From Chitinophagales bacterium (lineage in GTDB: Bacteria > Bacteroidota > Bacteroidia > Chitinophagales > S012-47), in NCBI GenBank assembly GCA_015487695.1, contig WFPF01000122.1:331-64330 (forward strand): a stretch of 64,000 nt of DNA. The letters run 5' to 3'. Positions 1-64,000 of this stretch are shown here, piece by piece. Within the stretch, counting starts at the first letter, position 1. The number at the start of each line of letters is the position of its first letter. Made by a program: the position numbers and the translations under genes. The notes below the pieces were generated by a model, which was not told the origin of the DNA, made no database searches, and worked only from the letters and a program-made list of their open reading frames with translations.

Positions 1-345
1 GCGAAAGATTCTTTCCCGATAATAGAACAAAACATGAACTCACTTACTGAGACTTCTAACAAATATGTTAGAGATTCATTAGCCGATATTCAAACCAACT
101 ATGATTCATTCTCGAATACTCAGAAGAAGTTAATGGAGAATTATAAAGCGAACATCGAGAAAATGATTACCGATAATGCAGACAGAATTAAGAAGCTTGA
201 CAATGAGCTTGGACAGGAACTTAACAAGGCTTTAGAAAGTCTAGGTAGTCAACTTACCTCTTTGTCTCAACATTTTGTGAATGACTACAAACCACTGACT
301 GACAAATTGAGAAAAGTAGTTCAAATGGCAGAAAAAATCAATTAA
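1..345 (+). CDS. zorA: Zorya type II ZorA, C-terminal helical tail (5' truncated by window edge)
   Basis: Frame is open from base 1 (AKDSFPIIEQN then M at 34). Helical tail ends LDNELGQELNKALESLGSQLTSLSQHFVNDYKPLTDKLRKVV, typical of type II ZorA. Lies 1 nt upstream of zorB. Confidence 0.82.
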   Translation, partial: AKDSFPIIEQNMNSLTETSNKYVRDSLADIQTNYDSFSNTQKKLMENYKANIEKMITDNADRIKKLDNELGQELNKALESLGSQLTSLSQHFVNDYKPLTDKLRKVVQMAEKIN

Positions 346-346
346 A

Positions 347-1045
347 ATGGAAAGCTTCAGTCAAAAACAAGATGGTGAAAGCCAATGGCTTCCGATTTCA
401 GACTTAATGTCTGTTTTGATGATGGTTTTTCTGTTGATAGCTGTCAGCTATATGCTGAAAGTCTATCTCGAAAAAGAGAAAATCCAAGAAGTTGCTGTAA
501 CCTATAACAAGCTACAAAACAAGCTATATGAAGATTTAAATCTTGAATTCGAGGAAGACTTGAAAAAATGGAACGCTGAAATTGACAAAGCCAGCCTGAG
601 TGTAAGATTCAAATCACCAGACATATTATTTGATATGGGTAGTGCCAATTTGAAACCAGAGTTCAAATCTATACTAGCCGATTTCTTCCCGAGATTTATA
701 GCAATTCTACATAAGGATGATTATAGAAATGACATAGATGAAATCCGAATTGAAGGTCATACTTCCAGCTATTGGCGGGCGGAAACAACCGAGGATAAAG
801 CCTACATATACAATATGGAGCTTTCCCAAAATCGAACTAGAAATGTACTAGACTATGTCCTAAGAAATGAAACAGATGATGAGTTAGTGAAATGGATTAG
901 GCTTAATGTGACAGCAAATGGACTTAGTTCAAGTAAGCTTATATTCAATGAAGATGGTACTCAGAATAGAGAATTATCCAGACGAGTTGAATTCAGAGTA
1001 AAAACAAATGCTGAGAAAAGAATCGCAAAAATTCTAGGTGAATAA
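347..1045 (+). CDS. zorB: Zorya ZorB, MotB/OmpA-like stator subunit
   Basis: Single N-terminal TM WLPISDLMSVLMMVFLLIAVSYM with the conserved Asp. OmpA-like PG-binding motifs IRIEGHTSS, NMELSQNR, NRELSRRVEF. Confidence 0.88.
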   Translation: MESFSQKQDGESQWLPISDLMSVLMMVFLLIAVSYMLKVYLEKEKIQEVAVTYNKLQNKLYEDLNLEFEEDLKKWNAEIDKASLSVRFKSPDILFDMGSANLKPEFKSILADFFPRFIAILHKDDYRNDIDEIRIEGHTSSYWRAETTEDKAYIYNMELSQNRTRNVLDYVLRNETDDELVKWIRLNVTANGLSSSKLIFNEDGTQNRELSRRVEFRVKTNAEKRIAKILGE

Positions 1046-1902
1046 TGAAGCTGATTAATTTCTACAACTCTAAACAACTGAACTCTCTTCTCGAACAAAT
1101 GGGAGCAGAATTAAAGAGAATAAAAACACCAAATAGTTGGGAAGGAATTAACGATTCTAAACTAGATGAATTGCGCAAAACAGGTGAAATAGAAATTGAA
1201 CTCGATGAAATTAAAACTAAAGACGGTGTATTTGAATATAAAGGACGGAAAGTAATCGTTTACATAAGAGACCAATATTTTAAATATCATTCAAAGGGCT
1301 ATAAATTTCATTTAACGAAATGCAACACTATCAGCACAGCTTTTCGCAATAGACGTAATTCAAGATACGTTGTGTCATTGAGAACAGATGGTCAGTTTAA
1401 GATTAATCTATTTGAAGACAATGTGATTGTGGAGAAAGACCTTATTGAACCAATGAATGTCTGTAAAAATTGCCTTGAGAAAATAGATTATAAGAAGTAT
1501 AAGGCTCGCCCTTATCATATCAAGTCGAAAATTTATGAAAACTTTGATTTAGCTGAGTACTTTAATCAATTCAAGCGATCCAATCTGAATACAGGACTTT
1601 TTAGAAATGCTAACAACGCTCCTCTAAACATCTACAGCAAAAATTTCAAACTCAAAAGCAAGACTATTAGGGAAAAGAAAAAATATAAATGTCAGAACTG
1701 CGGCATTGATTTATCAAAACTAGAGCATAGAAAATATGCTCATGTACACCACCGAGACGGAGACAAATCAAACGACAATCCGACAAACCTTGAAGTACTT
1801 TGCATTGAATGTCATTCAAACCAGCCAGGACATGAAAGACTTAAATACAATTCCGATTACAAGGACTTCACAATGAAAAAAAAGAACCTTGAATTTAAGT
1901 AA
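1045..1902 (+). CDS. zorE: Zorya type II effector ZorE, HNH endonuclease
   Basis: C-terminal CQNC...HVHHRDGDKSNDNPTNLEVLCIECH HNH/Zn motif. Internal YIRDQ, KFHLTKC, RYVV and VCKNCL motifs. Start overlaps the zorB stop (TAATG). Confidence 0.85.
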   Translation: MKLINFYNSKQLNSLLEQMGAELKRIKTPNSWEGINDSKLDELRKTGEIEIELDEIKTKDGVFEYKGRKVIVYIRDQYFKYHSKGYKFHLTKCNTISTAFRNRRNSRYVVSLRTDGQFKINLFEDNVIVEKDLIEPMNVCKNCLEKIDYKKYKARPYHIKSKIYENFDLAEYFNQFKRSNLNTGLFRNANNAPLNIYSKNFKLKSKTIREKKKYKCQNCGIDLSKLEHRKYAHVHHRDGDKSNDNPTNLEVLCIECHSNQPGHERLKYNSDYKDFTMKKKNLEFK

Positions 1903-2165
1903 AAAAATAAAAAAGCCCTACAACAATGCTCCTATGTAAAGCCCTCCCTTCCCTTCAAAAGTAAAGAATAAAATTTATTTAATACTCCTCTAAGGCACCA
2001 TAACATAAAAAATATGATCCCCGGCCCGGCATCCTATATGCGATTCTCAGCTTTGGGCTGCGATCACCGCTAGCTCATCTGAGGCAAGTGATAAGAAACC
2101 CGTTCACTTGCTAAAAAGATGCAATACTCTCCCTGCCCGGGTATTTCAGAACTCCGGGCAAGTTT

Positions 2166-2344
2166 AATTCCGGCCCCTAAATTCTCAGGTTTCTAAAAAA
2201 GTAGGAGGAAAGGAGGGCATTCGATCGATCCCCAATAAATCTGAATTCGTTAATCAATATTCCTTGTTCGGTGTTTTTCCCGTTCCTCGTTTTTAAACCG
2301 AGAAATAAACTGCTCCGTGGGCGGCTCCCCTTTAGGGCCGGATT
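2166..2344. mobile_element. Possible degenerate MITE/REP-like element bounded by imperfect inverted repeats
   Basis: AATTCCGGCCCCTAAA (2166-2181) and TTTAGGGCCGGATT (2331-2344) are reverse complements apart from two single-base indels. No credible gene inside. Confidence 0.3.
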
Positions 2345-2393
2345 GCGGGTGGCCTGTTTCCGGACATCCGATAGCGACTTATCTAAGTTTCTT

Positions 2394-2441
2394 AACTTTT
2401 CAACTTTTCAACTTTTCAACTCTTCAACTCATAAACTCATC
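2394..2441 (+). repeat. Degenerate 8-bp tandem repeat (AACTTTTC), about 6 units
   Basis: aacttttc aacttttc aacttttc aactcttc aactcata aactcatc, read directly. Confidence 0.9.
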
Positions 2442-2750
2442 CACTTCTTTAACTTCTCCTCGTCTCCACTTTTAAACGCCCAACTCGGGAACTGCCATTT
2501 GGGCAGGGAAAGACCGGGCTACATAGAAAATTGATTCCGGGTTCTCATCCTGTTCTCTCTCATAAAGCAATAATGAATTGTGTAGTTTTGTTATGCTGTA
2601 GCAAGCATATTGATGAAACGGTGCGGAAGGAGAGATAAGCAATAAAGCAGAAGAGAATATAGAGTGTTATAAACGGACAATATGGCCCGGCACACGTGGC
2701 CGGTACTCCCTGCGGACAATGCCCCTTTCGCCCTGAAACATAACGGGGAC

Positions 2751-3902
2751 ATGAATTTTTCGGAAATCAGCGGACAGGAACATATGAAGGCGCCCCTGCG
2801 CAGGGCGGTGCATGACGGGCGACTGGCACATGCCATTCTGCTGCTCGGCAAAAGCGGTCAGGGGCTGCTGCCCATGGGCCTGGCTCTGGCCGGATACATT
2901 CTTTGCGAAAATCGCAGCGAAAGCGATGCCTGCGGCCATTGCAATGCCTGCCGGAAGATTGAAAAACACATACATCCCGACCAGCATTTTACCTTTCCCG
3001 TGGTCAAAAAAGAAAAGCAGAAAGACCCGCCCCTGAGCAGCGACTGGATGGAAGAATGGCGCCAGGCCCTGAACGAAGACGCGCTGATGAGTTACAACGA
3101 CTGGCTGCAGCGTCTCAATGCGGCCAATAAGCAGGGCAACATAACGGCCCGCGAATGCCAGGAGATTGTGAGAAAACTGAACATGAAGAGCTTTGAAGCA
3201 GGGAGCAAGGTGCTGCTTGTCTGGAAAGCGGAATTGCTGAAAAAGGAGGGGAATCGCCTGCTGAAAATCATTGAAGAGCCCCCGGAGGATACTTATATCA
3301 TCCTCATGGCCGAAGACGAAAGCGAGCTGCTCAACACCATTTTGAGCCGCACGCAGGTCTACCGATTGCAGCCGCTCAGCGATGAGGATATTTTGCAGCA
3401 CCTCGTGGGTAAGGAAGGCATGGATGAAGGCCGGGCGCGTGAGCTGGCCTACCTGAGCGAAGGCGACCTGGCCCGTGCACTGAGACTGGCATCGGAATCG
3501 GAAAGCGGCATGGGCGATGCCTTCCGGCAATGGATGCTGATGATCGCCCGCTCGGACTGGGCGGCCCTGCTGGACTGGATCAACGAAATAGCCGCCAAAG
3601 GAAGGGAGTGGCAGAAGTATTTTATCCGCTACGGACTGCATTTTTTCGAGGAAGCACTGAAAGCAGGCATGAGCAGGGAATACAAAGCGCGGATCGTGCC
3701 GGGATATGAAAAGCTGAGTAATTTTCTGAATGAGAAAATGGATCTGGAAGCCTATGAAAATGCGGTGCGCCTGCTCGAAGACCTGCATTATCATATCGAG
3801 CGAAACGCCTACTTTAAGGTGCAACTGCTCAATGCATCCCTCCGGCTGAGGGACGTAATTATAGAACGAAAAAGGATCAGGCCGGAGGCGCTGATCCGAT
3901 AA
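2751..3902 (+). CDS. holB: DNA polymerase III delta-prime subunit
   Basis: MNFSEISGQ, RLAHAILL, Zn motif CGHCNAC, HPDQHF, NRLLKIIEEPP, TILSRTQ. Start moved from 2682 to ATG 2751. Confidence 0.9.
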   Translation: MNFSEISGQEHMKAPLRRAVHDGRLAHAILLLGKSGQGLLPMGLALAGYILCENRSESDACGHCNACRKIEKHIHPDQHFTFPVVKKEKQKDPPLSSDWMEEWRQALNEDALMSYNDWLQRLNAANKQGNITARECQEIVRKLNMKSFEAGSKVLLVWKAELLKKEGNRLLKIIEEPPEDTYIILMAEDESELLNTILSRTQVYRLQPLSDEDILQHLVGKEGMDEGRARELAYLSEGDLARALRLASESESGMGDAFRQWMLMIARSDWAALLDWINEIAAKGREWQKYFIRYGLHFFEEALKAGMSREYKARIVPGYEKLSNFLNEKMDLEAYENAVRLLEDLHYHIERNAYFKVQLLNASLRLRDVIIERKRIRPEALIR

Positions 3903-3919
3903 ATAAAGGAAGAACGGAA

Positions 3920-5086
3920 ATGGGATGTGCAACATGTGTAACAAGCAGCAAAAGCCCGGCCGGGTGCCAAAGCAATGGCAGCTGTGCCACAGGCAGTTGC
4001 AATAAACTGAACACTTTCAACTGGCTGGCCGACCTGCCGGCCTACGCACCGGAGCCCTTTGATGTGGTGGAAGTGAGCTTTAACAACGGCCTGCGCAAAG
4101 ATTTTTATCGCAGGCGAAAAGGCCTCCTCATCGATACGGGCGACAGTGTGGTCGTGGAGACTCCCTTTGGCCACGATCTGGGGGTCATCACCCTCAGTGG
4201 CGAGTTGGTGAAATTGCAAATGCGCAAAAAGAGGGTGAAGTCAAAGGAGAAAATGTATCAGCTCGTACGCAGGGCCAACGAGCATGACCTCGAACGATAC
4301 CGCGAAGCCAAAAACCGGGAATATGAGATCATGGTAAGGTCGCGCGTCATTGCCCGCGATCTGAAACTGAATATGAAAATTGGCGCGGTGGAAGTGCAGG
4401 GCGACAACAAGAAAACCACTTTTTACTACACGGCTGACGGGCGCATCGACTTTCGACAGTTGATCAAAGAATTTGCACGCGAGTTCCGGACGAAAGTGGA
4501 GATGAAGCAGATCGGGGCCCGGCAGGAAGCCGGAAAAATCGGTGGCATCGGCTCATGCGGGCGCGAGCTTTGCTGCAGTACCTGGCTGACGGATTTTAAA
4601 TCCGTAAACACTTCGGCCGCCCGCTATCAGAACCTCTCGATCAATCAGTCGAAACTCTCGGGGCAATGCGGACGACTGAAATGCTGCCTCAATTATGAGC
4701 TGGATCAGTACATCGAGGCATTGCAGGACTTCCCCGACAAAGCCGAAAAACTGCAAACCGAAGCCGGGGTCGCCTATCTACAAAAAACCGATATTTTCAA
4801 GCGGCTGATGATCTACAAATACCGCGACAAACCGCTCTACGTAAAGGTGCCGGTGGAGCGGGTCAAGGAAATACTGGAAATGAACGCCCGCAACGAAAAG
4901 CCCGAAGACCTGCTCATCGAAGTGGAGATGGATATTTTTGAACAGGACAATACCGTGGGGCATATCTCGCTGGAAACGCTGGAGAAAAAGGAAAAGATGA
5001 AAAAACGTGCGAGACGCCATAAAAACAGAAACAGAAAAAACCGGAACCAGGGCGGAAAGAAGAACCGAGGCAATGAAAAAAAATAG
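3920..5086 (+). CDS. ricT: PSP1 domain / RicT (YaaT) family Fe-S protein
   Basis: FYYTADGRIDFRQL, GIGSCGRELCC, KLSGQCGRLKCCLNYE. Cys-rich N-terminus. Confidence 0.9.
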   Translation: MGCATCVTSSKSPAGCQSNGSCATGSCNKLNTFNWLADLPAYAPEPFDVVEVSFNNGLRKDFYRRRKGLLIDTGDSVVVETPFGHDLGVITLSGELVKLQMRKKRVKSKEKMYQLVRRANEHDLERYREAKNREYEIMVRSRVIARDLKLNMKIGAVEVQGDNKKTTFYYTADGRIDFRQLIKEFAREFRTKVEMKQIGARQEAGKIGGIGSCGRELCCSTWLTDFKSVNTSAARYQNLSINQSKLSGQCGRLKCCLNYELDQYIEALQDFPDKAEKLQTEAGVAYLQKTDIFKRLMIYKYRDKPLYVKVPVERVKEILEMNARNEKPEDLLIEVEMDIFEQDNTVGHISLETLEKKEKMKKRARRHKNRNRKNRNQGGKKNRGNEKK

Positions 5087-5552
5087 GACACACTTCCTGC
5101 TGACGGGGCTGCTGTTGCTGGCCCTGGCATGCACTCCCGGCAATACCTATCACAAGGTGGCCGATATTCCCTCTTTTTCGTGGAGCCGCGATCATGCCAT
5201 CGATTTCGATCTGAGGCTCAATGATACCACTGCGGCCTATGATCTTTTCGTCATTATCCGGCACAATAGCGACTATCCTTTCTCCAATCTCTGGCTCGAG
5301 CTGCAGACATTTTTCCCCGGTGGCGATACGGCCACCCTCCGGAAGCAGATCATGCTGGCCGACAATGACGAGTTGCAGTGGAAGGGCGACTGCATGGGCG
5401 ATATTTGCGTTGTGAAGGTGCCCCTGCTCAGCAGCGGGCATTTCAGCCGGAAGGGCGATTACCGTTTCCGCATTGCCCACGTCATGCGCAGCAATCCGCT
5501 GCCGGGCATTCTCAATGTGGGCATGGAAATAAAAAAGAGGGATGCCCGCTGA
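5073..5552 (+). CDS. gldH: Gliding motility lipoprotein GldH
   Basis: Lipobox LLALAC, RHNSDYPFSNLWL, WKG motif, PLPGILNVG. Usual position after PSP1. Confidence 0.88.
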   Translation: MKKNRTHFLLTGLLLLALACTPGNTYHKVADIPSFSWSRDHAIDFDLRLNDTTAAYDLFVIIRHNSDYPFSNLWLELQTFFPGGDTATLRKQIMLADNDELQWKGDCMGDICVVKVPLLSSGHFSRKGDYRFRIAHVMRSNPLPGILNVGMEIKKRDAR

Positions 5553-5604
5553 GAGAAGGAAGCGGCTTCTTTCTGATTTTCATCTTTTTCCGTGTTAAAC
5601 TGAT

Positions 5605-5612
5605 TAAATTTG
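5605..5612 (+). promoter_or_regulatory. Bacteroidota -7 promoter element upstream of uvrA
   Basis: TAAATTTG matches TAnnTTTG, 56 nt before the uvrA ATG. Confidence 0.55.
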
Positions 5613-5668
5613 CAGGCTTGCCTCCATCGGTTGAAACTAAAAGCGGAGGCGAAGGCTTTCTAAGGACG

Positions 5669-8551
5669 ATGTCAGAAATATCCACTCAGGCGCTACACGA
5701 TCGAAATAATACTCGCAAACAAGTTGCGGGCCGGCTGAACGTATGGGGCGCCCGCGAGCACAATCTCAAAAATATTGATGTCGCCATTCCGCGAAATCGC
5801 CTGACCGTGATCACGGGCATCAGCGGCAGCGGCAAATCTTCGCTTGCATTCGACACCATCTATGCCGAGGGTCAGCGCAGGTATATCGAAAGTTTTTCGG
5901 CCTATGCGCGCCAGTTTATAGGCAGCCTCAAGCGCCCGGACGTGGAAAAAATAACGGGCCTCAGCCCGGTGATCTCCATCGAACAAAAAACAACCAACAA
6001 GAACCCGCGGAGTACGGTCGGCACGGTCACCGAGATCTACGACTTTCTGCGCCTTCTCTTTGCCCGTGCTGCCGAAGCCTATTCGTATGAGACGGGAAAG
6101 AAGATGAGCCGTTTTTCAGAGAAAGAAATACTGGAACACCTGCTGGAGCGCTATGACGGGCGCAAAGTCATCCTTCTGGCTCCGGTGGTAAAGGGGCGCA
6201 AAGGACACTACCGCGAGCTCTTCGAGCAAATCCGCAAGCAGGGTTATCTGAAGGTGCGGGTCGATGGCGAGATTGTCGAAATCCGGGAAAAAATGCAGGT
6301 CGACCGTTTCAAAATTCACGACATCGAAGTGGTGGTCGACCGGCTGAAGGTCAACAGCAGCGAAACAAGGCGCCTGCAGCAGAGCCTCGAAGCGGCCCTC
6401 CGGATGGCCGAAGGGCAGGTGATGGTTTTGGATTATGAAAGCGGAGTGGCAGACCAGTTCAGCGAAAGGCTGATGGACCCCGATACGGGCCTTTCGTACG
6501 AAGAAGCTTCGCCCAATACCTTTTCATTCAACTCGCCCTACGGGGCCTGCCCGGCCTGCAAAGGCATGGGGCTTATCCGCGAAGTGAAACGCGAATTGCT
6601 CATCCGCGACCCGGAGAAAAGCATCAGCGAAGGAGGCATTGAGGCGCTGGGCGAATATCGCGACAATACCATTTTCCGCCAGTTGAGGCAGCTGTCGAAA
6701 CGCCTCGGATTCACCCTGGGCACCCCTGTGAAAGACCTTGCACCGCAAACCCTCAACCTCATCCTCTATGGCAATGAGGAGGGCGTGATGGAATATGAGC
6801 ATGCGCGCCAGCGGGGCACACAGCGATGGTACGGCCTCGAGTATGGCGGTGTGGTCGGCATGATCAAGGGCTCGTATCGCAATACCAGCTCGGATGGCCT
6901 TCGAAAGTGGGCCGAAAGTTTTATGGAAGAGCAGCCCTGCCCCGAGTGCGGGGGTGCCCGGCTGAAAAAGTCATCGCTTTACTTTCGTATTGGCGGGAAA
7001 AACATTGCCGAACTATCGGCCATGCACATCGATGAATTGCATCGCTGGTTTGAAAAACTCGGGCCGCAACTGACTGAGAAACAGAAACGCATATCTTCGG
7101 AACTGATCAAAGAATTGCGGGTCCGCCTCGGTTTTCTGCTGGATGTGGGGCTTGAGTATCTGACCCTCGACCGGCCGGCCCGCTCGCTCTCGGGCGGAGA
7201 GTCGCAGCGTATCAGACTGGCCACGCAGATCGGCTCGAAGCTGACGGGCATCACCTATATTCTTGACGAACCGACCATCGGCCTTCACCAGCGCGACAAC
7301 AGGCGCCTGATTGCTGCGCTTAAAGAGCTGCGCGATACGGGCAATACGGTCATCGTGGTGGAGCACGACCAGGAACTGATAGAAGCGGCCGATTATGTGA
7401 TCGATCTGGGGCCCGGAGCCGGGGAACACGGAGGAGAGGTGGTGGCCGAAGGCGATCCGAAGAGTATCGAAAAAGGCATATCGCTGACGGCCCGCTACCT
7501 GAGCGGCAAGATGCGCATCGAAGTGCCGCCCCTGCGCAGACCCGGCAACGGACACTATATCACCCTGCAGGGCGCCCGGGGCAACAACCTGAAAAATATT
7601 AACGTGGACTTTCCGCTCGGCAAGTTCATCTGTGTGACGGGGGTCTCGGGCAGCGGAAAATCGACCCTGATCAACGAAACGCTTTATCCCCTGCTGCGAA
7701 CCCACTTTTATCGCAGCAACGACCGACCCCTGCCTTTTGATGCCATTCATGGCATTGAGCACGTGGACAAAGTCATTGAAATCGACCAGTCGCCCATCGG
7801 CCGCACACCCCGCAGCAATCCGGCTACCTATGTGGGTGTTTTTACCGATATCCGCAAGCTTTTTGCCGATCTGCCCGAATCGAAAATCAGGGCCTACAAA
7901 GCCGGGCGTTTTTCTTTTAACGTGAAAGGCGGCCGCTGTGAAGAGTGCAAGGGCGGAGGCATGAAACTCATCGAAATGAATTTTCTGCCGGACATCTACG
8001 TGGAGTGCGAAAAATGCCACGGCAAGCGCTACAACCGCGAAACACTGGAACTGCACTACAAAGGGAAATCGATCAGCGATGTGCTGGATATGACCGTGGA
8101 GGAGGCCACCGAATTTTTTGAGCCCGTTCCCTCCATTTATCAAAAACTAAAAACCCTGCTCGATGTGGGCCTGGGCTACATTCGCCTGGGGCAGTCTTCC
8201 ACGACATTGTCGGGAGGCGAAGCACAGCGCGTAAAGCTGGCCGATGAGCTTTCGAAGCGCGATACCGGCAACACTTTCTACATCCTCGATGAACCCACCA
8301 CCGGCCTGCATTTCGAAGATATAAGGGTGCTCCTGGAAGTATTGCAGCGCCTTGTCGACAAGGGAAATACCGTGCTGGTCATTGAGCACAACCTCGATGT
8401 GATCAAAGTGGCCGACCATGTCATCGACCTGGGGCCCGAAGGGGGCGAGCGCGGGGGTTATATCATAGCCGAGGGGCCGCCCGAGCTGATTGCCGGGGTG
8501 TCCGGTAGCCATACGGGGGCCTTCCTCAGAAATGTGCCGGGCATTGGCTGA
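5669..8551 (+). CDS. uvrA: Excinuclease ABC subunit A
   Basis: GAREHNLKNI, two Walker A GxSGSGKS, LSGGE signatures, Zn fingers. Start at ATG 5669 rather than 5378. Confidence 0.97.
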   Translation: MSEISTQALHDRNNTRKQVAGRLNVWGAREHNLKNIDVAIPRNRLTVITGISGSGKSSLAFDTIYAEGQRRYIESFSAYARQFIGSLKRPDVEKITGLSPVISIEQKTTNKNPRSTVGTVTEIYDFLRLLFARAAEAYSYETGKKMSRFSEKEILEHLLERYDGRKVILLAPVVKGRKGHYRELFEQIRKQGYLKVRVDGEIVEIREKMQVDRFKIHDIEVVVDRLKVNSSETRRLQQSLEAALRMAEGQVMVLDYESGVADQFSERLMDPDTGLSYEEASPNTFSFNSPYGACPACKGMGLIREVKRELLIRDPEKSISEGGIEALGEYRDNTIFRQLRQLSKRLGFTLGTPVKDLAPQTLNLILYGNEEGVMEYEHARQRGTQRWYGLEYGGVVGMIKGSYRNTSSDGLRKWAESFMEEQPCPECGGARLKKSSLYFRIGGKNIAELSAMHIDELHRWFEKLGPQLTEKQKRISSELIKELRVRLGFLLDVGLEYLTLDRPARSLSGGESQRIRLATQIGSKLTGITYILDEPTIGLHQRDNRRLIAALKELRDTGNTVIVVEHDQELIEAADYVIDLGPGAGEHGGEVVAEGDPKSIEKGISLTARYLSGKMRIEVPPLRRPGNGHYITLQGARGNNLKNINVDFPLGKFICVTGVSGSGKSTLINETLYPLLRTHFYRSNDRPLPFDAIHGIEHVDKVIEIDQSPIGRTPRSNPATYVGVFTDIRKLFADLPESKIRAYKAGRFSFNVKGGRCEECKGGGMKLIEMNFLPDIYVECEKCHGKRYNRETLELHYKGKSISDVLDMTVEEATEFFEPVPSIYQKLKTLLDVGLGYIRLGQSSTTLSGGEAQRVKLADELSKRDTGNTFYILDEPTTGLHFEDIRVLLEVLQRLVDKGNTVLVIEHNLDVIKVADHVIDLGPEGGERGGYIIAEGPPELIAGVSGSHTGAFLRNVPGIG

Positions 8552-8624
8552 GGCCCTGCGCAAAACTTAATATTTTCTTCATGCTTTTTTTGAAACGGGG
8601 CCAGTCCGTACGCTGCCAAAGCTT

Positions 8625-8632
8625 TATCTTTG
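8625..8632 (+). promoter_or_regulatory. -7 promoter element upstream of purH
   Basis: TATCTTTG matches TAnnTTTG. Confidence 0.6.
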
Positions 8633-8659
8633 CACGATATCTCAAAAAGCCCGTAAACA

Positions 8660-10198
8660 TTGAAAGAGAGAAAGATACGCAGCGCACTCTTGTCGGTATA
8701 CCACAAGGAAGGCCTTGAGCCTATTGTCCAATATCTCGCAGATCAGGGAGTTCACATTTTATCTACCGGAGGCACAGCCGCATTTATCCGCGAATTGGGT
8801 GTGGAAGTGCAGGAAATCGAATCCCTGACCGGATATCCCCCGGTGCTGGGAGGAAGGGTAAAAACCTTGCACCCGAAAGTTTTCGGAGGCATTCTTGCCC
8901 GCAGGGAAAATGAAGCCGATCAGGAGGATGTGGCCGAATTCGATATCCCCTTTGTCGATCTGGTACTGGTCGATCTTTATCCTTTTGAAGCCACACTTCG
9001 CAGCAGTTCTGACGAGGCGGCCATTATCGAAAAAATAGACATTGGCGGCATCTCGCTGATACGGGCTGCGGCCAAAAACTTTGAAGATGTGCTGGTGGTG
9101 CCGGGACGCGAATACTACGGGGAATTGATGGAACTGCTGGAGACGAAAAACGGGAGCAGCGAGCGCAACGACCGCAAGCGATTTGCCGCAGCGGCATTTC
9201 ATGTTTCTTCGCATTACGATACGGCCATATTCAACTATTTCAACAAGGATGCCGGATATGAAGAAGTCTTTAAGGTGAGCTTTGGCAACGGACGGAGCCT
9301 GCGCTACGGTGAGAACCCGCATCAGAAAGGCTACTATTACGGAGACCTTGATTCCCTTTTTACCCAATTGCACGGCAAAGCACTGAGCTACAACAACCTT
9401 GTGGATATCGATGCGGCTCTGGATATTCTGGAGGAGTTCAATGGACTGGACGGGCGGGTGACCTTTGCCGTATTGAAGCATACCAACCCCTGTGGCCTGG
9501 CTACCCGCAGCACTTCGCTGGAAGCCTGGGAGGCGGCCCTGGCCGGAGATCCCGTTTCGGCCTTTGGCGGCATCATCGCCAGCAATGGAAAAATAGACGA
9601 AGAAACAGCCCTTGCCATCAATGCACTTTTCTTTGAAGTAATTTTAGCCCCCGAATTTGACGAAAAGGCACTGGAAATTCTAAAAAGCAGAAAAAAGCGC
9701 ATAATTTTAAAGAAACACCCCCTGGCTTTGAGCCACCGGCAGTTTAAAACAGCAGTTAACGGAGTCTTGCTTCAAGATAAAGACCGGAAAAGCGAAGGAA
9801 GGGGAGCATGGGAAAACGCTACGGCAAGAAAGCCGGATGACCGGGAGATGCGCGATATGGAGTTTGGAATCAAAGCGGTAAAACACCTGAAATCAAATGC
9901 GATTGCACTGGTGAAAGACGAGCAGTTGATAGGGATGGGTGCTGGACAGACCTCACGGATCGATGCGCTGAAACAGGCCATCGGGAAAGCCGGGCGCATG
10001 GGTTTTGAAACCAAAGGGGCGGTGCTGGCATCGGATGCATTTTTTCCTTTTGCCGACAGTGTAGAGGCCGCATTCGAAGCCGGTATCGAAGCCATCGTGC
10101 AGCCGGGAGGCTCAAAAAGGGATCAGGAAAGTGTGGATTTCTGTAACGAAAAGGGAATGTGCATGGTGATGACAGGAATCAGGCATTTTAAGCATTGA
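8660..10198 (+). CDS. purH: Bifunctional AICAR transformylase / IMP cyclohydrolase
   Basis: ALLSVYHKEG, GGRVKTLHP, IDIGG, LRYGENPHQ, ASDAFFPF, RHFKH. TTG start. Confidence 0.97.
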   Translation: MKERKIRSALLSVYHKEGLEPIVQYLADQGVHILSTGGTAAFIRELGVEVQEIESLTGYPPVLGGRVKTLHPKVFGGILARRENEADQEDVAEFDIPFVDLVLVDLYPFEATLRSSSDEAAIIEKIDIGGISLIRAAAKNFEDVLVVPGREYYGELMELLETKNGSSERNDRKRFAAAAFHVSSHYDTAIFNYFNKDAGYEEVFKVSFGNGRSLRYGENPHQKGYYYGDLDSLFTQLHGKALSYNNLVDIDAALDILEEFNGLDGRVTFAVLKHTNPCGLATRSTSLEAWEAALAGDPVSAFGGIIASNGKIDEETALAINALFFEVILAPEFDEKALEILKSRKKRIILKKHPLALSHRQFKTAVNGVLLQDKDRKSEGRGAWENATARKPDDREMRDMEFGIKAVKHLKSNAIALVKDEQLIGMGAGQTSRIDALKQAIGKAGRMGFETKGAVLASDAFFPFADSVEAAFEAGIEAIVQPGGSKRDQESVDFCNEKGMCMVMTGIRHFKH

Positions 10199-10284
10199 AT
10201 TTGAAATTTAATTCGGCTTTATTGATTCATTTGAAAATGAAGAACAAATTACGTACACTTAAAGGGCATTGAGAAAAACGGAAC

Positions 10285-11310
10285 ATGGGATTATTCAACT
10301 TCTTTTCGCAGGAAATAGCCATAGATCTTGGCACAGCCAACACCCTCATTATTGCCAATGACAAGGTAGTGGTGGATGAGCCATCGATTGTGGCCATTGA
10401 CAAGAGAACGGATAAGGTGGTGGCCGTGGGGCGCAGGGCCATGCAAATGCATGAAAAAACCCATGAAAATCTGAAAACCATCAGACCGCTGAAGGATGGA
10501 GTAATTGCGGATTTCCAGGCGGCCGAAGCCATGATACGCGGCATGATCAAAATGATCAATCCCAAAAAGCAGCTTTTCAAACCTTCGCTGACCATGGTAA
10601 TTTGTATTCCCTCCGGAATTACGGAAGTGGAAAAAAGAGCCGTCTTCGACTCGGCCGAGCAGGCCGGTGCCAAAGAGCGCTATCTCATTCACGAACCCAT
10701 GGCAGCTGCCCTGGGAATAGGCCTTGATGTGCAGGAACCCATCGGCAACATGATCATCGATATCGGGGGAGGGACCACCGAAATTGCCGTCATTGCCCTT
10801 TCGGGCATAGTGTGCGACCAGTCTATCCGCGTGGCAGGCGATGAGTTTACACATGACATCATCAATTTCATGCGCAGGCAGCACAATATGCTCATCGGTG
10901 AGCGCACAGCCGAGCAAATCAAAATGAACATCGGGGCGGCTATAACCGAGCTGGATGAGCCGCCTGAAGATTATCCCGTCAACGGACGCGACCTGATGAC
11001 CGGCATACCCAAGCAGATCATGATCTCCTATACTGAAATTGCCCACGCCATCGATAAATCCATCAGCAAAATCGAAGATGCCGTGCTCAAAGCACTTGAA
11101 ATCACTCCTCCCGAAGTGTCGGCCGATATTTACCGTACCGGCCTTTACCTGACCGGGGGCGGTGCTCTGCTCCGGGGCCTCGACAAGCGCCTGGCGCAGA
11201 AAACCAAACTGCCGGTACACGTGGTGGACGATCCGCTGAGGGCGGTGGTACGAGGTACGGGCATAGCACTTAAGCGGAGAAAAGAACTGATTGCACTCCT
11301 GATGAGTTAG
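10285..11310 (+). CDS. mreB: Rod shape-determining protein MreB
   Basis: IDLGTANT, RPLKDGVIADF, DIGGGTT, LTGGGALL. Confidence 0.97.
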   Translation: MGLFNFFSQEIAIDLGTANTLIIANDKVVVDEPSIVAIDKRTDKVVAVGRRAMQMHEKTHENLKTIRPLKDGVIADFQAAEAMIRGMIKMINPKKQLFKPSLTMVICIPSGITEVEKRAVFDSAEQAGAKERYLIHEPMAAALGIGLDVQEPIGNMIIDIGGGTTEIAVIALSGIVCDQSIRVAGDEFTHDIINFMRRQHNMLIGERTAEQIKMNIGAAITELDEPPEDYPVNGRDLMTGIPKQIMISYTEIAHAIDKSISKIEDAVLKALEITPPEVSADIYRTGLYLTGGGALLRGLDKRLAQKTKLPVHVVDDPLRAVVRGTGIALKRRKELIALLMS

Positions 11311-11372
11311 GAGAGAAGCCTCTTTTCATCCCCTGATTGCTTATTTTCACTGAACTAAACCGCAGTTTGTCC

Positions 11373-12191
11373 GTGCGAAGTATTATTCGTTTTATTGTAC
11401 GCTATCATGTCTTCTTTCTCTTTCTGATTCTTGAATCTTTGTCGCTGTATTTTATCTACGAACAGAAAACCTTTCACCGTCAAAAAATGCTTGCCGTTAC
11501 GGGAGATATGAGTGGCCGGATTCAGGAAATTTATTCAGATGTGACATCCTACCTGGTGCTGGGGGCTGTAAATGACAGCCTGATGGCCGAAATGGCCAGG
11601 CTGAAAACGAAAGCCCTGCAGGCCGGTGACGGGTTGCCGGAGCCGGATTTTCGCAGCGATACCCTCGATTCTTTGATCTACCGTTATATCCCCGCCCGGG
11701 TGATCAGAAGCGATTACACGGCATTTAACAACTACATCGTGATCGACAAGGGAAGCCTTGACTCCATTCACCCGGGAATGGGTGTGACAAGCAACTACGG
11801 TGTCGTGGGAATTGTGGTATCCAGCAGCCCTCATTTTTCGAGGATCATGTCGCTCCTGCACCATGACATTCAAATCAGTGCGAGGCTCGCCAAAAACGGA
11901 CAACTGGCATCGCTGGTCTGGGAAGGCCACCACCCGCAGCGGGCGGCCCTGCGTTACCTCACCTATCCTTCTCCCGTAGCGGTCGGAGATACCATCGTGA
12001 CAGCCGGGTCTTCGACCTACTTTCCGGGGGGTGAGCTGCTGGGGACGGTCGAGAAAATGGAGCTGGAGCCCGGAGCCGATTTCTATAAAATCACGGTAAG
12101 ACTGAGCACTCCCTTTGACCGGCTGCATTATGTTTATCTGATTGATAATGCATTGCAGAAAGAACAAGAAACACTGGAGGAGGGATTATGA
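11373..12191 (+). CDS. mreC: Rod shape-determining protein MreC
   Basis: N-terminal TM, IDKGS..I.PGMGV, GVVGIV, GDTIVT. Probable GTG start at 11373. Confidence 0.92.
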   Translation: MRSIIRFIVRYHVFFLFLILESLSLYFIYEQKTFHRQKMLAVTGDMSGRIQEIYSDVTSYLVLGAVNDSLMAEMARLKTKALQAGDGLPEPDFRSDTLDSLIYRYIPARVIRSDYTAFNNYIVIDKGSLDSIHPGMGVTSNYGVVGIVVSSSPHFSRIMSLLHHDIQISARLAKNGQLASLVWEGHHPQRAALRYLTYPSPVAVGDTIVTAGSSTYFPGGELLGTVEKMELEPGADFYKITVRLSTPFDRLHYVYLIDNALQKEQETLEEGL

Positions 12192-12712
12192 AAATCAATG
12201 TGCTGCGTTTGTCCTTTCAGTTTGTAGCCCTTGTCCTGCTGCAGGTGCTTGTCCTGAACAAGATCCTGCTCTTCGGCTATGCCACCCCCATGATTTATCC
12301 GCTTTTTATTCTTTCGCTGCCGGTGAATATGCCCCGCTGGCTGGAGCTTTTGCTGGCCTTTCTCATGGGCCTCCTCATCGACCTTTTTTCAAACACGGGC
12401 GGCATGCATGCCTTTTCCCTTGTTTTGCTCGCCTTCGCAAGACCGGTCATTCTGATCTTTATGGCACCCAAGGAAGGCTATGATCCGGGCGAAATACCAT
12501 CGCTCTACCGTCAGGGGCTGGCCTGGTTTTCCGTCTATGCCACCCTGGCTCTCTTCATCCATCACCTCTCTTTTTATGTGCTCGAAGTCTTCAGCCTGTC
12601 CTACACATCCTACATCCTGGGGCGGACGCTCGCCAGCGTGCTCTTCTCCTTTTTGCTGATGCTCCTCATAGAAGTCATCTTTTTCATTAACCCCAAACAG
12701 GCAAGGCTGTGA
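12188..12712 (+). CDS. mreD: Rod shape-determining protein MreD
   Basis: Hydrophobic 174 aa, GLLIDLFSNTGGMHA, between mreC and mrdA. Confidence 0.9.
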   Translation: MKINVLRLSFQFVALVLLQVLVLNKILLFGYATPMIYPLFILSLPVNMPRWLELLLAFLMGLLIDLFSNTGGMHAFSLVLLAFARPVILIFMAPKEGYDPGEIPSLYRQGLAWFSVYATLALFIHHLSFYVLEVFSLSYTSYILGRTLASVLFSFLLMLLIEVIFFINPKQARL

Positions 12713-14568
12713 AGGATGTCTTCGGGAACCGGAAGTATGTGATCCGGGGTATGGTGATCCTGGTGACGCTCATTTTTATCGTGCGTCTATTTAGCCTGCA
12801 GGTACTCGACAGCAGCCTGAAAAGCGAGGCAAGCGATGTGGGCCGCAAGACCCTGTATCCTGTGAGAGGGTTGATTTACGATCGCAACGGGGTACTCATT
12901 GTAGGCAACAAACCTATTTATGACCTGATGCTTGTGCAGAAGCAGCTCGGGGAGATGGATACCCTCGCATTTTGCAAATACCTGGGCATCAGCGACAGCT
13001 TTTTCAGGGCACGCCTCCACGTGCTTTCCACCCGGTCGTGGCGATATTCGAAAGTGCGGCCCGAACTCTTTATGAGCATGATTCCCGAGGAGCGCATGGC
13101 GGTGCTGCGGGAGCATCTGTACGAATTTCCGGGGTTTATGCCGCAGGTACGCCTCGTAAGAACCTATCCGTATACCGCGGCTGCGCATGTGATTGGCAAT
13201 GTGGGAGAGGTCAATCAAAAGGAGATGGACGCCTCAAACGGTTATTACCGTCCGGGGGAGTATGTGGGCAAAGACGGGATTGAAAAATATTATGAGCCGG
13301 AGCTGAGAGGAAAAAAGGGTGTAAAATATTACTACAAAGACAATCTGGGGCGGGATATCGGCCCTTATCGAAACGGGGCATTTGATACCCTGCCCGAACC
13401 CGGGCGAAATATAGAGATCAGCCTGGATATCTTTCTTCAGGTCTATGGCGAAAAACTCATGAAAAACAAAAGGGGGAGCATTGTGGCCATTGAACCGGGC
13501 AGCGGTGAGATACTGGCCTTTGTGAGCAGCCCTTCCTATGATCCCAATATGCTGGTAGGTCGTCAGCGTGGCAATAATTTCCGTGCGCTTCTCCATGATT
13601 CTATCAACAAACCCCTGATCAACCGGCCTTTGCGTGCGCTCTATCCGCCCGGCTCAACTTTTAAGCCCCTGATGGGACTCATTGCGTGGAATGAAGGAGC
13701 CATACGCCCGGGGATGGGCTATCCCTGTGCGGGGGCTTATCACATTTCGGGTATTCGAATCGGTTGTCATCATCATCCCCGCATTCACAATCTGAACGAA
13801 GGCATTCAGCGTTCCTGCAATTCCTACTTCTGTGAGTCGCTGCGCCTGCTGCTCGAAAATGACAAATTCGAAGATGAAAGTGATGCACTGGATACCTGGT
13901 CGGGGTATCTGAGGGCGTTCAATCTGGGACGCAAGACCGGCATTGACCTCTACGGTGAGCTGAGCGGCAATGTGCCGGATTCAAAATATTACGACCGCCT
14001 CTACAAAGGGTGGCGATGGAAGGCGGCCACCGTGATCAGCCTGGCCATTGGTCAGGGCGAACTGACAGTCACACCCATACAACTGGCCAACCTCTATGCC
14101 ATTCTGGCCAACGGTGGGAAATACCGGATGCCTCACCTGGTGAGGTCGATTGCCGGACAGGATACGATCCACCGCAAATACACAAGATACCGGACGGTCC
14201 CAATTCCGGAGGATAAAATCAAATGGATTTATGAGGGAATGGAGAATGTAATACGGGACGGGACAGCCGGCCTGGCACGTATCCCGGGAATATCGGTCTG
14301 CGGAAAAACGGGCACGGCAGAAAATCCCCATGGGGCCGATCATTCCATCTTTACGGCTTTTGCTCCCCGCGAGAACCCCAGGATTGCAATTGCCGTGGTG
14401 GTCGAAAATTCGGGATTTGGGGGTACCTGGGCGGCACCGATAGCCTCGCTGATGATGGAATATTATTTAAAAGGTGAAATTGCTCCCGAGCGCAAATGGC
14501 TGGAAGATTATATTTTGAAGGCAGATTTCATTGACGAAGACAACGAAGCGGCAGAAAGCGGACAATAA
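12709..14568 (+). CDS. mrdA: Penicillin-binding protein 2
   Basis: RGLIYDRNG, YPPGSTFK (SxxK), SCN, GKTGTAEN. Confidence 0.95.
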   Translation: MKDVFGNRKYVIRGMVILVTLIFIVRLFSLQVLDSSLKSEASDVGRKTLYPVRGLIYDRNGVLIVGNKPIYDLMLVQKQLGEMDTLAFCKYLGISDSFFRARLHVLSTRSWRYSKVRPELFMSMIPEERMAVLREHLYEFPGFMPQVRLVRTYPYTAAAHVIGNVGEVNQKEMDASNGYYRPGEYVGKDGIEKYYEPELRGKKGVKYYYKDNLGRDIGPYRNGAFDTLPEPGRNIEISLDIFLQVYGEKLMKNKRGSIVAIEPGSGEILAFVSSPSYDPNMLVGRQRGNNFRALLHDSINKPLINRPLRALYPPGSTFKPLMGLIAWNEGAIRPGMGYPCAGAYHISGIRIGCHHHPRIHNLNEGIQRSCNSYFCESLRLLLENDKFEDESDALDTWSGYLRAFNLGRKTGIDLYGELSGNVPDSKYYDRLYKGWRWKAATVISLAIGQGELTVTPIQLANLYAILANGGKYRMPHLVRSIAGQDTIHRKYTRYRTVPIPEDKIKWIYEGMENVIRDGTAGLARIPGISVCGKTGTAENPHGADHSIFTAFAPRENPRIAIAVVVENSGFGGTWAAPIASLMMEYYLKGEIAPERKWLEDYILKADFIDEDNEAAESGQ

Positions 14569-14576
14569 AGCAAAAG

Positions 14577-15848
14577 ATGAAGCGGAGAGAAAACTTAATG
14601 GCCTACCTTGACTGGCTCAGCATCTGGCTCTATTTGCTGTTGGTGGCGATTGGTCTGGCTACCATCTACGCGGTGAATTTTGATGACGGCCAATACTTTT
14701 TTGATGGCAGCCTGCCTCATATGCGGCAGCTTGTCTGGGTCGGTATCTCCGTATTTGCGGCAGCGGTGGTGATGATTCTCGACTACAAGTTTTTCTCGGC
14801 CATGGCCTGGCCTTTTTATGCATTTATGCTCCTTTTATTGCTGCTCACCTTTGCCATCGCCCCGACCATCAACGGAGCGCGATCGTGGCTGGTCTTTGGC
14901 CCGGTTTCGCTCCAGCCAGCCGAATTTGCCAAAATTGCCACTTCGCTGGCATTGGCACGCTATCTCACCAGCGTGGATGTGAATCTCAGTCAGCTCAGAT
15001 CACAATTGATTGCCATGGCCCTCATTGCCCTGCCGATGGGTCTGGTGGTTATGCAAAGGGATATCGGTACGGCTCTCGTATTTACGGGCTTCTTTCTGGT
15101 GCTTTATCGCGAGGGTTTTCCGGCTACGGTGCCGGTCATCGCATTCTATGTCGGGCTCTTATTTGTGAGCACGCTGCTTTTTGGCCCGGTCACGGTTTCG
15201 CTGGCAATTACGGCTGTTTTGGCCTTTTTTATGGTCTTTATTATTCGAAACTGGAAGCGCTTAAAGATTCGCTTTCTGGAAATTATTCTGATCTATCTGC
15301 TCAGTTTTACCTTCGTCAACTTTGGAGTGGATATGCTCTTTTATAAGGCTCTGCAACCGCATCAGCAAAGCCGCATCAACGTATTGCTTGGCCGCGAAGT
15401 GGAAAGGGGCGCCAACTACAACGTAGAGCAGGCAAAGATAGCCATCGGGTCGGGCGGAGTTTTGGGCAAGGGCTACCTGAAAGGAACACTGACCAAAGGT
15501 GATTTTGTGCCCGAGCAGGGCACCGATTTCATTTTTTCCGGCATTGGCGAGGAATTTGGCTTCGTTGGCAGCAGCCTTTTTCTCCTGCTTTTCATGGCCC
15601 TGCTTCTGCGTATACTTTGGTTGGCCGAGCGTCAGCGGTCAAGCTTTACCCGCATCTATGCCTACGGGGTGGCCTCGGTGCTTTTCATGCACTTCTTGGT
15701 AAACGTGGGCATGGCCATCGGACTTCTGCCTGTCATCGGCATTCCTTTGCCTTTTATCAGTTATGGGGGCTCGAGCCTTCTGGGTTTTACGATCTCATTG
15801 GCCATTTTGCTCAAGCTGGACGCGTACAGGAAACTGGTACTGCGATAA
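14577..15848 (+). CDS. rodA: SEDS glycosyltransferase RodA
   Basis: QPAEFAK, AIGSGG, PEQGTDFIF, PFISYGGSS. Confidence 0.95.
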   Translation: MKRRENLMAYLDWLSIWLYLLLVAIGLATIYAVNFDDGQYFFDGSLPHMRQLVWVGISVFAAAVVMILDYKFFSAMAWPFYAFMLLLLLLTFAIAPTINGARSWLVFGPVSLQPAEFAKIATSLALARYLTSVDVNLSQLRSQLIAMALIALPMGLVVMQRDIGTALVFTGFFLVLYREGFPATVPVIAFYVGLLFVSTLLFGPVTVSLAITAVLAFFMVFIIRNWKRLKIRFLEIILIYLLSFTFVNFGVDMLFYKALQPHQQSRINVLLGREVERGANYNVEQAKIAIGSGGVLGKGYLKGTLTKGDFVPEQGTDFIFSGIGEEFGFVGSSLFLLLFMALLLRILWLAERQRSSFTRIYAYGVASVLFMHFLVNVGMAIGLLPVIGIPLPFISYGGSSLLGFTISLAILLKLDAYRKLVLR

Positions 15849-15913
15849 AGCAGGGCGATGCGCATTTATTGGATTTAGGCTCCTGTACCGTGTGGTATTG
15901 CACTTATTCTAAG

Positions 15914-15921
15914 TATTTTTG
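15914..15921 (+). promoter_or_regulatory. -7 promoter element upstream of aspS
   Basis: TATTTTTG matches TAnnTTTG, 20 nt before the ATG. Confidence 0.55.
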
Positions 15922-15941
15922 CGCCTTAAATTCATTTGTCT

Positions 15942-17693
15942 ATGTTTCGTTCACACACATGCGGAGAATTGCGGCTCAATGATGCCGGAAAGAAAGTAAA
16001 ACTGGCCGGTTGGGTACAGAAAATGCGGGACTTTGGAGGAATGACCTTCCTCGATCTGCGCGATCGCTACGGCATCACTCAGTTGGTCTTCGATATGCAG
16101 GCCGACAAAGACTTGTGCGAAAAAGCCCGCCAGCTGGGCCGCGAATATGTGATACAGGTGCAGGGGACGGTGGCCGAACGAAGCAATAAGAACCCCAAAT
16201 TGCCAACGGGCGACATTGAAATCATCGTGGAGAAATTGCAGGTGCTGAATGCATCCAAGACACCCCCCTTCACGATTGAAGACGAAACAGACGGAGGCGA
16301 GGACCTGCGCATGAAGTACCGTTATCTGGATCTCAGACGAGGTGTGCTGAAGCGGAACATGGAATTGCGGCACAAACTGGGCCTGGCCACCCGCAAGTAC
16401 CTGAGTGAGCAGGGATTCATCGATATTGAAACACCCTACCTGATCAAATCCACGCCCGAAGGGGCACGCGATTTTGTGGTTCCCTCGCGCATGAACCGCG
16501 GGCAATTTTATGCCCTTCCGCAGTCGCCTCAGACCTTCAAACAACTTTTGATGGTCAGTGGTTATGACCGCTATTACCAGATTGTGAAGTGTTTCAGAGA
16601 CGAAGATTTGCGTGCCGACCGGCAACCGGAATTCACACAGATCGATTGCGAAATGTCCTTTGTGGATCGGGAGGATGTGCTTGCGCTTTTCGAGGGATTG
16701 CTGATTCATCTTTTTAAAGAAGTGAAGGGAATTGACCTGGAGCGGGCAGAGCGAATGAGCTATGAAGATGCCATGCGCCTTTACGGAACAGATAAACCCG
16801 ATATCCGCTTTGGAATGTCTTTTCATGAGCTCGATGACCTCGCCAAAGGGCACGGGTTCAGAGTCTTTGACGATGCCGGCCTGGTAGCAGGTATTTGTGT
16901 GGAGGGTGCGGCATCCTACAGCCGCAAGCAGCTGGATGAACTCACTGAATTTGTAAAAAAACCGCAGGTGGGTGCCCGGGGACTGGTTTACGTAAAATAC
17001 AATGCAGACGGCAGTTTTAAGTCATCGGTAGACAAGTTTTACAGCGCGGAAGACCTGGAGGCATGGGCGGCCCGCATGCAGGCCCGGCCGGGGGATCTCA
17101 TGCTGATCATGGCCGGAGAGAAAGAGGCTACACGCAAGGCCCTGGGTGTGCTCAGGCTGGAATTGGCAGAGCGGCTGGGACTTCGCAAAGCAGATGAATT
17201 CAAACTGCTCTGGATCGTTGATTTTCCCCTTTTGGAATGGGTGGAAGAGGAAGAGCGCTTTGTGGCTCTTCATCATCCGTTTACGCGACCGCGGGCCGAG
17301 GATCTCGAGCTGCTTGCGAGCGATCCGGGCAGGGTAAAGGCCGAAGCCTACGACCTTACCCTCAATGGCAACGAGATTGCCGGTGGTTCGATACGAATAC
17401 ATGAACGGGCCTTGCAGGAGCAAATGTTTGAAGCACTCGGAATTCGCAGGGAAGAAGCGGAGGCCAAGTTCGGATTCCTGATGAAGGCGTTTGAATACGG
17501 AGCACCTCCCCACGGGGGCATTGCCTTTGGCTTCGACCGCCTGGCAGCACTGATGGGCGGCTCGGAATCAATACGGGATTTTATTGCTTTCCCGAAAAAC
17601 AATCACGGACGGGATGTCATGCTCGATGCTCCGTCTCCCATAGATGACACCCAACTCGATGAGCTGGGCCTCTGCCTGAAAGGGAAAAAGTAA
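15942..17693 (+). CDS. aspS: Aspartate--tRNA ligase
   Basis: [48 protein letters not shown]. Confidence 0.97.
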
Positions 17694-17699
17694 GTTTTG

Positions 17700-18110
17700 C
17701 TACCAGGTGGTGATAATCACCGAAGCCAGCACATATCCGAAAATGTGATAAAAGGCATCGATAAAAAGGGCCTTCAGCGAACTCTGCTGATATTGCCTGG
17801 CAATCCACATCGGAATAAAGGTAAAGGCAAAACCCGCTGCTACGGCAATTTTAATGCCCCGCAGCATATCCGGAGCTACCAGATGCGTAACAAAGAGTGC
17901 CAGCACGGTACAGGAAAGAAACATGCCGATAAAAGAGAGGATCATCGACATGGCCATCTTCTTCCGGGCGACTTCGCTGATGCCGACTTCGGCAGCCCAA
18001 ACTTTGCCAAAGAGAAAAGGAGCATACCAAAGCATACCCAGCACCCAATAGGCAATGCTGGCTACGATAATGGCCATAAAATCGAGGGATGAGAAAATTG
18101 AAAAATCCAT
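17700..18110 (-). CDS. DUF1761 family membrane protein
   Basis: Four TM helices with LGMLWY.P.LFGK.W and FIDAFYH motifs. Confidence 0.75.
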   Translation of the reverse strand: MDFSIFSSLDFMAIIVASIAYWVLGMLWYAPFLFGKVWAAEVGISEVARKKMAMSMILSFIGMFLSCTVLALFVTHLVAPDMLRGIKIAVAAGFAFTFIPMWIARQYQQSSLKALFIDAFYHIFGYVLASVIITTW

Positions 18111-18241
18111 AGTTTCTTGAATTGGTTTTAAAAAGAGCTTGTAATAAATGTAAGAAAAAACACATACAAGTGATTAATGCGGTTGTTGCAATTTGTGGAA
18201 AAATACCGTGGAACTCTTGGCAAGAATTGGGAAATTGCAGA

Positions 18242-19162
18242 ATGAGACTGGCAGCAATAGATATTGGGTCCAACGCAGTAAGGTGTCTGATCTCCGAAGT
18301 GGATCACCATTACGCCCGTCCGCTGAAGTTGAAACTGCTTCGTATTCCGCTCCGCCTGGGGATGGATACCTTCACCCGGGGGCGCATTTCGCCCAAAAAA
18401 AGAGCCGACCTTATCCGTACACTGCAGATCTACCAGCTTTTGATGGAGGTCTATGAGGTGGAGGATTACCGTGCCTGTGCTACCTCGGCCGTGCGCGATG
18501 CCGCCAACGCCACAGAAATTGTCACTGAGATCAGGGAACTGACGGGCATACAAATCGAAGTGATTGACGGAAAGGAGGAAGCCTCCATTGTTTTCGAAAC
18601 GCACATTTCGCAGCATCTGAACCCCGATCGTTCGTATCTCTATATCGATGTCGGAGGGGGCAGTACGGACGTTACCCTCTTTCCCCGGGGGGGGCGGAAG
18701 GTGTACAACAGCTTTAACATCGGCACCGTGCGCCTCATGATGAATAAGGTAGATCCTGCGGAATGGGAGCGTTTGCAGCAGTGGCTTGCTTCGCATACGG
18801 GCGGGGAAAAACTCATTGGAGTCGGTTCGGGAGGCAATATCAATACCATCTTTCAGCTCTCAAGACGCAAGTCGGGTGCCTTGTTGAGCTATGAGTTTAT
18901 TTCCGGATTCTGCCGTGAAATCAATGAGATGAAGCTGACGGAGAGAATGCGTAAATACGGATTGAAACCGGACCGGGCCGATGTCATCGGACATGCCTGC
19001 AAAATCTTTACAAGCATCATGGAGTGGACGGGTATCCGCAAGATGAAAGTGCCCCAGATCGGACTGGCAGACGGCATCATCCAACTGCTGGCCGAGAAGC
19101 ACGGATATCACCCGAAAGGACCCCCTGTGGGATTGCGAAATGCGGGAAAGATAATCGAATGA
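18242..19162 (+). CDS. ppx: Ppx/GppA exopolyphosphatase (short form)
   Basis: AAIDIGSNAVR, CATSAVRDA, DVGGGST, DRADVI. Start at ATG 18242. Confidence 0.9.
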   Translation: MRLAAIDIGSNAVRCLISEVDHHYARPLKLKLLRIPLRLGMDTFTRGRISPKKRADLIRTLQIYQLLMEVYEVEDYRACATSAVRDAANATEIVTEIRELTGIQIEVIDGKEEASIVFETHISQHLNPDRSYLYIDVGGGSTDVTLFPRGGRKVYNSFNIGTVRLMMNKVDPAEWERLQQWLASHTGGEKLIGVGSGGNINTIFQLSRRKSGALLSYEFISGFCREINEMKLTERMRKYGLKPDRADVIGHACKIFTSIMEWTGIRKMKVPQIGLADGIIQLLAEKHGYHPKGPPVGLRNAGKIIE

Positions 19163-19260
19163 TTTTCTGTGGATTGACGTTGTATTTTTAACGATTTGAA
19201 GTGGAAAGATTCCGACTCATCTTAAGAAGCTATTAATTAGCTTTAAAGCCTTATAATCCG

Positions 19261-19268
19261 TAACTTTG
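19261..19268 (+). promoter_or_regulatory. -7 promoter element upstream of gyrB
   Basis: TAACTTTG matches TAnnTTTG. Confidence 0.65.
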
Positions 19269-19300
19269 CACGTCTTTTTTTAAATAAAACAAGGAGGTAG

Positions 19301-21253
<1,953 letters not shown>

Positions 21254-21262
21254 GCCGGGCGC

Positions 21263-21817
21263 TTAGCGCCTGCCCAGGCCAATGGTAAATCCGAAGCGCA
21301 GTGTGGGATTGCGGAAGGGATTGTTGAGGTTGTCGTTCAGGTTGTAGAGCAGCATAACGAAAGAACCACTTCCGTTTTCAAATCCGGAACTTAATCCTCC
21401 GCCAATGTACAAATTGGGTGAAGTAGCCTTCTCTCCGTTGGGATATTGCGCAGAGTAGTATTTCAATATGAGATGCTCATATTCGGAATAGGCGAAGAGA
21501 AATCGCAGGAACTGATAGCGTGCAAAAACACGGGGACCGTAGAACAGGTTTTTCGAATCGTAAAATTTGTAGTTGAAATACTGGAAGGTAAATCCGGTAC
21601 CGACCGAAAAAGCATCGTTTATCCGGTATCCCAGCAAGGGAGAGAGCTCGGCATAAGCCGAAAAATCTGAAATGGCTCCGCCCACATTGCCACCCGTATA
21701 CAGCCGTTCCCAGGGAATCCCACCTTTTTTAAGGTCTTTGTAGGAGTCTTCCTGTGCCAATAGAGCTGTGAAGCTTAGCAGGGCAAGTATGACGGAGAGA
21801 AAAACTTTGTATTTCAT
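21263..21817 (-). CDS. Hypothetical exported protein, probable small outer-membrane beta-barrel
   Basis: Signal peptide, alternating aromatic/Gly strands, terminal strand LRFGFTIG. Confidence 0.65.
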   Translation of the reverse strand: MKYKVFLSVILALLSFTALLAQEDSYKDLKKGGIPWERLYTGGNVGGAISDFSAYAELSPLLGYRINDAFSVGTGFTFQYFNYKFYDSKNLFYGPRVFARYQFLRFLFAYSEYEHLILKYYSAQYPNGEKATSPNLYIGGGLSSGFENGSGSFVMLLYNLNDNLNNPFRNPTLRFGFTIGLGRR

Positions 21818-23250
21818 TCCGGATTGGTTTTTAATGACGATTCTTCCGGGAAGATTTTACCGGGGTTTAAAATGTTTCCTGGATCAAATATTTTCTTTAT
21901 GTTTTTCATGGCTGCAATTTCTGCCGGGCTGAAGACAATGGGAAGGAATTCTTTTTGCACCAGCCCGATGCCATGTTCCCCGCTGATGGTGCCTCCCAGT
22001 TTTCGCACTTCGGTAAAGAGCTCCCGCAGGGCTTCCCGCAGTCCGTCATTCCAAAAGTCCTCACTCAGATTCCCTTTTAAAATGTTTACGTGTAAGTTGC
22101 CGTCACCGGCATGCCCGTAGCATATCGACCGAAAGCCGTATTTATTGCCTATTTCTTTCACTTTGTCGATAAGCTCGGGCAGGAAAGCCCGGGGGACAAC
22201 GGTATCTTCTTCCTTGTAAACCGAGTGTGCTTTTACGGCTTCGGCTATGCGGGAACGGAGATACCACAGGGCCTCTTTGTCCTTTTCGTTATCGGCAATT
22301 AATATCTCACCCACATCGAAATCACTGAGGATTTCGCTGATTTTTTCGCAATCTTCATAGAGCAGATCCATGTTGAATCCATCCACTTCGATGAGCAGCT
22401 GTGCTTCTGTTTTCTCATCCATGGGCAGGGCTCCGCGGCCGGCAAACTCCATGGCCAGCACAAGGGCATCCCGTTCCATAAATTCCAGGGCCGAAGGGTT
22501 CAGCCCTTTCATAAATAGGGCCGAAACGGCTTCCATGGCTTTGCGCATGCGCCTGAAGGGAGCCAGAAGCGTAATTCTGTGAGGGGGATAGGGAATGAGG
22601 CGGAGAACCACCTTTGTGATAATGCCGAGGGTGCCTTCGCTCCCTACAAAAAGCTGTGTGAGGTTGTATCCCGTGCTGTTTTTCAGTGTGTTTGCACCGG
22701 TCCAGATGATGTCTCCGTTCGGCAGTACCACCTCCAGGTTGAGAACCCAGTCTTTGACCACACCGTATTTTACAGCCCGTGGCCCACCGGAGTTCTCGGC
22801 TACATTGCCCCCGATAAAGCAACTGCCTTTGCTTGCGGGGTCGGGCGGGTAATAAAGATTGAGTTTTTGCACTTCTTCCTGCAACTCCTGGGTGATCACT
22901 CCGGGTTCGGTGATGACCATCATATTGCGCGGGTCAATTTCCAGTATGTCATTCATGCGCCAGGTGCTGATGACCACACCGCCTCTGACCGGAATGGCTC
23001 CTCCGCTGAGTCCGGTGCCAGCTCCCCGGGGGGTTACCGGAATCCGGTGCTTATTGCAAAGGGCCAGTATCTCGCTTATTTGTTCCGGTGTGCGGGGCGA
23101 AAGTGCCAGTTCGGGCAGAAAACGAAGGTCTTCGGTCTCGTCATGGCTATAGCGGGCAAGCAGCTCCGGGTCACGTTCTACCCACTCTTCTTCGAGTATC
23201 AGGATAAACTGCTCAACTATCTCATCGCTGATAGGTCCGTAGTCACTCAT
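21814..23250 (-). CDS. FAD-linked oxidase, GlcD / D-2-hydroxyacid dehydrogenase family
   Basis: PRGAGTGLSGG, PPDPAS, GSEGTLGII, GHAGDGNLH, SGEHGIG, LNPGK. Confidence 0.9.
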   Translation of the reverse strand: MSDYGPISDEIVEQFILILEEEWVERDPELLARYSHDETEDLRFLPELALSPRTPEQISEILALCNKHRIPVTPRGAGTGLSGGAIPVRGGVVISTWRMNDILEIDPRNMMVITEPGVITQELQEEVQKLNLYYPPDPASKGSCFIGGNVAENSGGPRAVKYGVVKDWVLNLEVVLPNGDIIWTGANTLKNSTGYNLTQLFVGSEGTLGIITKVVLRLIPYPPHRITLLAPFRRMRKAMEAVSALFMKGLNPSALEFMERDALVLAMEFAGRGALPMDEKTEAQLLIEVDGFNMDLLYEDCEKISEILSDFDVGEILIADNEKDKEALWYLRSRIAEAVKAHSVYKEEDTVVPRAFLPELIDKVKEIGNKYGFRSICYGHAGDGNLHVNILKGNLSEDFWNDGLREALRELFTEVRKLGGTISGEHGIGLVQKEFLPIVFSPAEIAAMKNIKKIFDPGNILNPGKIFPEESSLKTNPE

Positions 23251-23260
23251 GATTTTAGCT

Positions 23261-24274
23261 TTAAATACGAATACATGGAATAACGATTTGTCTGACGGGG
23301 GTCTGTCGCCCGATGATGTATTTCATCGAAAGCTCGAAACCGCCCAGGGTTTTGCTGGCCTGCCTGATGTCGTAAAGATTGAAGTCGTAACTCAGCATGG
23401 TTTCCACACCGCGAAAACTGAATCCGACCGCAGGGATGGCATCTCCGCTGGCTCTCCACCAGGCTCCCACACTCAGTCTTTCTACCGGGTTGTTCTGCAG
23501 GTAATAATGCAAATTGCCGCCCACCAGCAGTTCGCTTGCCGCACGCTGCCATGAAAAAAAGAAGCCGGGTTCGGCCAGCCATTGACCTTTGAAGCGGATG
23601 CCGGCCCCTCCTTCCAAAAAGTGCCTGCGGCCCAGGCGGCTCTGATTATAAAAGCCATAGCGGGGCGCAAGACTATGGGCGATGGCGTAGCTCAGGTGCC
23701 AGTCCTGTCTCTCATCCGGCCGGTATCGTGCATAGACGCCCATGCTCAGATCGCGGTAGCTGTAGTTTGACTCCCCGCTTTTTTCGCCCGTAGCGAGCTG
23801 ATTATCAAAGCCGTGATCGGTCCACTGCCGGTCGAAACGATATTGCGAGAAGTCTGTCTTCTGCTGAATATTGCCATACCCGGCTCCGAAAGACAAATTC
23901 AGTTTCAACGCTTCGAGATACTTTGACAGGGAGGCACTCAGATATATTTTCCGGGTATTCAGCTTGCCGTCTCCGGCCTGATCGTTCAGGAGATAAAAGC
24001 CCACACCCAATTGGAGGGGAAATTTTTTGATCATCGGGCGGTAATCTCCTGAAAATGCATAGCTGCTATAGGGGACTGTGATGCTGCGCCACTGGTCGCG
24101 GTAGTTGGCATGCAGCCGCCATTCCCCGTCAAACTGCCCGCTTTTAGCCGGATTGATCATCAGAGGGGAATTGAAAAAATGCCCGAAATGCATGTCCTGG
24201 GCATGAAGGGAACGAAACGCCCCGTTCAGCAGAGTGCCAAAAAAAATTGCCAGTATGAAGATTTCTTTTTTCAC
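23261..24274 (-). CDS. PorP/SprF family T9SS outer-membrane protein
   Basis: AQDMHF..F..SPL.INPA, YRDQW, SYD, GGFELS. Adjacent to a type B cargo gene. Confidence 0.9.
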   Translation of the reverse strand: MKKEIFILAIFFGTLLNGAFRSLHAQDMHFGHFFNSPLMINPAKSGQFDGEWRLHANYRDQWRSITVPYSSYAFSGDYRPMIKKFPLQLGVGFYLLNDQAGDGKLNTRKIYLSASLSKYLEALKLNLSFGAGYGNIQQKTDFSQYRFDRQWTDHGFDNQLATGEKSGESNYSYRDLSMGVYARYRPDERQDWHLSYAIAHSLAPRYGFYNQSRLGRRHFLEGGAGIRFKGQWLAEPGFFFSWQRAASELLVGGNLHYYLQNNPVERLSVGAWWRASGDAIPAVGFSFRGVETMLSYDFNLYDIRQASKTLGGFELSMKYIIGRQTPVRQIVIPCIRI

Positions 24275-27200
24275 CTGATCAATGTAATATTTCCTTTTTT
24301 GCTCACTTTCTCATTGTTCTCAAGCAGGGCATTGAGCACGTAAACATATACATCCATGTCCTGTTCCTCCCCGTTAAACCGGCCATCCCAGCCCTGCGAG
24401 AGGCGGTCGGTTTCGAATACAAGTTGTCCCCAGCGGTTGTAGAGGCGAAAATCCAAATCAATGACACCAAAGCCTCGCACAAAAAGCGTATCGTTGTTGC
24501 CATCCCCGTTCGGGGTGAAAGCGTTGGGCACGTCCACGAGCGGAAAGATAAGCTCGCGGCAAAGCGTGTCTTCGCAGAATTCATTTTCGATGGCGAGGCA
24601 TATTTCATAGCGGCCGAGGGCCCCGAAACGAAAAGACCAGTTTTTCTCCGTGCTCTGCAGCTGCCCGTCAAGCAACCAGGAATACTGATCGCCACCGATG
24701 CTTTTGTTTGTAAATCGCACGAGCTGTTCAAGCTCCGGGTTGCCCGGGTCTATGTCGAAGAGTGCTTCGGTGGTGTTCAGCACTTCCACCTCGATGAGGC
24801 TGCTGTCGATATAGCGGCAGGTTTTGCCCGGTTTGATATAGAACTTTACCTTGTAATTGCCGCTGTCGCGATACGTATAAACCGGGTTTTCGGCATTGGA
24901 GCTGTCTCCTGTTCCGAAATCCCAGATATAATAAGCCCCCGGTTTCCCGAGATTTTCAAAGCGGACGGTAAGCGGTGCGCAGCCCGAGAGCTCGGGGCCG
25001 GCAGCGGCCAGGGCGTGCACTTCGATCAACTGAAACTCAAACTTGATTACCCCCAGATTGCAGTTCCTGCTCTTGTTCTCCTGGCTCCAGGCTCCGGGAG
25101 TGGTCGGGAAATCGCTGTTGCCTCCGCAACCGGCACATACCGCCTGGTATATTATCCCGTTCTTGTCGAAGCGGCTGGTACCACCGTCCACGTGTTCATG
25201 GCTTATGGCTCCTCCGAAGTAGCTGGCATATATGAGGCTGTCGGCATTTTCGGAAAAAACAATGAAATAAAAATCGCTTCCATCGGTGACGGATTGAAAA
25301 GCATCCGGACTGAGGGGCATATTCCGGATATCTGTGATGGGATGTTTTGAACGCGAATAGGCATTGGTTTCTCCGCCCCATCCCGATACGTAAATATTCT
25401 TGCAATCGTCCACGAGAAAAGCGGTAGGAGACAACTCGGGAAGATTCCTTCCCGATCCGAAACGGGTCAGCATTTTGATTTGAGACATATTGCTGTCGAG
25501 GCGGGCAATGAACTGCCCCGAATTGGAGTAAGCGGCCGGATTGCCGATGCGGGTGAGCTCCGGAGAGTCGCTGTTTCCCGTGATGTAGATGTCCCCGTCA
25601 AAGTCGAAATCGACAAAATAGGATATATCCAGACCGCTGCCTCCAAAGTAACTTGAACGCAGGAGCTGGAAGCTTTTATTGTCAATCATCGCAAGAATAC
25701 CGTCATTGACCCCTCCCCGGAACTGGGGAAAAAGGCTGCCGCTGGTGGTAGGGAAGTCGTGGCTTGCCGTAGCCCCTGTAACGACCAGTCGCGATTCATC
25801 GTCAGAAAGTTTTACAGAGAAAGCCGCATCCATGTCACTGCCCCCGAGGTAACCCGACCAGATCAGGGTATCCATATTTCTGTTGAGCTTGAAAATGACC
25901 GCATCGAGGCGCTGGCCGTAAGTACTTTGAAACGCATTGCTGCTGACCGGAAAATCATCGGAATTGCTGCAACTGGCCACATAGGCATTGCCCTTTTGAT
26001 CCACCACGATTTCGCCCCGGAAAATATCACCGTAATTTAGGTTCAGCGAGGTATCGGGATAGGAGGGCGCAAGTCGCCTGGCCGCATTGATGCCGTCATT
26101 TCGGGATCCCCCGATGAAGGTGGAGGAAAGAAGACTGTCGCCCTGGGCAGACAGGCGGCATACGTAGATGTCCGAACCGTTTGGAAAACGGGTTCCGTTG
26201 TTGATGTAGTTTACCGCTGACCCTCCGTTGAAACTCGGATCAAAGGCATTGGACAAGACAGGAAAATCGACCGACCCGGTGATGCCGAAGATGTAAAGTT
26301 CATCCTTTGGGCCGATGACAAGGCTGTTGGGCGTTTCGGTGCTGCTGCCTCCGATATAGGTGGAATAGATAAGCTGTGACCCGTCTTTTGAAAATTTACT
26401 GATGCTGATGTCGGTCATGCCGGCAAAACTGGTCATAAAGGCACCCGTGGTAGTGGGATATCTGTTGCCAAAGGCAATACTGCCGCTGTAGAGAAACCCG
26501 GAGGTGTCATAGGTGGCCGTAAATCCGAAGTTATCGCTGTATGAGCCGGAGTATGAGCTGAAGGTGAGCAGCGGGTCGATGATAAGGGGCAGGCTCCTGT
26601 CATAGTCCCGGGGCAGCGAAAAGGAGACTTCCCCGTCTTTGAGCCGGTAGTGGCAGCTTCGCAGGAGCGTATCACCGCTGGGGCTGATCTGAAAGGCCTT
26701 CGGAATCATTTCAATGAGCTCAGCGCCTGAGTTGCCCAGGTGGAGCCTGCCGAACTCGTCTACAAAGAGTGCATCCAGATAGAGATATTTCAGACGGATG
26801 TCTTCGACCTCACCGCCCGGATGCACGGTGATGTCATACTTCAGATGCCCGCCCGACTCGAAATAGTGAAAGTCTATCTGATCATAAACTGATTGGTATA
26901 TTATCTCCGACCAGGCCCTGAGCCTTCCGGACCATTTTTGCGCATCGTTTCCAAGAATAAAATGATAGAATGTTGACCGTGCTTTCTCTTCCCGGATCTG
27001 CAGGTTTGCGGAAGGGCGAATGAATTTCATTTCAAAGACATGGGTGCGTACTGAGTCGGGCCGCTTGCTGTCGGACTTCGCATATTGATGAGCGTGAAGT
27101 CCTTTCATGTCTTCCGGATGAAAGAGCATAAACGCGAGGCCGTCCTTTTCGAAGAAAATGCGTCCGCTGCCAAATCGGGCACTTGCCTCCACCTTTGCAG

Positions 27201-27306
27201 GCCACTGCCCCCCGTTCTCCACCAGGGTAAACTGAGCAGACAGGGGATCGGCAAGCAAGAGCAGGCAGAGCGTCAAAAGAAAGGTGCCAAAAGAGATTCG
27301 CCTCAT
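24271..27306 (-). CDS. T9SS type B cargo with SBBP-like propeller repeats, PKD domains and gliding-motility (CHU_C) CTD
   Basis: ENGGQW N-domain, LIIDP, repeated STYIGGS / S.DFP.T motifs, WDFG PKD motif, C-terminal VPNAFTPNGDGNND...YNRWG...GNITLIR. Confidence 0.88.
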   Translation of the reverse strand: MRRISFGTFLLTLCLLLLADPLSAQFTLVENGGQWPAKVEASARFGSGRIFFEKDGLAFMLFHPEDMKGLHAHQYAKSDSKRPDSVRTHVFEMKFIRPSANLQIREEKARSTFYHFILGNDAQKWSGRLRAWSEIIYQSVYDQIDFHYFESGGHLKYDITVHPGGEVEDIRLKYLYLDALFVDEFGRLHLGNSGAELIEMIPKAFQISPSGDTLLRSCHYRLKDGEVSFSLPRDYDRSLPLIIDPLLTFSSYSGSYSDNFGFTATYDTSGFLYSGSIAFGNRYPTTTGAFMTSFAGMTDISISKFSKDGSQLIYSTYIGGSSTETPNSLVIGPKDELYIFGITGSVDFPVLSNAFDPSFNGGSAVNYINNGTRFPNGSDIYVCRLSAQGDSLLSSTFIGGSRNDGINAARRLAPSYPDTSLNLNYGDIFRGEIVVDQKGNAYVASCSNSDDFPVSSNAFQSTYGQRLDAVIFKLNRNMDTLIWSGYLGGSDMDAAFSVKLSDDESRLVVTGATASHDFPTTSGSLFPQFRGGVNDGILAMIDNKSFQLLRSSYFGGSGLDISYFVDFDFDGDIYITGNSDSPELTRIGNPAAYSNSGQFIARLDSNMSQIKMLTRFGSGRNLPELSPTAFLVDDCKNIYVSGWGGETNAYSRSKHPITDIRNMPLSPDAFQSVTDGSDFYFIVFSENADSLIYASYFGGAISHEHVDGGTSRFDKNGIIYQAVCAGCGGNSDFPTTPGAWSQENKSRNCNLGVIKFEFQLIEVHALAAAGPELSGCAPLTVRFENLGKPGAYYIWDFGTGDSSNAENPVYTYRDSGNYKVKFYIKPGKTCRYIDSSLIEVEVLNTTEALFDIDPGNPELEQLVRFTNKSIGGDQYSWLLDGQLQSTEKNWSFRFGALGRYEICLAIENEFCEDTLCRELIFPLVDVPNAFTPNGDGNNDTLFVRGFGVIDLDFRLYNRWGQLVFETDRLSQGWDGRFNGEEQDMDVYVYVLNALLENNEKVSKKGNITLIR

Positions 27307-27380
27307 TACACCTAAAAATAAGCAAAATGAAGTATTAGACCGTCACGGCTTCCTCATCTTCAAATCTTCTCCTGCTGGCT

Positions 27381-29660
27381 TCAGGCAGGTTGTGCCGCGC
27401 GCTTGTTTTGCAGGCGTATGAGGTTCAGGGCCGAACCGGCTTTAAACCATTCAATCTGGATTTCATTATAGGTATGATTGCAGAGAATTAAATCTTTGCT
27501 TCCATCTGCGTGTTTCAGTTCGACCTGCAGTTGTTCTCCGGGTTTGAATGAGTCCATGCGGAAAGTAAAACGGTCATCTTCCAGTACTTTGTCGTAATCC
27601 GACTTGTCTGAAAAGGTGAGCGCCAGCACGCCCTGCTTTTTCAGGTTGGTTTCGTGTATGCGGGCAAAGGAACGCACAATAACAGCCCGAACACCGAGAT
27701 GGCGGGGCTCCATGGCGGCATGCTCGCGCGAAGAACCTTCCCCGTAGTTCTCATCTCCCACAATGACCGAAGCAACTCCGTGAGCTTTATAATACCGGGC
27801 GGTATCCGGCACAGGACCGTATTCGCCTGTCAGTTGATTTTTGACCTTATTGCTTTCGCCATTGAAGGCATTGATGGCCCCGATGAGGAGGTTGTTGCTG
27901 ATGTTGTCAAGGTGTCCGCGGAAACGCAGCCAGGGGCCGGCCATGGAGATATGGTCGGTGGTGCACTTTCCGATTACTTTGATGAGTAGTACGAGATCTT
28001 CCAGGTCTTTTCCGTCCCATGCCGGGAAGGGTTCCAGCAGTTGCAGCCTTTCGCTGTGGGGGTCAATGCTGATCTCAATGTCGCTTCCGTCTTTGGCCGG
28101 TGGAACATATCCGGCATCATCCACATCGAAACCCTTTGCGGGGAATCGCATGCCCTTGGGCTCGGGGAGCTTCACTTCCCGCCCGTCAGCGGTGGTCAGG
28201 GTATCGGTCAACGGATTGAAATCGAGGGTGCCGGCTATGGCAAAAGCCGTTGTAATTTCAGGGGAAGCCACGAAGGCATGGGTATTGGGGTTGCCGTCAT
28301 TGCGCTTGGCAAAGTTGCGGTTGAAAGAGGTCATGATCGAATTTTTCTTCTTCGGATCATTGGTATGCCGCGCCCATTGCCCGATACAGGGCCCGCAGGC
28401 ATTGGCCAGTACCGTGGCGCCTCCCTGCTCGAAAATGTCAAGAATGCCGTCCCGTTCGGCCGTAAAACGCACCATCTCCGAGCCGGGGGTAACCGTAAAT
28501 TCCGATTTCATTTCCAGGCCATTGTCCTTGGCAAACTGCACCAGCTCGGCTGCACGGGTCAGGTCTTCGTAGCTTGAATTGGTACATGAGCCGATGAGTC
28601 CGACTTCCAGTTTTTCAGGCCATCCGTTTTCTTTCACGGCTTCGCGAAACTTGCTTACCGGCCAGGCCAGGTCGGGTGTGAAAGGTCCGTTGATGTGGGG
28701 CTCCAGTTCCGAGAGGTTGATTTCAATCAGCTCGTCATAGTATTTGGCCGGATTGGCATGCACCTCATCATCAGATCGAAGATGTTCGCGTACGGTATCG
28801 GCCAGTTCGGCCACATCGCTGCGTTGGGTTTCTTTGAGGTAATCGGCCATGGCTTCGTCATATTCGAATAGGGAAGTGGTCGCACCAATTTCGGCTCCCA
28901 TGTTGCAAATAGTGCCTTTGCCGGTAGCCGAAATGCTTTCGGCTCCTTCTCCGAAATATTCCACGATGGCACCGGTGCCCCCTTTAACCGTCAGAATACC
29001 GGCTACCTTAAGGATTACATCTTTCGGGGAGGTCCAGCCACTCAGGCGGCCCGTCAGCTTCACTCCGATAAGCTTGGGCATGCGCAGTTCCCATGGCATA
29101 CCGGCCATCACATCTACGGCATCCGCACCACCGACCCCGATGGCTACCATTCCGAGTCCGCCCGCATTGGGTGTGTGGCTGTCGGTACCGATCATCATGC
29201 CACCCGGGAAAGCGTAATTTTCGAGAACAACCTGATGAATAATGCCGGCTCCCGGTTTCCAGAAACCGATTCCGTATTTATTGGACACCCTTGAAAGAAA
29301 CTGGTAGACTTCGTTGTTTTGGTTGAGCGCTTCCTGCAGGTCTTTGTCGGCTCCTACGCGGGCCTGAATCAGGTGGTCGCAATGAACCGTGGTGGGAACC
29401 GCTACTTTGTCGCGGCCGGCCAGCATAAATTGCAGAAGCGCCATTTGGGCTGTGGCATCCTGCATGGCAATACGATCCGGAGCAAAATCCACATAATCCT
29501 TGCCGCGCTTCAATTCGCGTTCGGCAGCCGACTGAAACAAGTGGGCATAAAGGATTTTCTCACTCACCGTCATCGGGCGCTGAAGGATTTCTTTGGCTTT
29601 TCTTACCTTTTCAGGCAGTTGCTCATACACATTCCGGATCATATCAATATCAAAGGCCAT
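27381..29660 (-). CDS. acnA: Aconitate hydratase (mitochondrial-like type)
   Basis: [53 protein letters not shown]. Confidence 0.95.
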
Positions 29661-29755
29661 AGCGTTTAAATTTAAATCTTGTTAAAAAACACTGCGAAAT
29701 TAATCAATATCCTACTTTCGCCTGAGCTTTAACCATTGATTTAAGATTACTTAAG

Positions 29756-30982
29756 ATGCCTTTACTGGAAAATATACGCCTGGCCCTGAGATCGATCAAA
29801 GGCAACCTGCTGCGTGCCATACTGACGATCGCGATCATTGCCTTCGGGATCATGGCACTGGTGGGTATTATTACGGCTACCGACAGTATCAAGGCCAGCA
29901 TTTCCAGCAGCTTTGCCACCATGGGTGCAAGCACTTTCACCATCGATGCCAACGGCCCGAGGGTCGGATTTGGCGGTGTGCATGATAAGGAGAACCCGCG
30001 AATCACATACAATGAAGCGCAAAACTTTGCCAGACGCTATGAATTTCCGGCAAAGGTGTCGATATCGACAAGAGCTACAGGCAGGGCCACCGTCAAATAC
30101 GGAGCCGAAAAAACCAATCCCAATGTGCAGGTACTCGGTGTCGGACGATACTACATCGAAACAGCCGGCTACCAGATTGAGGATGGGAGGGACTTTACCG
30201 TTCCGGAGATCAACCGGGGGAGCAATGTGATTCTTCTCGGTCAGGATATTTATACCCGGCTGTTCAAGAAAGAAAAAGCAATCGGGAAGTTTGTCTCTAT
30301 CGGAAATATTCGTTTTCGCGTCATTGGGGTCCTTGCCAAAAAGGGTTCCGGTTTCAGTGGCGGTGGCGACAACCTTGTGCTCATACCTCTGAATGCGGCA
30401 CGGGCCCATTTCACTTCGCCCAATGCCCGCTTTATCATCAGTGTGATGGTCGAAGATCCGGAACGAATGGACGCAGCCATCAGCGAAGCGAAGGCGCTGT
30501 TTCGGAATATTCGCAAAATACACGTAGGGGAGAAAGATAATTTTGCGATCAACAAAAGCGACAGCGTGGCCAACGACCTTATCGACAACCTGCGCATGGT
30601 GGGCTATTTTGCAGCACTGATCGGTTTTATTACCCTCCTCGGGGCAGCCATCGCCCTGATGAATATTATGCTGGTCTCGGTGACGGAGCGCACCCGCGAA
30701 ATAGGGATATCCAAAGCACTGGGAGCCAAGCGCAGCACCATTTTGACTCAGTTTCTGACCGAGGCCGTTGTCATCAGTATCATCGGGGGGCTTGTGGGCA
30801 TTTTTCTCGGAATTCTGGCCGGCAACGGAGTGTCCGCCCTGCTCGGATCTTCCTTTATCATACCCTGGGACTGGATCGGATTTGGTGTGCTGATCTGTCT
30901 TTTTGTAGGGGTCATTGCCGGATTCTACCCGGCCGTGAAAGCAGCCGCACTCGATCCCATCGAGGCATTGCGCTACGAGTGA
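29756..30982 (+). CDS. MacB/FtsX-type ABC transporter permease
   Basis: [38 protein letters not shown]. Confidence 0.92.
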
Positions 30983-30996
30983 TGCCCGAAGCAAAG

Positions 30997-31033
30997 AAAA
31001 AAAGAGCCGGCATTCCCATTGGAACCCGGCTCT
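30997..31033 (-). terminator. Intrinsic terminator downstream of sodA (between convergent genes)
   Basis: Stem AGAGCCGG/CCGGCTCT preceded by an A-tract, giving a U-tract on the minus strand. Confidence 0.7.
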
Positions 31034-31054
31034 GATCCTGTCTTTCCACGCTGT

Positions 31055-31660
31055 TTATTTTGCAGCCGCATAACGGCTGGCCACTTCCGACCAGTTGATG
31101 ACGTTCCAGAAATTGGAAACATACTCGGGTCGTCTGTTTTGGTATTTAAGATAGTAAGCGTGCTCCCATACATCCAGCCCCAGAATGGGTGTGCCGTTTG
31201 TATCGACCACATCCATCAGGGGGTTGTCCTGATTTGCCGTGCTGATCACATCCAGCTTTCCGTTGTCGACAATCAGCCAGGCCCAACCCGAGCCGAAACG
31301 GCTCACGGCAGCACCCGAAAAAATCTCTTTGAATTTATCGAAAGAATCGAAAGCGCTGTTGATGGCATCCGCCAGTTCGCCTTCGGGAAGTCCGCCTCCG
31401 TTGGGAGCCATCACTTTCCAGAAGAGGCTGTGATTCCAGTGGCCGCCACCGTTGTTGCGTACAGCCACAGAGTGTTTGCTCACGCTGCGAAGAATGTCTT
31501 CAAGGCTCATGTTTTCTAAATCCGTGCCGGCAATGGCAGCATTGAGTTTGCTCACATATCCGCCATGGTGTTTGGTATAGTGAATTTCCATGGTGCGGGC
31601 ATCGATGTTGGGTTCCAATGCATCATATGCATATGGAAGATCGGGTAATTGAAAAGCCAT
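31055..31660 (-). CDS. sodA: Superoxide dismutase, probably Mn type
   Basis: [39 protein letters not shown]. Start at ATG 31660. Confidence 0.95.
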
Positions 31661-31749
31661 AATTCTGAATTTTGAGGGTTTGTTTAAATAGGGTTTCGAT
31701 TGTAGTCTTTTAATCCGTCTCAAATTTAAATGGTTCAAATGGAAGCAGA

Positions 31750-32262
31750 TTAATCCGTGATATCTTCATCTCCTTTCGAAGAGCGGGACTTGCTGTTTTC
31801 TCTTCTTTTGCTGTTGAAGAACATTTTGAGCATTTTTTCTGATTCATCGGCCATGACATCGGCAGTGAGCCGTGTTTTGGGATGAAGGAGTGCCGTTCCC
31901 GCCATTTTCCGGAAGCCTCTTTTGGGATCGGAGGCTCCGAATACGAGGCCACCCAGCTGCGCCCAGGCGCTGGCTGCGGCACACATGGCGCAGGGCTCCA
32001 GTGTTACGAAAAGGGTGCAGTCGTTCAGGTACTTTGAACCCAGATATTCCGAGCCGGCCGTGAGGGCGATCATCTCGGCATGGGCAGTGGCATCATGAAG
32101 CCTTTCGCTCATGTTGTGCCCCCGGGCAATGATTTGCCCCGAAGCGACCAGAACGGCCCCTACAGGCACTTCGTCTTCCTGCAATGCCTGCCGCGCTTCC
32201 TGGAGGGCAGCCCGCATAAAAAAACGGAGTTGCTCCGGGTTAAATTCATTCTTCTTTTTCAT
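31750..32262 (-). CDS. tadA: tRNA adenosine deaminase TadA family
   Basis: [20 protein letters not shown]. Confidence 0.9.
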
Positions 32263-32339
32263 GGTCGAATTAAACTTTTGAAAGATGTTAAAATTATATA
32301 AGCCCTGTTATTCAGCTATTTGCCAGCGGCTAAATCGCA

Positions 32340-32347
32340 TATCTTTG
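32340..32347 (+). promoter_or_regulatory. -7 promoter element upstream of the TolC gene
   Basis: TATCTTTG, with TTTG about 17 nt upstream. Confidence 0.55.
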
Positions 32348-32368
32348 GAGCGGTAAATCAAATCGCAT

Positions 32369-33793
32369 ATGAAAATTGCTTCCACGTTTTTCTTCTTACT
32401 GATACTTTCCACTTCCCTGTGGGCTCAACCAAAGATATGGACGCTGGATGATTGTATAGATTATGCGCTGAAAAACAACCTCAGTGTTCAGCAAATCCAG
32501 CTGAATGTTAATCGCAGTTTCAAGCAGTTGCAGCAGAGCAAGATGGAGCGATTGCCGAGTCTCAATGCCTCTGCCGGCAATTTCTTCAACCGCGGACGAA
32601 CCGTGGACCCCACTACATATAACTTTCTGAGCGGCACGCTCTCAACCAACAATATTTCACTGAGCAGCTCGGTAAACTTATTCAATGGTTTCAGGGTTCG
32701 AAACAGCATTGCGCAAAACAACTATCAGCTGAAGGCCGATGAACTCGACCTGGAGAATACACGTCAGAGCGTAGCCATTACGATCACCGGTTTTTACCTC
32801 GATGCGCTGATGGCCAAAGAGCAGGTAAATATCATGCAGAGGCGCTATGAAGTAGTGCGCCAGCAATTGAGCTACACCCGCAAGCTGGTGCAGGCAGGCA
32901 GCCTGGCCGAAGGCGAGCTGCTCAACGTGGAAGCGCAACTGGCGCAGGCCGATTTTGACCGCGTCAGTGCCGAAAACCAGTATGAGCTGGCCATGGTAAA
33001 CCTGCAGGCGGCTATGCTCCTTGAGCCTGAGGCGGGGTTTCAGATCAGCGATCCCTCAGATGAGCTGAGCGGGGAAATCTTTCAGCGCTATCCCTCACCC
33101 GAAGCATTGGTCAATGAAGCGATAAAGCAACACCCCTCGGTAAGAAGTGCGGAATACCGCATGCTGGGCGCCCAAAGCGGAGTGGAAGTGGCCCGGGCAG
33201 GCCGCTATCCCAGTTTGAGACTTTCGGGCAGCCTGAATACCAGCAGTTCTTCGCAACGTCAGCGCTTTGAGATTATACCTCTTGGTTTTGACACCATCGG
33301 GCAGGTGGCCGGCAGCGGAGACCCTGTGATCTCAAGCCAGCCCAGCTTTGATGTGCAGGGCAGGCCCTATCCCATTGCAGATCAATTCAAAGACAATTTC
33401 AACCAGGCGATCAGTTTGCAGCTTTCTATCCCCATATTCAATAATTACAGGACGAAGAATGCCATCACGATGGCAGAAATCAACTGGCGCAGTGCCGAGT
33501 TGAATATGGAACAACAGCGCATCACTTTGCGCAACAATATCTATCAATACTACACAAGCGCCCTGGCAGCAAAAAAGCGCTATGATGCTGCGATTAAAAA
33601 TGTGGAGGCCAGCAGACGCTCATTTGAATACACCGAAAAGCGGGCCAGAGAAGGAATGGTGCGGGCCATTGACTTTCAGCGTCTTCAGTCGGATCTGCAA
33701 AGTGCAGAAAACAGCCTGCTGCAGGCCAAATATCAGTATCTGATGAGTATTCGAATTTTAAAATATTACCTCGGTCAGTCGATCAATCGCTAA
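32369..33793 (+). CDS. TolC family outer-membrane efflux protein
   Basis: WTLDDCIDYALKNN, RLPSL, LFNGF, RYPSL, LSIPIFN. Confidence 0.93.
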   Translation: MKIASTFFFLLILSTSLWAQPKIWTLDDCIDYALKNNLSVQQIQLNVNRSFKQLQQSKMERLPSLNASAGNFFNRGRTVDPTTYNFLSGTLSTNNISLSSSVNLFNGFRVRNSIAQNNYQLKADELDLENTRQSVAITITGFYLDALMAKEQVNIMQRRYEVVRQQLSYTRKLVQAGSLAEGELLNVEAQLAQADFDRVSAENQYELAMVNLQAAMLLEPEAGFQISDPSDELSGEIFQRYPSPEALVNEAIKQHPSVRSAEYRMLGAQSGVEVARAGRYPSLRLSGSLNTSSSSQRQRFEIIPLGFDTIGQVAGSGDPVISSQPSFDVQGRPYPIADQFKDNFNQAISLQLSIPIFNNYRTKNAITMAEINWRSAELNMEQQRITLRNNIYQYYTSALAAKKRYDAAIKNVEASRRSFEYTEKRAREGMVRAIDFQRLQSDLQSAENSLLQAKYQYLMSIRILKYYLGQSINR

Positions 33794-33804
33794 ACAGAAA
33801 GAAT

Positions 33805-35109
33805 ATGAGTAAGCAGAAAAAGATCATTTTTATCTTATTGGGCCTTTTGCTCGTGGTGCTCCTGCTGGCGGTGCTCAAAGGCGGAAGCGGCAGCGCCATT
33901 GAGCTGGAAACCCAGCAGGTAGGCAGAGGCGAAATAGTGGCCACGGTTTCGGCCAGCGGAAAGATTTTTCCGGTGGAAGAAGTGGCCATCATTCCGGAAA
34001 TTGCCGGAGAGGTGATCAAACTCTACGTAAATGAAGGAGACAGTGTGAAAGAAGGGGACATGCTGGCGAAAATCAATCCGAATATCTACCAGGATGCCGT
34101 GCGCAGAGCCGAAGCCAGTGTGCTGACGGCCAAGGCGAATCTCGGGAATGCCAAAGCACGCTATCAGATGTCAAAAGCACAGTACAGGCGCACTGAGAGT
34201 GAATACAAGCGGCAAAAGTCATTGCACGATCAGGGCGTCATTTCCGATTCGGAATACGAAACAGCCCTTGCCAATTATGAAGTGGCTCAGAGCGAACTGA
34301 AAGCAGCCGAGGAAAGCGTGGAAGCCGCAAAATATGGTGTGCAATCGGCAGAGGCTACTTTGCAGGAAAGCAAGAACAACCTCCTGCGCACCATCATCTA
34401 CTCACCCATGTCGGGCATCGTCACCGGTCTCAATGTGGAAGAAGGAAAAGTGGTGGGCGGTATCAACACCTTCTCGGCTACCGAAATGATGCGCATCAGC
34501 AACCTCAATGACATGGAAGTGCGGGTGGATGTAAATGAAAACGATGTGCTGAATATCAACCTGGGCGATACGGCACTGATTGACGTGGAAGCCTATGACG
34601 AGCGTGAATTTAAAGGAATCGTTACACAGATCTCAAGCTCGGCAGCCAACAGCGGATCGCAGCAACTGACTACGGAACAGGTGAGCAACTTTACGGTGAA
34701 AATCTACTTCCTGCCTTCCGGTTTTCAGGATATTGCACAAAAGAATACCGGGAAATTTCCTTTCCTGCCGGGTATGAGTGCTACGACCGACATTATCACC
34801 GAAAGAAAGAAAGACATTCTTGTGGTGCCAATCGAAGCGGTTACAACCCGCAAGGAGGAAACACCCGACAGTACGGGCAGTAAAATGGGAAGAGATGATG
34901 ATTACAAGGAAGTGGTTTTTGTAATCAATGACGGAAAGGCCGAAATGCGGAAGGTGAGTACCGGCATTCAGGATGACCGTCACATTGAGATTAAAGACGG
35001 ACTGAAAGAGGGCGAGTGGATTGCTGTCGGCCCCTACACCATCGTACAGCAGATTCTGGATGACGGGGATGAAGTGAAAAGCAAAGAGAAGAAGAGCAAG
35101 GAGAAATAA
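33805..35109 (+). CDS. Efflux periplasmic adaptor (MacA/HlyD-like)
   Basis: VSASGKI.P, EGDSVKEGD, coiled coil, IYSPMSGIV, PGMSA, VPIEAV. Confidence 0.92.
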   Translation: MSKQKKIIFILLGLLLVVLLLAVLKGGSGSAIELETQQVGRGEIVATVSASGKIFPVEEVAIIPEIAGEVIKLYVNEGDSVKEGDMLAKINPNIYQDAVRRAEASVLTAKANLGNAKARYQMSKAQYRRTESEYKRQKSLHDQGVISDSEYETALANYEVAQSELKAAEESVEAAKYGVQSAEATLQESKNNLLRTIIYSPMSGIVTGLNVEEGKVVGGINTFSATEMMRISNLNDMEVRVDVNENDVLNINLGDTALIDVEAYDEREFKGIVTQISSSAANSGSQQLTTEQVSNFTVKIYFLPSGFQDIAQKNTGKFPFLPGMSATTDIITERKKDILVVPIEAVTTRKEETPDSTGSKMGRDDDYKEVVFVINDGKAEMRKVSTGIQDDRHIEIKDGLKEGEWIAVGPYTIVQQILDDGDEVKSKEKKSKEK

Positions 35110-35123
35110 GTCTGATGGCTTCT

Positions 35124-35807
35124 TTAGTCCCTGTCTCTGAAGGTATACTGAATTCCGATACCGAACATCAGCGGAAAATAGTCGATACTAATGCTGTTCA
35201 TGGGATAACTGACTCCCAGGTTGGCATTCACTTTCAGACGCTCAGCTCCGAGGCTCATATACACAACGGGTTCAACAAAGAAATATGAAGGGGGGTCTTG
35301 TTTTTCTCCATTAACGCTAAGAGCGAGAAACTGAACCCAGGCAAAGCGTGAGCTCAGGCCGATGTTAAAATATTTTGACTGGAAGCCTACATTTCCCTGC
35401 ACAAAGGGTTTTAGAATAAATGAACTGCCTATGGTGGTGTATGGGGTCCCGTTTATGGTGAAACTTCCCTTTCCCTGTGCAGCACCGGCTGCCAGTCCTC
35501 CGAATGCGCTGAGCGTCAGATTGGATTTGCTCGTATTGAGAATGCCGTAGCCCCCTTCCAGATAAACATGTTTGTTGTCGTTCCCTCCACTAGAAACCGA
35601 AGCTGCACCCATAATGGCCGTTCGATCGCTGTTCATATAGGAGGCCTGCAAATCAAAACCACTGGTACCTGCCCACACCTGCCCCTGTATCTCTCCTTTT
35701 TCCTTAAGCACCGGCACATTGTGCATCGTGGGGATATAAACCGGTGCACAGGCAGAAGCCGTCAGAAGGATTGCTGTGATCAGAGATAAAAATTTACTAT
35801 TTTTCAT
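35124..35807 (-). CDS. Hypothetical lipoprotein with beta-strand-rich body
   Basis: Lipobox TASAC, then APVYIP..HNVP..KEKGE. Amphipathic strands, ends GIGIQYTF. Confidence 0.7.
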   Translation of the reverse strand: MKNSKFLSLITAILLTASACAPVYIPTMHNVPVLKEKGEIQGQVWAGTSGFDLQASYMNSDRTAIMGAASVSSGGNDNKHVYLEGGYGILNTSKSNLTLSAFGGLAAGAAQGKGSFTINGTPYTTIGSSFILKPFVQGNVGFQSKYFNIGLSSRFAWVQFLALSVNGEKQDPPSYFFVEPVVYMSLGAERLKVNANLGVSYPMNSISIDYFPLMFGIGIQYTFRDRD

Positions 35808-35844
35808 ACCGAAATTTAATTAAAATCCAAACCATTAAGAAAAG

Positions 35845-37617
35845 ATGGCTTACAAAAGGCTTTTTGATATCATTCGACATCAGCAAGAGCATTATCCGCA
35901 GACGGATGCTTTTGCCTATAAACTGAACGGAGTATGGAAGAAGTTCAGTACCAGCGAAGCAATTGATGAAATTAATAAAGTGAGTCTGGGCCTCATGGAA
36001 CTGGGCGTTAAGCCGGGCGATAAAATTGCCATGGTCAGTCACAACCGGCCAGAGTGGAACTTCATAGATCTGGGAGTTTTGCAGATTGGTGCGGTGGATG
36101 TGCCGGTTTACCCGACCATCAGCCCCGATGACTATGTATACATTTTCAATCATGCGGAAGTAAAGTATTGTTTTGCCGGTGATCAGGAACTATATGACAA
36201 GGTCGCAAGCATCAAGGATCAGGTTCCGAGCTTAAAGGAGATATACAGTTTTGACAACCTTGAAGGAGTAAAACACTGGACGGAAGTCAAAGCACTTGCA
36301 AAGGAGGAACGCATGCCCGAATTGCAAAAATTCATGGACGGAGTGGGCGAAGAAGACCTGGCTACGCTGATTTATACCTCGGGCACCACGGGCAAGCCCA
36401 AAGGAGTAATGCTCACTCATAAAAACATAGCGAGCAATGTGGCCGCTACGGCTCAGTGCCTGCCCCTCAACGAGTCGCACCGTGTCTTGAGTTTTTTGCC
36501 TTTGTGTCACAGTTTCGAGCGAATGGTGACCTATACCTACCAGTCGCTGGGTGCATCGATTTACTATGCGGAAAGTCTTGATGCCATTGGCGATAACCTG
36601 CGCGAAGTGCAGCCTCACTTCTTCAGTTCCGTGCCCCGGCTGCTCGAGAAGGTTTATGAAAAAATCATATCCAAAGGCCATGAACTGAGCGGTATCAAAA
36701 AGAAACTCTTTTTCTGGGCCATTGATCTGGGCAAGGAGTTTGAATTCGGAAAAGACAAAGGGCTCTATGGCTTTAAATTGAAAATGGCCAATAAACTCAT
36801 TTTCAGCAAATGGCGCGAAGCCCTGGGAGGCAACATCATTGGAATCGTAACCGGAGCCTCGGCATTGCAGCCCCGTCTTGAGCGCATCTTCAATGCCGGT
36901 CGCATCAAGGTGCGGCAGGGTTACGGACTTACCGAAACCTCTCCGGTCGTGAGCTTTAACCGCTTTGAAGAGTGGGATGCCAAAATCGGAACGGTGGGTT
37001 ATCCCATCCCGGGTGTGGAGATTAAATTTGATGATGACGGTGAGCTGCTTGTCAAAGGTCCTAATGTGATGAAAGGATATTTTAAAAATCCGGAAGAAAC
37101 AGCCAAGGTGCTGGAAGATGACGGATGGTTTCGTACGGGTGACCTGGCCAAACTGGTCGAGAACAAGTATATACAGATCGTAGAGCGAAAGAAAGAGCTG
37201 TACAAAACCTCGGGAGGGAAGTATGTGGCTCCGCAACCGCTGGAGAACAAGTTCAAAGAGTCGCCTCTCATTGAGCAGATAATGGTAGTGGGCGACAACC
37301 GCAAATTTGTCTCGGCCCTCATCGTTCCCAATATGCAAAACCTCAAAGCATTTGCCAGGGAAAACGGAATCGAGTGGGAAAGCGAAGAAGACTTGCTGAA
37401 TCATCCCGATGTGATAGCCGCCTACCATGCCATTCTGGATGAGTTCAACCCGGCATTCAGCAATACCGAGCAGATCAAAAAATTCAAATTGCTCAGCGAT
37501 GAGTGGACCGTGGAAGGCGGAGAGCTGACACCGACCATGAAAGTGAAAAGGAAGGTGATTCTGCAGAAGTATGCCGATGTGATTGATGAAATGTACAATA
37601 CCGATCTCAGGAACTGA
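35845..37617 (+). CDS. Long-chain fatty acid--CoA ligase
   Basis: YTSGTTGKPKG, GYGLTETSP, WFRTGD, ELTPTMK. Confidence 0.93.
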   Translation: MAYKRLFDIIRHQQEHYPQTDAFAYKLNGVWKKFSTSEAIDEINKVSLGLMELGVKPGDKIAMVSHNRPEWNFIDLGVLQIGAVDVPVYPTISPDDYVYIFNHAEVKYCFAGDQELYDKVASIKDQVPSLKEIYSFDNLEGVKHWTEVKALAKEERMPELQKFMDGVGEEDLATLIYTSGTTGKPKGVMLTHKNIASNVAATAQCLPLNESHRVLSFLPLCHSFERMVTYTYQSLGASIYYAESLDAIGDNLREVQPHFFSSVPRLLEKVYEKIISKGHELSGIKKKLFFWAIDLGKEFEFGKDKGLYGFKLKMANKLIFSKWREALGGNIIGIVTGASALQPRLERIFNAGRIKVRQGYGLTETSPVVSFNRFEEWDAKIGTVGYPIPGVEIKFDDDGELLVKGPNVMKGYFKNPEETAKVLEDDGWFRTGDLAKLVENKYIQIVERKKELYKTSGGKYVAPQPLENKFKESPLIEQIMVVGDNRKFVSALIVPNMQNLKAFARENGIEWESEEDLLNHPDVIAAYHAILDEFNPAFSNTEQIKKFKLLSDEWTVEGGELTPTMKVKRKVILQKYADVIDEMYNTDLRN

Positions 37618-37637
37618 GCCTTCGGAGTGCTTTTAAT

Positions 37638-40097
37638 TCAATAGGGGTCCATATCACTGTACATATAGACACTCTTCAGCCCGGAATCCTGCATAAGCAT
37701 ACGGGCTGCATCCCGAATGGCTTGATGTGATTTCTCAAGCCACTCCCGTTTTCTTTCCATTTTTATGATGATGTCGAAGAGATAATTGCCCCGGATTCTT
37801 GAGATCAGGGGAGCCACCGGAGGATAGGCTCTCCATCCGAGGCGGGCTGCGAGATATTCATGTACCTTATTGGCTGCTTGCCGCGTCTTTTCGGGATCGC
37901 GGTGGCGCAGTCTGATGCGGATCATGCGGTAGACGGGCGGATATCTGAACTGCAAGCGTTCCGATATTTCCTGTGTATAAAATGACTCGTAATCACTCCG
38001 GATCACAAGCTGCAGCAGGGGATGATCCGTTCTGCGGGTCTGAATAAGGACTTTTCCCTGTTCTTTTTTTCTGCCGGCCCGGCCACTTACCTGCACCATG
38101 AGCTGGAAGGCCCTTTCGGCCGACCGGAAATCGGGATAGTGCATCAGCTGGTCGGCATTGAGTATGCCTACGAGGGCTACATTTTCAAAATCGAGCCCTT
38201 TTGTTACCATTTGCGTTCCTACCAGCACATCAATGCGTCCTGCTTCGAAATCGTTGATGATTTCCTGCAGGCGGTATTTGCCCCGGGCTGCATCCAGGTC
38301 GAGGCGGGCCACGCGAATACCGTCAAAGAGGCGTTTCAATTCGTCTTCTATGCGCTCGGTGCCATAGCCCCAGATGCGCATCGGCCCCGATCCGCATGCC
38401 GGGCAAACATGGGGCGTAGGAATCCGGTAGCCGCAATAGTGACACTTCAGCTTGTCGATATATTTGTGATAGGTCAGCGATACATCGCAATTGACGCACT
38501 GGGGAACATGGGCACATGCGGCACAAATCATCATGGGCGCATAACCCCTTCGGTTTCGGAAGAGAATGGCCTGCCTGCCCGATGAAAGCACTTCATCGAG
38601 GGCGGCTACCAAGCCTTCGGACAAGTGGCTTTTCCCGTCCTTCATACGTGCGGACCTGCGCATATCAAGCAATTCTACTTTCGGCAGTTCTACCCGGCCG
38701 TATCGCTCTTTCAGTACCGTGAGGTGATATCTTCCATGGCGTGCATTGTAGTAACTTTCGAGAGAAGGGGTGGCGCTTCCGAGTATGGTTTTGGCTCCGA
38801 AGAGCCGAGCCATGTAAATGGCGGCATCCCGTGCATGGTAGCGCGGGGCAGGGTCAAATTGCTTGTAGGAAGGGTCGTGTTCCTCGTCCACAACAATGAG
38901 GCCCGGATTGCGGAATGGAAGGAAGAGGGCACTGCGGGGGCCCAGCACTACCTGATACTTTCCCTCGGCAACACGTTGCCATATCTCCACCCGTTCCATG
39001 CTGCTGAAGCGGGAATGGTAGATGCCAATGCGCTCACCGAAGTATTTTTTCAGACGTGAAATCATCTGGGTGGTAAGGGCGATCTCGGGCAGAAGATAGA
39101 GCACCTGCTTTCCCTGCTCCAGAAATTCCTCGATGATACGCGTATAGATCTCGGTCTTGCCGCTCGAGGTAACCCCGTGCAGGAGTACCACATCCTTTTC
39201 CTCCAATCCCTTTTGAATGGATATCCTTGCATTTTCCTGAGCCGGAGAGAGTGTATACTGTTTGTCAAATCCGTCTGCATCCTCTTTTATCCGGCTGACT
39301 TCTTTTTCATATTCTTCCAAAACACCTTTCTCAATCAGTTTCCTGAGCGCCTGATAATTTTTTCCGCTGGCTTTGAGCAGGCGCTCCTTGCTCACCTCTT
39401 CTTCCATGCCGTGCAGCTGAAACCATTGCAGCAGAATGTCCTGTTGCCTGGGGGCCCGCTGCAGTTTCTCGAAAAGGTCCTTTCGCTTGCGCTCATCGGC
39501 ATAGGCCGGATTGAGTTGTACGAATTTCTTAATCCTGGGCCGGTACCCTTCCTGCAATTCTTCCCGCAGCAGTATTACCTCTTTCCCGATCAGGCTTTTC
39601 AGTATGGGGAAAATGTTTTTACGGTTGAGGATGCCCTGCGCTTCTTTTACACTGAGCTCGGGATGGTGGGTCAGCGCCTCGGCAAGGAGGTATTCCTCGT
39701 CATTCAGGGCTTCATAGTCATGATTAAATGCGGGATGAAGGAGTATCCGCGTTTCGCTCTCCAGTTTCATGGCTGCCGGCAGGGCTGCATTCATCACATC
39801 GCCCAGGGTGCAGAGATAATAGGAGGCCATCCACTCCCATAGCTTTCTTTGCTTTTCTCCGATCAGCGGGCTTTCATCCAGGATCTGTTCTATCTCTTTG
39901 GCTTCGTAGTTTCGGGGTTTCTGTGTGTGCACCCTCCAGGCAATGGCCGTGTAGTAGCGCTTCTTTCCAAACTGCACCACTACGCGCATGCCGGCCTCCA
40001 AACGGCCTGCCGGTTCTCCTTTCACCGCATAGGTGTAGAGTTGATCCAGCGCAAGCGGAAGCACCACATCCACATATCTTTCCTGCACATCCTTCAT
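37638..40097 (-). CDS. priA: Primosomal protein N' (replication restart helicase)
   Basis: GVTSSGKT, PEIALT, DEEH, SATPS, RRGY, four CxxC pairs, QVSGRAGR. Start probably 40097. Confidence 0.96.
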   Translation of the reverse strand: MKDVQERYVDVVLPLALDQLYTYAVKGEPAGRLEAGMRVVVQFGKKRYYTAIAWRVHTQKPRNYEAKEIEQILDESPLIGEKQRKLWEWMASYYLCTLGDVMNAALPAAMKLESETRILLHPAFNHDYEALNDEEYLLAEALTHHPELSVKEAQGILNRKNIFPILKSLIGKEVILLREELQEGYRPRIKKFVQLNPAYADERKRKDLFEKLQRAPRQQDILLQWFQLHGMEEEVSKERLLKASGKNYQALRKLIEKGVLEEYEKEVSRIKEDADGFDKQYTLSPAQENARISIQKGLEEKDVVLLHGVTSSGKTEIYTRIIEEFLEQGKQVLYLLPEIALTTQMISRLKKYFGERIGIYHSRFSSMERVEIWQRVAEGKYQVVLGPRSALFLPFRNPGLIVVDEEHDPSYKQFDPAPRYHARDAAIYMARLFGAKTILGSATPSLESYYNARHGRYHLTVLKERYGRVELPKVELLDMRRSARMKDGKSHLSEGLVAALDEVLSSGRQAILFRNRRGYAPMMICAACAHVPQCVNCDVSLTYHKYIDKLKCHYCGYRIPTPHVCPACGSGPMRIWGYGTERIEDELKRLFDGIRVARLDLDAARGKYRLQEIINDFEAGRIDVLVGTQMVTKGLDFENVALVGILNADQLMHYPDFRSAERAFQLMVQVSGRAGRKKEQGKVLIQTRRTDHPLLQLVIRSDYESFYTQEISERLQFRYPPVYRMIRIRLRHRDPEKTRQAANKVHEYLAARLGWRAYPPVAPLISRIRGNYLFDIIIKMERKREWLEKSHQAIRDAARMLMQDSGLKSVYMYSDMDPY

Positions 40098-40190
40098 TCC
40101 TGCTAAGATATACCAGATCATTGGCAGCATCTAAATTTTGGCATCGCTGATTGAAATGGTATTTTTAGAGTCCAAAAAAATCTTTTAGTC

Positions 40191-43100
40191 ATGCGTAGAT
40201 TCCTCTTTGCCATCACCTGTTTCTTTTTCACTTTATCCCTTTCTGCACAGGGGCTCTACCGGGCCCTGTCGCTGGATGAGAGGGTGCAGGCAGCTGCAAT
40301 TATTGCAGAGGCGGAGGTAATCCGTTCGGAGCCTGTCCTTCACCCCAACGGCCAGGTGTACACGCACCACCTGCTGCGTGTGACACGGCTTTTCAAAGGG
40401 GCTGCCGAAAGCCGCCTCGAAGTGATTACACTGGGTGGCCGGGCCGGAGGAACACTAATGAAGGTCTTTCCCGCCCTGCAGCTTGAGCCCGGGATGAAGG
40501 GAATTTTCTTCCTAACGCCCGATAATGTGACTCCCCGTTTTCAGGATCGTGCTTACAAGGCCTATGCCGACCGGCAGGGGTTTGTGGCGCGACTTTGGAA
40601 TGGAAAGGCTTTTGACGGTTTGAAGGACTACGGAGTCTATGAGGAGGCGTTTGTGAAACGCCTGAGAGAGGAACAGGGGCTGAGCGTAAAAGTGCTGGCA
40701 AAGCAGCCCGAGCCAATGCCCTCTCTTTCGGCCGTTGTACCTTCTGTCATTTCTTTTTCTCCCGACAGCATCGCAGCCGGGGAATTTCAGATTCTGAGCA
40801 TTCGCGGAGTGGGATTTGGCAGCTATTCAGGGCAGGCCGGTGTGCGCTTTCGCAATGCCGATGACGGGGGGATCTCCTTCGTATCTGCGCCTTCCTCTCA
40901 AATCATTCTGTGGACAGATACACTAATACAGGTCGAAGTGCCTTTCCGGGCCGGCAGCGGCAGTTTCATGGTGGTGGACCAAAACGGAGCCTCGACATTG
41001 TCGAACACCGACCTGCTTATCCGCTATGATATTATTAACCTTCAGACCAGCAGCGGCATTCAGTATTCGAGGCTGGTCGATATCAATGGCCTCGGTGGAC
41101 TGAGTTTCGCGTTCAACACAAATTTTTACAGCAATACGGATGCACGAAATGCCTTCAACAGGGCCCTGGAAAGCTGGCGATGCAATACGATGGTCAATTT
41201 TGCTTCCCTCAGCAATACCACCGACAGCAGTTGCAATTCGCGCAACAACATCAGCGTGGTGGCCTTCGATACCGACTGTCCGCTCGATCCGGGGGTGCTG
41301 GGCCGGGCTTACAGCTATTACACGATCTGCCAGGATGAAGATCCGGAACTGGTGGAAGCAGATATTCTCTTTGATGAGATGCCGGCCAATGGCTGGCACT
41401 TCGGAGCTTCGGCTCCGGTCGGCACTTCTTATGACTTTGAGTCGGTGGCACTTCATGAGCTGGGCCATGCCCACCAAATGGGCCACGTGATTGATGCGAA
41501 TGCAGTCATGCATTATTCCCTGCCGGCAGGTACGGCCCGGAAGACTCCGGATGCCAACGATATTCTGGCAGGCCGGTCGGTGATGACACGCAGTGTCAAG
41601 GACCCCGTTTGCGGATATACCGGGATGCTTGCCCTCACAGCGGGTAATTGTCAGTTTACCATTCCGGTGGCCAGCTTTGATCTTTCTCCCGACAGAGGCT
41701 GCGTGCCTTTCGATGTTCAATTTACAGACGCATCTACTTCCCTGCCTACTTCCTGGGCCTGGGATTTCGACAATGACGGAGTCATAGATGATACCACCCA
41801 GAACCCGGTGCACACCTACAGCACTCCGGGCATTTATTCCGTACGGCTTATCGTGAGCAATGCAAATGGCTCGGATACCCTTACCCGCATCAATGTGATT
41901 CAGGCCTATGCTTCACCGACAGCCGATGCAGGTCCCGATCTTTCCATCTGTCCGGATGGGCGGGCCACAATTGGTGGTGCTCCCACGGGAACTGGCGGAA
42001 CGGGATTTTTACGCTATCAGTGGCTGCCGGCCGAGAGCCTTAACAATGCGGCACTTCCCAACCCCGAGGCAGCTCCGATGAATACCACGGAATATACCGT
42101 GGAAGTGAGCGATGACAATGGCTGCAAAGCGCGGGACTCGATGGTGCTTACCGTCATGCCGGGACCGGTGCTTGATATTGGAAGCGATCGCACGGTATGC
42201 GAAGGCGATACGGTATGGCTTATCAATCGGGCAGGCAATGCAGCCGGAAGCATTTTCCGCTGGAACCCTCCTGAAGGAATTGATGATCCCTCAAACGATA
42301 CAACTTTTATGATTGCGGCCGGGTCTTCTCGTACCCTGACCCTTTCAGCACAGACTCCGAACGGCTGTCAGGCACAGGCCTCCTTTTTGCTGACAATTCA
42401 CCGAAGTCCCGTAGTGGATGCCGGAGAAGATCAGACCGCCTGTGCCGGTACGGGAGTGGAAATAGGGGGGCACCCTTCTGCCTCGGGAGGCTCCGGAGGA
42501 TATACTTATCTCTGGCAGCCCTTTGCAGGATTAAACAATAGCGGAGCGGCCAACCCCATTGCAGACCCTGCGACTACCACTACCTATACGCTGACGGTTT
42601 TCGATGCACTGGGTTGCAGCCGTTCTGATACGGTTCGGGTAGAGGTGGCACCCTCGCCTGTGGCCGATGCCGGGCCGGATCTGGGGCCTGTGTGTGCCGG
42701 CCAGGCACTGAGACTTGGCGGACAGCCTACAGGAAGCGGTGGAACAGGCAATCTCTTCTACACCTGGTTGCCAACGGCCTATCTTGATACCATCAATATT
42801 GCCAATCCCCTGGCTACTCCGGACCAAAGCACCCTTTTTAAGGTGATTGTTGTGGATGCCAATGGATGCCGGGCCGAGGACAGTGTGTATGTAGCGATAT
42901 GGCCCACACCCGTGGCCGATGCAGGCCGCGATACGGTATTTTGCGGACCGGGTAGCCTGATTCTGGGTGGCAGCCCGGCCGGAAGCGGAGGAACAGCTCC
43001 CCTGGCTTATTCCTGGAGCCCCGATTCAGGGCTCAGTCAAAGCAATATTCCGAATCCGCTTGCAAGCCTTTCGGAAAGCACGGATTATACTCTGACGGTG

Positions 43101-44111
43101 AGCGATGCCAATCAGTGTGCCTCATCGGATGTGGTGCATGTGACTGTGCTGCCGGCATTAATTGCGGATGCAGGCGCACAGGATACCCTTTGCTATGGCG
43201 AGTGCAAAAGGCTGGGCGGCAACCCTGTTGCCAGCGGTGGATCGGGCAGTGCCTATGCCTTTGAGTGGAGTGTAGACACAGGAGTTTTTTCTGTCATGGA
43301 AAGCCCCGAAGTATGCCCGGCCAAAACCCTGACCTATAGCCTGACGGTACGCGACCCGGCCGGATGTGAGGCAGGGGATGAAGTGGTGATTCTTATTAAG
43401 AATTACCAGCCCATCGATTTCAGAACGATCGACTCAAGCTATTGCACAAATGACGGATACGATTCGCTGATTGCATTTCCGGTGGGTGGCGATTTCAGTG
43501 GACCGGGCATTCGGGGGAATGGTTTTTATCCTGACGAAGCGGGCACTGGCAAGCATTGGATATTCTATGAGTATATGACGGGCAACGGATGTCTTATCCG
43601 CGATTCTTTCCTGACGGAAGTTCGTCCTTCGCCCGATAAACCCGTGATCGGGCAAAAAGGTGATACGCTTTACACTGCCGATACTTTCTGGAGCTATCAA
43701 TGGCTGTTCAATGGAATAGCCCTGCCCAATACCGACTCATATTTTTATGTGGCTCCCGAAAGCGGGAACTATCAGGTGAAGGTATTTACAGAAGCAGGCT
43801 GTGAGAATGTGTCGGATATCTATGGCTTTTCCGTAGGTATCGAAAAGCGGATCTCCGATCTCTCGGTAGAGCTCTATCCCGTGCCGAATGACGGGCGCTT
43901 TGTACTGCGTCTGAAGGGAAAAGCGTATGCTTCGCTGTCGTTGGAAATTTATGATCTCTCCGGCCGCAAAGTGCTGGACCGCAATGTGCAGATGCGGGGA
44001 CGCAGACTGGATACGGATATTGACATTTCTTCCGTTGCATCGGGTGTCTACCTGCTGAAAATTTCTTCGGGAGAAGGGATGCTGCTCTATAAGTTTGCCG
44101 TGACGAAGTAA
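40191..44111 (+). CDS. T9SS type A cargo: matrixin-like zinc metalloprotease with PKD and tandem Ig-like repeats
   Basis: Signal peptide, HELGHAHQMGH plus Met-turn AVMHY, PKD (WDFDNDG), six ADAG-type repeats, CTD YPVP...IYDLSGR...GVYLLK...KF. Confidence 0.87.
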   Translation: MRRFLFAITCFFFTLSLSAQGLYRALSLDERVQAAAIIAEAEVIRSEPVLHPNGQVYTHHLLRVTRLFKGAAESRLEVITLGGRAGGTLMKVFPALQLEPGMKGIFFLTPDNVTPRFQDRAYKAYADRQGFVARLWNGKAFDGLKDYGVYEEAFVKRLREEQGLSVKVLAKQPEPMPSLSAVVPSVISFSPDSIAAGEFQILSIRGVGFGSYSGQAGVRFRNADDGGISFVSAPSSQIILWTDTLIQVEVPFRAGSGSFMVVDQNGASTLSNTDLLIRYDIINLQTSSGIQYSRLVDINGLGGLSFAFNTNFYSNTDARNAFNRALESWRCNTMVNFASLSNTTDSSCNSRNNISVVAFDTDCPLDPGVLGRAYSYYTICQDEDPELVEADILFDEMPANGWHFGASAPVGTSYDFESVALHELGHAHQMGHVIDANAVMHYSLPAGTARKTPDANDILAGRSVMTRSVKDPVCGYTGMLALTAGNCQFTIPVASFDLSPDRGCVPFDVQFTDASTSLPTSWAWDFDNDGVIDDTTQNPVHTYSTPGIYSVRLIVSNANGSDTLTRINVIQAYASPTADAGPDLSICPDGRATIGGAPTGTGGTGFLRYQWLPAESLNNAALPNPEAAPMNTTEYTVEVSDDNGCKARDSMVLTVMPGPVLDIGSDRTVCEGDTVWLINRAGNAAGSIFRWNPPEGIDDPSNDTTFMIAAGSSRTLTLSAQTPNGCQAQASFLLTIHRSPVVDAGEDQTACAGTGVEIGGHPSASGGSGGYTYLWQPFAGLNNSGAANPIADPATTTTYTLTVFDALGCSRSDTVRVEVAPSPVADAGPDLGPVCAGQALRLGGQPTGSGGTGNLFYTWLPTAYLDTINIANPLATPDQSTLFKVIVVDANGCRAEDSVYVAIWPTPVADAGRDTVFCGPGSLILGGSPAGSGGTAPLAYSWSPDSGLSQSNIPNPLASLSESTDYTLTVSDANQCASSDVVHVTVLPALIADAGAQDTLCYGECKRLGGNPVASGGSGSAYAFEWSVDTGVFSVMESPEVCPAKTLTYSLTVRDPAGCEAGDEVVILIKNYQPIDFRTIDSSYCTNDGYDSLIAFPVGGDFSGPGIRGNGFYPDEAGTGKHWIFYEYMTGNGCLIRDSFLTEVRPSPDKPVIGQKGDTLYTADTFWSYQWLFNGIALPNTDSYFYVAPESGNYQVKVFTEAGCENVSDIYGFSVGIEKRISDLSVELYPVPNDGRFVLRLKGKAYASLSLEIYDLSGRKVLDRNVQMRGRRLDTDIDISSVASGVYLLKISSGEGMLLYKFAVTK
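41910..43400 (+). repeat. Six ~83-aa Ig/PKD-like protein repeats (approximate bounds)
   Basis: Units start ADAGPD, LDIGSD, VDAGED, ADAGPD, ADAGRD, ADAGAQ. Most carry GG.P..SGG, Y.W.P and D.NGC. Confidence 0.8.
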
Positions 44112-44122
44112 TCGCAGGCGGC

Positions 44123-44797
44123 TCACTCCGTTTCGAGATGTCGCAGAATGCGTGCCGGGTTGCCTACTGCCACCACATGATCGGGGAGGTCTTTGACGAC
44201 TACGGCTCCTGATCCGACTATACTGTGTGCACCGATGGAAATCCCGTCATTGATGACGGCTCCGGCCCCGATCGTTGTATGCGCACCGATTTGGCATTTC
44301 CCATTGATGACAGCTCCCGGATTTACACTTACAAAGGCCCCCAATTGGCTATGATGGCCTATGCTGCAATGCCGGTTGAGATACACGAAAGCATCGAGCA
44401 TGGTGTATGGGGCCACTACGACTCCCGGATTAATGATAACCCCGGGCTTTGTACTGACACCCTGGGCAATGTCCGCAAAAGGATGAAGCAGCGTGCCGAA
44501 TTCCGTGTCACTCAACGCAAAGGTATCCTTAAAGTAGCGGTAGATTTTGAACCGGGCTTTGCTGCTCATCGAAGCGGCAAAGAGGATCTCTTCTTGGTCC
44601 CGTTGCCATGAATCGGCAGGGACGATCTGTACAGGCAGTCTCGGATGATCGAAGGGCAGCTGATATTGGCTGTTGTCTTCGGGCGGAAGGTTGGAAATGA
44701 TGCGTACATGGCTATCAGGGCCCACACTTTTGAATATGATATCGAGGATGACAGAGAGAGACGTGTTGTCATGTCCCAGCAGTGCGATTTTTTTCAT
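44123..44797 (-). CDS. PglD/NeuD-like hexapeptide-repeat sugar acyltransferase
   Basis: Rossmann-like N-domain, LLHP, LbH repeats (IGAHTTIGAGAVI, IGAHSIVGSGAVV), VGNPAR. Start probably 44797. Confidence 0.85.
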   Translation of the reverse strand: MKKIALLGHDNTSLSVILDIIFKSVGPDSHVRIISNLPPEDNSQYQLPFDHPRLPVQIVPADSWQRDQEEILFAASMSSKARFKIYRYFKDTFALSDTEFGTLLHPFADIAQGVSTKPGVIINPGVVVAPYTMLDAFVYLNRHCSIGHHSQLGAFVSVNPGAVINGKCQIGAHTTIGAGAVINDGISIGAHSIVGSGAVVVKDLPDHVVAVGNPARILRHLETE

Positions 44798-44849
44798 GGA
44801 GGCGCTTTGTCTGTCCCAAAAGTAAGAAGTGGGATGAATAGCTTTATTT

Positions 44850-46523
44850 TTGAAAGAAAATATCACGGTGCAAAAAAGAAAAAAATCAAGAGAAGAAAGA
44901 GGTCATGCACCGCTTGCAGAGAAAGGAAAGAATACGAAATTGACCTGGTTTCTCCTGGCCTTCACATTGCTTGTGGTATTCTTCATTCGACTAAGGTTGC
45001 TGGATGTTCCGCTGGAGCGGGATGAAGGAGATTATGCAATCAATGCGGCATTGCTGCTGGACGGGCATTCCTTTTCCAGCCCGTTTATCATGAAGCGTTT
45101 CCCCTTCATTTATTACATATATATGCTCTTTATCTCACTTTTCGGACGCAGTGATATAGGTATTCATTTCGGGCTTATGCTTTCGAATCTGGCAAGTGCC
45201 TTTGGAATTTACCTTGTGGGAAGCAGGCTGTGCAACCGCAACAGCGGAATATTGGCCTCCGTATTTTTCCTTTTGATGTCTCTTTCGCCCGATGTCAACG
45301 GACTGGCAGCCAACCGCGAACATTTTCAGCTTCTCTTCCTGGTATATGGAGCCTGGTTTCTTCTGAAAGCAAGGGAACGAAAAAGATATCTGAACTATGC
45401 ACTGGCAGGTTTGCTGATGGGACTTTCTTTTGCCGTGAAGCAGAATGCTCTCTTTTTTATGGCCTGGGGCGGCCTGTGGATACTGGCCGAAGCTTATTAT
45501 TTTCAACGGAGGAAGTGGCAGTCGGCTTGGACTGCTGCGGGTATCTATTCCCTTGCTGCGCTGCTTCCTTTCTTTATCATTTTGATACTCTATAGCTATG
45601 CCGGTGTTTTTGATGCATTCGTAACAAAAACATTCTATTCGAATACCCAATATCTCACCCGTTTAAGTTACCGGGAGGGAGTGCTCAATTTCTTTCATCA
45701 CTTCTCTCCTGTTTTTTATGCCTACACCTTCCTTTTCCTGCTTGCTTTCCTGCCTTTTCTCAGATGGACGAAGGAGAAAAGAGCGCTCAGGACAACGCTT
45801 TTTCTTGTCTCTCTTGCTTTCTTTTCTTTTATAGCGATTGTCCCCGGATGGCATTTTTATCCGCATTATTTTATTTTAATATTGCCCGCAGTCGCACTGC
45901 TGGCAGCCGCAGGTACGCAGGAATTGATCAACTTTTTGGAAGCCAAATGGTCCCGCAGGCAACGGGCGGTTGCCCTTTTGCCGATGCTCTTTGTGCTGCA
46001 GCCTCTCTTTGCGGAGTCCTTTTATTTCTTTAAAGCGGATGCTACGGAGGCCTCACGGGTTACCTATGAATACAATCCTTTCCCCGAGGCAAAAGTCATC
46101 GGCAGGTACATTAAGCGAATAACAAACGACAGTTCATCTATGATGGTGCTGGGCTCCGAGCCTGAGCTCTACTTTTATGCGGAGCGCAGGCCGGCCATAT
46201 CGGCCTATTACATGTATTTTTTGATGAACGGCACGGAACTGGCCCGCCAGCAACAGGAGGAACTGATCAGACAGGCGGAAGAAGAAATGCCCGAGGTAAT
46301 CGTAGTGCTAAATATTTCGAGTTCGTGGGTCGTGCAAGAAAATACCGATCCTCTGCTCTTTGACTGGATTGCTTCCTTTCCTGCAAAGTTTCATTATCGC
46401 ATCGTTGGGATAGCTGATATATTTAAAGACCATACAAACTATGTCACCGGTCCGGCAGCTCAGAACTACAAAACCCGTTCGACCGGTAGTATTGCAATCT
46501 TTAAAAAAATGCAGAAACCATGA
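44850..46523 (+). CDS. GT-C fold (ArnT/PMT-like) polyprenol-phosphate sugar transferase
   Basis: PLERDEG.Y acidic motif after TM1, many TM helices, KQ motif, YPHYF, soluble C-terminal domain. TTG start. Confidence 0.85.
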   Translation: MKENITVQKRKKSREERGHAPLAEKGKNTKLTWFLLAFTLLVVFFIRLRLLDVPLERDEGDYAINAALLLDGHSFSSPFIMKRFPFIYYIYMLFISLFGRSDIGIHFGLMLSNLASAFGIYLVGSRLCNRNSGILASVFFLLMSLSPDVNGLAANREHFQLLFLVYGAWFLLKARERKRYLNYALAGLLMGLSFAVKQNALFFMAWGGLWILAEAYYFQRRKWQSAWTAAGIYSLAALLPFFIILILYSYAGVFDAFVTKTFYSNTQYLTRLSYREGVLNFFHHFSPVFYAYTFLFLLAFLPFLRWTKEKRALRTTLFLVSLAFFSFIAIVPGWHFYPHYFILILPAVALLAAAGTQELINFLEAKWSRRQRAVALLPMLFVLQPLFAESFYFFKADATEASRVTYEYNPFPEAKVIGRYIKRITNDSSSMMVLGSEPELYFYAERRPAISAYYMYFLMNGTELARQQQEELIRQAEEEMPEVIVVLNISSSWVVQENTDPLLFDWIASFPAKFHYRIVGIADIFKDHTNYVTGPAAQNYKTRSTGSIAIFKKMQKP

Positions 46524-47200
46524 GAGTGCTCATCACCCAGAGCAACTACATCCCCTGGAAAGGGTATTTTGATGCCATACGGGCAGCCGATTTCTTTGTG
46601 GTGTACGATGAGGTGCAATATACACGCAGAGACTGGCGCAACCGAAACCGAATAAAAACAGCGGCCGGCCTGAAATGGCTTAGTGTTCCGGTCAGCAACG
46701 ACTACGCCCGGCAGCGGATCAGTGAGGTGAAGATTGGCGGGCAGCGCTGGCTAAGAAAGCATCTCGAAAGCCTGCGCCACAGCTATGGATCTTTGCCTTT
46801 CTATGACGAAGTGATGGGGTTTCTCGCTCCGGCCTATGAAGCGGGTGACGTCTACTTGTCGGAGCTGAATCTTCGCTTGATCAGAGCAATTAACCGCTAT
46901 TTGAAAATCGAAACAGTGCTGCGGCAATCAAGAGAGTTTGAGCTGCTGCCGGGGCGGAGCGAGCGACTTTTGCATATTTGCATGGAGCTGGGGGCTTCCG
47001 AATATCTCAGCGGCCCTTCGGCAGCAGCATATCTGGACGAAGACCTCTTTGCCCGGCAGGGGATAGCGCTTCATTATCTGGATTTTAGCAATTACCCGCA
47101 GTATCCGCAGCTTTATGGTGATTTTGTTCATGAAGTGACAATTCTGGATCTGCTTTTTTCCAAAGGGCCTGAGGCGCTGCAGTTCATGAAAAGATTATAA
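46520..47200 (+). CDS. WbqC family protein
   Basis: QSNYIPWKGYF, DEVQY...WRNRNRIKT, YLSG, YPQL, ILDLLF. Confidence 0.92.
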   Translation: MRVLITQSNYIPWKGYFDAIRAADFFVVYDEVQYTRRDWRNRNRIKTAAGLKWLSVPVSNDYARQRISEVKIGGQRWLRKHLESLRHSYGSLPFYDEVMGFLAPAYEAGDVYLSELNLRLIRAINRYLKIETVLRQSREFELLPGRSERLLHICMELGASEYLSGPSAAAYLDEDLFARQGIALHYLDFSNYPQYPQLYGDFVHEVTILDLLFSKGPEALQFMKRL

Positions 47201-47203
47201 ACG

Positions 47204-48127
47204 ATGAATATGGATTATTCTGTCATTATTCCGGTATACAACAGCAGCCGGTCTTTGCCCGAACTGGCCGCCCGCATCGATGCACAGCTGGGCGGCAAGG
47301 AATCCTCAGGATTTGAAATAATCATGGTGGATGACGCTTCGCCCGATGAATCCAGTTGGGAGACGATTAAAACACTGGCAGCCAGATATCCTTTTTTAAA
47401 GGGCTACCGTCTTCTGCGAAACGAAGGAAAAAACGGTGCCCTGATCTGCGGGATGGATCATGCAAAAGGGGATTATCTGATACTTATGGATGATGACCTG
47501 CAGCACAGGCCCGAGGATTTTCCTGTGCTGATAAAGGAGGGTGAACACGACCTCGTCATTGCCCGCTTTCCGGAGAACAGAAACGGAAGGGTGAAGGACT
47601 GGCTGAGCCGCATGAAAGGGAAACTGGATGAGCGTTTTGCAGGCAAACCCGAAGGCCTGCGCTTCGGGCCCTTTATGATGATGAAAAAAGAGATTGCCAA
47701 TGAGCTGTGCAAGCTGCGCACTCCGTTTCCTTATTTGCCTGCAATGCTTTTTTCACTGACCCGCGATGCGGTCAATGTGAGCGTGCCCCATGACAAAAGA
47801 AGACACGGCAGGTCGCAGTTTACCTTGTACAAGATGCTGAAACTGATGTCAAACCTTCTGATCAATAATACCTCCGTCATGCTGAGAACCGTCTCTGTGG
47901 CCGGTATCGCTTTTTCAATTCTCAGTTTCTTGCTGGCGCTCTATTTTTTGTATAAAAAAATATTTGTGGGTATTCATGTGGCAGGCTGGGCCACCCTGGT
48001 CATTCTGGTATTGTTGATCGGGGGAATCACCCTCTTTTCTCTCGGCATCATTGGAGAATACCTCCTGCGGATCATCAAAGCCCTTGAGCACCGGAGTGCG
48101 TATGTAATTCGTGAGGAGACCGCTTAG
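47204..48127 (+). CDS. GT2 polyprenol-phosphate glycosyltransferase (ArnC/GtrB-like)
   Basis: SVIIPVYN, VDDAS.D, MDDDLQH, R..G.S, two C-terminal TMs, GIIGEY. Confidence 0.9.
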   Translation: MNMDYSVIIPVYNSSRSLPELAARIDAQLGGKESSGFEIIMVDDASPDESSWETIKTLAARYPFLKGYRLLRNEGKNGALICGMDHAKGDYLILMDDDLQHRPEDFPVLIKEGEHDLVIARFPENRNGRVKDWLSRMKGKLDERFAGKPEGLRFGPFMMMKKEIANELCKLRTPFPYLPAMLFSLTRDAVNVSVPHDKRRHGRSQFTLYKMLKLMSNLLINNTSVMLRTVSVAGIAFSILSFLLALYFLYKKIFVGIHVAGWATLVILVLLIGGITLFSLGIIGEYLLRIIKALEHRSAYVIREETA

Positions 48128-48969
48128 CAGCCGTTCCGCTTGTATTGGCTGTTGTAAAAACCTGCCTGCCCCAGCTCCGATGCTTTCATGATTTTTCTTT
48201 CATGTATTTCGGCCAGTTCGTGAATTCGCAGGAGCAGGTCCTTGTTGCTGGCCGGCTTCTTTTTTGCCTTGTCAAAGTAGATATTATCTTCCAGTCCGAC
48301 CCGTACACCCCCTCCCATAGCGATGGCCAGGCTGTTGGCTCCCAGCTGTGCCCGGCCGATGCCTCCGGCCGCCCAGCGGCTCCCTTGCGGCAGATCGCGA
48401 ATGGCGGTACCGAGGTGCAGAAAGTCGAGCTGCAGACCGGCAATATTTCCGAGTATGATGTTGAAATAGAAAGGAGCTTTCAGCAGGGATTTGCGGATGA
48501 GATATTTGGCATAATTTACCATGCCGTGGTCAAAAACCTCAAGTTCGGGCTTCACTCCGAAACGGTTCATTTTTTTGACCAGCCCCACAATGGTTTCGGG
48601 AGCATTGATGCTGGCCTGTCGCGGGAAATTGAGCGAGGAGAGGGTGAGCGAACCCAAGTCGGGCTGAAGCTCCAACACTTCGGAGCGGTGCTCCGTTGAA
48701 GATGTATTGCGTCCGCTGAGCGAAACACCCATGACCAGTTCGGGGCAATGCCTGCGAAGGCCTTCCAGGATCCGTCCATACACTTCTTTTTTATAGGTAG
48801 GCGCTTCGCTTTCTTCTTCACGGGCATGCAAATGAACCATCGTAATGCCCAACTCAAACGCTTCATGAACCTCTTCCACAATCTCATTGACCGAGACCGG
48901 AACATGCGGATTATCGGCTTTGCAGGGGATCATCCCGGTGGGCGTAAAATTGATTATCAAATCCTCCAT
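48124..48969 (-). CDS. DUF849 / BKACE (3-keto-5-aminohexanoate cleavage enzyme family)
   Basis: PTG...K..NP.VP, HLHAR, SLNF, PELEVFD, VRVGLEDN. Confidence 0.9.
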   Translation of the reverse strand: MEDLIINFTPTGMIPCKADNPHVPVSVNEIVEEVHEAFELGITMVHLHAREEESEAPTYKKEVYGRILEGLRRHCPELVMGVSLSGRNTSSTEHRSEVLELQPDLGSLTLSSLNFPRQASINAPETIVGLVKKMNRFGVKPELEVFDHGMVNYAKYLIRKSLLKAPFYFNIILGNIAGLQLDFLHLGTAIRDLPQGSRWAAGGIGRAQLGANSLAIAMGGGVRVGLEDNIYFDKAKKKPASNKDLLLRIHELAEIHERKIMKASELGQAGFYNSQYKRNGC

Positions 48970-49014
48970 AGAAAGAAATTCTTTTTGGGAGCATAAAGCT
49001 ATATATCTCTTACA

Positions 49015-49022
49015 TACCTTTG
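49015..49022 (+). promoter_or_regulatory. -7 promoter element upstream of flippase-wecE
   Basis: TACCTTTG in the divergent gap 48970-49044. Confidence 0.55.
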
Positions 49023-49044
49023 GGGCGATCTCTAAAATTTCTCG

Positions 49045-49980
49045 ATGAAAAAGAGACTTTGGCAGGTGTTTAAAGTCGTTTTTGGTCTGGGGCTGATTGC
49101 CTATTTGCTCTACAGCATCGATCTGCCCGAGATGTGGTCCGAAATGAAAAACGGAGCGCTTATCTGGCTGTTTCCCGCAGCGATGAGCATCGCTTTGCTC
49201 CTGCTTTTTTTGGCTCCCCTGAAATTGTATCCCCTCCTGCAGCGGGCCGGAGATTTCAGGTTCTCAGATGTTTACCGTGCTTCCGTTATCGGACTTTTCT
49301 TCAACAATGTGCTGCCGTCAAGTGTGGGAGGAGATGCTGTGAAGGTGCTTGTGTTGAAGAGACGGAGCGATGTCTCATGGGCAGCTCTGGTTACCGCCTC
49401 CCTGGCCGATCGTTTGATCGGGCTGAGCATTTTGCTGCTGGCAGCGCTCGTTTACCTTCTCTTTAAGCCCATGGAATCGAACCTACACCTTTTCGAAGAT
49501 GCGGCTGAAGGAATGTCGATTGAGCTGATGTGGATCATTGTTTTGGCACTTCTCGTCTTTTTTGTCATTTTCAGAAAAAAGATAAAAGCCTTTCTCCGCC
49601 AGATGTTCGAAGCCGCTTCGCAGTATGATTTGCGATCGCTCTCGCTGGCCGTCTTCTTTGCGCTCATCTTTCAGGGTTTGCGGATCGTCAGCCTCTATTT
49701 TTACTTGCGTTTTTATGATTATCGCATGGCCCTGCCCGACCTTCTTTTTGTGATCAGCGTGGTATCCGTAGTATCGATGATTCCCATCAGTGTCGGGGCG
49801 CTCGGTGTGCGTGAAAATGTGCTGACCTGGAGTCTGGCACTGTATGGAGTTCCGTTGAGTGTTTCGGTGGGGATGGCCCTCATCAGCAGAGTCGTTTTCG
49901 TTCTGCTCAGCCTGATCGGTGCAATATATTATTTTCAGGAAGGACAATTGCAAAAAAGCAAAGGGGATGATTCCGTTTAA
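49045..49980 (+). CDS. Lysylphosphatidylglycerol-synthase TM domain (UPF0104) putative flippase
   Basis: FFNNVLPSSVGGD, DR, PISVGALGVRE, multiple TM helices. Confidence 0.88.
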   Translation: MKKRLWQVFKVVFGLGLIAYLLYSIDLPEMWSEMKNGALIWLFPAAMSIALLLLFLAPLKLYPLLQRAGDFRFSDVYRASVIGLFFNNVLPSSVGGDAVKVLVLKRRSDVSWAALVTASLADRLIGLSILLLAALVYLLFKPMESNLHLFEDAAEGMSIELMWIIVLALLVFFVIFRKKIKAFLRQMFEAASQYDLRSLSLAVFFALIFQGLRIVSLYFYLRFYDYRMALPDLLFVISVVSVVSMIPISVGALGVRENVLTWSLALYGVPLSVSVGMALISRVVFVLLSLIGAIYYFQEGQLQKSKGDDSV

Positions 49981-51100
49981 CAAGCCCTACGTATCAGGCA
50001 GTGAACTGGCCAATATTCGTCAGGCAGTGGAGTACGGATGGCTGGCCGGAAATGGTCGCTTTACTAAAGCATGTGAGGGTTTTTTAGAGGAGCGCTATGG
50101 GGTTGCGAGGGCCATGCTCACACACTCTGCTACGGCAGCCCTGGAGATGATGGCCATACTTCTAGACCTCAAAGCGGGAGATGAAGTCATTGTTCCTTCT
50201 TTTACTTTTATAACTACTGCCAATGCCTTTGCTCTCCTCGGAGCAAAGATCGTATTTGCCGACAGTCTGCCCGGGCATCCCAATATGGACACAGAGGGGG
50301 TAGAAGAGCTTATCACTCCGCGCACCCGTGCGCTGGTGGCCATGCACTATGCGGGGGATATCTGTGATATGCCGGCTCTGGAGTGTTTGTGTCGTGAGCG
50401 GGGGATTGTGCTGCTCGAAGATGCGGCCATGGCCATCGAATCATCGCTGGAAGGGCAAAAGGCCGGAAGTTTTGGGGATATGGCGGTGTTTTCTTTCCAC
50501 GAGACAAAGAATATTATTTCCGGTGAAGGAGGAGCGCTGCTCATCAACCGGGAGAAATGGATTGAAAGGGCAGAGATTATCAGAGAGAAAGGGAGCAACC
50601 GGGCGGCTTTTTTCAGGGGAGAGTGCGACAAATACTCCTGGGTAGACCTCGGGTCGTCATTTTTGCCTTCCGAGCTGCAGGCGGCTTACCTCTTTGCCCA
50701 ACTGGAGGCCATGGACGAAATCCAGGCGATGAGAAAAGCCATCTGGACACGATACCACGAGGGATTTTCCGGCCTGGCAGCCAAGGGATACCCGGAGCGG
50801 CCGGTAAGCCTTCCGGGCCGGGAGATAAATTACCACTCCTATTATCTCATTTGCCGGAGCCTCGAAGAGCGGAGCAGGCTCATCTCATTTTTGCACGAGC
50901 ACGGCATTCAGGCTGTGTTTCACTACCAGTCGCTGGATCAAAGTCCTTTTGGCGTTAAATTCGGGCAGGGTGCAGCTCCCCTGCCGCATGCGGCCCGCTA
51001 TTCCGACAGACTCCTGCGCCTGCCCTTTTACAATGCACTGAGCCGGGAAGAGCAGGACCACGTGATAGCGTCAGTATGTGCATTCTATGACGAAGCCTGA
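49967..51100 (+). CDS. wecE: dTDP-4-amino-4,6-dideoxygalactose transaminase (WecE/RffA)
   Basis: MIPFNKPY, G.G.FT..C, VPSFTF, EDAA, FSFHETKN (PLP Lys), REKGSNR..FFRG..DKYSW. Confidence 0.88.
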   Translation: MIPFNKPYVSGSELANIRQAVEYGWLAGNGRFTKACEGFLEERYGVARAMLTHSATAALEMMAILLDLKAGDEVIVPSFTFITTANAFALLGAKIVFADSLPGHPNMDTEGVEELITPRTRALVAMHYAGDICDMPALECLCRERGIVLLEDAAMAIESSLEGQKAGSFGDMAVFSFHETKNIISGEGGALLINREKWIERAEIIREKGSNRAAFFRGECDKYSWVDLGSSFLPSELQAAYLFAQLEAMDEIQAMRKAIWTRYHEGFSGLAAKGYPERPVSLPGREINYHSYYLICRSLEERSRLISFLHEHGIQAVFHYQSLDQSPFGVKFGQGAAPLPHAARYSDRLLRLPFYNALSREEQDHVIASVCAFYDEA

Positions 51101-51120
51101 ATTACGAAAAGCGAAAGTCC

Positions 51121-52311
51121 CTATACCTGGTTCTCCTGATTGTCGAGATTGACGACCGGATGGCGTTCAAAAGGACGTTTCGGATCAAAATTGAGCCTCA
51201 GAGTGGCATACTTGCGGCTGATGGTAGCCCCTACCTTGGCTCCGATGGCCAGCATCTTCGGGTTGAAGTCTCCGATCCAGGTCATCACCAGTTCGTCATA
51301 CAGATTTTCATCTACGATGGTCAGGCTTCCGTACCGGGCGATGGCCATGTCTACACCTTTACGCTGCCATTTTCTTACTACACCGAAAACGAGGCCATAG
51401 AGTATACGGGGCTTGTGAAATGTTTTGTAGTATAGAAACTTGATCTTGCCCCAGGCATTCAGATTTCCATTTACATGTTTGAATATCTGATTGAGTTCGG
51501 GCAGGCTGACGAAAAAGCCAATGGGCTCATCATCATGGTAGGCAAAGATGACCACCCGCGGATCCATTACGGCCTTCATCGATTTGATGATTTTATAACC
51601 GGCTTCGGGCTTCATCTTTTTGAAGCCGGGCATGCCGCCCCAGGCATCATTGTACACGGTCATAAAATCCTCAGCGATCTTTTTTATTGAAAGGCCCCTC
51701 ACATCGCGCACTTCGATATTGTATCGCTTCATGATTATTTCCCCCAGCCGCATCTGCTCGGGGGTGGCGGGCGTATTTTTGACCGGCCGTTTCAGTATGT
51801 GTTGCTCATAAAAGATCCGGAAACCGTAGTTCTCGAGCAATTCGCGATAGTAGGGCGGATGAAGGTCCATTCCGTAGGTATTCTCTTCCTTAAAGTTTTC
51901 AATCAGCAAGCCCCAGAACATATTTTTTTCTCCGAAATTGATGGGGCCGTCCATGCCTTCCATTCCCCGGTCAAGGAGCCACTTTTTAGCTGCATCCAGC
52001 AGCGTATTGGCTGCTTCCTGATCATTGATGCAGTCAAAGAATCCCATGCCACCCACAGGGTATTGAAGCGGGTTGGGATATTTCTCATTGACAAAGGCTG
52101 CAATGCGGCCAATGACCTTGCCGTCCGGCCCGGTGAGCAACCAGCGGATGGCTTCTCCGTGCTCAAAAGTTTTGTTCCGTTTTGGGTCAAAGACCTTCTC
52201 CACGTCCTGCCGGAGAGCCGGAATCCAATTTGGATCATTTTTATGGATGATTCGTGGAAAATCAATCCACTGTTTGATCTGTTTTCGATCCTTTACTTCT
52301 ATCAGTTGCAT
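51121..52311 (-). CDS. YghO-like tandem GNAT protein (possible bacterial ceramide synthase-like)
   Basis: DFP...DPNW.P.L, GRIAAF, GFFDCI, GP, YN.AW, PELN, GV...Q.KG. Confidence 0.65.
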   Translation of the reverse strand: MQLIEVKDRKQIKQWIDFPRIIHKNDPNWIPALRQDVEKVFDPKRNKTFEHGEAIRWLLTGPDGKVIGRIAAFVNEKYPNPLQYPVGGMGFFDCINDQEAANTLLDAAKKWLLDRGMEGMDGPINFGEKNMFWGLLIENFKEENTYGMDLHPPYYRELLENYGFRIFYEQHILKRPVKNTPATPEQMRLGEIIMKRYNIEVRDVRGLSIKKIAEDFMTVYNDAWGGMPGFKKMKPEAGYKIIKSMKAVMDPRVVIFAYHDDEPIGFFVSLPELNQIFKHVNGNLNAWGKIKFLYYKTFHKPRILYGLVFGVVRKWQRKGVDMAIARYGSLTIVDENLYDELVMTWIGDFNPKMLAIGAKVGATISRKYATLRLNFDPKRPFERHPVVNLDNQENQV

Positions 52312-52450
52312 GGCATTGCTTTGGCGTAAAAATAATGAAAAGCCTCCTTCTCCCCGGTGCCGCTGCCGCTGCCGAAAACGGGCAATTGAAGAGCTGGCCG
52401 GGCCCTTCGGTAGCGCCTTAAAATCACGCGTTTAAAAAGGGCTTCAAATA

Positions 52451-52481
52451 TTTGAGATTTATACGGCTTGCCGTAACTTCG
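52451..52481 (+). promoter_or_regulatory. -33/-7 promoter of atpDC
   Basis: TTTG (52451) - 19 nt - TAACTTCG (52474). Confidence 0.65.
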
Positions 52482-52504
52482 CAGCCGAATTGAAATTACC
52501 TTAA

Positions 52505-54025
<1,521 letters not shown>

Positions 54026-54035
54026 TCCATAGAAA

Positions 54036-54314
54036 ATGCATTTGACTATTTTGACACCGGAGCAAAAGGTTTTTGACGGAGAGGTTGTTTCGGTAACCCT
54101 TCCGGGAAGTCGTGAAAAAGGCGCTTTTCAGATTCTCAGCAAGCATGCCCCGATTGTTTCTTCGCTTACTCCGGGAAAGCTGGTTGTGAAAAAAGCCGAT
54201 GGTGAGATTCTGAACTTTCAGGTACGCAGTGGCTTTGTAGAAGCCAGCAACGATGACATATCGGTTTTGGTAGAGGCGGTAAACGGGAAATACACGCCCG
54301 ATGATATCGATTAA
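54036..54314 (+). CDS. atpC: F1 ATP synthase epsilon subunit (short form)
   Basis: ILTPE..VF.GEV, G.FQIL..HAP, GFVE. Confidence 0.93.
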   Translation: MHLTILTPEQKVFDGEVVSVTLPGSREKGAFQILSKHAPIVSSLTPGKLVVKKADGEILNFQVRSGFVEASNDDISVLVEAVNGKYTPDDID

Positions 54315-54333
54315 ACCGGAACAGAAAGAGCAT

Positions 54334-54366
54334 AAAAAAGGGCTTCCGATCGGAGGCCCTTTTTTT
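54334..54366. terminator. Bidirectional intrinsic terminator after atpC
   Basis: AAAAAAGGGCTTCCGATCGGAGGCCCTTTTTTT. Confidence 0.88.
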
Positions 54367-54504
54367 ATCCGGTTCATCCTTCAATATTTCTCATTCATCA
54401 TTTCAAACTTTACACGAGATGGAATTAGACCTATCTTTCGATTGTTATTAAGAAAGAGATCAAAGCGAATAAAAAATACTGAAGATACATTTTGGGTGAA
54501 TGGC

Positions 54505-54545
54505 GGCAGATGTCCGGAGTCAAGGATTCCGGCATCTGTCTTTTT
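54505..54545 (+). terminator. Second long hairpin with U-tract
   Basis: GGCAGATG-T-CCGGAGTC-AAG-GATTCCGG-CATCTGTC followed by TTTTT. Confidence 0.6.
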
Positions 54546-54565
54546 AGACCTTTCTGTTTTTTTAA

Positions 54566-55714
54566 TTACCAACGAAATACGGCAATCGCATAAGTATCTT
54601 CCACCGGAAATTTTTCATCCGGCAAAAGGTCTACACTTCCATCGGTCAATACCGTCAGAGCAGCCAGCTCATTGAGCAGTTCCCTGCTTCCTTTTTCATA
54701 CTTCTCGTGGCGAATGATTTCTCTTTTTTCCTCATCATATTCGCCAAATATGCTTTCAGGATATTGAAGGATGAGATGTTCGACACGGCCACGCTCTGCG
54801 GCAGGCAGAATGTTTTCGACACTTTGGGCCGTTTTGCCCGTGCCGGCCAGCATCATAAATTTCTCCAGTCTTTCCGGTACTTCCGCCTCGAAATAGTCTT
54901 TCAGCAGTTGCAGGGCATCGCGGTGCAACTCGGCATCTTTGGCATTTTTTCGGCTGCCTTTAATGCATTCGGGATATAGATTCTTGTAAGAGCTTACATC
55001 TTTGTAGATGGGATAAAAGTATTCGACACAGGCAATAATCAGGGGTGCATTCTTGTCGTGAAGAAAGCTTTTGTACAGGGCATCGTCCACGGCTTCAAAA
55101 AACTTCCAAATCTCTTTTTTCTCCAACTCCGGAGTGCTCTCATGGCCTTTTAGCACGGTACCCCGTCCCATGCTAAGGGTATGAAACTGAGGTGATTTTT
55201 CACGATAGTCGTAGCCGACTACTTCTTCGAGTGCCCGGGGCGTGATACCGGCAACTTCGATCTGCTCGATACGGTACTTATCGGCTTTGAAAAATTTGAT
55301 CTCGTCCAGATTCAGTTCGAGAATGTAAAACGTTTTGTTGTGCTGAACCATGGGAATCAGTGGCACAATGTAGAAACGGTCCGAGACGGTCAGCATCTGG
55401 GCCGGTGCCTCGGGAAGCTGATGTACTTCAAAATTGTCTCCCGACTTGTACACGGCCAGTCCGTGGTCGAGGTAATGCCAGAATAGATGGTCTTCGAGCA
55501 ATGCTTGAAAAGGAGCGAGTTCGGCTTTGATTTCTCCATGATTGAGGCCCTGTTTTTCCAGCGCATTGCCCAGCTCTTTCATCAGGTTCTTAAATACCTT
55601 TTTATCTTTCTCGTTTAATACTTCCTGACCGCTTTTGTGGGTAGGTAAGAGCATGGATATACAGCGTTCTCCCTGATGTTCGGCCAGCCTTCTCAATTCT
55701 GTATTTGTAATCAT
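54566..55714 (-). CDS. Bacterial aeRF1-like protein (baeRF3/7, Balon-like)
   Basis: CISMLLPTH, FKNL, FW...GLA, F.I.PL, PLIIA, A..GRVE.L, ends AVFRW. No GGQ. Confidence 0.8.
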   Translation of the reverse strand: MITNTELRRLAEHQGERCISMLLPTHKSGQEVLNEKDKKVFKNLMKELGNALEKQGLNHGEIKAELAPFQALLEDHLFWHYLDHGLAVYKSGDNFEVHQLPEAPAQMLTVSDRFYIVPLIPMVQHNKTFYILELNLDEIKFFKADKYRIEQIEVAGITPRALEEVVGYDYREKSPQFHTLSMGRGTVLKGHESTPELEKKEIWKFFEAVDDALYKSFLHDKNAPLIIACVEYFYPIYKDVSSYKNLYPECIKGSRKNAKDAELHRDALQLLKDYFEAEVPERLEKFMMLAGTGKTAQSVENILPAAERGRVEHLILQYPESIFGEYDEEKREIIRHEKYEKGSRELLNELAALTVLTDGSVDLLPDEKFPVEDTYAIAVFRW

Positions 55715-55817
55715 CCTTTTCCGGTTTGGTTATTGAAATATATTCCCTCATTGACAAAGATAAGGAGCAATTTTGCTCTTCTTTCCTTAATTTGGGATTA
55801 ATCCAATAAAGCGGGTA

Positions 55818-57101
55818 ATGGGTTCCTTACATGCTTCCGAAATCCTGACTTTGTTTACCGGCCTGGCCATAGCTGCAGGCATCGGTTTCCTTATCGGCAT
55901 TGAGCGCGAATATGCAGGCCGTGATCAGATGAAGCCCTCGGAATTTTTTGCCGGTATTCGCACCTTCCCGATCATTTCCACGCTCGGCTTTCTGCTCATG
56001 CTGCTGGGGCAGGAAGTTTCCATGTGGATTTACGGTATCGGCATGCTGGGTGTCCTCGCCATCATCGTTGTGGGGTATTTCAACGAAGCCAAAAGGGGCG
56101 ATACGGGCAGCACCACCGAGTTTACGGCAGTGCTTACCTTCATCCTGGGCGGGCTGGTCTATTTGCATCACTATGAACTGGCCGTGGCTACGGCCGTATT
56201 GACTACTTTCCTCCTGGCCCTGAAGTCGACCCTCCACAGAATGGTGGCCCGACTTACGCACGAAGAGATCATTGCGATTCTGCAGTTTATCGTTATTACC
56301 GTGCTCATCCTTCCTTTTCTTCCCGATAAAAACTATGGCCCTTTCGATGCGTTGAACCCGCACAAGATCTGGGTTGTGGTGATTATTTTGGTCAGCATCA
56401 ATTTCGGACTCTATCTTATCGGGAAGTTTGTAAAGCCCGGAAATTCCCTTTTGCTGGCAGGGATTATTGGCGGAATGGTATCAAGTACCGCACTGACCTG
56501 GTACGTGGCGACCCGGAGCAAAAAAAGCCGGGGAGAAGCCATTCCCTTTGCCATAACGGGCATAGTGGCCTCCTCTCTGATGTTCTTTCGCATTCTGATC
56601 TGGCTCTACATATTCAATGGAGATCTTTTTAGGATGCTGGCACTGCCCCTCTTGATTATATCCGCATCCGGAATCGGATTTGCATATCTTATGAATCGCA
56701 GACATCGCTCCCAGGGCCTGAAAGGCGAACTGCCGATTCAGAACCCCCTGAACCTGAAGGATGCTTTGAAATTTGCCCTTATTTATTCGCTCATTCTCAT
56801 TCTCGTGGCCTTTTCGCAGGAGCAGCTTGGCAATGCGGGCATCTACCTCACAAGTGCCGTCTCGGGCCTTACGGATGTCGATGCCATTACTATTTCCCTA
56901 TCGCGACTGGCAGGCGATGAGATGGCATTGGGTGTGGCCGCCCTGGCCATTCTTATCGGTGCCCTGTCCAATACCGTGACCAAGTATGTGCTTTGTATCG
57001 TTGCAGGCAAGCGCGACTTTCTCCGGGCCATCACGCCCGGTTATCTGCTTCTTCTCTTCAGCAGCTCGCTGGCACTTCTCTTTCTGCTTTATCGGATTTA
57101 A
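55818..57101 (+). CDS. MgtC/SapB family protein with DUF4010
   Basis: GFLIGIERE, AGIRTF, G.TTE, LPFLP, GGMVSSTA, NPL, GLTDVDAI. Confidence 0.9.
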   Translation: MGSLHASEILTLFTGLAIAAGIGFLIGIEREYAGRDQMKPSEFFAGIRTFPIISTLGFLLMLLGQEVSMWIYGIGMLGVLAIIVVGYFNEAKRGDTGSTTEFTAVLTFILGGLVYLHHYELAVATAVLTTFLLALKSTLHRMVARLTHEEIIAILQFIVITVLILPFLPDKNYGPFDALNPHKIWVVVIILVSINFGLYLIGKFVKPGNSLLLAGIIGGMVSSTALTWYVATRSKKSRGEAIPFAITGIVASSLMFFRILIWLYIFNGDLFRMLALPLLIISASGIGFAYLMNRRHRSQGLKGELPIQNPLNLKDALKFALIYSLILILVAFSQEQLGNAGIYLTSAVSGLTDVDAITISLSRLAGDEMALGVAALAILIGALSNTVTKYVLCIVAGKRDFLRAITPGYLLLLFSSSLALLFLLYRI

Positions 57102-57264
57102 GCTGCATTTAATTAAATATCTTAATAATTGAATTTCAAGCGTTTTGTGAAAATGCCTTTTGTATGTTATTCTGTACAGCTGTGGATATTCAAAAGTCCT
57201 GAAATCCACTATTGACAAGGATTTAAATGTACTTTCAGTTACCATTTCATAATAAAGTGCGAGG

Positions 57265-59124
57265 ATGAAACAAATTACCCTTTTCTTTTTAGGTATGCTG
57301 CTGGCAGTGGGGGTCAATGCACAACCATTGATATTTCAGTATGCCCCTGAGCCGTCCATTCCTTCGAGCAACGCAAGGCAGGGAATAATCAATTGTCACA
57401 ACCTCAGTGTGGTTTTCAATCCGGGCAACGGCCTCAGGCGCCTTATCGTGATGCGGGCCGGAGCTCCGGTAGATAAGCTGCCCGTAGACGGGATGAGCTA
57501 CAATGCCAATACCGTATTTGGAAAGGGGGATGATCTGGGCAATGGCAATTTTGTGGTTTACAACGGGCCTTCCGGATTTGCCATTGTGAGTGGTCTCCAG
57601 GAGAATACCGATTATCACTATGCCATATTCGAATACAATGGCAGCGGCAGCAACAGCAACTACCTGACGAGTATCTACCTTTCGCTGAACAAAAAATTAC
57701 CCGCAGATCCCAAGGTGGCGGCTTCTACAAACGATGTGCGCTGCTACGGAGAAGCCAACGGAAGAATTGAGTTGCAAGTCAGCGGGGGAACGGCTCCTTT
57801 CATGGTGCAGTGGAACACGGGCGAGCAGGGCCTGCTCCTGGAAAATCTGAAAGCAGGCAACTATGCCTACACCATGACCGACAGCGTAGCCTGCAAACGG
57901 ACGGGGTCAATACAAATTACAGAACCGGATTTGCTCGACCTGCAGCTTAGCAAAGAAGATGTGAGCTGCCCCGGGGGTGACGATGGCACACTCAGTGCCG
58001 GCATCAGCGGTGGAACTCCCACATACAAACTGACCTGGAGTACCGGAAGCAATCAAAACACCATCAGCAATCTGACGGCAGGGACTTATACCCTGACAGT
58101 CGAAGACGAACACGCGTGTACAGCAGTAAAAAGCGAGGAGATTCAGCAACCGCCTTCCTTTAATATCGAAAGCTTCTCGCAGGCGGTATCTTGCCATGGC
58201 GCTGCGGATGGCCTTCTGCAGGTCTATCCGGCCGGAGGTACCCCTCCGTATCAGATCGTATGGAGCAACGGGAGCAGTGACTTCAAAAATGAGCAATTGA
58301 CCGGAGGAACGTATTCCTATAGCATCACTGATGCCAACGGTTGCAGTTTCGAAGGAGAACTTTTTGTGATGGAGCCCGAGCCGCTGCAGCTTCTGGCAAC
58401 GATCTATGATATTTCCTGCTTCGGATTAAGTGACGGCTCGGCTGAAGTGGAGGTGAGCGGAGGCACGGCCCCCTACAGCATCCTTTGGTCCGATGGAAGC
58501 AGTGACTTTTTGAGGAATACACTTCAGGCGGGCCCCTACCGCCTTTCGGTTACCGATGATCATGCCTGCCGGGATACGCTGTCATTCAGCATCAACGAGC
58601 CCGACAGTCTGTCTCTTGATCTGCAGGTGCAGGATGTGACCTGTGCGCAAAAGTCGGACGGAAGAATTGATGTAACCCTTGAGGGAGGCACCGAGCCCTA
58701 CTACTATCAGTGGAATGACGGAAGCAGCGACATGAATCGCAACTACCTCGCACGAGGGGTTTATGAGCTTACCGTTACGGACGATAACGGATGCACAAAG
58801 GTAGAATCGGCTCGCATAGATGTGGTCGCTCAAAGCCTGCAGGATTGTGAAGTGACGGTGGACATATATGATGTCATTACACCCAACGGAGATGGCGACA
58901 ACGATGTGTGGATAGTGGAAGATATTCAGGAATATCCTGATAATGAGGTGGAGATTTACAATCGTTGGGGGCTGCTTGTTTATAGAGCCAAATCATACCA
59001 GAACGATTGGAATGGCCTGGACATGGAGGGGCGCGAACTCCCGCCCGGAACCTACTACTACGTCCTTAAAGTCTATTCCGGAGTACCTGTCACATTTACC
59101 GGACCCTTAACTTTTCTACGATGA
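57265..59124 (+). CDS. T9SS type B cargo: FN3-like domain, five SprB repeats, CHU_C CTD
   Basis: Five repeats C.G..DG...GGT.PY...W; C-terminal ITPNGDGDND...IYNRWG...GTYYY...LTFLR. Confidence 0.9.
   Translation: MKQITLFFLGMLLAVGVNAQPLIFQYAPEPSIPSSNARQGIINCHNLSVVFNPGNGLRRLIVMRAGAPVDKLPVDGMSYNANTVFGKGDDLGNGNFVVYNGPSGFAIVSGLQENTDYHYAIFEYNGSGSNSNYLTSIYLSLNKKLPADPKVAASTNDVRCYGEANGRIELQVSGGTAPFMVQWNTGEQGLLLENLKAGNYAYTMTDSVACKRTGSIQITEPDLLDLQLSKEDVSCPGGDDGTLSAGISGGTPTYKLTWSTGSNQNTISNLTAGTYTLTVEDEHACTAVKSEEIQQPPSFNIESFSQAVSCHGAADGLLQVYPAGGTPPYQIVWSNGSSDFKNEQLTGGTYSYSITDANGCSFEGELFVMEPEPLQLLATIYDISCFGLSDGSAEVEVSGGTAPYSILWSDGSSDFLRNTLQAGPYRLSVTDDHACRDTLSFSINEPDSLSLDLQVQDVTCAQKSDGRIDVTLEGGTEPYYYQWNDGSSDMNRNYLARGVYELTVTDDNGCTKVESARIDVVAQSLQDCEVTVDIYDVITPNGDGDNDVWIVEDIQEYPDNEVEIYNRWGLLVYRAKSYQNDWNGLDMEGRELPPGTYYYVLKVYSGVPVTFTGPLTFLR
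57721..58820 (+). repeat. Five ~75-aa SprB repeats (approximate bounds)
   Basis: CYGEANG, CPGGDDG, CHGAADG, CFGLSDG, CAQKSDG at about 225-nt spacing. Confidence 0.85.
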
Positions 59125-60557
59125 AAAAGACCTTCATAATATCCATACTTTGCCTGCTGACATTGAGTGTTTCGGCTCAGCAATATCCTCTGCATACCAA
59201 CTATATGTTCAATGCACTGATGTACAATCCCGGCCTGACGGGAAGCAGTGCAGACCCCATGGCGCGGATATCCATGCGCAAGCAATGGGTAGGAATTGAC
59301 GGAAGTCCTTTCACGGGATTTGCAAGCTACGATCAACAGTTTGGCTCGGGGCCCCTTGCGGCCGGAGGATATATTCTGAGCGATGTGCTGGGTTATCTCA
59401 ACCGGACGGGTGCGAGCGGATTGCTTTCATATCGAATGGACTTTGGCGAGGGAAGGACCCTCGGACTGGGGCTCTCGGCAGGGGTGTACCGCATTTTTCT
59501 GGATGGAAGATACAATGCACAGACTGTCAATGACATTACGCTGATCAATGCCGAAAAGGGAAAGTGGCTGCCCGATATTTCTCTCGGCATTTATTATCAC
59601 ACACCCAAGTGGTTTGCCGGCCTTTCGATGCCGCAGGCATTCCGAAGCAAAGCCGACTTCAGCAAGCAGGGGATAGAAAATGTATATCGATTGGAGAAAA
59701 CATGGACCGGTTTTGCAGGTGTGAACCTGCCGCTCAATGAAGTTTTTGTTTTGCAACCGATGCTTGTAGGGCGTTTTACGCGACCTGCCGTTTTTCAGAT
59801 GGATGCCAGCGCTAAACTCAGCATGCATCAGAAATACTGGGTCATGGCTTCCTACCGACTGAAAGATGCGGCATCTCTTTCGGCCGGGGCCTGGGTCAAC
59901 GACAACATGGAAATAGCCTATGGATATGATCTGACTGTTTCGGGCCTGGCATCCTATACCTCGGGATCGCACGAAGTGATGCTGGCTTACCGTTTTGGCG
60001 ATTGCAAAGACCGGGATGGTGATGGGGTTTGTGACAAAGACGATGCCTGCCCGGACGAGCCCGGTCCGGTCGACAATGACGGTTGCCCTGTGATTTTGAG
60101 TAAAAAAGATATTGACGATGACGGCATTCCGGACGATGAAGACCTTTGCCCCAATACGGCAGGACTTTTTGAAAACCAGGGATGCCCGGTACTCAGTCTG
60201 GAGCAACAGCAAACCATCGATTTTGCCGTAAAGAATCTGGAGTTCAAATTCGATAAAGATGTCATTGAAGACACATCAAAACCCTATCTGGACAAACTTG
60301 CTGAGTTGATGATTGAAGAAAAGGACTGGAAGCTCAAAGTTTCGGGTCATACCGACTCGGAAGGGTCTGAGGAATACAATATTAAGTTGTCCAGGTCGAG
60401 AGCCTATGCCGTGCGCAATTATCTGATGAAAAAAGGTGTCCCCAAAGACCGGATACTGGTTGAGTTCTTCGGAGAGTATGTGCCGCTGACAGACAACAAC
60501 AGTGAAGAAGGTCGACAACGCAACAGGCGTGTGGAAATGATTTTTGTTTTTGAATAA
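59121..60557 (+). CDS. PorP/SprF barrel fused to TSP3-like repeats and an OmpA C-terminal domain
   Basis: AQQ....YMFN...NP, RKQWVG..G.P, GSHEVML; then DRDGDGVCD/DDDGIPD; then GHTD, N..LS..RA, NRRVE. Confidence 0.9.
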   Translation: MKKTFIISILCLLTLSVSAQQYPLHTNYMFNALMYNPGLTGSSADPMARISMRKQWVGIDGSPFTGFASYDQQFGSGPLAAGGYILSDVLGYLNRTGASGLLSYRMDFGEGRTLGLGLSAGVYRIFLDGRYNAQTVNDITLINAEKGKWLPDISLGIYYHTPKWFAGLSMPQAFRSKADFSKQGIENVYRLEKTWTGFAGVNLPLNEVFVLQPMLVGRFTRPAVFQMDASAKLSMHQKYWVMASYRLKDAASLSAGAWVNDNMEIAYGYDLTVSGLASYTSGSHEVMLAYRFGDCKDRDGDGVCDKDDACPDEPGPVDNDGCPVILSKKDIDDDGIPDDEDLCPNTAGLFENQGCPVLSLEQQQTIDFAVKNLEFKFDKDVIEDTSKPYLDKLAELMIEEKDWKLKVSGHTDSEGSEEYNIKLSRSRAYAVRNYLMKKGVPKDRILVEFFGEYVPLTDNNSEEGRQRNRRVEMIFVFE

Positions 60558-60681
60558 AGCAGTTGGTCGTACTCCTGCCCGGTTTCATCAGAGGCTATTT
60601 CCCGCTGGTCTTCTTTTTTGAGTTGAGTATAGGGTGTAATCTATCGGGTCGGCTTATCTTTTGCATAGAATTTTGCAGTTA

Positions 60682-61230
60682 ATGAGGCTCACTTTACTAT
60701 TGCTGTTTTCTTTTATCATTATTGGCCCGGTGCAGGGTCAGAAAGGCCACTATATCACCCGCAATGGCAAAGTGCATTTTATTTCGGAAGCTCCGCTTGA
60801 AACCATCGAGGCCGAAAGCAAGGAACTCTCCGGAATTATCAACCCCGAAAACAATCAATTTGCTTTTTCCATACCCGTTGCTTCCTTTCATGGTTTCAAC
60901 GGTCCCTTGCAAGAGGAGCATTTCAACGAAAACTACCTGGAGTCGGAAAAATATGGCGAGGCCACATTTAAAGGCAGAATCATTGAGAAGGTGGATCTGA
61001 TGAATGACGGGGAATATCAGCTGAGGGCCAAGGGGGTTTTCAGTATTCACGGAGTGGAGCAGACCAAAGTGATTGACAGCTATGTGAAGGTCAGTGACGG
61101 AAAACTTCTTATTCATTCGGTTTTTCCTATCCTCCTTGCTGATTTTGACATCCATATTCCCCGCATTGTCCGGCAGAAAATTTCACAGGAAATTATGGTA
61201 AATGTATCCGCAGAGTTGGAATATAAATAA
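60682..61230 (+). CDS. YceI family protein
   Basis: Signal peptide, F.SEAPLE.I.A, LQEEHFNENYLES.KY, IHGV. Start probably 60682. Confidence 0.88.
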   Translation: MRLTLLLLFSFIIIGPVQGQKGHYITRNGKVHFISEAPLETIEAESKELSGIINPENNQFAFSIPVASFHGFNGPLQEEHFNENYLESEKYGEATFKGRIIEKVDLMNDGEYQLRAKGVFSIHGVEQTKVIDSYVKVSDGKLLIHSVFPILLADFDIHIPRIVRQKISQEIMVNVSAELEYK

Positions 61231-64000
61231 ATGGAAGGGGCTGATTGCGCTGCTCTTGCTGATTGTGCTGCAGCTTGGTGGCAGCGAAGGGCTGTTTGCC
61301 AATCACGGATACTTCTACAAGGAACACCAGAAAAGCGGTGAGCAGAAAAGATTCCGGATCAGGGCCATGCACGTAACACGTAACGGCCTGCTGTGGCTGG
61401 CTACCGATAAAGGGCTCTGCTATTATGACGGGGTGAATTACCATTTTACAAATTATGCCGACAGCACGGCAGGCAAACCGCTGCAAAACATTTGCGAATC
61501 TCCGGACGGAAAGATATACGTAAGCGACCTGCGAAACCAGATCTTTCTTCTGGGAAGCAAGGGACTTGAGAAGGCCGTCATATGGCCCGATACCTTGCAT
61601 CCGAAAATTACGGACATCGCCTTTGACCGTCATGGCCATTTATGGGTCGGCACAGCCGGTGACGGAGCCTATGTGTGGCACGATGCCGAGCTGATGCACT
61701 TTGCCATGCCCGCAATCAGTGACAATTACATCAACGATATACACTCTGTCGGGGAATATATCTTTTTGGGTACCGACAACGGACTGACCCGCATGCGCTG
61801 GGTAGACGGTGAGATGCAAGTTGCTATTCTCCGCTATGAAGACGGCCTGCCCGACTACATCGTAAGTTCCATTGCTTCGTCTTCCGATAGTCAGAAGATA
61901 TGGCTGGGCTTTCAGGCCGGGGGCATATGCGAAGTCGACTGGATGCAGATGAAAATCATGACGCTCGATTCGGTATCCAGTCTGCTGTTTGGAGAGATTA
62001 ATGATATGCTCGAGTATGAACCGGGTGTGCTTTGGATTGCAGATGATGCCAACGGCTTGATTGAGCGTTCGGAATACCACAGCCGGCCGCTCTACCGGGT
62101 GATCAGACCCATCATGAAGAATACGGGCCAAAGAATATTGGATCTGGAAAAAGACGGAGAGTGCAATCTCTGGCTGCTTTCCTCTGAAAAAGGACTCCTG
62201 AGCACCAACCGGCAGATAACGGTGCCCGAACTCCCGGGTGTGGATGAAAAATCACTTGAAATCACGGCCGTTCATGCCGATGCAGACGGTATTATCTGGT
62301 ATGCAAACCACGAGGGCCTCTATCGTTACGACCCGGGTGTCAGTGGTGAAGAGAGCATCCGTTTTATCGGTATCAGCCATGCCGACAGAAAGGAACTGAT
62401 CATAAGCATATACAGCCTTGAGCCGGGGAAGCTGTGGCTGGGAACTTTCGGCAGCGGCCTCTATTATTATGACGAGCAAAGTGGGCGTGTGCTGCACATT
62501 AGCGAGAAAGACGGATTGATCAACAACAACATTCTTTCCATCACCGGTCGGGGCAATGAACTATGGCTTGCCACACTGGGCGGGGCCGAACGTTTGATTG
62601 TCAACAACCAGGTGAAGAGTCTGGAGGATATACGTCTGAAGGGCTACACCACACGCCACGGCCTGGGCACCAATTATATTTATCAGGTGCATGTGGCAAG
62701 GGACGGAAGCAAATGGTTTGCAACGGATGGCAAAGGAATCAGCTGCCTGAAGAATGGTGAAATTGTCACCTTTGATGAACGCAACGGACTGAACAGCAAC
62801 GCAATTGTCAGTATTACTGAGGACAGCCGGGGAAGGATATGGTTTGCCAGCTCGGAGGCCGGAATTTATTCCATCCGGGGCGATACCATCAAAAAGTATG
62901 ACCGTTCTTGCGGCATTCGCGATTTGCATATAACCTCAATCACAGCCGACAAGTATGACCGTATTGTAATAGTGCACGAAAGCGGAATTGACATTCTAGA
63001 CCCGAAAATCAATCACGTTACTTTTCCTGTCGAGAATCCATTTCTTACTTCATTGAAATCCGATCTGAACAATCGCTCGGTAGACCCTTACGGAAATATC
63101 TGGATAGGCGGGAAAGACGGCTTGCTTTACTATGCTCCGGCTCTGCCTTCCTGCCGTGAAGTGCCGGCTACCATATTGCTGGAGGTCAACGCTATGCTTC
63201 AGCCTTTGTCATTCAGAGAGGTGAAGGTATTGCCCTACAGCAAGAATCATTTATCATTTGAATTTAAAGGTCTCTGGTACAAAAATCCGGAGAAAGTGCG
63301 CTATCAGTACAAATTGGAAGGCTTTGACCTGGAGTGGCATGTCACGGCCGACAATGCGGCTATTTATCCCTCTCTTCATCCGGGGCGCTACATTTTTAAG
63401 GTGCGCTCATCCATTGACGGTAATTTTAAGAATTTGCCGATCGAGGGTTACTCCTTTCGCATTGCTCCGCCCTTTTGGCAGACTCCCTGGTTTATTATCG
63501 GTCTTTTGCTTTTTATTATCGGCAGCATCTATTCCTACGTGCGATTCCGCGAGCAGCGACTCAAAGCCATCGAACATCTCGAAAAGGAAAAAATCGATTT
63601 TCAGCTTCAAACCCTGCGCAGTCAGGTGAACCCGCATTTTTTGTTCAACAGCTTCAATACCTTGCTGAATATGATTGATGTGGATCAAAAGGGGGCTTCG
63701 GATTATGTGCAGCGCCTGTCTGATTTCTTCCGTAATATTCTGACCTACAAGGAAAAAGAACTCATATTGTTATCAGAAGAATTGAAAATACTGGACGACT
63801 ATTATTACCTGCAGGAAAAACGCTTTGGGAGCAACTTCCATATCGAATTGAAAATTCAGAATCCCGAGCAATACTGCATACCACCCATGACTCTTCAACT
63901 TTTGGTTGAAAACGCCCTGAAACACAACATCATATCGGCTTCCAAACCTCTGAAGGTGGAAATTTACATTGAAGATGACCGTCTGATCGTGCGAAACAAC
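61202..64000 (+). CDS. Sensor histidine kinase: beta-propeller + Y_Y_Y domain + TM + LytS-type kinase (3' truncated; absent from the ORF track)
   Basis: Translated by hand from ATG 61202: signal peptide, LWLATDKGL-type propeller repeats, YQYKLEG, PPFWQTPWF, LRSQVNPHFLFNSFN, LQLLVENALKHN. First and last codons share the same frame. Confidence 0.9.
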   Translation, partial: MYPQSWNINKWKGLIALLLLIVLQLGGSEGLFANHGYFYKEHQKSGEQKRFRIRAMHVTRNGLLWLATDKGLCYYDGVNYHFTNYADSTAGKPLQNICESPDGKIYVSDLRNQIFLLGSKGLEKAVIWPDTLHPKITDIAFDRHGHLWVGTAGDGAYVWHDAELMHFAMPAISDNYINDIHSVGEYIFLGTDNGLTRMRWVDGEMQVAILRYEDGLPDYIVSSIASSSDSQKIWLGFQAGGICEVDWMQMKIMTLDSVSSLLFGEINDMLEYEPGVLWIADDANGLIERSEYHSRPLYRVIRPIMKNTGQRILDLEKDGECNLWLLSSEKGLLSTNRQITVPELPGVDEKSLEITAVHADADGIIWYANHEGLYRYDPGVSGEESIRFIGISHADRKELIISIYSLEPGKLWLGTFGSGLYYYDEQSGRVLHISEKDGLINNNILSITGRGNELWLATLGGAERLIVNNQVKSLEDIRLKGYTTRHGLGTNYIYQVHVARDGSKWFATDGKGISCLKNGEIVTFDERNGLNSNAIVSITEDSRGRIWFASSEAGIYSIRGDTIKKYDRSCGIRDLHITSITADKYDRIVIVHESGIDILDPKINHVTFPVENPFLTSLKSDLNNRSVDPYGNIWIGGKDGLLYYAPALPSCREVPATILLEVNAMLQPLSFREVKVLPYSKNHLSFEFKGLWYKNPEKVRYQYKLEGFDLEWHVTADNAAIYPSLHPGRYIFKVRSSIDGNFKNLPIEGYSFRIAPPFWQTPWFIIGLLLFIIGSIYSYVRFREQRLKAIEHLEKEKIDFQLQTLRSQVNPHFLFNSFNTLLNMIDVDQKGASDYVQRLSDFFRNILTYKEKELILLSEELKILDDYYYLQEKRFGSNFHIELKIQNPEQYCIPPMTLQLLVENALKHNIISASKPLKVEIYIEDDRLIVRNN

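Follow-up and report, generated by a model that had tools for sequence, protein, structure and literature searches.

Gtr (GtrA/B/X) and Arn (ArnB/C/E-F/T) are lipid-carrier modification systems built on a shared logic of aminotransferase, GT2 glycosyltransferase, flippase and GT-C glycosyltransferase, and the anthrose operon is a glycan locus with a built-in acyl-CoA supply. The locus described here, from a vent bacterium, appears to join these two features. It follows the Gtr/Arn logic, whereas its flippase is a UPF0104 protein, an acyl-donor cassette is added and, compared with Arn, neither a formyltransferase/deformylase nor an ArnA/ArnD family is found among its seven genes. With the anthrose operon it would share the possession of its own acyl-CoA supply, the supplier being a crotonase there and a BKACE (DUF849) enzyme here.

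Within DUF849, enzymes of group G4 take anionic substrates (PMC4922564), and the available part of the report on ObcA describes condensation of oxaloacetate with acetyl-CoA (PMC5028181). Members of the family can depart from the BKACE reaction, as indicated by the available excerpts on BsfD and on groups G6/G7. No assay of any enzyme from the DUF849 branch treated here was found in the literature searched, and Vibrio papers, in the portions available, name the enzyme in gene lists only. For LbH sugar N-acyltransferases, the roles of the active-site Asn and His have been described (PMC9271549).

Organization of the locus

The locus lies at 44123..51100 of the window (the whole stretch of 64,000 nucleotides that was analysed) and contains seven intact ORFs:

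44123..44797, minus strand: LbH sugar N-acyltransferase of the PglD/PerB/VioB type (Hexapep; longest ORF to 44866)
44850..46523, plus strand: GT-C membrane glycosyltransferase (PMT_2, E 5e-12)
46520..47200, plus strand: WbqC-family protein (PF08889, 255 bits)
47204..48127, plus strand: ArnC/GtrB-type GT2 (PF00535)
48124..48969, minus strand: BKACE/DUF849 enzyme of an uncharacterised branch (PF05853, 243 bits)
49045..49980, plus strand: UPF0104/LPG_synthase_TM membrane protein (PF03706, 124 bits; TIGR00374 above cut-off)
49919..51100, plus strand: WecE-type dTDP-4-amino-4,6-dideoxygalactose transaminase (models NF008687 and TIGR02379 passed)

The ORFs, families and gap sizes bear out an earlier note on this DNA, which had described seven adjoining genes in mixed orientation with minimal gaps; neighbouring longest ORFs are separated by -62 to +75 bp. 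ATG 44797 and ATG 49968 are the likelier starts of the LbH and WecE genes, respectively. Given the mixed orientation, the genes must form at least four transcription units and not a single operon. Scans for promoters (4 against 6.8 in shuffles) and terminators (12 against 9.6) did not stand out above shuffled sequence. The complete seven-gene order is kept in a metagenome relative (86% identical), and contigs from three vent runs of two studies cover the stretch without joints, none of them spanning the whole of it. In addition, Pfam scanning of 24 further long ORFs along with nine others, up to 57 kb, detected no family of lysine fermentation or carnitine metabolism, in line with the note's statement on the window.

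The BKACE belongs to a distinct DUF849 branch

The BKACE, 281 aa long and the sole one of its genome, matches PF05853 over residues 4-266 far above the gathering cut-off of 24.8 bits. The HxH, PELE and RVGLED motifs that the earlier note had read in it are all present in the sequence, and H46, H48, E144, R223, E227 and D228 align with the metal-binding and catalytic residues of Kce and 3NO5. The predicted structure (pLDDT 92) is a TIM barrel with a TM-score of 0.91 to 3NO5, and the closest structures are PDB 3NO5, 3CHV and 3FA5 (TM 0.88-0.91). The predicted reaction is that of beta-keto acid and acetyl-CoA to give acyl-CoA and acetoacetate.

The enzyme falls below the cut-off of every named NCBIfam model, and a protein atlas returned generic BKACE clusters only. 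It scored 217.5 bits against the Kce model of lysine fermentation (NF052387, cut-off 382) and 205.2 bits against the G4 3-oxoadipate:acetyl-CoA acetyltransferase model (NF053568, cut-off 350), to which a pca-linked control, L123, scored 502. In the tree it lies within a large DUF849 branch (7,656 of 8,000 scored proteins at E<=1e-60) that is sister to the 3-oxoadipate enzymes; the placement that the earlier note had proposed as a check thus puts it outside the catabolic branches.

Comparison with the G4 enzyme revealed the same fold, the same metal and catalytic residues and, four positions beyond the active-site Ser, an Arg. This residue, Arg87, is invariant in the 121 closest proteins (121/121), aligns with an Arg of both 3NO5 and the pca-linked 3-oxoadipate enzyme L123, and we infer that it binds an anion. 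In contrast to these similarities, the BKACE is only ~35% identical to the G4 enzyme, carries the signature M-x-P, Ser85, Thr109, Ser120 and Asn170, with Ser85 and Ser120 standing where the G4 enzyme has Gly and Tyr, and belongs to a branch that adjoins acyltransferases and not pca genes. Phe146 is likewise invariant among the closest proteins. The same residue signature recurs in glycan clusters, in GNAT-fusion clusters and in flavin-like ones.

Kce likewise belongs to the same family and has the fold and catalytic core in common with the BKACE. Its Glu14 binds the amine of the substrate; the branch has Ile or Val at this position (Ile14 in the BKACE of the window). ObcA/Obc1 of Burkholderia oxalate biosynthesis (PDB 4NNA-C, 5IKY) has a DUF849-like barrel, but a close relationship was not found (~20% identity, E 2e-7, TM 0.75) and the BKACE does not group with it: ObcA has 540 aa or more, releases free oxalate and does not feed an acyltransferase. 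Like the BKACE here, the flavophos biosynthesis enzyme BsfD (PDB 9ZSC) is a DUF849 protein encoded in an anabolic cluster, whereas it is described, in the part of its report available, as having a phosphonate substrate, no acyl-CoA product and a ~20-residue insertion, which is absent here.

The LbH acyltransferase carries an Arg-bearing active-site signature

An N-terminal alpha/beta domain followed by LbH, with N141 and H148 seven residues apart, places the LbH protein with NeuD/PglB/VioB. TIGR03570 is its best NCBIfam model (131.1 bits, below the cut-off of 160.8), its predicted fold is nearest PglB, PerB and VioB, and a PDB sequence search gave PerB/VioB as best matches, His148 aligning with PerB His141. 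In its fold, as in its catalytic His and Asn, the protein matches the sugar N-acetyltransferases PglD/PerB/VioB; unlike them, it has an Arg after the Asn and lacks acidic residues flanking the His, its active-site motifs being Asn141-Arg142 and Gly147-His148-His149. Among LbH partners of the branch, an Arg at or just after the active-site Asn was observed in 27 of 30, compared with 0 of 23 controls. At the position of the catalytic His, 22 of the 30 show G/S-H-H, which again none of the 23 controls has.

BKACE and acyltransferase genes are linked across genomes

Six-frame profile searches detected an LbH or GNAT-like gene within 6 kb of the BKACE in 65 of 72 genome loci, with profiles built from the same loci that they score, which favours detection there, and with two GNAT-like neighbour groups having only a weak Pfam match (E 1.7e-4 to 0.075). 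Where at least 5 kb was available on either side, the count was 40 of 41, and control loci of other BKACE branches had an acyltransferase within 6 kb in 0 of 13; some loci of the branch (L133, L143, L150) have no acyltransferase neighbour. A separate set of 400 genomes from the phylum, sampled independently, yielded 17 non-self BKACE matches at E<=1e-55, of which five have an LbH gene within 1.5 kb and 12 are fused to GNAT, these 12 fusions being one family and hence non-independent kin. Fusions were also found in 8 of 10 long homologues (BKACE-LbH, 2; BKACE-DegT, 4; GNAT-BKACE, 2). Among 300 genomes of the order, the BKACE of this branch occurs in seven (54-87% identity, the next match being 34%), and six of these seven genomes contain the seven top LbH matches other than the protein itself; no further match is full-length. 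Other BKACE branches in the order adjoin genes for enoyl-CoA hydratase, SDR, acyl-CoA dehydrogenase or lysine fermentation.

The closest homologues therefore adjoin acyltransferases and amino-sugar genes and not catabolic operons, an outcome that favours the earlier note on the very point it had chosen for its own refutation. The BKACE is very probably not of the catabolic type and likely supplies an acyl-CoA, and its likely partner, which would accept this product, is the LbH enzyme. Of the two acyl-adding partners that the note had suggested, co-inheritance and fusions support LbH, whereas WbqC, near the BKACE in only 5 of 72 loci, was rejected.

A glycan gene lies near the BKACE in just 37 of the 72 loci. 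In the Chitinophagales relatives L005, L101 and L106 DegT-GT2-GT-C is kept, with BKACE-LbH next to it; in the window, 3.3 kb lie between LbH and BKACE, and the two belong to different transcription units. L265 has the same DegT-GT2-GT-C module without BKACE, and its LbH is different and shorter. No characterised carrier with a solved glycan was found. Searches for BKACE matches in phages and, by blastn, in E. coli genomes returned none; one viral contig matched.

The lipid-carrier module

A polyprenol-phosphate GT2, a flippase and a GT-C are encoded together, as in Gtr/Arn-type three-component systems, and this part of the locus is ordinary. WecE scores above the cut-offs of NF008687 (491.6 against 375) and TIGR02379 (439.2 against 434.85); an RmlB-like gene was located elsewhere in the genome by a local profile (contig C135), and three further DegT genes are present, any of which could make the true acceptor. 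ArnC PRK10714 is the best NCBIfam model of the GT2, which has C-terminal hydrophobic segments, at 139 bits against a cut-off of 529. The GT-C shows at least six hydrophobic segments by a crude window, and its PDB sequence search was without match, as was that of WbqC at a significant level. We take WbqC to be a possible glycyl/aminoacyl transferase. In L106, a GtrA protein replaces the UPF0104 gene; GtrA has no match in the present genome.

Only one of the 72 loci has the UPF0104 flippase near the BKACE. Among 300 other genomes of the order, 38 have a GT-C homologue, four of them together with this BKACE and 34 without it. WbqC and the flippase are local, lineage-specific add-ons, and the idea that the seven genes form a widely conserved unit is rejected by these counts and by the gene order of relatives. 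The distribution instead suggests an acyl-donor cassette plugged into a module of the Gtr/Arn type.

A proposed pathway and the nature of the acyl group

On balance we favour a reading in which the Gtr/Arn-type module is joined to the BKACE-LbH cassette and a small dicarboxylic acyl-CoA, oxalyl-CoA as best guess, is used to modify the amino sugar. Its chemistry is predicted throughout from the genes, families, catalytic residues, co-occurrence, fusions and signatures given above. RmlA/RmlB, encoded elsewhere, would provide dTDP-4-keto-6-deoxyglucose, which WecE would convert to dTDP-4-amino-4,6-dideoxygalactose. The BKACE would turn oxaloacetate and acetyl-CoA into oxalyl-CoA with release of acetoacetate. 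N-acylation of the WecE product would fall to the LbH enzyme with its Arg, the oxalyl group going to the sugar itself or to a glycyl group that WbqC had added first. The GT2 would then put the acylated sugar on polyprenol phosphate, the UPF0104 protein, likely a flippase, would flip it, and the GT-C would move it to an envelope acceptor, for which the earlier note had suggested LPS or a protein glycan. Evidence for or against that note's further suggestion, a masking of phage receptors, was not found.

That the BKACE supplies an acyl-CoA to LbH is highly probable, and that the acyl group is anionic, for which Arg87 and the anionic substrates of group G4 speak, is fairly probable. Its identification as oxalyl is tentative. 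Glycan, GNAT-fusion and flavin-like clusters share one signature, and no keto-acid-forming gene was seen to recur in them, which points to an anionic beta-keto acid of housekeeping metabolism as the substrate. Oxalyl is also favoured by the structurally related ObcA, whose use of oxaloacetate is the precedent for this substrate (PMC5028181), and by Ser85 and Ser120 in place of the Gly and Tyr of the G4 enzyme. Since oxaloacetate is absent from the published substrate table in the part available (PMC4922564), it has no precedent in canonical BKACEs, and no bacterial N-oxalyl sugar was found in the literature searched. The genome, 98.7% complete, has no match to family-I CoA transferase (PF01144) or lysine 2,3-aminomutase. 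Both absences favour the oxalyl reading, although the lack of a CoA transferase also counts against the pathway, as nothing is there to explain the fate of the acetoacetate; both speak, too, against a catabolic BKACE placed here by chance. That explanation draws on the catabolic role of most characterised BKACEs and on an HMG-CoA lyase gene beside the BKACE gene in one Flavobacteriaceae lineage, but neighbour counts, fusions and the reciprocal profile have largely refuted it, the Kce cut-off is missed (217 < 382), and we regard it as most improbable.

It is unlikely, though less so than the other alternatives, that the pathway is the same but the acyl group differs, the BKACE forming malonyl-CoA, succinyl-CoA or some other acyl-CoA out of a beta-keto acid that is of G4 type or unknown. 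Bacterial glycans do contain amino sugars with malonyl or succinyl groups. In the tree the branch has the 3-oxoadipate enzyme as its sister, beta-ketoadipate and beta-ketoglutarate are converted both ways by G4 enzymes (PMC4922564), and the unassigned "232" sugar of Ignavibacteria glycoproteins fits an N-malonyl dideoxy-aminohexose by nominal mass only, nominal masses being all that the available part of the anammox glycoproteomics preprint gives (10.1101/2020.12.03.409086). Apart from the BKACE, however, no pca-locus protein was matched in the genome at E<=1e-15, and the NF053568 cut-off is missed (205 < 350). Moreover, malonyl-CoA and succinyl-CoA come from central metabolism, which leaves little for a dedicated enzyme to contribute. 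More doubtful is a BsfD-like, non-canonical reaction, in which acetyl-CoA is condensed with a keto acid or an attached acyl group, so that the substituent is built or extended and no acyl-CoA is released. BsfD, as far as its report is available, has diverged from BKACE chemistry within a biosynthetic cluster and has Phe where the canonical Tyr is discussed (10.64898/2026.01.15.699783), as at Phe146 here; Phe also stands in this column in aligned G4 and lysine-fermentation sequences, so it does not discriminate. Clusters L121, L122 and L044, without LbH or GNAT, offer only a GGT-family gene, and these GGT neighbours, checked as oxamate amidohydrolases, match generic gamma-glutamyltransferase models only (NCBIfam). 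An acyl-CoA product, on the other hand, predicts the pattern observed, in which the BKACE is closely linked or fused to transferases that depend on acyl-CoA and have two unrelated folds. We give marginally less credence again to two separate modules, with WecE-WbqC-GT2-flippase-GT-C making and transferring a glycyl amino sugar and BKACE-LbH acylating another amino sugar or a metabolite. The 34 genomes with GT-C and without this BKACE, the candidacy of WbqC itself as the N-substituting enzyme, the other DegT loci and the four transcription units agree with such a division, but BKACE-LbH adjoins DegT-GT2-GT-C in L004/L005, L101 and L106, which come from other lineages, despite rearrangement and loss of WbqC, and both cassette genes are interleaved with module genes in the window.

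The joined pathway that we favour would give a testable proposed function to a large branch, spanning many phyla and thousands of proteins, of the extensively screened DUF849 family, and the signatures Ser85/Arg87/Ser120 of the BKACE and Asn-Arg...Gly-His-His of LbH would flag glycan loci with a non-acetyl, probably anionic N-acyl group. More speculatively than the oxalyl assignment in this locus, the branch as a whole may consist of oxaloacetate:acetyl-CoA C-acetyltransferases that pass oxalyl-CoA to LbH, GNAT and other enzymes for N-oxalylation of amino sugars and small molecules. Here the envelope would then carry 4-oxalamido-4,6-dideoxyhexose, either as such or in an oxalyl-glycyl form. 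If oxalyl is correct, oxalyl-CoA would have a new route of formation and bacterial sugars a substituent that mass spectrometry does not distinguish from HexNAcA and that glycoproteomics would have misnamed, because the formula of the 4-oxalamido-4,6-dideoxyhexose residue is also that of HexNAcA (217.059 Da).

Gene Organization of the Locus

Both the seven genes (LbH, GT-C, WbqC, ArnC-like GT2, BKACE, UPF0104 flippase and WecE) that the earlier note had placed at 44123..51100 and their family assignments were borne out by ORF and profile checks, and all seven ORFs are intact. LbH and the DUF849 enzyme BKACE are encoded on the minus strand and the remaining five genes on the plus strand; the locus therefore comprises at least four transcription units. 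The entire gene order is present in a relative (L126, 86% identical) and partly in L002, L267 and L003 (the last at 65% identity), so it is real and an assembly artefact is ruled out. The GC content of the locus is that of the window (48-51%), vent metagenome coverage is available from two studies (three runs, no joints), and the nearest named relative is a Chitinophagales MAG (88% identity). The flanking genes are as follows.

40191-44111, plus strand: 1306-aa protein, convergent with LbH and conserved in the genus (L267), that carries a peptidase M10-like domain, PKD repeats and a T9SS sorting tail
51121-52311, minus strand: 396-aa ORF converging on WecE, its position retained in L002 and L126; no Pfam or NCBIfam match even at E 0.1, a GNAT-like stretch being seen by eye only

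Phylogenetic Position of the BKACE

The BKACE of the locus is a PF05853 member and is neither Kce, nor ObcA, nor a member of the group containing the 3-oxoadipate enzyme (G4). It falls short of every named NCBIfam cut-off.

Profile scores of the window BKACE
PF05853: 243 bits
NCBIfam Kce: 217 bits, below the cut-off of 382
NCBIfam 3-oxoadipate enzyme: 205 bits, below the cut-off of 350
NCBIfam dioxohexanoate enzyme: 126 bits, below the cut-off of 430

Superposition of its predicted model (pLDDT 92) gives a TM of 0.91 with 3NO5 and of 0.75 with ObcA. Placement in a DUF849 tree, a check proposed earlier, put it outside the catabolic types, in a single branch (support 0.991) that is sister to the pca-linked 3-oxoadipate enzyme; this FastTree of 95 sequences was rooted on the divergent L068, represents G4 by one sequence, and was built without metagenome loci, partial or duplicate sequences or most of the redundant controls. 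At sixteen active-site or pocket positions, all 121 closest proteins have the same residue, and the signature is nearly identical in GNAT fusions and in two plasmid copies (L121, L122). Glu14 is a residue of Kce with an amine-binding role. The branch is large, 7,656 of 8,000 scored candidates having attained E<=1e-60, and spans Bacteroidota, Planctomycetota, Chloroflexota, Omnitrophota, Nitrospirota and one archaeon. In the archaeal Nitrosopumilus genome (L046:2482-4913), BKACE is accompanied by an Asn-Arg-type LbH and a nucleotidyltransferase-like gene. A further member lies on a viral contig (L120:6001-6807, 54% identity), among whose neighbors no LbH, GNAT or glycan genes were recognized.

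Acyltransferases as Neighbors and Fusion Partners

Neighbors were counted in 72 genome loci, obtained from 73 (68 + 5 from two sets, two duplicates left out) by removing L068 (27% identity). The co-occurrence test suggested in the earlier note revealed acyltransferases: 65/72 loci (40/41 among those with 5 kb on both sides) have at least one LbH or GNAT-like gene no more than 6 kb away, vs. 0/13 control loci from other BKACE branches of the same order; in these counts, the profiles were built from these same neighborhoods, the counted kin are not independent, and two GNAT-like groups have weak Pfam support. LbH itself is found within 500 bp in 31/72 loci and within 6 kb in 39/72. DegT occurs in 28/72 (2/13 controls) and any glycan gene in 37/72; ArnC-like GT2 (6/72), WbqC (5/72), GT-C (5/72) and the UPF0104 gene (1/72) are rarer. 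Control neighbors (29 genes by Pfam, 12/13 loci) are mainly enoyl-CoA hydratases, SDRs, acyl-CoA dehydrogenases and thioesterases, with one biotin carboxylase. Among metagenome loci, many of them short, 49/80 have LbH or a GNAT-like gene; neither is present in a few loci with ample flanks (L133, L143).

Of 400 genomes sampled evenly from the phylum, 15 carry the branch, and all 17 matches either adjoin LbH (five, one of which, G091, is also in the order sample) or are fused to GNAT (12, a single family, two confirmed by Pfam and the others by BLAST). In addition, a search for longer proteins (n = 10) found two BKACE-LbH, four BKACE-DegT and two GNAT-BKACE fusions.

Other arrangements were also observed. 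Both domain orders (10 N-terminal, 2 C-terminal) occur among the GNAT-BKACE fusions of one Bacteroidota family (L275-L286), and the three examined adjoin an ATP-grasp ligase, not glycan genes. In eight Dehalococcoidia-like loci (L012, L028, L033, L034, L040, L062, L064, L066), a methyltransferase follows BKACE, and a row of several GNAT-like genes faces it. In Robiginitalea-like loci (L026, L038, L041, L043, L049, L143, L150), BKACE is flanked by HMG-CoA lyase on one side and pyrD on the other; most of these loci also have a GNAT-like gene, which is absent in L143 and L150.

LbH as the Partner of the BKACE

The partner of the BKACE is LbH. Only 7/300 genomes of the order carry the branch, and the window LbH matches proteins in 57 other genomes of the same 300; the seven best matches, the sole full-length ones, all fall within six of the seven branch-carrying genomes. 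The seventh, whose BKACE sits on a 4,150-bp contig, gave no LbH match. Thus, of the interpretation offered earlier, LbH as partner is upheld by co-inheritance, and WbqC (5/72 loci) is not a recurrent partner.

The LbH model fold resembles PglB/PerB/VioB, and the window protein retains the conserved active-site Asn and His described in PMC9271549. Among BKACE-adjacent LbH proteins, Arg directly follows the Asn in 21/30 (27/30 at either column) and G/S-H-H stands at the catalytic His in 22/30; both features are found in 0/23 controls, the next-best LbH proteins from branch-free genomes. Arg is also present in 5/5 LbH of the phylum sample. The gained Arg and lost flanking carboxylates would be compatible with an anionic acyl group.

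A Separate Lipid-Carrier Module

The lipid-carrier module (DegT/WecE, GT2, flippase and GT-C) is separate from the BKACE-LbH cassette and more widespread. Among the other genomes of the order, 38 have a GT-C homologue, four of these with the branch, and 13 regions from branch-free genomes hold mostly a lone GT-C. A BKACE-free locus, L265:3422-8730 (G207:C18), combines DegT, ArnC-like GT2, a short LbH, two FdtA isomerases and GT-C, and would be a natural control making a plain N-acetyl 3-amino sugar. In L005, L101 and L106, DegT-GT2-GT-C is directly followed by BKACE-LbH without WbqC, a putative glycyl transferase; L005 and L106 additionally have FdtA, and the flippase of L106 is GtrA. Therefore, the cassette is retained across changes of amino sugar (3- or 4-amino), flippase and WbqC. 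Elsewhere, the window's genome carries an RmlB-like gene and three further DegT genes.

The interpretation offered earlier is supported in part. The locus resembles a Gtr/Arn system with a probable in-locus acyl-CoA supply and does not belong to Arn proper. The anthrose operon is a glycan locus with a built-in acyl-CoA supply. A BKACE role in glycan synthesis was not described in the literature searched, which mostly excludes subscription journals, and novelty is accordingly provisional; the accessible part of the NetSyn preprint lists valine/leucine, carnitine, aromatic and other BKACE contexts, and no glycan context.

Nature of the Acyl Group

The BKACE has an invariant Arg common to enzymes for anionic keto acids, and its single signature spans unrelated pathways, across which no recurrent keto-acid-forming neighbor was seen. 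We therefore infer a housekeeping anionic beta-keto acid as substrate, with oxaloacetate the obvious candidate. Canonical BKACE chemistry would convert oxaloacetate and acetyl-CoA into oxalyl-CoA. Malonyl-CoA and succinyl-CoA are otherwise at hand in the cell, and oxalyl-CoA is not. PMC5028181 gives oxaloacetate and acetyl-CoA as the substrates of ObcA/Obc1. However, ObcA is distant from the window BKACE; BsfD shows that DUF849 chemistry can diverge; oxaloacetate is missing from the version of the family-screen substrate table given in PMC4922564 (supplement S1); and a bacterial N-oxalyl sugar was not found in the literature searched, mostly outside subscription journals, where N-oxalyl records chiefly concern plant ODAP. 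Oxalyl-CoA is a tentative, somewhat doubtful assignment for the product.

The window's genome (G000) gave no match for GtrA, lysine 2,3-aminomutase or family-I CoA transferase. It has an HMG-CoA-lyase-like gene on contig C5, but with no CoA transferase match it offers no evident route for reusing acetoacetate.

Branch BKACEs with the same active-site signature also occur in flavin-like clusters on a Salmonella plasmid (L121:6486-12853, NZ_CP034710) and a Streptomyces plasmid (L122:5738-13691, NZ_CP115301). Both clusters encode GTP cyclohydrolase II, a GGT-family protein, a methyltransferase and an extra riboflavin synthase, with RibD additionally in the former and RosB in the latter. According to a table in the review PMC10366380, oxalamic-acid and 6,7-dioxo derivatives of ribityl-pyrimidine are synthetic lumazine/riboflavin synthase inhibitors; circumstantially, an oxalyl donor would suit the product of such a cluster.
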